In this document: positions 1 to 10,992 of the stretch, one piece after another
Layout: the number at the start of each line of letters is the position of its first letter
How positions within the stretch are numbered: position 1 is the stretch's first letter
Source of the DNA: a virus
Taxonomy: Duplodnaviria; Heunggongvirae; Uroviricota; Caudoviricetes
Virus record (IMG/VR): IMGVR_UViG_2600255112_000003
Reading direction: 5' to 3' (one strand)
DNA: 10,992 nucleotides
The notes under the pieces: model-generated
The model's database searches: none
What the model was told of the DNA's origin: nothing
Seen by the model: the letters and a program-made list of their open reading frames with translations, nothing else
Translations under genes and position numbers: made by a program

Positions 1-55
1 ATGGCCGTTTCCGGCCTGCATGGCATGATTTGCGCTTTTGGACGGGAGATTCAGC

Positions 56-643
56 GTGCTGATTGGCTATGTAAGGGTATCAACAAATGACCAGAATACA
101 GACCTGCAACGAAACGCTCTTGTTTGTGCAGGATGTGAACAAATATTTGAAGATAAATTAAGCGGGACAAAGACAGACCGACCGGGATTAAAACGCGCTT
201 TAAAGCGCCTTCAAAAAGGTGACACGCTGGTTGTCTGGAAACTGGATCGCCTCGGGCGAAGCATGAAACATCTGATTTCTCTCGTCGGGGAACTACGGGA
301 GCGAGGAATTAATTTTCGCAGTCTGACCGACAGCATAGATACATCTTCTCCAATGGGGCGTTTTTTCTTCCACGTGATGGGTGCCCTGGCTGAAATGGAA
401 CGTGAATTAATTGTTGAACGTACACTGGCCGGACTGGCGGCAGCGCGCGCAAGGGGGCGCACAGGCGGACGTCGACCGAAGCTGACAAAAGAACAGCATG
501 AGCAAATAGCAAGGCTGATCAAAAACGGGCACGACAGAAAACAACTGGCAATAATTTACGGCATTGGCATATCGACGATTTATCGTTACCACCCCGCAGG
601 AGAATCGAGCGGAACAATTGAGAAGAGTCAGGAAACAAAATAA
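56..643 (+). CDS. Serine recombinase, DNA invertase of the Gin/Pin/Hin/Cin family
   Basis: Translation reads VLIGYVRVSTNDQNTDLQRNAL...DTLVVWKLDRLGRSMKHL..., matching the resolvase/invertase catalytic domain with the active-site serine in the YVRVST motif and a C-terminal helix-turn-helix. The track ORF begins at TTG 38, but GTG 56 sits 7 nt after a GGGAG Shine-Dalgarno (44-48) and gives the family-typical N-terminus (M)LIGY, so I place the start at 56. Confidence 0.9.
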   Translation: MLIGYVRVSTNDQNTDLQRNALVCAGCEQIFEDKLSGTKTDRPGLKRALKRLQKGDTLVVWKLDRLGRSMKHLISLVGELRERGINFRSLTDSIDTSSPMGRFFFHVMGALAEMERELIVERTLAGLAAARARGRTGGRRPKLTKEQHEQIARLIKNGHDRKQLAIIYGIGISTIYRYHPAGESSGTIEKSQETK

Positions 644-670
644 CCGCTAATCTGACCATTAGCGGTTTTT
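642..670. terminator. Putative bidirectional intrinsic terminator between the convergent invertase and gpU genes
   Basis: Perfect 10-bp inverted repeat aaccgctaat / attagcggtt (642-651 and 658-667) around a 6-nt loop, followed by ttt on the + strand and an A/T-rich stretch on the other side. It lies in the 35-bp gap between the two convergent stop codons. Confidence 0.6.
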
Positions 671-678
671 GTGTTAAA

Positions 679-1173
679 TCAGAACAGCCCTTTAACTGAA
701 CTGGCCGCGCTGTTAAGAGATGATGTCACCTTATCTTTGAAGCCGGACAGCATATCACTGAACGATGAGGATTGCAGGCGCTCCCGCAAATCCTCATCAC
801 AGCGTTCAAGGGTCAGTGAAAATTCTATCTTTTTCGCCTTACCGTAGCGATCAAACTCGGAACGGGTCGTATTCGTTTCAGTCAGGACATACATGCCGTA
901 AATCTGCCCGACGCCATCAATCAAAGGCCAGGGTCGTCCTGTATACGCCTGCGTGGTCAGCAGCGACAGCGACACTTCGCCACCTGTAATTTCAGGATAA
1001 AGCACACCAGAAAGAACGATGCGATCATCACCTGCACCGATATACTGCCAGCTTGCTGAACGGTTAACGCGTTCATTTTTCACATGCCGCCAGCTTTTGT
1101 TTTGCTGTAACTGCTGATGCGGCAGCGTGCGCAGCTCAAAAACAAACATGCCGTAGATCATCATCATGGCCAT
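679..1173 (-). CDS. U: P2-like tail protein gpU
   Basis: 164-aa ORF starting MAMMMIYGMFVFELRT, an N-terminus resembling my recollection of P2 gpU. It lies directly downstream of the tape measure gene (T stop TGA 1180-1182, GGAG, then ATG at 1173), as in P2. Confidence 0.85.
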   Translation of the reverse strand: MAMMMIYGMFVFELRTLPHQQLQQNKSWRHVKNERVNRSASWQYIGAGDDRIVLSGVLYPEITGGEVSLSLLTTQAYTGRPWPLIDGVGQIYGMYVLTETNTTRSEFDRYGKAKKIEFSLTLERCDEDLRERLQSSSFSDMLSGFKDKVTSSLNSAASSVKGLF

Positions 1174-1179
1174 GACTCC

Positions 1180-4023
1180 TCAATCTTTATCGTAAAAACT
1201 GCCACGCCCGGCACGGGCGCGCCGTTCCATTTCTGCCCTGACCATTTCACCGACCAGTTTCGCCAGTTCGCGGGGATTCTGCGTAACAACGTTATGCAGA
1301 TGAACATGAATTTCACCACCAAATCCGGAGGCAACAGGCTCCCGGTTACGGGAAGTTACAGGAACTGATGCCACTGGAGATCGTATAGCCTCCGCCACCG
1401 GGCGGGAGCTGGCCGCAACAACAGGGACCAGCGCCGGAGGCAGCGGAGCCGGGACCACGGGTGTGATATTAATTGCGGGGGCAGGCTTACTGACCTGCGC
1501 AATCTTCCGCTCCTGCCACTCCCCACGAACAGCAAGTGCTCGGGGCAGGTTTTTAAAGACAATATCGCCGGGGCCAATGCGTTTTTTCGTCTCCTCAACC
1601 AGCTTACCTGTGTTATCAGCAATTTTGCTGAGTCTGCGCAGCGTACCGGTATTGCTGTCTGTGAGCGGTTTATTGTCTTTGGGGTTATCACCTCCGGTGC
1701 CATTGCCATTTTCCACAGGCTTCGGCGGATTGATTTTCGCCAGGTCCCCCTGAAGCAAGGCAACCTTGTCCTGAAGAATGGCCGCACGCTGTGCGTCTTC
1801 GATTTTCTTGCGCGCCCTTTCCGCTTCATCCGGAAGCACACCAAGCTTTTCAAGTATCCACGCCAGCGTATCCAGCAACATTTTTGCAGGTGTCAGAACA
1901 AGTTGTAACGCACCGCCAAGAACGTTACCGAATATCTCGCCAGCACTGGTACATTTATCCAGCGTTTCCTTGCTGGACTCCATCGGTGACAGCAGCGATT
2001 TAAACCAGTTAAACACCTGGCTGATCCCACTCCCGATTGCGTCAAAAACAGGACCAAACCGTTCAAAGGTTTCGCGCAACGGGGTCAGCCTTTCCATAAT
2101 CCCGCTGAACACCCCGGCAAAAAATGCCCTGATGGGATCCCAGTATTTCCAGATAAGAACGGCAGCTCCGGCAAGCGCAGCCACGATAAGACCAACCGGA
2201 CTGAACAACGCCCCGATAGCGCCTCCCAGTAAAGAAACGGAACCCGTCACCATTCCCCATAGTGCTGGCAGAACCCTGACAGCATTCATTGATCCGGTCA
2301 GGAGGGAAAAACCAAGACGCAGTTTTGCCAGCGGGCCAGCAAGCACACCAATAGCCAGCGACAACGAGCCAACCGTTGCAGTCATTGCCAGCAGTGCACC
2401 GCCTGCAATCAGTAGCTGGCGCGTCAGTGCGGGATGGGCCTGCGCCAGCGCCGTCACCTTTGATACCACACGCGTGAGCCACTGCGTGACAGAACGCAGC
2501 GGACCGTCAATCAGATCTGCAATGCGGATGCGCAACCCTTCCCATGCACTGCTGAGTGATTTCAGATCGCCGTCAAGGTTGTTGGCCATAACCTTTGCCG
2601 TGCGTTCAGCCTCACCGCGCGCGCCTTCAAGTTCTTTTCTCAGTTTGGGTAAGGAGCCGTCACCTGCCGCATCAACGAGGGCCATAAATGATGTGAAAGC
2701 CTCTTCTCCGGCAATGTCCTTAAAGAACGATACCCGGTCAACTTCCCCGTATTTGCGGGTAGCTTTATAAAGGTCAGCCAGCACATCCTCCATCGGGCGC
2801 ATTTTGCCCCCGGCATCCGAGACAGACACGCCAAGCTCTTTCAGCGCCTCTGCTGCCGCCTTTGGCGGTGATGCCAGACGAGCCAGGCTGGCACGCATTG
2901 CCGTACCAGCATCACTCCCCCTGATACCCATATTCGCCAGCACGCCCGCCATCGCTGCGGCCTGCTCCAGCGATATTCCCAGCTTACCCGCCACCGGACC
3001 TGCATATTTCATGGTTTCACCCAGTGCGCGAAGGTCAGTGTTGGTACGGGTAAACGCTGCGGTGAGTGTGTCGCCGACCCGGCCCATCTGGTCAGCAGAA
3101 AGACCGAACTGCGTCAGAATATTTGAGCCAATATCCGCCGTCTCACCGAGGTCCATACCGCCAGCCGTTGCCATGCTCAGTACGCCAGGGAGCGCAGCCT
3201 GAATGGCCTGTGGTGTAAAGCCAGCCATTGCAAGAAATGCCTGTCCACTGGCGGCATCGCCTGCGGTGAACTGCGTTTCAGAGCCAAGTTTTAACGCCTG
3301 CTCACGCAGCGCCTTAAACTGCGGGCTGTTCTGGTCGATTCGCGTCAGTGCCTGAACGCGGGACATCTCTTTGCCGAACCCGATCGCAGGCTGCAAAAAA
3401 CGCCCGGCAGCATAGCCGCCCGCCGCTGCCGCACCAATTGCCAGCGCACCACCTGTTTTCAGTTTTCCCGCTGTTTCCTGCGCGCGCGAATACCGCTCAC
3501 GCGCCCGTGTTACACGCGCAAGCACCTGCCGTTCGCGTTCAAGCTGGTTGTTGTACTGTTCGGTGCGTCTGATGGCCTGCTGGATGGTGTTATCGCTGCC
3601 TGTCAGGGAAATGCCGTGGCGTTTCAGCTCTCCGCCAAGCTCCCGCATTTTCTGAATTTCCCGTGTGCGCGATTCATTCAGGCGTTCAAGCCGGGTGCTT
3701 AACTGCTGCATCAGCTTTTGTTGTTTTTCGCTGAGCACTGTACCCGTGCGTTGTAACTGATTAAGGGCGTTAAGCTGGCGTCGTGCTTTCACGATGCCCG
3801 CATCCGCTTTACTGACAGCGTCACGGGCGCGCTCAAATGATCGCGCCTGACGCTCGAGATTTTTGATCGCCCCCTGCGTTCGCTGGATGGAGTCACCAAA
3901 CTGCCCCATCAGGCGGCGGGCGTTTTCGGCAGGCCGGGTCAGCCTGTCAACGGCGCTGAAAGCGACCCGGATATCAAGAGTCTTCATTGTCTGCATTCCC
4001 GCTACGAAGTGCCGCCCGCTCAC
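1180..4023 (-). CDS. T: Tail tape measure protein (gpT-like)
   Basis: 947-aa ORF, Ala/Gly/Leu-rich, with a charged helical N-terminal third and central hydrophobic segments, positioned between E/E' and U as expected for a tape measure. The track start is GTG 4023; in-frame ATGs at 3996 and 3987 are alternative starts, and the start overlaps the end of the E' frame. Confidence 0.85.
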   Translation of the reverse strand: MSGRHFVAGMQTMKTLDIRVAFSAVDRLTRPAENARRLMGQFGDSIQRTQGAIKNLERQARSFERARDAVSKADAGIVKARRQLNALNQLQRTGTVLSEKQQKLMQQLSTRLERLNESRTREIQKMRELGGELKRHGISLTGSDNTIQQAIRRTEQYNNQLERERQVLARVTRARERYSRAQETAGKLKTGGALAIGAAAAGGYAAGRFLQPAIGFGKEMSRVQALTRIDQNSPQFKALREQALKLGSETQFTAGDAASGQAFLAMAGFTPQAIQAALPGVLSMATAGGMDLGETADIGSNILTQFGLSADQMGRVGDTLTAAFTRTNTDLRALGETMKYAGPVAGKLGISLEQAAAMAGVLANMGIRGSDAGTAMRASLARLASPPKAAAEALKELGVSVSDAGGKMRPMEDVLADLYKATRKYGEVDRVSFFKDIAGEEAFTSFMALVDAAGDGSLPKLRKELEGARGEAERTAKVMANNLDGDLKSLSSAWEGLRIRIADLIDGPLRSVTQWLTRVVSKVTALAQAHPALTRQLLIAGGALLAMTATVGSLSLAIGVLAGPLAKLRLGFSLLTGSMNAVRVLPALWGMVTGSVSLLGGAIGALFSPVGLIVAALAGAAVLIWKYWDPIRAFFAGVFSGIMERLTPLRETFERFGPVFDAIGSGISQVFNWFKSLLSPMESSKETLDKCTSAGEIFGNVLGGALQLVLTPAKMLLDTLAWILEKLGVLPDEAERARKKIEDAQRAAILQDKVALLQGDLAKINPPKPVENGNGTGGDNPKDNKPLTDSNTGTLRRLSKIADNTGKLVEETKKRIGPGDIVFKNLPRALAVRGEWQERKIAQVSKPAPAINITPVVPAPLPPALVPVVAASSRPVAEAIRSPVASVPVTSRNREPVASGFGGEIHVHLHNVVTQNPRELAKLVGEMVRAEMERRARAGRGSFYDKD

Positions 4024-4243
4024 GCCAGCTAACCACTTCGCCGGGCGTCATCATGAAGATTTCGGCGGGCGACCAGTTAAAAATGGCGGCAATATCCGCC
4101 ACCAGATCTTCGATGTGCTCAAAGCACACCAGGGTGATTACGCTGCCGTCTCCTGCACGCTCTTCGCGCCAGAGTCTGGCTCGCTCATAAAATTTACAGC
4201 CACAGCGCACAACTGAATAAAATCGCGTGACGACATTTTTTTA
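3974..4243 (-). CDS. E' extension of the tail assembly chaperone, expressed only as an E+E' fusion by -1 frameshift
   Basis: The -1 frame relative to E opens immediately after a TAA at 4243-4241 and stays open to a stop at 3976-3974, overlapping the T start. An A7 run on the coding strand (T7 at 4236-4242 on +) sits exactly at the opening of this frame. This matches the conserved chaperone frameshift arrangement of long-tailed phages (P2 E/E', lambda G/GT). Confidence 0.45.
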
Positions 4244-4512
4244 ATCATCACTTCATCCAGTCGTGGCGAGGTCACGCGAGGCAACAGCGTGAACATGGTA
4301 TCCGCTTTCAGATTCAGCACATCAGACAGCGACAGACCACGCAGGGATCCAGCCTGCTCAATAGCCCCGGTGATCTCCACATACGTGATTTTTTCGCCAC
4401 CACGCTCAATTGGTCGGGTCAGTTTTACGCCACGTTCGACAGCCATATCCTCAACTGCCGTCACATTATCCGCCACGGTGTTATTCCGGGTTTCAGTATC
4501 GATGTCTTTCAT
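4138..4512 (-). CDS. E: Tail assembly chaperone gpE
   Basis: 124-aa ORF with an ATG at 4512-4510 preceded by AAGGAG at 8-nt spacing. It contains LTRPIERGGEKITYVEI...LRGLSLSDVLNL...LLPRVTSP, resembling the P2 gpE family, and lies between FII and T. Confidence 0.8.
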   Translation of the reverse strand: MKDIDTETRNNTVADNVTAVEDMAVERGVKLTRPIERGGEKITYVEITGAIEQAGSLRGLSLSDVLNLKADTMFTLLPRVTSPRLDEVMIKKMSSRDFIQLCAVAVNFMSEPDSGAKSVQETAA

Positions 4513-4567
4513 CTGTTGTCTCCTTTTCAGTCAGAGGCGACGCACTGCGCCGCCGGCATATTACTTA

Positions 4568-5080
4568 TCAGCCAAGCCCAAGCGCGGAACGGATGCGATC
4601 GGGCACAATGTCCTTGCCGTCCTTCCGGTAAATGAAGTTCAGCAGGTCAATCTCCCACAACGGGCGATCGTTAACACTCAGCTTGTAGTAGGTGTTTTTA
4701 ATGGCGTAAGTGTGTGATGTGGCTTCGCCCTGTTTGGCTTCCCCCATATCAATTTCCGTCACACGTCCGCGCATTTCGACTTCATACAGGTCGCTTTCTG
4801 CATCGGTGTAGTATTCACCCGCAAAACGCAGCAGCGTGCCGTCAATCGTGCCGCCATACTTAAGGAACAGCTCACGAACTGCGCCCCCCATGACAAAGCT
4901 CGCATCAAGCGCGGAGTCGTCCAGACCGAGATCAATACTTACCGCACCCATCATGCCACCACCCCGGTAGCTGTCGGTTTTGCGCGTCAGCTTAGGCAGA
5001 GTGACGGACGTCACCTTACCCACTTCGTTTTCACCATCCACAAACAGCGTAAAAAAGCGAAGATGTTTTGGCACAGCCAT
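4568..5080 (-). CDS. FII: Tail tube protein FII
   Basis: 170-aa ORF, close to my recollection of P2 FII size, immediately downstream of the sheath gene. Its ATG shares one nucleotide with the FI stop (TGATG), indicating translational coupling. Confidence 0.9.
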   Translation of the reverse strand: MAVPKHLRFFTLFVDGENEVGKVTSVTLPKLTRKTDSYRGGGMMGAVSIDLGLDDSALDASFVMGGAVRELFLKYGGTIDGTLLRFAGEYYTDAESDLYEVEMRGRVTEIDMGEAKQGEATSHTYAIKNTYYKLSVNDRPLWEIDLLNFIYRKDGKDIVPDRIRSALGLG

Positions 5081-6264
5081 CAGGCACCTCCCAGCACCGC
5101 AAATGCGGGTTCAAAGTATTCATCAGTAAACGTCTGGTAAAGCTCCATGTCTTCCAGTGGCGGAACGGGCGTATATTTGTAGCGAATACGCACACGTCCC
5201 TGACGTAAATCCGTGGTGCTGTTATCCACCACGTCATACCAGCACTCCGCGCCAATCAGTTTCCCGGCAGTCACCAGTGAATCCAGTTTTGCCCTGATGG
5301 CACTGATAACATCCTTCACATTCGCAGGCGTCAGTGGACTGTCGATGGTTTCAAACTGCGCTTCCGCAATTGAATCAGCCAGCACCTGTGCGGTTCGGGT
5401 ATACACCTCAAAGATGTAGGCGTTCGTTTCCGGTGTGCGGTTACCCCAGAAGCGGAACCCGTTACGACGAATAATGGTCGTGATTTCTTTGTTGTTGAGG
5501 CTGTTGGCATCGCTGTCTTCGGCCTGCAACGACCAGAACACATGCCTCGACATCCCCAGCACATTTTTAACCGGAACGTTGGACAGTGATTTGTGCCATC
5601 CCTGTTCATGGTCAATGTACGCACGAAGGCCGCACGCATAGGCAGGCGCGGGGAACGTTTCGTTTTTGCCACTTTTCGGGTTGTAGGCGATGAAGTCCGG
5701 CCATAAGAGCATCACCTCACGTTCGTTGAATTTCTGGCGGTAGGTAATCGCCTCAGCCATCGTGTTACAGCCGTGACATGAGGCATACACAAACGCGCGC
5801 AGTTTACCTGCAATCACGCACAGGGATTTCGTTACCGCCTCCGTGTCCAGCTCCGGCGCGGCCAGAATACGCGGACGGTATCCGATGCTTTCATCCTGCT
5901 CTGCAACAAGCAGCGCATACATCCCCGTATAGCTGCCGTCATCCTCAGAACCACCGATAACCAGTTGATCCTGCGTCTTTCCGTCTTCTTCTTTGTGTTC
6001 AGCCACGCGAACGACGATCACCTTTGTGCTCACCTGGTCTGCGATGGCCTTAAGCGCACGATAAAGCGTCCCCGTTGTTCCGCATTTTCCCAGCACGTCA
6101 TTGACGCGGGTCAGCAGTGTGGGCTTGTTCAGCGGGAACAGCTTCGCGTCCGCATCATCCGCCGTTGCCACGATACCGATAACGCTGGAATCAACATCGT
6201 TAATCGCTGTTACCAGGTCGGTATTTTCCGTAACACGGGCACCATGAAAACGAGTTTCACTCAT
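5080..6264 (-). CDS. FI: Contractile tail sheath protein FI
   Basis: 394-aa ORF starting MSETRFHGARVTE, with size and position (first gene of the sheath-tube-chaperone-tape measure operon) as in P2 FI. ATG at 6264-6262. Confidence 0.9.
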   Translation of the reverse strand: MSETRFHGARVTENTDLVTAINDVDSSVIGIVATADDADAKLFPLNKPTLLTRVNDVLGKCGTTGTLYRALKAIADQVSTKVIVVRVAEHKEEDGKTQDQLVIGGSEDDGSYTGMYALLVAEQDESIGYRPRILAAPELDTEAVTKSLCVIAGKLRAFVYASCHGCNTMAEAITYRQKFNEREVMLLWPDFIAYNPKSGKNETFPAPAYACGLRAYIDHEQGWHKSLSNVPVKNVLGMSRHVFWSLQAEDSDANSLNNKEITTIIRRNGFRFWGNRTPETNAYIFEVYTRTAQVLADSIAEAQFETIDSPLTPANVKDVISAIRAKLDSLVTAGKLIGAECWYDVVDNSTTDLRQGRVRIRYKYTPVPPLEDMELYQTFTDEYFEPAFAVLGGA

Positions 6265-6421
6265 AGCTTCAGCCCCTTGTATCCGTTAAATGATTCGGCA
6301 ACAATCATCACCCACCACGCGCGTAATCTCACCCCTGCGCCGTTCTCCCGATTCGGCGACAACAAAAAGCAGTAACCCCTTCCGCACGCACATGCGACCA
6401 TGCCGCACAGGGAGGGAACAG

Positions 6422-7531
6422 ATGACCGATACCACCATGCAATTGCTCAGTCAGGGCACGGCCCCCGTGAAAATGCCGGATTTGGATATTTTCGCGGAGG
6501 GTAAAACGCTGTCAGGCGTGGCAGAGCGCCTGATGAACCTGTCACTGACCGACAACCGGGGATTTGAAGCGGACCAGCTCACCATCACGCTGGATGATGC
6601 GGATGGTCAGTTGCAGCTACCGCCACGGGGCGCGCGCCTGACGGTTCTCATTGGCTGGAAAGGAGAGCCGCTGACAGAAAAAGGCACTTACATTGTTGAT
6701 GAAATCGCTCACGAAGGACCGCCGGACAGGCTGACTGTTTCAGCCAGAAGCGCAGATTTTCGGGATGAATTTAACGTTAAACGTGAGGTGTCCTGGCATG
6801 ATGTGACCGTTGAGCGTGTGGTATCCGCCATCGCTCATCGGTATGGTCTGAAACCGCAAATCAGCGAAATGCTGATGGATATCGAAATCGACCACGCCGA
6901 CCAGACCGAAGAAAGCGACATGTCCTTCCTTACGCGCATGGCGGAAATGCTGGGCGCAATCACCACGGTAAAAAGCGGCAATCTGTTATTCATCATGCCA
7001 GGTGGTGGCGTGAACGCACAGGGCCAGCCGTTGCCCTCGTTCGCCATTACACGCAGCAGCGGCGATCGCCATCAGTTCCGCATTGCTGACCGCGAGGCGT
7101 ATACGGGGGTACGTGCCTACTGGCTTGATCTTAATTACGGGAAAAAGAAAAAAGTCAGCGTGAAACGCCGTAAACCGCCAAAACCCAAAAAGGAGAAAAG
7201 CAGCAGCCGTGAAGGTGATTATATGGAGGGCGCGGAAGGCAATGTGTTTGTGTTACGCAAGACTTATCAGAACGAGCAGGCAGCAAGACGCGCAGCGGCG
7301 GCAAAGTGGCAGCAGCTACAACGCGGAGCCGCATCATTCTCCATCACGCTGGCGCGTGGACGCGCAGAACTCTATCCCGAAATGCATGGCACGGTAACAG
7401 GATTTAAAAGCGAGATTGATAATCAGGACTGGATTATTGCAAAAGCCGAGCACACCATTGATAACAGCGGCTTTACCACGCAGCTTGAGCTTGAGGCAAA
7501 AATCCCGGAATGGATAGCGGAAACAGAGTGA
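6422..7531 (+). CDS. D: P2-like tail protein gpD (late control gene D family)
   Basis: Long ORF immediately upstream of ogr, with a basic KKKKVSVKRRKPPKPKKEK linker. The track ORF begins at 6290, but ATG 6422 is preceded by GGAGGG (6411-6416) and gives about 369 aa, close to my recollection of P2 gpD size. Confidence 0.85.
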   Translation: MTDTTMQLLSQGTAPVKMPDLDIFAEGKTLSGVAERLMNLSLTDNRGFEADQLTITLDDADGQLQLPPRGARLTVLIGWKGEPLTEKGTYIVDEIAHEGPPDRLTVSARSADFRDEFNVKREVSWHDVTVERVVSAIAHRYGLKPQISEMLMDIEIDHADQTEESDMSFLTRMAEMLGAITTVKSGNLLFIMPGGGVNAQGQPLPSFAITRSSGDRHQFRIADREAYTGVRAYWLDLNYGKKKKVSVKRRKPPKPKKEKSSSREGDYMEGAEGNVFVLRKTYQNEQAARRAAAAKWQQLQRGAASFSITLARGRAELYPEMHGTVTGFKSEIDNQDWIIAKAEHTIDNSGFTTQLELEAKIPEWIAETE

Positions 7532-7573
7532 AGAACTTAGAATAGCGGCAGCACCACGTTAAGGGAGGTCGCT

Positions 7574-7834
7574 ATGTTCCGTTGTCCGCTTTGTGGCGCA
7601 TCTGCCCGTATCCGCACCAGTCGCCCGGAAAATGATTCAAACACCGTGCGGCAAAAGTATTACCAGTGTAACAACCTGGAATGCGGCGTATGCTTCTCAA
7701 CACTGGAAGCCTTCCATAAATTCACATCGAAACACGCCTCCGGCGTTCACTCATCAGAAGGCATCCCGTGGCATGAGCTGCCAGCTTCACACAGGGGAAA
7801 CAATCAGATGAGTTTGCCTTTACCTCAGAATTAA
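7574..7834 (+). CDS. ogr: Ogr/Delta-family zinc-finger late transcription activator
   Basis: 86-aa protein MFRCPLCGASARIRTSR...YYQCNNLECGVCF carrying the Cys-x2-Cys...Cys-x4-Cys zinc-binding arrangement of P2 Ogr. AGGGAGG Shine-Dalgarno lies upstream, and the gene follows D as in P2. Confidence 0.85.
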   Translation: MFRCPLCGASARIRTSRPENDSNTVRQKYYQCNNLECGVCFSTLEAFHKFTSKHASGVHSSEGIPWHELPASHRGNNQMSLPLPQN

Positions 7835-7843
7835 CAGGCAGAA

Positions 7844-7872
7844 TTGCCGGAGTAACAAAAAAGCGATAGATT
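7844..7872 (+). promoter_or_regulatory. Candidate sigma70 promoter for the mok/hok transcript
   Basis: TTGCCG (7844-7849), 17-bp spacer, TAGATT (7867-7872). Both hexamers are imperfect and this is an eye call only. Confidence 0.2.
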
Positions 7873-7894
7873 ACGTGCGGGTGCCTTTCGGCTG

Positions 7895-8107
7895 ATGGTC
7901 GGAGGGAATACCCGAAGGCCGGATGTGGAAAGGCCCCGGAAAACATATCTGTTTAACCGAGGCCCTAACCGCATTACCTTGACAAGTGAAAGGTTAGCGC
8001 CTCTCCGGAAAAGGAGCAAGTGCTATGTCGCAAAAATCGCTTACGGCCATCACGTTCTGCGTGACGGCAATCCTCATCATCTGGATGCTGCACGGTTCGC
8101 TGTGTGA
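7895..8107 (+). CDS. mok-like overlapping reading frame upstream of and overlapping hok
   Basis: 70-codon ORF in a different frame that starts upstream of hok and ends inside it, the geometry of mok in hok/sok loci. I see no clear Shine-Dalgarno and cannot confirm by similarity. Confidence 0.3.
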   Translation: MVGGNTRRPDVERPRKTYLFNRGPNRITLTSERLAPLRKRSKCYVAKIAYGHHVLRDGNPHHLDAARFAV

Positions 8108-8165
8108 AATACGGATGAGTTTCTGGGGAGCGGAGTTTGCGGCGTTCTTACAGTGTAAGCAGTAA
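8025..8165 (+). CDS. hok: Hok/Gef-family type I toxin (small membrane peptide)
   Basis: Not in the ORF track (46 aa). ATG 8025 is preceded by AAGGAG (8011-8016). Translation MSQKSLTAITFCVTAILIIWMLHGSLCEIRMSFWGAEFAAFLQCKQ has an N-terminal transmembrane helix followed by the SLCE(I/L)R ... E-x-AAFL-x-CK signature, closest to my recollection of HokA. Confidence 0.75.
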   Translation: MSQKSLTAITFCVTAILIIWMLHGSLCEIRMSFWGAEFAAFLQCKQ

Positions 8166-8174
8166 GGAAACCGC

Positions 8175-8196
8175 GACGGGGGAGCAATCCCCCGTC
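8175..8196 (+). other. Stable stem-loop just 3' of hok, possibly part of the hok mRNA 3' structure
   Basis: Perfect 9-bp stem gacggggga / tcccccgtc with a gcaa loop, 10 nt after the hok stop. There is no U-tract, so it is not a classical intrinsic terminator. Confidence 0.4.
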
Positions 8197-8226
8197 AATC
8201 GGTTGCCAGGGTAAGGTCGATAAGGC

Positions 8227-8321
8227 ACCCTATCTCACCAATGCCGTTCAGTTAGTTAAGGAATTGAGGTTCGAGCTATCGAACCTCAATTCCTTAACTG
8301 AACTACATTACCCTATCTCAC
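8227..8321. mobile_element. 71-bp palindromic miniature element with IS4-like termini, flanked by a 12-bp target-site duplication
   Basis: Exact 12-bp direct repeats ACCCTATCTCAC at 8227-8238 and 8310-8321 flank 8239-8309. The enclosed segment is almost entirely an inverted repeat: a 16-bp perfect stem, a gcta centre, and 9 more pairs after a 4-nt gtta bulge. Both tips begin AATG, and AATGCCGTTCAGTTA..AGGA resembles my recollection of the IS4 terminal repeat. A 12-bp duplication fits the 11-13 bp made by IS4-family transposases. Confidence 0.55.
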
Positions 8322-8445
8322 AGCTCTAAATGCAAAAATCCCATGAAACTGTGGGTATTTCATCACACACTGACACTGCTCTACCTTTCTATATGTATCA
8401 CTCTAAACCAGTTAATCAATTGGCACTTATCAACAACAAAAAATC

Positions 8446-8454
8446 TGATAAAAT
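8446..8454 (+). promoter_or_regulatory. Candidate extended -10 promoter for the AT-rich two-gene cassette
   Basis: TGaTAAAAT about 55 nt upstream of ATG 8509 in an AT-rich leader, with no good -35 at proper spacing. Confidence 0.3.
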
Positions 8455-8508
8455 CAAAATGTTTTGTAACAAATTTCAGCTTGTAGTGTTCCAAAGGAGA
8501 CGAATTAC

Positions 8509-8841
8509 ATGACATTAATCAAATGTCCTGAATGCCAGAAAGAGGTAAGCGATTCAGCATTATGTTGCCCTGCTTGTGGTAAACAACTGAAAAAACTTAA
8601 GCGTTCATTTTTTGGAAAACTCATTAAATGGACTTTTATATTTTTTAATATTTTTATGATCTATACACTTTTAGTTGGACTAGGAGGCGCTGATGAAATA
8701 ATAAACAATACCACATCCGATGCCGAAAAAGCTGGGGCAGTTATTGGTACGGGCTTAGGTTTAATTGTCATTGGAGGCTTATGGGTTATTGGCGATATCA
8801 TTATCGGAATTTTAGTATTTCTTACTAAACCAAAGGGATAA
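8509..8841 (+). CDS. Small membrane protein with N-terminal zinc ribbon and two predicted transmembrane helices
   Basis: AAGGAG Shine-Dalgarno 9 nt upstream. CPECQ-x12-CCPACG forms a four-cysteine zinc ribbon, followed by hydrophobic segments WTFIFFNIFMIYTLLVGLGG and AVIGTGLGLIVIGGLWVIGDIIIGILVFL. The coding sequence is visibly AT-rich. Confidence 0.7.
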   Translation: MTLIKCPECQKEVSDSALCCPACGKQLKKLKRSFFGKLIKWTFIFFNIFMIYTLLVGLGGADEIINNTTSDAEKAGAVIGTGLGLIVIGGLWVIGDIIIGILVFLTKPKG

Positions 8842-8845
8842 TAAA

Positions 8846-9739
8846 ATGAAAAATATGATTTTTTCTATAGGTGCATTATTTATATCAATTAGTGTACTGC
8901 CTGTTCATGCAGCAACTGAACATAAGAATTTCAATGCAGTGCTCCAGTGCCGAGCGATAGAAAACAATAAAGACAGACTTTCTTGTTACGATAAGTCAAT
9001 ACAACCGACTCGAACGAAAGTTGCTGAAAAATTTGAAAGCAGGGATCAATGCCCTGATGAGAAAGATGATGACAAACGTTTATCTTGTTATGATCGTTTT
9101 TTTTCTCCAACATTTACTCCATCTGTAAACTCAAAATCTAAAACGGAAAAGCTAGTAACAACAAAGGCTCAGCAACCAAATCTTTCTGAAATATCTAAAT
9201 GCCGAGCAGAAAATGATAAAGAAGCCAGACTAAACTGCTACGATAAACTATTCCCACAGGATGAAGCTGTTCAATCTGAATCACAATTAGAGAAAGCCAC
9301 AGATGCAGGAAAATGGCACACGTCCATTACTACATCGCCAATTGATGATTCGAAAAATATAATTTTATCGTTAGAAAGTGATGATTATATCAGAACTCCA
9401 TTTGGAGAAGCTGTTACTCCCACTCTGTTTATAGCTTGCCGAGAAAAGAAAACCGAAGTATTTCTTAGTTGGGATGTATATTTAGGCCTTGAACAAACCA
9501 GCATGCTGTATCGTCTTGATAAACAGAAAGCAGTTGAAAGAAACTGGCTAATATCTACAGATACAAAGGCTGTTTTTTATAAAGGTAATGATATTGATTT
9601 CATAAGAAAACTTGCCAACTCACATAAAATGTACACAAAAATAACCCCTTATAATGAAAGCCCTGTAAGTGCAACTTTCAATTTAAGCGGCCTGTCAAAT
9701 GCACTAAAACCGCTTCAAGATGCTTGTAACTGGAAATAG
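8846..9739 (+). CDS. Secreted (Sec signal peptide) cysteine-repeat protein of unknown function
   Basis: Starts 4 nt after the upstream stop with an AGGG ribosome-binding site, so it is likely co-transcribed. N-terminus MKNMIFSIGALFISISVLPVHA/AT is a typical signal peptide with an AxA cleavage site. Three repeats of C-x11-C-Y-D-[KR] are followed by a C-terminal domain of about 150 aa with two more cysteines. Confidence 0.75.
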   Translation: MKNMIFSIGALFISISVLPVHAATEHKNFNAVLQCRAIENNKDRLSCYDKSIQPTRTKVAEKFESRDQCPDEKDDDKRLSCYDRFFSPTFTPSVNSKSKTEKLVTTKAQQPNLSEISKCRAENDKEARLNCYDKLFPQDEAVQSESQLEKATDAGKWHTSITTSPIDDSKNIILSLESDDYIRTPFGEAVTPTLFIACREKKTEVFLSWDVYLGLEQTSMLYRLDKQKAVERNWLISTDTKAVFYKGNDIDFIRKLANSHKMYTKITPYNESPVSATFNLSGLSNALKPLQDACNWK

Positions 9740-9757
9740 TATATACCTCCCCAATAT

Positions 9758-9799
9758 CAGATGACAAAACGCCCGTGAAAACGGGCGTTTTGTCATCTG
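9758..9799. terminator. Strong bidirectional intrinsic terminator
   Basis: Perfect 18-bp inverted repeat cagatgacaaaacgcccg / cgggcgttttgtcatctg with a 6-nt loop. The GC core is flanked by A/T runs on both strands, 19 nt after the cassette stop. Confidence 0.8.
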
Positions 9800-9940
9800 T
9801 AACTCGAAAATGTGGTCATTGCGTGGACATACGATGATATAAATCCTTTTATATCAAAAGATTAAACCACTATTATTTTCCTCAACAAGGATTTTCACGT
9901 TTGTGTTACCTGTATGAGACGAGAGTTAACCAGACAAGTG

Positions 9941-9949
9941 TGCCATAAT
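9941..9949 (+). promoter_or_regulatory. Candidate extended -10 promoter for flk
   Basis: TGcCATAAT about 48 nt upstream of ATG 9997, with no convincing -35. Eye call only. Confidence 0.25.
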
Positions 9950-9996
9950 CTCGCGGCCAGGCATACTTGCGAAGATTTCAGGTATAAGGATACGTA

Positions 9997-10992
9997 ATGA
10001 TACAACCTATTTCCGGCCCTCCTCCTGGGCAACCACCAGGTCAGGGAGATAACCTGCCGTCTGGCGCGGGCAATCAGCCTTTATCCAGTCAGCAACGTAC
10101 TTCGCTGGAAAGCTTAATGACGAAAGTGACCTCACTGACGCAACAACAAAGAGCAGAACTGTGGGCGGGTATCAGGCACGATATTGGTCTGTCGGGAGAT
10201 TCACCGCTGCTTTCGCGTCACTTCCCTGCCGCTGAGCATAATCTGGCGCAACGTCTGTTGGCCGCGCAGAAAAGCCATTCTGCCCGCCAGCTTTTAGCGC
10301 AATTAGGGGAGTATTTACGTCTGGGGAATAATCGTCAGGCGGTCACGGATTATATCCGTCATAACTTTGGTCAGACGCCGCTGAATCAGCTCTCACCGGA
10401 GCAATTAAAAACCATTCTCACCCTGTTGCAGGAAGGGAAGATGGTTATTCCGCAACCACAGCAGCGCGAGGCGACCGACCGTCCTTTATTACCGGCGGAG
10501 CACAATGCGCTCAAACAGCTGGTGACCAAACTTGCGGCAGCAACGGGGGAACCCAGCAAACAGATCTGGCAATCGATGCTGGAACTTTCCGGGGTGAAAG
10601 ATGGCGAGTTAATTCCAGCGAAACTGTTTAACCATCTGGTGACCTGGCTACAGGCGCGTCAGACGCTAAGCCAGCAAAATACGCCGACACTGGAATCACT
10701 ACAGATGGCGCTAAAACAACCTTTAGATGCCAGTGAACTGGCGGCGTTATCGACATATATCCAACAAAAATATGGCCTTTCTGCGCAATCATCGCTTTCT
10801 TCTTCCCAGGCCGAGGATATTCTTAACCAGCTTTATCAACGGCGGGTTAAAGGGATTGAACCGCGTGATATGCAACCGCTGCTTAATCCTTTTCCACCGA
10901 TGATGGACACGTTGCAAAATATGGCAACGCGTCCCGCGCTGTGGATACTGTTAGTCGCGATTATCCTGATGCTGGTCTGGCTGGTTCGTTAA
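9997..10992 (+). CDS. flk: Flagellar regulator Flk (C-tail-anchored inner-membrane protein)
   Basis: 331-aa ORF with N-terminus MIQPISGPPPGQPPGQGDNLPSG, a Gln/Leu-rich body and a single C-terminal hydrophobic anchor ALWILLVAIILMLVWLVR. This matches my recollection of enterobacterial Flk in sequence, length and topology. AAGGA Shine-Dalgarno 6 nt upstream. Confidence 0.8.
   Translation: MIQPISGPPPGQPPGQGDNLPSGAGNQPLSSQQRTSLESLMTKVTSLTQQQRAELWAGIRHDIGLSGDSPLLSRHFPAAEHNLAQRLLAAQKSHSARQLLAQLGEYLRLGNNRQAVTDYIRHNFGQTPLNQLSPEQLKTILTLLQEGKMVIPQPQQREATDRPLLPAEHNALKQLVTKLAAATGEPSKQIWQSMLELSGVKDGELIPAKLFNHLVTWLQARQTLSQQNTPTLESLQMALKQPLDASELAALSTYIQQKYGLSAQSSLSSSQAEDILNQLYQRRVKGIEPRDMQPLLNPFPPMMDTLQNMATRPALWILLVAIILMLVWLVR

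What the first reader, a model, noticed from the sequence alone, without database searches (positions are those of the whole stretch)
38..7834. Tail block FI-FII-E-T-U is inverted relative to D-ogr, with a DNA invertase at one junction
In P2 the genes FI, FII, E/E', T, U, D and ogr are colinear on one strand. Here FI through U are on the minus strand (6264 down to 679), while D and ogr are on the plus strand (6422-7834), divergent from FI, and the invertase occupies the position after U where D is expected. A single inversion with breakpoints in 644-678 and 6265-6421 would restore the canonical order invertase, FI, FII, E, T, U, D, ogr. One breakpoint coincides with a 10-bp perfect palindrome and lies next to the invertase gene. 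This would uncouple D from the F operon, so D needs its own promoter. It could be a fixed rearrangement, a programmed invertible segment much larger than the usual tail-fibre switch, or an assembly artefact.
Basis: partly seen in the sequence, partly recalled or inferred. Interest (0 to 1): 0.6.

Follow-up and report, generated by a model that had tools for sequence, protein, structure and literature searches.

The report
Fixed tail-gene inversion in P88-like prophage
The reversed block of tail genes is real, but it is the normal, fixed gene order of a large branch of P2-like phages (including the known coliphage P88), not a flipping DNA switch or an assembly error, so the finding is ordinary.

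Summary
The window holds a Gin-like invertase (38-643, +), then U, T, E, FII and FI on the minus strand (679-6264), then D and ogr on the plus strand (6422-7834).

The interpretation as something unusual is not supported. The window is the right end of a Xuanwuvirus (P88-like, Peduoviridae) prophage beside the E. coli gene flk. Plaque-forming phage P88 has the identical order.

- The native FI/D junction is intact in 1357 of 1373 E. coli genomes that carry it. Neither junction expected from a flip occurs in any of 5426 complete genomes.
- The same order occurs in Senquatrovirus, Reginaelenavirus and Reipivirus phages that have no invertase.
- In a survey of one genome per species, all 61 loci with D at least 61% identical are divergent. 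The 17 with D at most 55% identical whose order could be read are all colinear, like P2.

The 10-bp palindrome is a bidirectional terminator hairpin. No gix site or shared inverted repeat flanks the block. The invertase serves the tail-fibre segment just upstream of the window.

D is probably transcribed from a bidirectional late promoter. One conserved T(G/C)T-N12-ACA Ogr-type site has -10 hexamers 48.5 bp away on both sides, like P2 pP/pO. This part is inferred, not shown.

The parts
38..643 (+). Gin/Hin-type serine DNA invertase. It serves the tail-fibre invertible segment that lies just upstream of the window.
   Evidence: Pfam Resolvase 1.5e-50 plus HTH_7; PHROG 125 DNA invertase 8.7e-97. 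Bases 1-411 are 93-97% identical to gin of Mu and D108. In P88 a 65-nt inverted repeat (23822-23886 / 26862-26926) flanks the alternative tail-fibre and assembly genes immediately upstream of the invertase.
642..667 (.). Bidirectional intrinsic-terminator-like hairpin between the convergent invertase and U genes. This is the '10-bp palindrome'.
   Evidence: 10-bp perfect stem, 6-nt loop, T-runs on both strands. Folding energy -15.7 kcal/mol (+ strand) and -16.1 kcal/mol (- strand), z about -4.1 and -4.2. No partner copy at the FI/D junction.
679..1173 (-). Tail protein U
   Evidence: Pfam Phage_P2_GpU 5.5e-39; 46% identical to P2 U.
1180..4023 (-). Tape measure protein T
   Evidence: Pfam PhageMin_Tail 3.9e-58; PHROG 28.
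3974..4210 (-). Probable E' frame (frameshift extension of E). Not examined in detail.
   Evidence: ORF. P88 annotates a small 'tail protein' gp46 at the equivalent place. The slippery site was not checked.
4138..4512 (-). Tail assembly chaperone E
   Evidence: PHROG 103, 7.9e-37; weak Pfam Phage_TAC_7 hit.
4568..5080 (-). Tail tube protein FII
   Evidence: Pfam Phage_tube 7.5e-47.
5080..6264 (-). Tail sheath protein FI
   Evidence: Pfam Phage_sheath_1, Gp18_domIII_N and sheath_1C; PHROG 23, 1.2e-127.
6304..6309 (-). Predicted -10 hexamer (GATGAT) of the leftward FI promoter (pF). Predicted start about 6297.
   Evidence: A .A...T hexamer lies 48.5 bp from the dyad centre in 61 of 63 non-redundant relatives. 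Columns 6304, 6305 and 6308 are invariant. The same geometry is seen in 11 of 11 colinear relatives.
6344..6361 (.). Ogr-type activator site T(G/C)T-N12-ACA (here TCT-N12-ACA), shared by the two divergent promoters.
   Evidence: Present once, at the aligned position, in 59 of 63 non-redundant FI-D intergenic regions. T6344 61/63, T6346 63/63, A6359 63/63, C6360 61/63, A6361 63/63. The same motif marks the P/O region in P88 and the P/O and V regions in SEN5. The TGT-N12-ACA consensus for P2 late promoters is quoted in PMC3931495.
6396..6401 (+). Predicted -10 hexamer (GACCAT) of the rightward D promoter. Predicted start about 6408.
   Evidence: A .A...T hexamer lies 48.5 bp from the dyad centre in 58 of 63 relatives with the divergent order, against 1 of 11 at the mirror position in colinear relatives.
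6422..7531 (+). Baseplate hub / late control protein D, with its own Shine-Dalgarno sequence (GGGAGGG, 6410-6416).
   Evidence: Pfam Phage_GPD 4.3e-17; PHROG 52, 1.2e-165, starting at residue 43 of the longer ORF. Sequence read.
7574..7834 (+). Ogr/Delta-family zinc-finger late activator
   Evidence: Pfam Ogr_Delta 5.1e-14. C4-X2-C7...C32-X4-C37 motif in the translation.

Best explanation
The window is the right arm of a P88-like (Xuanwuvirus, Peduoviridae) prophage integrated next to flk in E. coli. The reversed FI-FII-E-T-U block is an ancient inversion that is fixed in one deep branch of the P2-like phages; it happened once, before Xuanwuvirus, Senquatrovirus, Reginaelenavirus and Reipivirus diverged. 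It is not catalysed by the neighbouring invertase and does not switch.

The invertase is an ordinary Gin-type enzyme for the tail-fibre segment immediately upstream of the window. The palindrome after it is a two-way transcription terminator that ends both the invertase transcript and the F-operon transcript.

The inversion carried the late promoter pF, with its palindromic Ogr-binding site, next to D. In this branch that single site, centred at 6352.5, appears to drive two divergent late promoters. pF reads leftwards into FI-FII-E-T-U (predicted start about 6297). A new promoter reads rightwards into D and probably ogr (predicted start about 6408). The two predicted starts are 111 bp apart, the same geometry as the P2 pP/pO pair.

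Shown: gene content and order, fixation of the order, its phylogenetic distribution, the absence of crossover sites, and the conservation and symmetry of the promoter-like elements. Inferred: transcription starts, dependence on Ogr, and terminator function.
For: Identity of the element:
- 96.7-98% nucleotide identity and the same order in phage P88 and Xuanwuvirus P884B11.
- P88 is an induced, plaque-forming phage (PMC5285337).

Fixation of the order:
- The native FI/D junction is intact in 1357 of 1373 E. coli genomes that match it.
- The hypothetical flipped U-D junction is covered at 80% or more in 0 of 1413 genomes, and the flipped invertase-FI junction in 0 of 1637.
- All 80 IMG/VR loci have FI divergent from D.

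Clade-wide distribution and independence from the invertase:
- SEN5, Kp4860-2 and Kp4848-1 have U-T-E-FII-FI on one strand and D-ogr on the other, with no invertase.
- In the survey of one genome per species, all 61 loci with D at least 61% identical are divergent, across more than 25 genera of Enterobacterales.
- Of the 19 loci with D at most 55% identical, the 17 that retain a detectable FI-U gene are all colinear; the other two could not be read or showed only ogr.
- An invertase sits beside U in 8 of the 61 divergent loci.
- One bipartition of a neighbour-joining tree of D separates 64 divergent from 20 colinear loci.

No switch machinery around the block:
- No gix match with up to 3 mismatches.
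- No shared inverted repeat at the two junctions.
- The invertase's own 65-nt inverted repeats flank the tail-fibre segment in P88.

Terminator.

Promoter:
- An invariant dyad, with .A...T hexamers exactly 48.5 bp to each side in 61 of 63 (FI side) and 58 of 63 (D side) sequences.
- The same motif lies at other late-operon heads in P88 and SEN5.
- Colinear relatives have the dyad and the FI-side hexamer in 11 of 11 cases, but the mirror hexamer in only 1 of 11.
- P2 annotation: one activator site at 3057-3087 between starts at 3016 and 3127.
Against: - No transcript data were available, so the promoter and terminator assignments rest on sequence conservation and analogy.
- In this window the left half-site is TCT rather than the canonical TGT. 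That variant is shared by 27 of the 63 relatives and by the P88 P/O site.
- The simple sigma-70 scan found no consensus promoter in 6265-6421. This is expected for activator-dependent promoters with poor -35 regions, but it is not positive evidence.
- Assemblies record only the majority orientation, so a very rare flip in a population cannot be excluded by genome surveys alone.
Confidence: 0.88

Rival explanations
1. This is a programmed invertible segment. The adjacent Gin-like invertase would flip the 5.6-kb FI-U block between two orientations, a much larger switch than the usual tail-fibre segment.
For: A serine invertase gene abuts one end of the block. A palindrome lies at that junction.
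Against: - No gix-like site anywhere in the window.
- No inverted repeat shared by the two junctions, in the window or in P88.
- Both flipped junctions are absent from 5426 complete E. coli genomes, while the native junction is intact in 1357.
- The same order is fixed in three genera and 53 of 61 species-level loci that lack the invertase.
- The invertase has its own canonical substrate upstream.
- Flipping would separate FI-U from a promoter architecture that is conserved only in the present orientation.
Confidence: 0.02
2. This is an assembly artefact: the contig was mis-joined at 644-678 or 6265-6421.
For: None, beyond the departure from P2 gene order.
Against: Identical junctions occur in independently sequenced phage genomes (P88, P884B11, 500465-2, phiSM, PhiR44_2, Chuche). 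They also occur in more than 1300 complete E. coli chromosomes, in 80 of 80 IMG/VR contigs, and in 61 other species.
Confidence: 0.01
3. The inversion is fixed, as in the main explanation, but D is not driven by a shared Ogr site. D (with ogr) would instead be transcribed from a constitutive or early promoter, or by read-through, and the conserved elements on the D side would have another role.
For: P2 ogr has its own non-late promoter. The D-side hexamers are weaker and more variable than the FI-side ones. A GC-rich conserved block (6383-6391) of unknown role lies between the dyad and the hexamer.
Against: The D-side .A...T hexamer sits at exactly the mirror distance (48.5 bp) in 58 of 63 divergent loci, against 1 of 11 colinear controls. 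D is a structural tail gene that is needed late, at the same time as FI-U. The geometry equals that of P2 pP/pO.
Confidence: 0.09

Closest known systems
Escherichia phage P88 and other Xuanwuvirus (Peduoviridae)
   Same: 96.7-98% nucleotide identity over the phage part of the window. Identical gene order and strands: invertase +, U-T-E-FII-FI -, D-ogr +.
   Different: The window carries a different cargo region after ogr (8237-9895, low G+C, zinc-ribbon plus VasI/TagO-like genes). P884B11 and phiSM share this cargo; P88 does not. The tape measure gene is 36 nt longer than in P88.
Phage P2 and Fels-2 (colinear F operon FI-FII-E-T-U-D, then ogr)
   Same: The same seven genes, 33-49% identical in protein to P2. 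Fels-2 also has a Gin/Cin-like invertase between the tail-fibre segment and the F operon.
   Different: In P2 and Fels-2 all seven genes are on one strand, and U and D overlap. Here FI-U is inverted in place, D has its own Shine-Dalgarno sequence, and the promoter region is shared with FI.
P2 pP/pO divergent late promoters with one activator-binding site
   Same: A single dyad site lies midway between two divergent late promoters. The annotated P2 starts are 111 bp apart (3016 and 3127) around a site at 3057-3087. Here the predicted starts are about 6297 and about 6408, around 6344-6361.
   Different: In P2 this architecture serves the head genes and was mapped experimentally. Here it serves tail genes and is predicted only. 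The left half-site is TCT in this window.
Mu G segment / Gin, P1 C segment / Cin, Salmonella Hin invertible switches
   Same: The invertase is 93-97% identical at nucleotide level to gin of Mu and D108 over bases 1-411. It sits beside an inverted-repeat-flanked tail-fibre segment in P88.
   Different: That switch lies upstream of the window. The FI-U block has no crossover sites and no second orientation.

Membership tests
Xuanwuvirus (P88-like) prophage, Peduoviridae | High nucleotide identity to genus members over the shared genome | tested here: met
   98.0% over 90% of the window with P884B11; 96.7% over 75% with P88. Only the 11-kb window could be compared, not the whole genome.
Xuanwuvirus (P88-like) prophage, Peduoviridae | Same gene order and orientation in the tail / late-control region | tested here: met
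   P88 annotation and local tblastn give invertase +, U-T-E-FII-FI -, D + and ogr +.
Gin/Hin/Cin/Pin-type programmed invertible segment (applied to the FI-U block) | Serine invertase encoded next to the segment | tested here: met
   Resolvase plus HTH_7 domains at 38-643.
Gin/Hin/Cin/Pin-type programmed invertible segment (applied to the FI-U block) | Inverted crossover sites (about 26-bp gix/hix type) at both ends of the segment | tested here: not met
   No gix match with up to 3 mismatches. No inverted repeat pairing 644-678 with 6265-6421, in the window or in P88.
Gin/Hin/Cin/Pin-type programmed invertible segment (applied to the FI-U block) | Both orientations observed among genomes or within populations | tested here: not met
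   Flipped junctions found in 0 of 1413 and 0 of 1637 genomes; native junction intact in 1357 of 1373. Within-culture heterogeneity could not be tested without reads.
Gin/Hin/Cin/Pin-type programmed invertible segment (applied to the FI-U block) | Co-occurrence of the arrangement with the invertase across relatives | tested here: not met
   An invertase is next to U in 8 of 61 divergent species-level loci. It is absent in SEN5, Kp4860-2 and Kp4848-1.
P2-type Ogr/Delta/B-dependent late promoter (FI-D intergenic region) | Upstream dyad TGT-N12-ACA centred near -55 | tested here: met
   T(G/C)T-N12-ACA in 59 of 63 relatives, with invariant columns. The window has TCT-N12-ACA at 6344-6361. Its centre is 55.5 bp from both predicted starts. 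Consensus quoted from PMC3931495.
P2-type Ogr/Delta/B-dependent late promoter (FI-D intergenic region) | An Ogr-family zinc-finger activator encoded by the phage | tested here: met
   Ogr_Delta domain 5.1e-14 and a four-cysteine motif.
P2-type Ogr/Delta/B-dependent late promoter (FI-D intergenic region) | Mapped transcription starts and dependence on the activator | not testable with these tools
   This needs 5'-end mapping and reporter assays.
Bidirectional rho-independent terminator (642-667) | Stable hairpin followed by a U-run on both transcribed strands | tested here: met
   10-bp stem, T-runs on both sides. -15.7 and -16.1 kcal/mol, z about -4. Termination itself was not tested.

The most novel reading that the evidence does not exclude
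The inversion converted the one-way late promoter pF into a two-way promoter. The Ogr site is a palindrome that acts from about -55, so moving it next to D allowed a new -10 element to evolve at the mirror position. A single activator site would then co-regulate FI-U and D (and perhaps feed back on ogr) in this whole branch of P2-like phages. I found no description of this in the papers I could search.
Probability: 0.6. Interest if true: 0.3.

Novelty: already known. Interest (0 to 1): 0.12.

Why it matters
It matters little for discovery. The arrangement is already present in deposited, annotated and ICTV-classified phage genomes (P88, P884B11, SEN4/5 and others) and in over a thousand E. coli chromosomes.

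- **Annotation use.** The FI/D orientation is a clean synteny marker. It separates one deep branch of Peduoviridae (D at least 61% identical to this one) from P2, 186, Fels-2 and PSP3-type phages. A Gin-like invertase next to a reversed block should not be read as evidence of a giant switch.
- **The modest new point.** The conserved, symmetric promoter-like architecture between FI and D suggests how an essential gene survived being cut out of its operon. That model is cheap to test.

Tried and rejected
- **Gin/Hin crossover site.** I searched the Mu gix sequence with up to 3 mismatches and found no match.
- **Inverted repeats pairing the two junctions.** None in the window or in P88. The longest pairs are 70-85% chance-level matches inside coding sequence.
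- **Direct repeat GATTCGGC(A/G)ACAA at about 6293 and about 6350.** I considered it as a possible regulator site and rejected it. The right copy is not conserved even in P88 (CGCCACGGCGACAA), and the left copy falls outside the conserved columns.
- **Consensus sigma-70 scan of the FI-D spacer.** No hit. This is uninformative for activator-dependent promoters.
- **The search for related loci with the single D protein in IMG/VR.** It returned only 98-99% identical copies. This was useful for fixation but not for breadth, so I used an alignment against one genome per species instead.
- **Literature.** Papers on P88, phiSM, SEN4/5 and a Serratia relative do not mention the inversion. A search for P2-like tail-operon inversion found nothing relevant.
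- **PADLOC scan of the cargo genes after ogr.** No hits.


Full report
**1. What is in the window**

- Plus strand: a resolvase-family DNA invertase (38-643).
- Minus strand: U (679-1173), tape measure T (1180-4023), chaperone E (4138-4512), tube FII (4568-5080) and sheath FI (5080-6264).
- Plus strand: D (6422-7531) and an Ogr/Delta zinc-finger protein (7574-7834).

The long ORF from 6290 has no homology before residue 43, so D starts at 6422, behind a GGGAGGG ribosome-binding site. P2 has FI-FII-E-T-U-D-ogr on one strand. Fels-2 has invertase-FI-FII-E-T-U-D-ogr on one strand. The window therefore differs from the canonical order by one in-place inversion of about 661-6290, as described.

**2. 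Where the window comes from**

Megablast against phage records gives 98.0% identity over 90% of the window with Xuanwuvirus P884B11. It gives 96.7% over 75% with Escherichia phage P88 and similar values for four or five other phages. Against complete E. coli genomes the whole window, including the host gene flk at its right end, is found at 96-98.5% in 264 genomes.

The P88 record (Peduoviridae, Xuanwuvirus) has exactly this order. Its late genes O through G are on the plus strand. Next come an invertible tail-fibre region and the invertase (+), then U-T-E'-E-FII-FI (-), then D (+). P88 was induced from E. coli K88 and forms plaques (PMC5285337). The relative phiSM of Citrobacter rodentium is also a live phage (PMC6456863). 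The order is therefore compatible with a functional virus.

**3. Is it a switch or an artefact?**

I built the two junctions that a flip of 661-6290 would create and searched all 5426 complete E. coli genomes.
- U-to-D junction: each half matches, but no genome covers 80% or more of the query (0 of 1413).
- Invertase-to-FI junction: the same result (0 of 1637).
- Native FI/D junction: intact in 1357 of the 1373 genomes that match it.
- IMG/VR: all 80 contigs retrieved with the D protein have FI divergent from D.

The window contains no match to the Mu gix sequence with up to three mismatches. No inverted repeat pairs the two junctions, in the window or in P88.

The invertase has its ordinary substrate. 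In P88 a 65-nt inverted repeat (23822-23886 and 26862-26926) flanks the alternative tail-fibre and assembly genes directly upstream of the invertase. The window begins at the very end of that right repeat.

The '10-bp palindrome' (642-651 / 658-667) is a hairpin with a 6-nt loop and T-runs on both strands. It folds at -15.7 and -16.1 kcal/mol, with z near -4. It sits between two convergent genes, so it looks like a two-way intrinsic terminator rather than a crossover site.

**4. How widely the order is shared**

The nearest phages outside Xuanwuvirus, ranked by D protein, are:
- Klebsiella phage Kp4860-2 (Reginaelenavirus, 70% identical)
- Klebsiella phage Kp4848-1 (Reipivirus, 72%)
- Salmonella phage SEN5 (Senquatrovirus, 63%)

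All three have U-T-E-FII-FI on one strand and D-ogr on the other, and none has an invertase.

A profile of D proteins was then scanned against one genome per bacterial species and returned 80 loci.
- **D at least 61% identical:** all 61 loci have the divergent order. They come from Salmonella, Edwardsiella, Serratia, Erwinia, Pantoea, Pectobacterium, Brenneria, Klebsiella, Kosakonia, Xenorhabdus, Photorhabdus, Providencia, Morganella, Hafnia, Yersinia and others.
- **D at most 55% identical:** 17 of these 19 loci retain at least one FI-U gene, and all 17 are colinear. The other two could not be read or showed only ogr.
- **Invertase:** it lies next to U in only 8 of the 61 divergent loci.
- **Tree of D proteins:** a neighbour-joining tree has one internal branch that separates all 64 divergent loci from all 20 colinear ones.

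The simplest reading is one old inversion, inherited by a whole branch of Peduoviridae.

**5. How D is probably expressed**

The inversion cuts D away from U; in P2 and Fels-2 the two genes overlap. I aligned the FI-D spacer from 63 non-redundant divergent loci. Most of it is poorly conserved, but three elements stand out.
- **A dyad, T(G/C)T-N12-ACA.** It occurs once per spacer at the aligned position in 59 of 63 sequences, with nearly invariant columns. In the window it is 6344-6361. Chance expectation is about 0.1 per spacer by my own estimate.
- **An FI-side hexamer, .A...T.** It is on the minus strand, ends 48.5 bp from the dyad centre, and is present in 61 of 63. In the window it is GATGAT, 6309-6304.
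- **A D-side hexamer, .A...T.** It is on the plus strand, also ends 48.5 bp from the centre, and is present in 58 of 63. In the window it is GACCAT, 6396-6401.

TGT-N12-ACA is the published consensus of the Ogr-dependent P2 late promoters (PMC3931495, quoting Christie and Calendar 1985 and Julien and Calendar 1995). With a start about 7 nt beyond each hexamer, the predicted starts are about 6297 (-) and about 6408 (+). Each is 55.5 bp from the dyad centre, and they are 111 bp apart. P2 annotates the same layout for its divergent head promoters pP and pO: starts at 3016 and 3127 around one activator site at 3057-3087.

The motif-plus-hexamer rule picks out few sites in whole genomes.
- In P88 it finds only the P/O spacer and the FI/D spacer.
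- In SEN5 the sites at late-operon heads are the P/O spacer, the region upstream of V and the FI/D spacer. Only P/O and FI/D have hexamers on both sides. A few one-sided matches fall elsewhere.

As a control, I looked at colinear relatives. The dyad lies 76.5-81.5 bp upstream of the FI start codon in 10 of the 11 that carry it (141.5 bp in the eleventh). That matches the 74.5-88.5 bp seen in the divergent branch. The FI-side hexamer is present in 11 of 11, but the mirror position fits .A...T in only 1 of 11.

So the rightward -10 element is specific to the branch with the inversion. My inference is that the palindromic activator site came along with pF and was co-opted to drive D. This is a prediction from conservation; no transcript data were available.

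**6. Verdict**

The arrangement, however, is the standard, fixed order of a recognised group of P2-like phages and is already present in annotated public genomes. The invertase and the palindrome are unrelated to it. The papers I could read on P88, phiSM, SEN4/5 and a Serratia relative do not comment on the inversion. The only modestly new element is the proposed shared-site, two-way late promoter. Interest is low.

Noticed in passing
window 7858-8230: The stretch after ogr is 82% identical to a region of many Stx-converting phages that is annotated Hok/Gef or MokW-like host-killing protein. P88 annotates the same feature. It is probably a hok/sok-type toxin-antitoxin module at the prophage end.
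   Followed up: no
window 8254-8299: A perfect 21-nt inverted repeat with a 4-nt spacer (AGTTAAGGAATTGAGGTTCGA / TCGAACCTCAATTCCTTAACT). It lies exactly where homology to P88 ends (about 8236) and the low-G+C cargo begins. Its role is unknown.
   Followed up: no
window 8300-9900: A low-G+C (34-37%) cargo block inside the prophage, shared with P884B11, phiSM and PhiR44_2 but not with P88. It encodes a zinc-ribbon protein (8509-8841) and a VasI/TagO-like protein (8846-9739), which RefSeq annotates as 'type VI secretion system-associated protein TagO'. Neither gives a PADLOC hit. Many E. coli genomes carry an extra roughly 1.4-kb insertion here, with a RES-family NAD+ phosphorylase gene annotated under the match.
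   Followed up: partly
L071 (IMGVR_UViG_2654587728_000014), locus coordinates 430-7612: One related contig has the tape measure gene split at residue 455. The C-terminal half plus U lie in the opposite orientation, with two invertase copies between the halves. It looks like a rearrangement between two related prophages or a mis-assembly. It is not a flip of the FI-U block.
   Followed up: partly
L088 (NZ_JBQPOM010000071.1, 'Vagococcus sp. WN89Y'): A genome labelled as a Gram-positive Vagococcus carries this enterobacterial prophage region, with D 97% identical and the same gene order, on a 226-kb contig. It is most likely a contaminated or mislabelled assembly.
   Followed up: no
Citrobacter phage phiSM (OR565851.1), matches window 1-9892: The phiSM paper describes virions with a long non-contractile, siphovirus-type tail (PMC6456863). 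Yet its genome is 96% identical to this window and encodes a sheath, tube and P2-type baseplate hub. Morphology and genome appear inconsistent.
   Followed up: no
window 6383-6391: A conserved GC-rich block (consensus CGCGCGCGC, most columns 51-61 of 63) lies between the Ogr-type dyad and the predicted D-side -10 hexamer. The simple promoter model does not explain it.
   Followed up: no

Follow-up and report, generated by a model that had tools for sequence, protein, structure and literature searches.

Tn10 reportedly undergoes "nearly precise excision," a process said to have been described by Ross, Swan, and Kleckner in 1979 and by Foster and colleagues in 1981. The excision takes place between direct repeats of 24 bp and leaves a stub of 50 bp. 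Our data point to a comparable event in an Escherichia coli prophage, where short direct repeats likewise lie inside long inverted repeats and a near-total loss has left a palindromic stub with an intact target-site duplication; membership in the IS4 family is also shared with Tn10 and its IS10. The two cases differ in build, as Tn10 is composite with 1.3-kb IS10 arms, whereas the element considered here is a 1.5-kb cassette with inverted repeats of about 115 bp, and they differ in scale, with repeats of 9 bp and a stub of 71 bp at our locus.

The closest analog of the intact parent element is MIC231, the mobile insertion cassettes of Bacillus cereus with IS231 ends (Chen et al. 1999 and De Palmenaer et al. 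2004, cited in PMC2266710), in which IS4-family ends also surround one or more passenger genes within a target duplication and without a transposase gene, implying mobilization in trans. Unlike MIC231, the parent has ends of the IS4 rather than the IS231 subgroup, resides in phages of Enterobacteriaceae rather than in Bacillus, carries different cargo, and is presumed to be mobilized in trans; moreover, nothing but the gutted stub is left of it in the stretch of DNA that we analyzed (10,992 nucleotides, hereafter the window). IS4 of E. coli K-12 (insG) resembles the cassette in terminal sequence (18 of 19 positions in the copies on L018, L010, and L007), in the subgroup consensus, and in the range of duplication length. 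In contrast to IS4, the cassette has neither a transposase gene nor a remnant of one, its cargo is a RES gene with or without a zinc-ribbon partner, and its inverted repeats of about 115 bp extend far beyond the end match to IS4 of some 19 to 20 bp. A last parallel is offered by IS186 at hokC and hokE of K-12, where an IS-type element also lies immediately downstream of a hok gene. IS186A (L036:388-1961) and IS186B (L037:1837-3352) abut hokC and hokE 19 and 18 bp after their stop codons, inside the 3' untranslated region, and these distances suggest a common target preference at the 3' untranslated regions of hok genes; at our locus, the distance is 73 nt and the fold-back element is preserved.

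The window is E. coli DNA and represents the right arm of a P2-like prophage of the P88/Xuanwuvirus type, with genes for the tape measure protein, gpE, tail tube, sheath, gpD, and Ogr. Downstream of ogr follow hok/mok, a zinc-ribbon gene, a TagO/VasI-like gene, and then chromosomal flk, and homology to K-12 begins only at position 9874, the 5' end of pdxB. In the deposited genome of phage P88_4B11, the genes are ordered ogr, hok, the element, the zinc-ribbon gene, the tagO-like gene, and integrase; hok and the point of insertion therefore both belong to the accessory part of a temperate phage genome.

A preliminary description of this DNA had reported a 71-bp segment of two facing inverted repeats without a transposase gene, bracketed by identical 12-bp direct repeats and located about 75 bp after the hok stop, and these structural statements are borne out. 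The repeat ACCCTATCTCAC is present exactly twice in the window, at 8227 to 8238 and 8310 to 8321, against a chance expectation of about 0.01 matches, and two or more copies were found in none of 200 shuffles. The 71 bp between these copies (8239 to 8309) form a near-perfect palindrome with perfect 21-nt arms (8254 to 8274 and 8279 to 8299) and outer, imperfect arms (8240 to 8254 and 8295 to 8309), which as single-stranded DNA folds into a hairpin of -26.8 kcal/mol (z = -12.5). The segment contains no open reading frame and has no coding capacity, a tblastn search of the window with the IS4 transposase (K-12 InsG) returned nothing significant, with noise only (E >= 4), and the insert begins 73 nt past the hok stop codon (8163 to 8165). 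Diverged copies and one E. coli haplotype (type B, see below) end in CAATG...CATTG followed by CCCTATCTCAC, and in view of these ends the real duplication may be 11 bp long (CCCTATCTCAC, 8228 to 8238) and the remnant 72 bp, with the twelfth matching base being part of the end.

Related strains carry the same site in other states. E. coli 01G17CRGN001 (L001) has one ACCCTATCTCAC and exactly 83 bp fewer than the window, which provides the perfect empty site that the preliminary description had proposed to look for, and a contiguous empty locus is found in 167 genomes. At the identical nucleotide, and flanked by the same 12-bp duplication, E. coli 14EC020 (L002) carries an element of 1,483 bp, which is present in 66 of the 5,426 complete E. 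coli genomes and always chromosomal. A junction query composed of 99 bp of flank and 36 bp of element is likewise covered in exactly 66 of these genomes, which means that all copies of the element occupy one site. All closest relatives of the window, as well as phage P88_4B11, have the 1,483-bp element at this position. The best whole-window matches (98.0% to 98.5% identity) span 12,404 bp as against the 10,992 bp of the window and thus carry the full element, and the right flank of the window is identical to that of a filled-site strain at 528 of 529 positions, as compared to 477 of 531 for an empty-site strain.

The stub can be derived from the 1,483-bp element to the nucleotide. Its sequence combines 36 bp from the start of the L002 element with 44 bp from the end of that element, the two sharing the 9 bp GAGGTTCGA, and removal of element positions 37 to 1448, a loss of 1,412 bp, yields window positions 8239 to 8309 exactly. 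Direct copies of GAGGTTCGA are found at element positions 28 to 36 and 1440 to 1448, inside the inverted repeats; the sequence is direct in both arms because a small palindrome is embedded in each of the long inverted repeats (GAGGTTCGATAGCCCGAACCTC in the left one and GAGGTTCGAGCTATCGAACCTC in the right one). In the window, the left terminus (8239 to 8274, plus strand) is an IS4-like inverted repeat identical to positions 1 to 36 of the L002 element, its last 9 bp (8266 to 8274) being the microhomology at the deletion junction, and the right terminus (8275 to 8309, listed on the plus strand) is the opposite-strand IS4-like inverted repeat, measuring 35 bp, or 44 bp if the common GAGGTTCGA is included. 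The sequence across the deletion junction is AATTGAGGTTCGAGCTATCGAACCTCAATT. The endpoints of the loss thus fall in short direct repeats within inverted repeats, with both extreme termini and the duplication kept, which is the arrangement expected of a nearly precise excision.

The stub furthermore retains polymorphisms that are specific to the individual ends of the parent. The left end carries a tandem duplication of GTTA (GTTAGTTA, 8251 to 8258) that is missing from the right end and from the copies on L007, L010, and L018, and the right end reads TAG instead of CCG. The parent exists in two haplotypes, and the last 44 bp of the type A element (L002, L008) are identical to the right terminus of the stub. 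Type B, which is carried, for example, by L028 and includes the closest overall relatives, is distinguished by GAGGTTCGG in its right repeat and by a G, in place of A, beside the right end, and so the direct parent must be a type A haplotype; the left flank of type A is slightly less like the window (506 of 527 positions). The GTTA duplication probably cripples the left end, and such damage would account for the fixation of the E. coli copy at one site throughout the 66 genomes.

These data make it very probable that the 71-bp palindrome is an in situ deletion remnant of a nonautonomous cargo element of IS4 type and not a small element that transposed by itself. The junction microhomology and the analogy with Tn10 suggest slippage, rather than another kind of joining mediated by microhomology, as the likely mechanism of the deletion, and the microhomology would also fit an origin independent of transposase and RecA. 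We propose the following history. First, an IS4-like transposase acting in trans would have placed an IS4-ended cassette of about 2.4 kb, containing a RES-domain gene and its zinc-ribbon partner, into a P88/P2-like temperate phage, within its accessory region and at a point 8 nt downstream of the 3' fold-back element of hok, with duplication of 11 to 12 bp. In E. coli, the cassette is present as the 1,483-bp form, with the partner gene gone, about 115-bp inverted repeats, the left GTTA duplication, and fixation at one site. Finally, the window lineage lost 1,412 bp between the direct copies of GAGGTTCGA, most likely when replication slipped, without help from a transposase, across a snap-back of the inverted repeats, as in the nearly precise excision of Tn10, ending with 36 plus 35 bp of facing termini within an intact duplication. 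The stub is a dead scar, with no evidence of function or further mobility, and the coding region of hok is unchanged.

The preliminary description had interpreted the palindrome as a miniature inverted-repeat element (MITE) left by an IS4-family enzyme acting in trans. The part of this interpretation that stands is the IS4-type insertion, as supported by the IS4-like ends, the 11- to 12-bp duplication, the lack of a transposase, and the existence of an empty site. The arrival of a miniature element does not stand, given that the site, the duplication, and the end polymorphisms all belong to the 1,483-bp element and that deletion between its 9-bp repeats yields the 71 bp. By structure alone, the segment would pass for a MITE, being small and noncoding, with inverted repeats at its termini and a duplication of the kind typical of the parent IS, and a preformed 71-bp MITE composed of two IS4-type ends and mobilized in trans could have generated the 12-bp duplication upon inserting here. 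The 35 to 36 bp kept per end would in principle be enough for transposase binding, and IS4 is near full length in 2,480 of the 5,426 complete E. coli genomes. Such a scenario, however, needs, in a lineage with the 1,483-bp element in every one of its nearest relatives, a second independent insertion at the same nucleotide and with the same duplication, it leaves the coincidence of the junction with a 9-bp direct repeat of the parent, and its left end would have the 4-bp duplication that is missing from the mobile-looking copies.

The distribution of the small form also speaks against its independent mobility. The 71-bp form occurs in none of the 5,426 complete E. coli genomes, in which no place covers at least 80% of the 95-bp query and no further copy of the ends of the stub was found elsewhere; a plasmid search gave no match to the stub or its ends, and scans of genomes, viral contigs, and metagenomes recovered the small form only at the same site, on metagenome contig L027. 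Transposition of the small form to several sites, as expected of a MITE, was thus not observed in any of these collections, and neither were the copies with different flanking duplications that the preliminary description had anticipated. Taken together, we consider the insertion of a preformed MITE very unlikely. Two further matches to the termini were set aside as chance. A scan of one genome per species with the terminus GTTAAGGAATTGAGGTTCGA gave two single matches, one in an archaeal and one in an acidobacterial metagenome-assembled genome, and metagenome contig L025 has 19 nt of the terminus in common but is unrelated DNA that is poor in open reading frames and has no matching second end.

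L027 matches the window with a single mismatch over 5,719 bp and has the identical 71-bp stub and junction; because of this one difference, it represents a separate assembly of a very close relative. By the matches found, the 71-bp form appears to be known from the window and this one contig only. The contig also bears on whether the source DNA in fact has the 1,483-bp element, with its inverted repeats collapsed in assembly. Inverted repeats of about 115 bp are a classic cause of misassembly, and the 71-bp form is present in no complete (mostly long-read) genome. Yet the junction sequence ...AATTGAGGTTCGAGCTA... is absent from the parent and thus could not have emerged from a k-mer graph of parent reads, and the identical junction in the separate assembly of L027 renders an artifact of assembly or sequencing extremely unlikely. 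Deletion in situ from the type A element remains the reading that we adopt below.

The assignment of the ends to IS4 rests on several lines of comparison. K-12 IS4 has the ends TAATGCCAGTCAGTTAAGCAAC and TAATGCCGATCAGTTAAGGATCAG and a 12-bp duplication. The ends in the window, CAATGCCGTTCAGTTA[GTTA]AGGA on the left and (T)AATGTAGTTCAGTTAAGGA on the right, match the IS4 inverted repeat at 16 of 19 and 14 of 15 positions, with 16 of 19 for the right terminus, and the less-decayed copies (L018, L010, and L007) end in CAATGCCGTTCAGTTAAGGA, which matches the IS4 inverted repeat TAATGCCGATCAGTTAAGGA at 18 of 19 positions. The published end consensus of the IS4 subgroup is -AATR--------WTW----, with direct repeats of 10 to 13 bp (PMC2266710, Table 1). 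The left end CAATGCCGTTCAGTTA and the right end (T)AATGTAGTTCAGTTA conform to it, having AATG at positions 2 to 5 and TTA at positions 14 to 16, and the duplication falls inside the range for IS4 whether it is counted as 12 bp or as 11 bp plus an ambiguous base. The DDE transposase with a YREK motif that marks the subgroup is lacking from the 71 bp, which hold no open reading frame, and tblastn with K-12 InsG against the 1,483-bp and 2,397-bp cassettes gave only noise (E >= 4) and no remnants of a transposase pseudogene. No transposase with exactly cognate ends was found, and complete E. coli genomes, plasmids, phages, viral contigs, and metagenomes yielded no autonomous parent IS that combines these extended ends with a transposase. 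Going by its frequency in E. coli, resident IS4 is a plausible source of transposase for the cassette; mobilization in trans by IS4 InsG is a presumption for which the presence of IS4 provides circumstantial support.

The L002 element has terminal inverted repeats of about 115 bp, no transposase, and a single RES gene, annotated as a RES family NAD+ phosphorylase of 275 amino acids (Pfam RES, 4.8e-12). A complete element of 2,397 bp on L018 carries RES together with a 305-amino-acid protein that has a C-terminal CxxC...CxxC motif; its flanks TCGTTTTTGCGA and CCGCTTTTGCGG are identical at 9 of 12 positions and represent a decayed 12-bp duplication. This element adjoins the end of ogr in an orientation opposite to that on L010, an Enterobacter-type P2-like prophage in which the cassette end lies 27 nt after ogr and the right side has been lost. 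On L007, whose contig stops at the RES stop codon, the cassette end is located 22 nt downstream of a gp5/V-like spike gene and RES is about 90% identical. The cassette is thus found at more than one insertion site, namely, after ogr in P2-like prophages of the Enterobacter type (L010 and L018), after the spike gene (L007), and after hok in P88-like phages (the 66 genomes as well as L006, L008, L009, L024, and L026). With IS-type ends around one or more passenger genes, no transposase, and a duplication (L002 and L018), the parent has the makeup of a mobile insertion cassette.

In loci that have no IS4-like ends (L019 to L023), RES is followed by a gene with 85% identity to the partner. Since the partner follows RES in such loci as well, RES and its partner form a conserved two-gene module, and this module was captured between ends of the IS4 type. 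The module comprises a RES protein of 275 to 279 amino acids followed by a protein of about 291 to 305 amino acids with a C-terminal CxxC...CxxC zinc ribbon (L018:612-3008, L019:3001-4818, and, for the E. coli form, L002:2904-3731), and where it lacks IS4-type ends, it is situated at the prophage edge beside integrase (L019 to L023). The E. coli 1,483-bp form lacks the partner gene, and judged by this sequence comparison, it is a reduced version of the 2.4-kb two-gene cassette, within a decay series that leads from 2.4 kb through 1.48 kb to 71 bp. The RES family is not transposon-borne in general, as homologs of up to 83% identity (L011, L012, L014, and L019 to L023) have no IS4-like ends. In P88_4B11 (NC_049391.1; L030:4343-5169), the RES gene is split by a frameshift in a C run (...PPHQKNVK* versus ...PPPPEKCKIGRMN...) and is a pseudogene.

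Neither the PADLOC 2023 models nor NCBIfam assigned RES or the zinc-ribbon partner, and a PDB sequence search found no relative of RES; the pair is a candidate toxin-antitoxin or antiphage system. The cassettes outside E. coli lie 22 to 27 nt past the stop codon of a phage gene, at small palindromes (CCGCAAAAGCGG, CCGCAAATGCGG, and CGCATAATGCG; flanks at L018:598-611 and 3009-3030, L010:2624-2648, and L007:1181-1206), and in L018 and L010 the palindrome is followed by a T run and resembles an intrinsic terminator of ogr. To judge by these flanks, terminator hairpins or transcript ends may be preferred as targets. The opposite orientations at ogr in L010 and L018 could stem from recombination between the long inverted repeats that inverted the cassette (compare PMC3004938) or else from separate insertion events.

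A prior description of an IS4-ended RES cassette was not found in the literature searched, and the parent cassette may offer a lead as an undescribed and modestly interesting element on phage genomes. Joining these observations, we tentatively propose an undescribed family of IS4-mobilized, MIC-like cassettes in Enterobacteriaceae that would carry a RES (NAD+-targeting, toxin-like) plus an approximately 300-amino-acid zinc-ribbon module as a hitchhiking toxin or defense function and, within the accessory regions of temperate phages, insert immediately after transcript ends or terminator hairpins; in this scenario, the stub or the full element may alter the formation of the hok mRNA 3' end and thereby retune hok activation. 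As a whole, this combined proposal is possible but somewhat doubtful. If true, movement of the RES/zinc-ribbon module by IS4-type ends between P2-like phages would be a route for the spread of toxin or defense genes.

The position of the insertion relative to hok can be defined closely. The toxin gene (8025 to 8165, plus strand) encodes 46 amino acids (Pfam HOK_GEF, 4.1e-07), is annotated as Hok/Gef in relatives, and is overlapped by a mok reading frame (7895 to 8107, plus strand). In the predicted minimum free energy fold of positions 7876 to 8238 (z = -5.4), a 5' tac-like segment at 7879 to 7893 pairs with a 3' fbi-like fold-back element at 8215 to 8230, both on the plus strand, which is the same arrangement as the published tac/fbi stem that folds hok mRNA end to end (PMC9841398). 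An alignment of seven diverged hok loci shows conservation from GGGTGCC (7879 to 7885) to GGCACCC (8224 to 8230), where it stops, and in plasmid homologs of hok the homology is lost at 8230 to 8238. As both of these partners are invariant in the seven loci and give no covariation signal, the pairing rests on conservation, the predicted fold, and the published tac/fbi model. The conserved fold-back element ends 8 nt before the insertion point, which follows position 8238, and the sequence through 8238 equals the empty allele except for one loop single-nucleotide polymorphism; the fold-back element is intact because the left copy of the duplication preserves it. The suggestion in the preliminary description that the insertion disrupts hok control is weakened by this arrangement, which is unlike that of IS186 in K-12. 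A weak terminator-like hairpin (8340 to 8355, plus strand), which in empty-site strains would follow about 27 nt past the fold-back element, is displaced by 83 nt through the stub. An effect on hok by way of a changed 3' end is conceivable.

As RNA, the stub is predicted to form a very stable hairpin directly 3' of the fold-back element (-58 kcal/mol in context, z = -6.3), which could block the 3' exonucleases that normally activate hok mRNA (PMC9841398). A selected role as an RNA or DNA element of the hok locus, for instance, as a 3' stabilizer or terminator, would be in line with this stability and position. Against such a role, the hairpin has no U tract and is not classed as terminator-like, and the palindrome is confined to one narrow lineage and fully explained in sequence by the parent termini. 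It is, moreover, missing from the 167 genomes with an empty locus and from all seven diverged hok loci, in which conservation stops at 8230, in contrast to what would be expected of a regulatory element conserved across homologous hok loci; the possibility raised in the preliminary description that the palindrome is a conserved hok motif and not an insertion thus came out negative. An Rfam scan of the whole window at gathering thresholds identified no family, including no hok/Sok model. Selection of the palindrome as a functional element is accordingly extremely improbable, and we retain its interpretation as a deletion remnant.

For the window itself, the stub matters little, as it is an ordinary scar beside a hok gene whose fold-back is intact. 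It is of value as a clean case from nature in which a cargo transposon can be followed through three stages of decay, with two genes, one gene, and a 71-bp stub, and in which the last step mirrors the classical nearly precise excision of Tn10. It follows from this example that a "MITE-like" palindrome with a target duplication should not by itself count as evidence for transposition of a miniature element. The natural allelic series on the 3' side of hok, comprising an empty site, 71 bp, and 1.5 kb, also offers material for the study of how downstream sequence affects 3' processing.

Several features of the surrounding prophage were observed along the way. The region between hok and the attachment junction (8509 to 9739) contains two genes as accessory cargo of the P2-like prophage, one for a zinc-ribbon membrane-type protein of 110 amino acids and one for a TagO/VasI-like protein of 297 amino acids from a family associated with type VI secretion; hok together with the former is also present on E. 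coli plasmids of about 142 to 165 kb. Downstream of the tagO-like gene and just upstream of the junction, a strong hairpin resembling a bidirectional terminator (GACAAAACGCCCGTGAAAACGGGCGTTTTGTC) is located at 9760 to 9800. The junction between island and chromosome lies at 9874, where the attachment site overlaps the 5' end of pdxB, of which about the first 25 nt are duplicated (9874 to 9900). At its left edge, next to the tail genes, the window has a recombinase-family, DNA-invertase-like gene (38 to 643), which in L028 is annotated as "recombinase family protein." The gene for gpD (late control D/baseplate hub; 6290 to 7531) is an intact open reading frame of 413 amino acids, whereas the annotation of the closest complete genomes gives a truncated gene, with a VgrG/Pvc8 family fragment and a pseudogene (L028:6678-7531 and L002:1001-1854), which indicates that prophage decay has been unequal between otherwise similar lineages.

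Follow-up and report, generated by a model that had tools for sequence, protein, structure and literature searches.

The two-gene cassette in the window analysed here, a 10,992-nucleotide stretch of the virus record IMGVR_UViG_2600255112_000003, raises two questions: whether it belongs to the P2-like prophage or to the neighbouring host DNA, and what its products, a zinc-ribbon membrane protein and an exported VasI/IalB-type protein, might do together. The first-pass annotation had placed the cassette between the prophage end and flk. Comparison with prophage-free genomes revealed that host homology begins only at 9874, and the phage record P88_4B11 remains 100% identical to the window as far as 9895 before departing toward its own integrase, which moves the cassette inside the prophage. 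The positions 9874..9895 correspond to the attR core TATTTTCCTCAACAAGGATTTT, the right prophage boundary, which sits in codons 2-8 of the minus-strand host gene pdxB. In the P88_4B11 phage genome record, the cassette directly precedes the integrase, next to attP/int. The cassette is the last cargo before attR, within a prophage integrated at pdxB/flk.

The cargo segment of the prophage (positions 8310..9873, plus strand), bounded by the ogr-hok backbone and attR, differs markedly in composition from its surroundings. Its GC content is 0.354, against 0.536 in the remaining window, and the GC3 of the cassette genes is 0.25, compared to 0.52-0.70 in the tail genes, ogr, hok and flk; the AT-rich character noted earlier is confirmed as a strong break in composition. 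Gene 1 (8509..8841, 110 aa) and gene 2 (8846..9739, 297 aa) lie on the plus strand, and the spacer from the stop of gene 1 to the ATG of gene 2 is exactly 4 nt (TAAA), as previously described. The two genes are translationally coupled, and each is preceded by a Shine-Dalgarno site, AAGGAG at 8494-8499 for gene 1 and AAGGGA at 8833-8838 for gene 2. The segment had been taken to start at 8330, a position that proved to be that of a non-conserved 60-aa ORF. Alignment of E. coli alleles at 92% identity begins at 8310, and the allele and cross-genus comparisons together put the start of the conserved unit at ~8394-8427. Two upstream reading frames, the 60-aa ORF (8330-8512) and a 47-aa ORF (8343-8486), were rejected as genes, the underlying DNA of both being conserved in close E. 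coli alleles alone. A search of the whole window against Rfam at gathering thresholds returned 0 matches, so that it shows neither a known RNA element nor a match to sok models.

Promoter scanning combined with cross-genus conservation points to a putative sigma-70 promoter at 8427..8454 on the plus strand, in agreement with the promoter region proposed before. It has a -35 element TTATCA (8427-8432), a 16-nt spacer and an extended -10 element TGaTAAAAT (8446-8454). The generic scan by itself gave a signal not above chance; the -35/-10 pair is kept in E. coli, Klebsiella, Pectobacterium, Dickeya and a locus encoding a fusion protein (see below), with divergent flanking spacers, and in the non-E. 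coli genera it sits immediately 3' of the ogr terminator hairpin. At the other end, inverted-repeat search and inspection of the sequence revealed a terminator hairpin at 9758..9799. Its stem is perfect (100% complementary), as the first-pass annotation had it, though 19 bp long rather than 18, with arms at 9758-9776 and 9781-9799 around a 4-nt loop. TTTTG follows the G+C-rich core. Because this inner stem has A/T runs on both flanks, the terminator is potentially bidirectional. Because the predicted promoter is conserved after the ogr terminator and the cassette has a terminator of its own, it forms an autonomous unit.

Among complete E. coli genomes, 240 of 5426 (4.4%) carry the cassette, so that presence/absence polymorphism, proposed earlier as a check, is indeed observed. 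The pair also travels with P2-like prophages, occupying a single slot after ogr and before attR in five enterobacterial genera, namely E. coli, Klebsiella/Raoultella, Enterobacter, Pectobacterium and Dickeya; in Enterobacter, the coordinates of the two genes overlap by 4 nt. Homology of the ogr-hok backbone is common to ~1550 E. coli genomes and breaks at 8238, and the majority of prophages sharing this backbone lack the cassette. Some prophages have nothing in the slot after hok, and others fill it with different cargo of conflict type, namely a gene for a RES toxin, or a TM2 protein together with Com and a DNA methyltransferase. Where gene 1 is replaced, its substitute is another zinc-ribbon protein with two transmembrane helices, of the TM2-domain type. 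Both genes are under purifying selection; dN/dS lies at 0.13-0.45 among E. coli alleles and stays <0.07 in comparisons to other genera. Among the loci examined, one in E. coli and one plasmid relic carry a frameshift in gene 2. RefSeq annotates two ORFs in its place for every listed member (46 genomes) of the 80-90% identity band, as well as for 10 of the 11 plasmid copies; the remaining copy is unannotated. Loss of gene 2 is therefore tolerated. In the plasmid relic the cassette moved along with ogr-hok.

A predicted promoter, a terminator, atypical GC, dispensability and a position after the core phage genes are all found in this segment, which is shown to be a moron as Hendrix used the term, i.e., an autonomous accessory transcription unit, in a cargo slot of P2-like (Peduoviridae) prophages. 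The description of a horizontally mobile AT-rich moron at the prophage end with its own expression signals therefore stands. Alternatively, the segment might have entered the flk locus on its own, as an island beyond the prophage, or be decaying junk DNA, either of which would fit the atypical composition and the frameshift seen in one allele clade. We find this scarcely credible: the att core lies downstream of the cassette and the junction mapping refutes such a placement, the phage record has the cassette beside an integrase, plasmids carry it with ogr-hok, and the predicted promoter is conserved across genera, where purifying selection also acts on both genes. In addition, functional coupling of the two genes is suggested by their 4-nt spacing or overlap, their fixed shared position, the replacement of gene 1 by a like partner, and purifying selection on both. 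A single fusion protein, P0053, which joins a zinc ribbon, a hydrophobic segment and a VasI-like part, was rejected as Rosetta-stone evidence; it comes from one contig, carries little weight and looks like an in-frame deletion, with the N-terminal ~29 residues of gene 1 running into the gene 2 signal peptide.

Profile matches, alignment, AF2 modelling and hydropathy assign the gene 1 product as an inner-membrane protein of two parts. The N-terminus is a C4 zinc ribbon (CPEC...CPAC, residues 6-23), which matches Pfam zinc-ribbon models with E-values of 5e-5 to 3e-4, all below the cut-offs, and is followed by two transmembrane helices at residues ~34-67 and ~71-105 according to both AF2 and hydropathy. 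The AF2 model, with a mean pLDDT of 77.6, displays the ribbon and a helical hairpin. The zinc ribbon and both termini are predicted to be cytoplasmic, with a periplasmic loop of ~18 residues at positions 59-76, consistent with the topology first proposed. A full-length match was found to phrog_6586 (E=5e-38). In the family alignment (A2), the mean column identity is 71%; residues N47, W92, G95, T106 and P108 are invariant and D96 is near-invariant. The membrane module belongs to a very large family, with 7871 representatives at E<=1e-3. As for a relation of the hairpin to the TM2 domain, Pfam PF05154 gave no match in the gene 1 product, and hhalign against the zinc-ribbon TM2 protein of the alternative cassette, which itself scores 68 bits on the TM2 model, aligned the zinc ribbon alone; the hairpin was thus rejected as a TM2 relative.

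Another candidate relative of the hairpin is the E. coli divisome protein DrpB. The DrpB model NF038392 matches 26 of 30 gene 1 family members at E<=0.05, nearly end to end and with a best E-value of 7e-7, and the motif RSxxGKLxxWxF before the first transmembrane helix and TRP[KR] after the second line up with DrpB in hhalign, at a probability of 20% and E=1e-3. The bit scores, 18.5 for the gene 1 product and 18-24 across the family, all fall below the curated cut-off of 50. In shuffling controls, 1 of 2000 full shuffles and 88 of 2000 segment-preserving shuffles scored at least as high as the real alignment, so the similarity could stem from topology and composition alone. We therefore describe the hairpin as weakly DrpB-like and keep it as a lead that fails the topology-preserving shuffle control.

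If the lead holds, the cassette could be a modulator of envelope signalling or of the divisome, in which a DrpB-like gene 1 product acts on the divisome or activates the Rcs or Psp envelope stress response, with gene 2 as its periplasmic sensor or regulator; any resistance to phage or to type VI secretion (T6SS) would then be indirect, e.g., through capsule induction. There is a precedent in overproduced DrpB, which triggers such a response through the periplasmic domain of RcsC. Besides the family-wide matches and aligned flanking motifs, the residue T89 that DrpB needs for Rcs activation (PMC11709261) aligns with the invariant T106 of the gene 1 family, and the topology of DrpB, N-in and C-in with a loop of ~20 aa (PMC7648144), equals that predicted for gene 1. 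Moreover, the IalB-domain periplasmic protein RgsG is a member of the Sinorhizobium Rgs set of polar-growth/division proteins, which interact with Tol-Pal (PMC7327166). Set against these are the scores far under the cut-off, the shuffles that preserve the hydrophobic layout and equal the real score, and the sheer size of the membrane-module family, which has no demonstrated tie to DrpB function. On balance we consider a signalling or divisome role unlikely.

Gene 2 encodes a 297-aa protein that had been described as resembling no named family, a view overturned by the Pfam, NCBIfam, phrog, AF2 and Foldseek analyses. It carries a predicted signal peptide, probably cleaved at VHA/AT, and is predicted to be Sec-exported and periplasmic. 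The mature part carries three C-x11-C helical hairpins bearing the RLxCYD motif (Cys 35/47, 69/81 and 119/131), which are probably stapled by disulfides, and ends in a VasI/IalB-type β-sandwich (residues ~155-297) with the pair Cys 198/294. An exported, disulfide-rich product had been proposed before; the eight cysteines make up four likely pairs. Across the family, the hairpin occurs in one to three copies. The Pfam model PF11319 VasI scores 90.8 bits (cut-off 26.5; E=1.1e-25) with three matching stretches, the best of which covers residues 118-296 and profile positions 1-184 of 184; phrog_1848 matches with E=3.5e-37. The predicted location of the pair in the envelope is based on the signal peptide and paired cysteines of gene 2, and on the two hydrophobic helices of gene 1.

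Structural similarity search using Foldseek revealed that the gene 2 AF2 model, whose C-terminal domain has a pLDDT of 84-95, resembles the chains of IalB (PDB 3dtd), with E-values of 3e-6 to 3e-5, a probability of 1.00 and target-normalised TM-scores of 0.59-0.63. The corresponding Pfam model, PF06776, gives 19.4 bits (E=0.0012), below its cut-off of 22.1, and a family-profile sequence search of the PDB yielded chance matches to TIM21 alone (E>0.1). Proteins with this fold also occur in unrelated phages, among them RB16, KP15 and Vibrio phage VH7D. By analogy to the invasion-associated IalB of Bartonella, the fold and the weak Pfam match might hint at a factor that serves the lysogen in virulence or host interaction, in line with many clinical E. 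coli and Klebsiella isolates among the carriers and with relics on plasmids of human-stool and diarrhoeal E. coli isolates. However, the cassette is carried equally by the plant pathogens Pectobacterium and Dickeya and by water isolates, gene 2 is split in all annotated plasmid copies, including the one locus examined, its secretion signal specifies Sec export to the periplasm and none beyond, and the mechanism of IalB itself is not established. A virulence function therefore appears very improbable.

The RefSeq name of the gene 2 product is TagO, a component name from T6SS, and the question is how far it applies. BLASTP aligned it with ECs_0222, the T6SS-2 protein of E. coli Sakai, at 25% identity across 195 aa (E=4e-11); the two share the C-x-RLxCYD motif and a C-terminal C-x-W, also present in our family alignment A1. 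On the NCBIfam equivalog TIGR03360 (cut-off 124.2 bits), ECs_0222 scores 257.4 bits, compared to 78.9 for gene 2 and 31-68 for four of its relatives. In the window and at nine homologue loci, none of the gene 2 homologues lies next to tss genes such as tssH, tssA or tssM; seven of the nine loci are at the ends of P2-like prophages, and the Vibrio and Photobacterium copies stand alone or among unrelated small genes. Judged by its sequence, gene 2 is a distant paralogue of T6SS TagO/VasI, whose fold is here separated from T6SS, and the automatic TagO annotation is misleading.

The two lineages have much in common. TagO/VasI proteins (ECs_0222 and V. cholerae VCA0118) likewise combine a signal peptide, an RLxCYD Cys-hairpin and a β-sandwich ending in C-x-W, and both they and the gene 2 product are presumably periplasmic. 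By contrast, gene 2 falls below the equivalog cut-off, has its hairpin triplicated and stands without a T6SS cluster at the loci examined, and nothing equivalent to its zinc-ribbon partner is encoded in the one T6SS cluster examined, that of Sakai. A phage copy of TagO/VasI that joins, tunes or hijacks the host T6SS would suit the Pfam membership, the RefSeq name and the shared motifs, and the contractile machinery of P2-type tails is homologous to that of T6SS. Nevertheless, the sub-threshold score, the low identity and the missing partner speak against a genuine T6SS accessory, which we regard as improbable; since no examined homologue lies within a T6SS cluster, gene 2 does not seem to be a T6SS part. 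In addition, the function of TagO within T6SS is itself listed as unknown (PMC13584744).

We propose, tentatively and with a probability of about 0.45, that the cassette is a prophage moron of two envelope proteins acting as an envelope-level exclusion or protection module for the lysogen. Superinfection exclusion, an inhibitor and a sensor-effector pair had been suggested earlier as candidate functions. The cassette would be transcribed from its own promoter in the lysogen, and the VasI-like protein would be the effector in the periplasm, between the outer and inner membranes. There it may hinder envelope-piercing machines, chiefly superinfecting phages at the step of tail penetration or DNA entry, and possibly also T6SS or tailocin attack. 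The gene 1 product may anchor, position or regulate the effector, or alternatively relay a periplasmic event to the cytoplasm via its zinc ribbon. Overall, lysogenic conversion would alter the envelope in a way that shields the lysogen and thereby the prophage. This reading draws on the prophage-cargo placement, the autonomy of the unit, the predicted envelope location, the coupling of the two genes, the absence of examined homologues from T6SS clusters, the SDIC4B precedent, the recurrence of the fold in unrelated phages and the exclusion genes classically carried by P2-family prophages.

Several observations count against a defence function. No defence family of PADLOC-DB 2.0.0 matches gene 1, gene 2 (E<=1) or the upstream 60-aa ORF; the anti-phage protein SDIC4B, discussed below, has no detectable sequence similarity to the gene 2 family and differs in its partner and genomic context; loss of gene 2 is tolerated; and the surveys of P2 defence hotspots (PMC9122126 and PMC13586616) leave the slot unlisted, with ogr, hok, VasI and TagO unmentioned. 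Our literature search found nothing on a prophage pair of TagO and a zinc-ribbon protein. The cross-genus conservation and fixed position of the pair look more like a stable accessory function of the phage than a rapidly swapped defence cargo.

In a more specific form, the VasI/TagO paralogue and its DrpB-like partner might constitute a module, overlooked so far, that confers immunity at the envelope against contractile injection machines, i.e., myophage tails, tailocins and T6SS. The periplasmic protein would recognise or obstruct the spike or tube crossing the periplasm, and the membrane protein would block entry at the inner membrane or signal to the cytoplasm, e.g., via Rcs. We consider this quite unlikely; if true, it would also suggest a role for TagO/VasI in T6SS, namely to handle the transit of the organism's own spike across the periplasm or peptidoglycan.

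Whichever function applies, a distinct conserved branch of TagO/VasI is standard fixed-site cargo of P2-like prophages in at least five enterobacterial genera, where a zinc-ribbon membrane protein with two helices always accompanies it, and the two-gene system of ~1.4 kb is an easily cloned probe for the role of the VasI fold in the periplasm. If a role in exclusion or protection is confirmed, the ogr-att slot would be counted among the known P2 hotspots, and the defence catalogue, in which cytoplasmic sensors of nucleic acids predominate, would gain a mechanism acting at the envelope. Otherwise the cassette is a conserved phage moron of the ordinary kind.

Several known systems share features with the cassette. 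IalB (PF06776, 3dtd) and RgsG have the same C-terminal fold as gene 2 and all are periplasmic or inner-membrane associated, but IalB and RgsG are encoded by alphaproteobacterial chromosomal genes and lack the Cys-hairpin repeats. The membrane part of gene 1 resembles E. coli DrpB (YedR), a small divisome protein that activates Rcs in multicopy, in size, topology and helix-flanking motifs, but gene 1 also carries a zinc ribbon at its N-terminus and is phage-borne. As for position and genetic context, P2-family prophages classically carry the exclusion genes old, tin and fun, and the P2-like Vibrio phage K139 encodes the periplasmic exclusion protein Glo. Such exclusion or conversion morons, including imm and sp of T4, are accessory genes with their own expression signals like the present cassette, and several act in the membrane or periplasm, where they block other phages; the cassette has no sequence or fold relationship with them.

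The only experimental precedent, related at the level of fold, comes from SDIC4 (Serratia defence island candidate 4), in which SDIC4B alone gives 10-200-fold anti-phage protection and is described by its authors, on the basis of HHpred, as having a VasI-like fold (bioRxiv 10.1101/2024.01.28.577318). The SDIC4B sequence, taken from the supplement of that paper, is 157 aa long with a signal peptide. It has no Pfam match and aligns with our A1 alignment at a probability of only 0.1% in hhalign, and no direct kinship of the cassette to either SDIC4B or SDIC4A was detectable by hhalign or Pfam. [quoted passage not shown] Despite these differences, both are two-gene operons in mobile or variable DNA outside T6SS, encoding a signal-peptide protein with a VasI-like fold (for SDIC4B, as claimed by its authors), and in both proteins a cysteine early in the domain and another near the C-terminus are spaced ~96-99 residues apart. 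SDIC4B is the nearest tested analogue of gene 2.

The AT-rich two-gene cassette at the right end of this P2-like prophage is a prophage moron that encodes a VasI-family protein. The flk side of the window is matched by 5426/5426 complete E. coli genomes, and the alignment of prophage-free genomes starts only at position 9874. In the phage record P88_4B11 (Peduoviridae, Xuanwuvirus), the cassette is present at 99.3% identity; the match of this record to the window, at 100%, extends as far as 9895, beyond which the record runs on into its own integrase. The two boundaries therefore define an att core at 9874-9895, downstream of both cassette genes. Sequence comparison places the cassette as the last cargo within the prophage, and not, as the first-pass annotation had it, between the prophage end and flk as a separate island. 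The att core lies within codons 2-8 of pdxB on the minus strand, the GTG start codon of which is at 9896-9898 (window 9874-9903), so that the promoter and start codon of pdxB are cut off from the body of the gene, which is on the attL side beyond the window. From its attP side, P88_4B11 would provide pdxB with an in-frame TTG and eight additional codons, and may in this way substitute for the 5' end of the gene.

In the window, which is E. coli chromosome, the right end of the prophage has its tail block FI-FII-E-T-U (679-6264; genes U, T, E, FII and FI) on the minus strand. D, ogr and the hok/gef toxin gene are encoded on the opposite, plus strand, and flk comes after them. Next to gpU lies a gene for a Hin-type serine recombinase/invertase (38-643), the position of which is taken by a ‘transferase’ gene in the closest complete genome (L001). 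The Hok/Gef type I toxin gene (8025-8165, plus strand; Pfam score of 29.9 bits against a cut-off of 22) belongs to the conserved phage backbone, and is overlapped by a mok-like ORF (7895-8107), with a G+C-rich hairpin (8174-8197) beside it (region 7895-8200); Rfam gave no family at threshold, sok-type antisense RNAs included.

The ogr-hok backbone is present in ~1550 E. coli genomes, with the homology ending at 8238, and related prophages differ in what follows hok. Prophages at ihfA and serS have an empty hok-attR interval, whereas one prophage at raiA (L021 5228-6665) has a TM2-domain protein, then Com and then a DNA methyltransferase. The ytfP-site prophages (L008-L010 7001-8126) encode a 98-aa protein composed of a zinc ribbon and a TM2 domain, followed by an inverted 250-aa VasI-like gene, and in one clade a RES-toxin element sits 5' of the present cassette. 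This diversity of content characterizes the hok-att interval as a variable cargo slot. In addition, the window has a palindromic 71-bp insert at 8239-8309 (arms 8254-8274 and 8279-8299), with the 12-bp direct repeat ACCCTATCTCAC on both sides (8227-8321). At its exact position, 66/66 E. coli carriers of the cassette allele of at least 99% identity possess a ~1.4-kb element with ~105-bp terminal inverted repeats and a RES-family NAD+ phosphorylase gene as cargo. In the window, all that is left of this element is the outer ends of its two inverted repeats, joined to each other. The 92%-identity alleles have a single copy of the 12-mer and lack the insert. The 71-bp insert resembles what a non-autonomous mobile element that duplicates 12 bp of its target would leave behind.

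The cassette consists of gene 1 (8509-8841, 110 aa) and gene 2 (8846-9739, 297 aa), both on the plus strand with a Shine-Dalgarno site, and separated, as previously noted, by 4 nt exactly. Its richness in AT relative to the tail genes and flk is likewise borne out: the G+C content is 0.354 in 8310-9873 against 0.536 across the remaining window, and GC3 is 0.25 in both cassette genes against 0.52-0.70 in the tail genes, ogr, hok and flk. The unit is indeed closed by a perfect inverted repeat (9758-9799), the stem of which is 19 bp rather than the 18 bp first described, with a 4-nt loop. As for the proposed promoter, a generic scan gave a result not above chance, whereas alignment of the spacers upstream of gene 1 from E. 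coli, Klebsiella, Enterobacter, Pectobacterium, Dickeya and one metagenomic locus revealed a putative site at 8427-8454 on the plus strand. Its -35 element (TTGTCA or TTATCA), 16-nt spacer and extended -10 element (TGaTAAAAT) are kept in most aligned spacers while the surrounding sequence diverges; the Enterobacter spacer lacks the -35/-10 pair in the same alignment. In other genera, the ogr terminator hairpin lies directly 5' of the promoter-like site. With a promoter-like site kept across genera and a terminal inverted repeat, the cassette is a unit with its own putative start and stop signals. A 60-aa ORF at 8330, where the originally annotated span begins, is not conserved.

The gene 1 family, with a mean column identity of 71%, combines a C4 zinc ribbon (CPEC-x10-CPxC), a basic juxtamembrane motif (KRSFFGKxIKWxF), a TM1 with an invariant Asn, a loop of ~18 residues, a WVIGD motif in TM2 and the C-terminal end LT(R/K)PK; the predicted structure is a ribbon plus a helical hairpin. 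In Pfam, gene 1 matches nothing except zinc-ribbon models, and phrog_6586 covers its full length. The two-helix hairpin also occurs free-standing, in 7871 uncharacterised cluster representatives at E<=1e-3. This very large hairpin family (proteins P0244-P0318 among them) shares the motifs RSxxGKxxKxxFIxFN … WxxGDIIxG…LTR, and includes many ribbon-less proteins of ~95-100 aa, besides forms with one or two N-terminal zinc ribbons or long C-terminal extensions. The NCBIfam model of DrpB (YedR) matched 26/30 sequences of the gene 1 family with a best E of 7e-7, all below cut-off, and gave only weak matches to the large hairpin family. An hhalign comparison with E. coli DrpB lined up the motifs that flank the hairpin on both sides, and aligned the invariant T106 of the gene 1 family with DrpB T89, which is required for Rcs activation (PMC11709261). 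The DrpB score was reached by 1/2000 full shuffles and by 88/2000 shuffles preserving the hydrophobic layout; because of the latter, a relationship of the gene 1 hairpin to DrpB is only an unproven lead.

The gene 2 protein, which like its partner had been assigned to no named family, passes the Pfam VasI model (PF11319; 90.8 bits, cut-off 26.5) and bears the RefSeq name ‘type VI secretion system-associated protein TagO’. With the NCBIfam equivalog model, it scores 78.9 bits, under the cut-off of 124.2, and four phage-type relatives score 31-68 bits, compared to 257 bits for the reference T6SS-2 TagO, E. coli Sakai ECs_0222, which adjoins clpV/tssH. The gene 2 protein shares 25% identity with ECs_0222 (E=4e-11), with the C-x-RLxCYD hairpin and the C-terminal C-x-W motif lined up. 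A true T6SS role of the cassette is a less likely reading. The AlphaFold model (mean pLDDT of 72; residues 155-297 at 84-95) has a signal peptide, three helix-turn-helix hairpins with disordered linkers between them, and a β-sandwich. Each hairpin contains one Cys pair spaced 12 residues apart (35/47, 69/81 and 119/131), and the β-sandwich contains Cys 198 and 294. Homologues possess 1, 2 or 3 hairpins, corresponding to ~200-220, 247-250 and 294-298 aa. Foldseek matched the sandwich to Bartonella IalB (PDB 3dtd, E=3e-6), as well as to uncharacterised proteins from unrelated phages, among them RB16, KP15 and VH7D. We consider a virulence role of the cassette less likely. The main rival explanation is an indirect action via envelope signalling or the divisome, for which speak the DrpB-like hairpin of gene 1 and the IalB-domain protein RgsG, which in Sinorhizobium belongs to the network for polar growth and division (PMC7327166).

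The cassette is polymorphic in presence, being found in 240/5426 complete E. coli genomes (4.4%) in three identity bands, and a relic of ogr-hok plus cassette occurs on 11 plasmids (PLSDB). The two genes also co-occur and travel with P2-like prophages, a possibility that the first-pass annotation raised: in Pectobacterium, Klebsiella/Raoultella, Enterobacter and Dickeya, such prophages have the pair immediately behind ogr, with the host junction beyond it, at several different host integration sites, and the gene coordinates overlap by 4 nt in Enterobacter. The different partner in the ytfP-site E. coli prophages is again a zinc ribbon plus a two-helix (TM2) domain of another family. The VasI-like relatives of Vibrio and Photobacterium, outside T6SS clusters, have no partner alongside. 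Among E. coli alleles, gene 2 has a dN/dS of 0.13-0.15 and gene 1 one of 0.24-0.45; when gene 1 is compared with other genera, the value is <0.07, with dS saturated. That the cassette is ‘junk’ is less likely. In one representative locus (L004 6450-7360) of the 80-90% identity band (46 genomes), the VasI-like gene is frameshifted after hairpin 2 (…DRFF|LQHLLRL*). RefSeq gives it as two ORFs in all listed members of this band and in 10/11 plasmid copies, the eleventh of which lacks annotation. The zinc-ribbon gene of the frameshifted locus has more non-conservative changes (dN/dS of 0.45).

Two further arrangements were observed. One metagenomic P2-like prophage (L016 7001-7732) encodes a single 243-aa protein, P0053, which runs in frame from the gene 1 zinc ribbon (~29 residues) into the signal-peptide-like segment and then the VasI-like body of gene 2. 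Rather than an evolved fusion, P0053 is probably the result of a deletion. A Vibrio vulnificus contig (L023 1-6866) has a single-hairpin VasI-like gene amid many ~30-aa ORFs and a Phd/ParE pair. Such surroundings resemble the cassette arrays of Vibrio superintegrons, and integron cassettes may therefore be a further form in which the VasI-like fold circulates.

The proteins themselves are not new, since both families are already in Pfam, PHROGs and RefSeq names. According to the searchable literature, what is new is that this VasI branch is phage cargo and not T6SS equipment, together with the fixed position of the cassette, the obligate association with a protein made up of a zinc ribbon and two helices, the variation in the number of hairpins and the possible DrpB-like partner.

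We propose that the cassette is most likely a lysogenic-conversion module that would shield the envelope from incoming phages, and possibly also from other piercing machines. This reading draws on the conflict-type cargo in the slot of related prophages, the autonomy of the unit with its putative own signals, the predicted location of both products in the envelope, the recurrence of the fold in other phages, and the precedent of the defence candidate SDIC4. The periplasmic gene 2 protein would be the effector, with the gene 1 membrane protein as its anchor, regulator or transducer. The function of TagO/VasI was listed as unknown in a 2026 review (PMC13584744), and SDIC4 of Serratia defence islands provides the only functional datum on this fold outside T6SS: SDIC4B, described as VasI-like by HHpred and located outside T6SS clusters, alone confers 10-200-fold protection against several phages (bioRxiv 10.1101/2024.01.28.577318). 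In the sequences taken from the supplementary plasmid sequences, both SDIC4A and SDIC4B have signal peptides, indicating that SDIC4 also acts in the envelope. Although SDIC4B has no detectable sequence similarity to the gene 2 family and its partner SDIC4A is unlike gene 1, the Cys pair of SDIC4B is spaced as in the C-terminal domain of the gene 2 protein.

Follow-up and report, generated by a model that had tools for sequence, protein, structure and literature searches.

The prophage end and its cargo

The window, meaning the whole stretch of 10,992 nucleotides analysed here, is part of an E. coli chromosome in which P2-like phage genes lie upstream of a short accessory islet. The genes for gpU (679–1173), the tape measure (1180–4023), the tube (4568–5080) and the sheath (5080–6264) are on the minus strand, and are followed on the plus strand by gpD (6290–7531) and an ogr/Delta-like late activator (7574–7834), the last conserved phage gene before the cargo; gpE is also among the annotated neighbours. 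The cargo genes, all on the plus strand, are a Hok/Gef (MokW-like) toxin ORF (8025–8165; phrog_251, E 1.3e-22), a gene for a small zinc-ribbon protein (8509–8841), and a gene related to vasI (8846–9739). The host flk gene starts at 9997.

The right end of the prophage, from ∼8200 to 9895, is a low-GC islet, with a GC content of 33–38% across about 8200–9950 as compared to ∼52–55% in the flanks. Homology to phage P88_4B11 stops at 9895, and attR is therefore taken to lie just upstream of this position. The VasI-like gene is the last gene of the islet, between ogr/hok and attR, in a prophage inserted beside flk. A candidate promoter-like site (TTATCA-16-TAAAAT with TG; 8427–8454, plus strand), which is a consensus match only, lies upstream of the gene pair, and scans for promoters and terminators gave numbers of sites not above shuffle expectation. 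A tRNA-linked island was also considered and is ruled out, as there is no tRNA in the window and the islet is inside a prophage ending near 9895.

The whole segment is 97–99% identical to Xuanwuvirus P884B11 (NC_049391), in which the gene pair lies between ogr/hok and the integrase gene with 98.7% identity at the amino acid level. Four more temperate phages with sequenced genomes carry the pair (Escherichia phages 500465-2 and PhiR44_2, Citrobacter phage Shae_phiSM, Klebsiella phage 3LV2017), as do 237 of 5426 complete E. coli genomes. Other copies of the locus carry a segment of ∼1.4 kb between hok and the zinc-ribbon gene that is missing here (junction 8266–8287) and that includes a RES-family toxin gene in one strain; because this segment is present in some copies and absent from others, we regard this phage end as a slot for swappable cargo, which also includes hok, an alpha/beta hydrolase and a TM2-domain protein. 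The VasI-like gene thus has the properties of a moron, in that it is inside the prophage boundaries, occurs in sequenced phage genomes and varies among close phages, and it is very probably cargo of a P88-like (Xuanwuvirus, Peduoviridae) P2-like prophage.

A part for the gene in the phage's own cycle, such as in lysis timing, tail assembly or DNA injection, seems very improbable. It does adjoin the tail and ogr genes, and the tail of the phage, a contractile injection device, is related to type VI secretion systems (T6SS), but the gene is dispensable, with phage P88 and other Xuanwuvirus genomes lacking the pair, its GC content is atypically low, and it is positioned past ogr and beside att among swappable cargo.

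A VasI/TagO-family protein with three cysteine hairpins

The ORF at 8846–9739 encodes an exported protein of 297 aa in which a signal peptide is followed by three Cys-hairpin units and, at the C-terminus, an IalB-like domain. It matches the Pfam VasI family PF11319 in three stretches with 90.8 bits (E 1.1e-25; gathering threshold 26.5), the best of which, residues 118–296, covers profile positions 1–184 of 184, and it matches phrog_1848 with an E-value of 3.5e-37; the PGAP name for the gene is TagO. The score against IalB (PF06776) is 19.4, under the gathering threshold of 22.1, and a search of the PDB by sequence gave nothing meaningful. Residues C119, R128, L129, C131, D133 and C198 do not vary among 79 relatives, in which C294 is conserved to at least 90%. 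We consider the identity and architecture of the protein to be almost beyond doubt.

The motif C-x11-C-Y-D-[KR] occurs at residues 35–50 (nt 8948–8995), 69–84 (nt 9050–9097) and 119–134 (nt 9200–9247), exactly where a sequence-only reading of this DNA had placed three protein-level repeats, and shuffling makes chance an improbable source of them. From the composition of the protein itself, 6.5e-5 copies are expected per sequence, and among 200,000 composition-preserving shuffles nine contained at least one copy and none contained two or more. The PF11319 model itself begins with the C-x11-C-Y-D hairpin motif, and the isolated units score 19.8, 16.8 and 22.1 bits, respectively, against its positions 1–28. 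An HMM built from 42 single-copy relatives alone also aligns three times to the protein, with 29.1, 14.4 and 299.8 bits, where the first match takes in the signal peptide and the third takes in the C-terminal domain; the internal repeat is thereby confirmed. What is repeated in tandem, three times over, is the VasI/TagO family's (PF11319) N-terminal cysteine hairpin.

All three units are encoded on the plus strand. Unit 1 (8930–8998) has predicted helices at residues 29–35 and 41–51 and the core CRAIENNKDRLSCYDK, and aligns to PF11319 positions 1–27; unit 2 (9041–9100) has predicted helices at 66–71 and 75–85 and the core CPDEKDDDKRLSCYDR; unit 3 (9182–9250), with predicted helices at 113–120 and 125–135 and the core CRAENDKEARLNCYDK, is the counterpart of the one hairpin that single-copy members of the family have. 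In 79 non-redundant units of the relatives both cysteines, the arginine and the aspartate are invariant, and the leucine and tyrosine are at least 90% conserved.

It had also been proposed that the units repeat at the DNA level. Units 1 and 3 do have TGCCGAGC...TACGATAA in common, although the likeness is weak overall: the 48-nt cores of units 1 and 3 are identical at 32 of 48 bases, unit 2 is identical to either of the others at 25 of 48, and a repeat finder recovers only fragments of 12–15 nt. With core DNA identity this weak, the duplication must be old, and the remaining DNA likeness is a residue of amino acid conservation. The three-unit form is kept at 55–64% protein identity in Klebsiella, Enterobacter, Raoultella and Pantoea, and this distribution across genera together with the low core identities rules out that the repeats arose by a recent duplication of DNA.

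Export, cysteines and predicted structure

The proposal that the protein is secreted is borne out by a predicted Sec-type signal peptide, read by eye from the sequence, at residues 1–22 (8846–8911, plus strand), with MKNMIFSIGALFISISVLPVHA preceding ATEH and cleavage predicted after VHA. The protein contains eight cysteines, at residues 35, 47, 69, 81, 119, 131, 198 and 294, which from their positions can form four pairs, three within the units and one between C198 and C294.

A structure was predicted with AlphaFold2 using the alignment of 79 sequences (mean pLDDT 75.9; <50 for residues 1–26). In this model every unit runs from a short helix through a loop into a longer one, ∼20–23 residues in all, with a pLDDT of ∼80–87; helix A ends at the first cysteine and helix B contains the second, within RLxCYD, a placement that fits a disulfide-stapled hairpin. 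The linkers are modelled as disordered, with pLDDT <50 at residues 56–60, 89–109 and 139–150. The C-terminal VasI domain (residues 155–297; 9308–9736, plus strand) is predicted with pLDDT >90 to fold as a beta-sandwich that also has two helices, and it contains the conserved pair C198/C294. The hairpins are thus predicted to be strung on disordered linkers before an IalB-like beta domain. The similarity to IalB itself (PF06776; PDB 3DTD) is at 15–17% identity, and the Pfam and structural matches cover the C-terminal domain only, with none to the hairpin region.

Copy number and distribution of the hairpin

The number of units varies among the relatives (n = 93), with one unit in 44 proteins of ∼210 aa, two in 19 of ∼250 aa, and three in 29 of ∼297 aa. 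The flanks of unit 2 (KFESRDQC...CYDRFFSPTF) are common to the second unit of the two-copy proteins.

A 40-column profile of 79 units was compared to 1.84 billion representative proteins and matched 291 of them at E≤1e-3. These include a phospholipase A1 (P0114; PLA1 E 2.5e-82) with a single N-terminal unit, Sel1 and pentapeptide-repeat proteins that end in four tandem units (P0097, P0106, P0107, P0140), a VasI protein with four units (P0102), a protein with six matched stretches (P0105), and many proteins of 160–230 aa with two units and a C-terminal domain of no assigned family. In Pfam searches the module-bearing proteins gave only partial PF11319 matches, at positions 1–30, and the hairpin therefore behaves as an independent module. 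It appears to be a mobile one, found in one to six copies in phospholipase A1, Sel1-repeat and other proteins and with no Pfam model of its own. We suggest that it merits a domain model, because partial PF11319 hits now fall on unrelated proteins.

The sequence-only reading had seen a loose resemblance to the DUF1311/LprI family, and one could imagine the protein as a multivalent periplasmic inhibitor of lysozyme or peptidoglycan-hydrolase effectors that uses its disulfide loops as binding modules. The protein is exported, cysteine-rich and repetitive, its hairpins are predicted to be helical and are cysteine-framed, and members of PF07007 are likewise small, helical, cysteine-containing and extracytoplasmic. 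The Pfam HMM search suggested in that reading nevertheless recovered PF11319 and not PF07007, which is unmatched by the whole protein at E≤1 and by the isolated units at E≤10. BLASTP against a DUF1311 protein of E. coli EDL933 gave an E-value of only 4.8, and the MliC, PliC, Ivy and LprI lysozyme-inhibitor folds are absent among the PDB matches listed, as is any solved DUF1311 structure. Cysteine spacing and architecture also differ, similarity in sequence or profile is undetected, and VasI/TagO is the correct family. Moreover, the hairpin also turns up in phospholipase A1, in Sel1-repeat proteins and in others that are unrelated, as would be expected of a module with a general role in structure or docking more than of a specific inhibitor. 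We thus regard an inhibitor of this type as highly unlikely, although an inhibitor of an incoming muralytic enzyme would be protective cargo too and overlaps in part with the explanation that we favour below.

A zinc-ribbon membrane partner

The gene directly upstream (8509–8841, plus strand; phrog_6586, E 5e-38) ends 4 nt before the start of the VasI-like gene and encodes a protein of 110 aa that has two hydrophobic segments and, at its N-terminus, a CxxC...CxxC zinc ribbon. The zinc-ribbon matches of this protein in Pfam are all under cut-off. The same partner directly precedes the VasI-like gene in Escherichia, Klebsiella, Enterobacter, Raoultella, Salmonella and Brenneria, and it also co-occurs upstream of it in phage records; upstream of a three-copy relative in Pantoea (L017) no zinc-ribbon match was found.

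Natural fusions are present in other phyla. A single ORF in an Aeoliella MAG encodes a zinc ribbon, in which 13 of 24 residues match those of the window protein, along with a transmembrane segment and a VasI domain, and one in a Desulfobulbaceae MAG has a transmembrane segment, a zinc ribbon, a further transmembrane segment and a VasI domain 48% identical to that encoded in the window; the zinc-ribbon likeness in these fusions spans only ∼24 residues of a common motif. The fusions suggest that the two window proteins cooperate, with the VasI domain at the periplasmic face of the inner membrane, and because zinc ribbons are common they argue for this with moderate force. On balance, the VasI-like protein probably works with its zinc-ribbon partner.

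Loci of relatives and the type VI secretion question

The close enterobacterial relatives whose loci were read, in E. coli, Klebsiella and Enterobacter, are all encoded directly behind ogr, where a P88-like (Xuanwuvirus) prophage of the P2 family ends, and these P2-like prophages occupy four different host sites. A three-copy protein of Klebsiella follows ogr and the zinc-ribbon gene in a P2-like prophage whose site is yccJ/wrbA; a two-copy protein of E. coli is at a P2-like prophage end at ytfP/tamB, beside hok and a TM2-domain gene; and one-copy proteins of Klebsiella and Enterobacter follow ogr and the zinc-ribbon gene at fieF/pfkA. We also scanned one genome per species, giving 36 loci, of which 10 are enterobacterial and 26 are not. 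The set of sheath, tube, gpD and ogr genes is present at six of the 10 enterobacterial loci, five of these having the zinc-ribbon gene as well. The 26 non-enterobacterial loci have no ClpV- or TssM-like neighbour family in common, and no neighbour family is common widely enough among the 36 scanned loci to signal a type VI cluster. At the locus in the window there is no type VI cluster around the VasI-like gene, and the neighbours are P2-like tail genes, ogr, hok, the zinc-ribbon gene and flk.

The VasI/TagO proteins of type VI clusters (PF11319, TIGR03360, VCA0118) have the same general plan, being exported and having an N-terminal C-x11-CYD hairpin and a C-terminal beta domain with a cysteine pair. 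They differ in having one hairpin rather than three, and in lying between tssH and tssA rather than in a prophage with a zinc-ribbon partner. E. coli EDL933 has such a cluster-encoded VasI (EDL933_RS01165, between tssH and tssA); it contains a single hairpin, and its identity to the window protein is 25% (E 4e-11).

The membership in PF11319, the PGAP name and this similarity to a cluster-encoded VasI could all be read as indicating a genuine T6SS accessory protein that is supplied in trans by the prophage and tunes the host T6SS. In V. cholerae, VasI (VCA0118) alters killing without altering secretion; efficient killing requires VasI, whereas Hcp and VgrG are secreted without need of it (PMC3166118). 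However, the protein does not reach the cut-off of the NCBIfam equivalog TIGR03360 (T6SS-associated VasI; 78.9 against 124.2 bits), the loci of close relatives that were read are prophage ends with none near type VI genes, the 36 scanned loci have no ClpV- or TssM-sized family in common, and the conserved partner is a zinc-ribbon membrane protein and not a Tss protein. We therefore think a T6SS accessory role unlikely. The RefSeq name 'T6SS-associated protein TagO' rests on homology, and the context here gives it no support. The name places a type VI accessory label in hundreds of E. coli and Klebsiella genomes on what the evidence indicates is prophage cargo with a different partner, and T6SS inventories and virulence-gene tables that count this gene are consequently misled.

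Proposed function

Three points of interest come together at this locus: a tripled and apparently mobile cysteine hairpin, a prophage-cargo context, and a conserved zinc-ribbon partner with natural fusions. Our best reading as a whole, to which we give about an even chance, is that of a prophage cargo pair that acts in the envelope and probably protects the lysogen; for the protective function taken separately, the chance seems somewhat short of even. The lysogen would express the pair as a moron, with Sec exporting the VasI-like protein and DsbA oxidising four disulfides (C35–C47, C69–C81, C119–C131 and C198–C294). The protein would then act in the periplasm with the zinc-ribbon inner-membrane protein, to which its counterparts in other phyla are fused as one polypeptide. 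The stapled hairpins may be rigid beads on a flexible tether, serving as spacers or docking modules, and their number (one, two or three depending on the prophage) could set reach or avidity, with activity presumably residing in the beta domain. The most likely role would be protection of the lysogen at the level of the envelope, either by superinfection exclusion or by anti-phage defence, and interference with other contractile injection devices may be a further one.

By analogy with IalB, the protein might instead be a lysogenic-conversion factor directed toward an animal host or surface properties and without a defence role, and a clinical E. coli isolate is indeed among the carriers, as are Klebsiella pneumoniae and Citrobacter rodentium. 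We consider this decidedly unlikely. What IalB does at the molecular level is itself undefined, the VasI family is widespread in environmental Proteobacteria, the protein has no secretion signal beyond Sec, and its partner is an inner-membrane protein.

A lead toward a protective function is SDIC4, a two-gene module (SDIC4A and SDIC4B; AWY87_RS24860 and AWY87_RS12625) in the Serratia LptG-YjiA island. SDIC4B has a VasI-like fold, is encoded outside T6SS loci, and alone gives 10- to 200-fold protection against phages; it reportedly has no BLAST similarity to type VI VasI and is often found beside BrxR in chromosomal islands (bioRxiv 10.1101/2024.01.28.577318). SDIC4 is now included in DefenseFinder (PMC13639185). 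The pair described here is likewise a two-gene module, widespread in Enterobacteria, with a VasI-like-fold protein encoded in a short operon outside T6SS loci and its genes 4 nt apart. As compared by description only, the two systems differ in that the window protein is recognisably VasI by sequence and has its gene at the end of a P2-like prophage, with no BrxR beside it. Given this likeness to VasI in sequence (25%, E 4e-11) and the lack of a BrxR neighbour, kinship with SDIC4 is unproven. The VasI-like, zinc-ribbon and hok proteins are all unmatched in PADLOC-DB v2.0.0, a release that predates SDIC4.

A more ambitious view joins two proposals. The first is that the C-x11-CYD hairpin is an autonomous extracytoplasmic module without a Pfam model that has been shuffled in one to six copies onto VasI, phospholipase A1 (PLA1/OMPLA family), Sel1 and pentapeptide-repeat proteins and a small 'LDNGQxW...VKRV' domain. 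The second is that the zinc-ribbon protein and the multi-hairpin VasI form a previously unrecognised two-component protective system of the envelope, mechanistically related to SDIC4 and encoded in an undescribed ogr–attR slot of P88-like prophages. That both should hold is speculative, and we would sooner doubt it than expect it.

VasI is among the least understood of the T6SS-linked proteins, and a phage-borne, copy-variable branch with a fixed membrane partner and natural fusions offers a tractable handle on the periplasmic VasI fold. That P2-like prophages carry anti-phage cargo is well established (PMC9122126 and PMC13586616). The ogr-to-att end is absent from the defence hotspots named in the consulted passages of PMC13586616. 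Like the P2-family morons old, tin, Z/fun and hotspot cargo (PMC9122126), the islet is an accessory module that is low in GC, varies, and is carried by some members of a P2-like temperate phage lineage but not by others. It differs from them in its slot, which is between ogr and attR rather than at the gpA–gpQ or tail-gene hotspots, and in its predicted site of action, the envelope as opposed to the cytoplasm. If the pair does block attack by phages or contractile injection devices at the envelope, it would be a periplasm-acting addition to the mostly cytoplasmic defence cargo of P2-like prophages.

Gene layout and cargo at the right end of the prophage

The P88-like prophage carries the sheath, tube, tape measure and gpU genes on the minus strand, and the gpD-ogr segment is divergent from these on the plus strand (5080-6264 (-) versus 6290-7531 (+)). 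This arrangement is common to all of the P88-like prophages examined, and differs from that of classical P2, in which FI to ogr form a single co-oriented block. Directly after ogr there is a Hok/Gef-type toxin ORF (8025-8165 (+); MokW-like, phrog_251), with a GC-rich stem-loop at 8174-8197 on its 3' side. A 22 bp junction (8266-8287) lies between hok and the zinc-ribbon gene, and at this position both phage P88_4B11, which also carries the zinc-ribbon and VasI-like gene pair, and E. coli 14EC020 contain approximately 1.4 kb of additional cargo. In P88_4B11 this cargo consists of two hypothetical genes; that of E. coli 14EC020 includes a gene for a RES-family NAD+ phosphorylase toxin. The right prophage end is a multi-slot cargo region.

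Closely similar prophage-end genes are also present on a 4.2-kb contig labelled as Planococcaceae bacterium UBA3378, a Firmicutes MAG (DEQA01000038.1). Its gpD, hok and VasI-like products are 95-99% identical to their E. coli counterparts in the window, and the contig is probably mis-binned or a contaminant.

Relatives of the two cargo proteins

The zinc-ribbon membrane protein (8509-8841 (+)) has weak similarity to the cell-division protein DrpB/YedR over residues 28-109 (NCBIfam NF038392, E 0.0018), and DrpB is also among the weak precomputed Pfam marks on its Klebsiella orthologue. In one Aeoliella (Planctomycetota) MAG and one Desulfobulbaceae MAG, single ORFs join a VasI domain to a zinc ribbon and a membrane segment, and in the third ORF of this set a plain membrane anchor replaces the hairpins. 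These ORFs (locus L046, 6638-7417 (+); L029, 6392-7435 (+); L043, 4462-5364 (+)) seem to be natural fusions of the zinc-ribbon and VasI-like genes.

The hairpin-profile search also matched a large set of exported proteins of 160-260 aa with one or two hairpins (P0112, P0126, P0160, P0163 and about 30 others). These share a conserved C-terminal segment, ...LDNGQxW...G..V.I....LGS......VKRV, have no Pfam assignment of their own, and may represent an undescribed domain family.

The T6SS-2 locus of E. coli EDL933, a true Type VI secretion cluster, includes a gene for a DUF1311-domain protein (L049, 17166-17615 (-)) at a distance of a few genes from hcp; comparison of this protein with the VasI-like window protein (8846-9739 (+)) revealed no sequence relationship (E 4.8).
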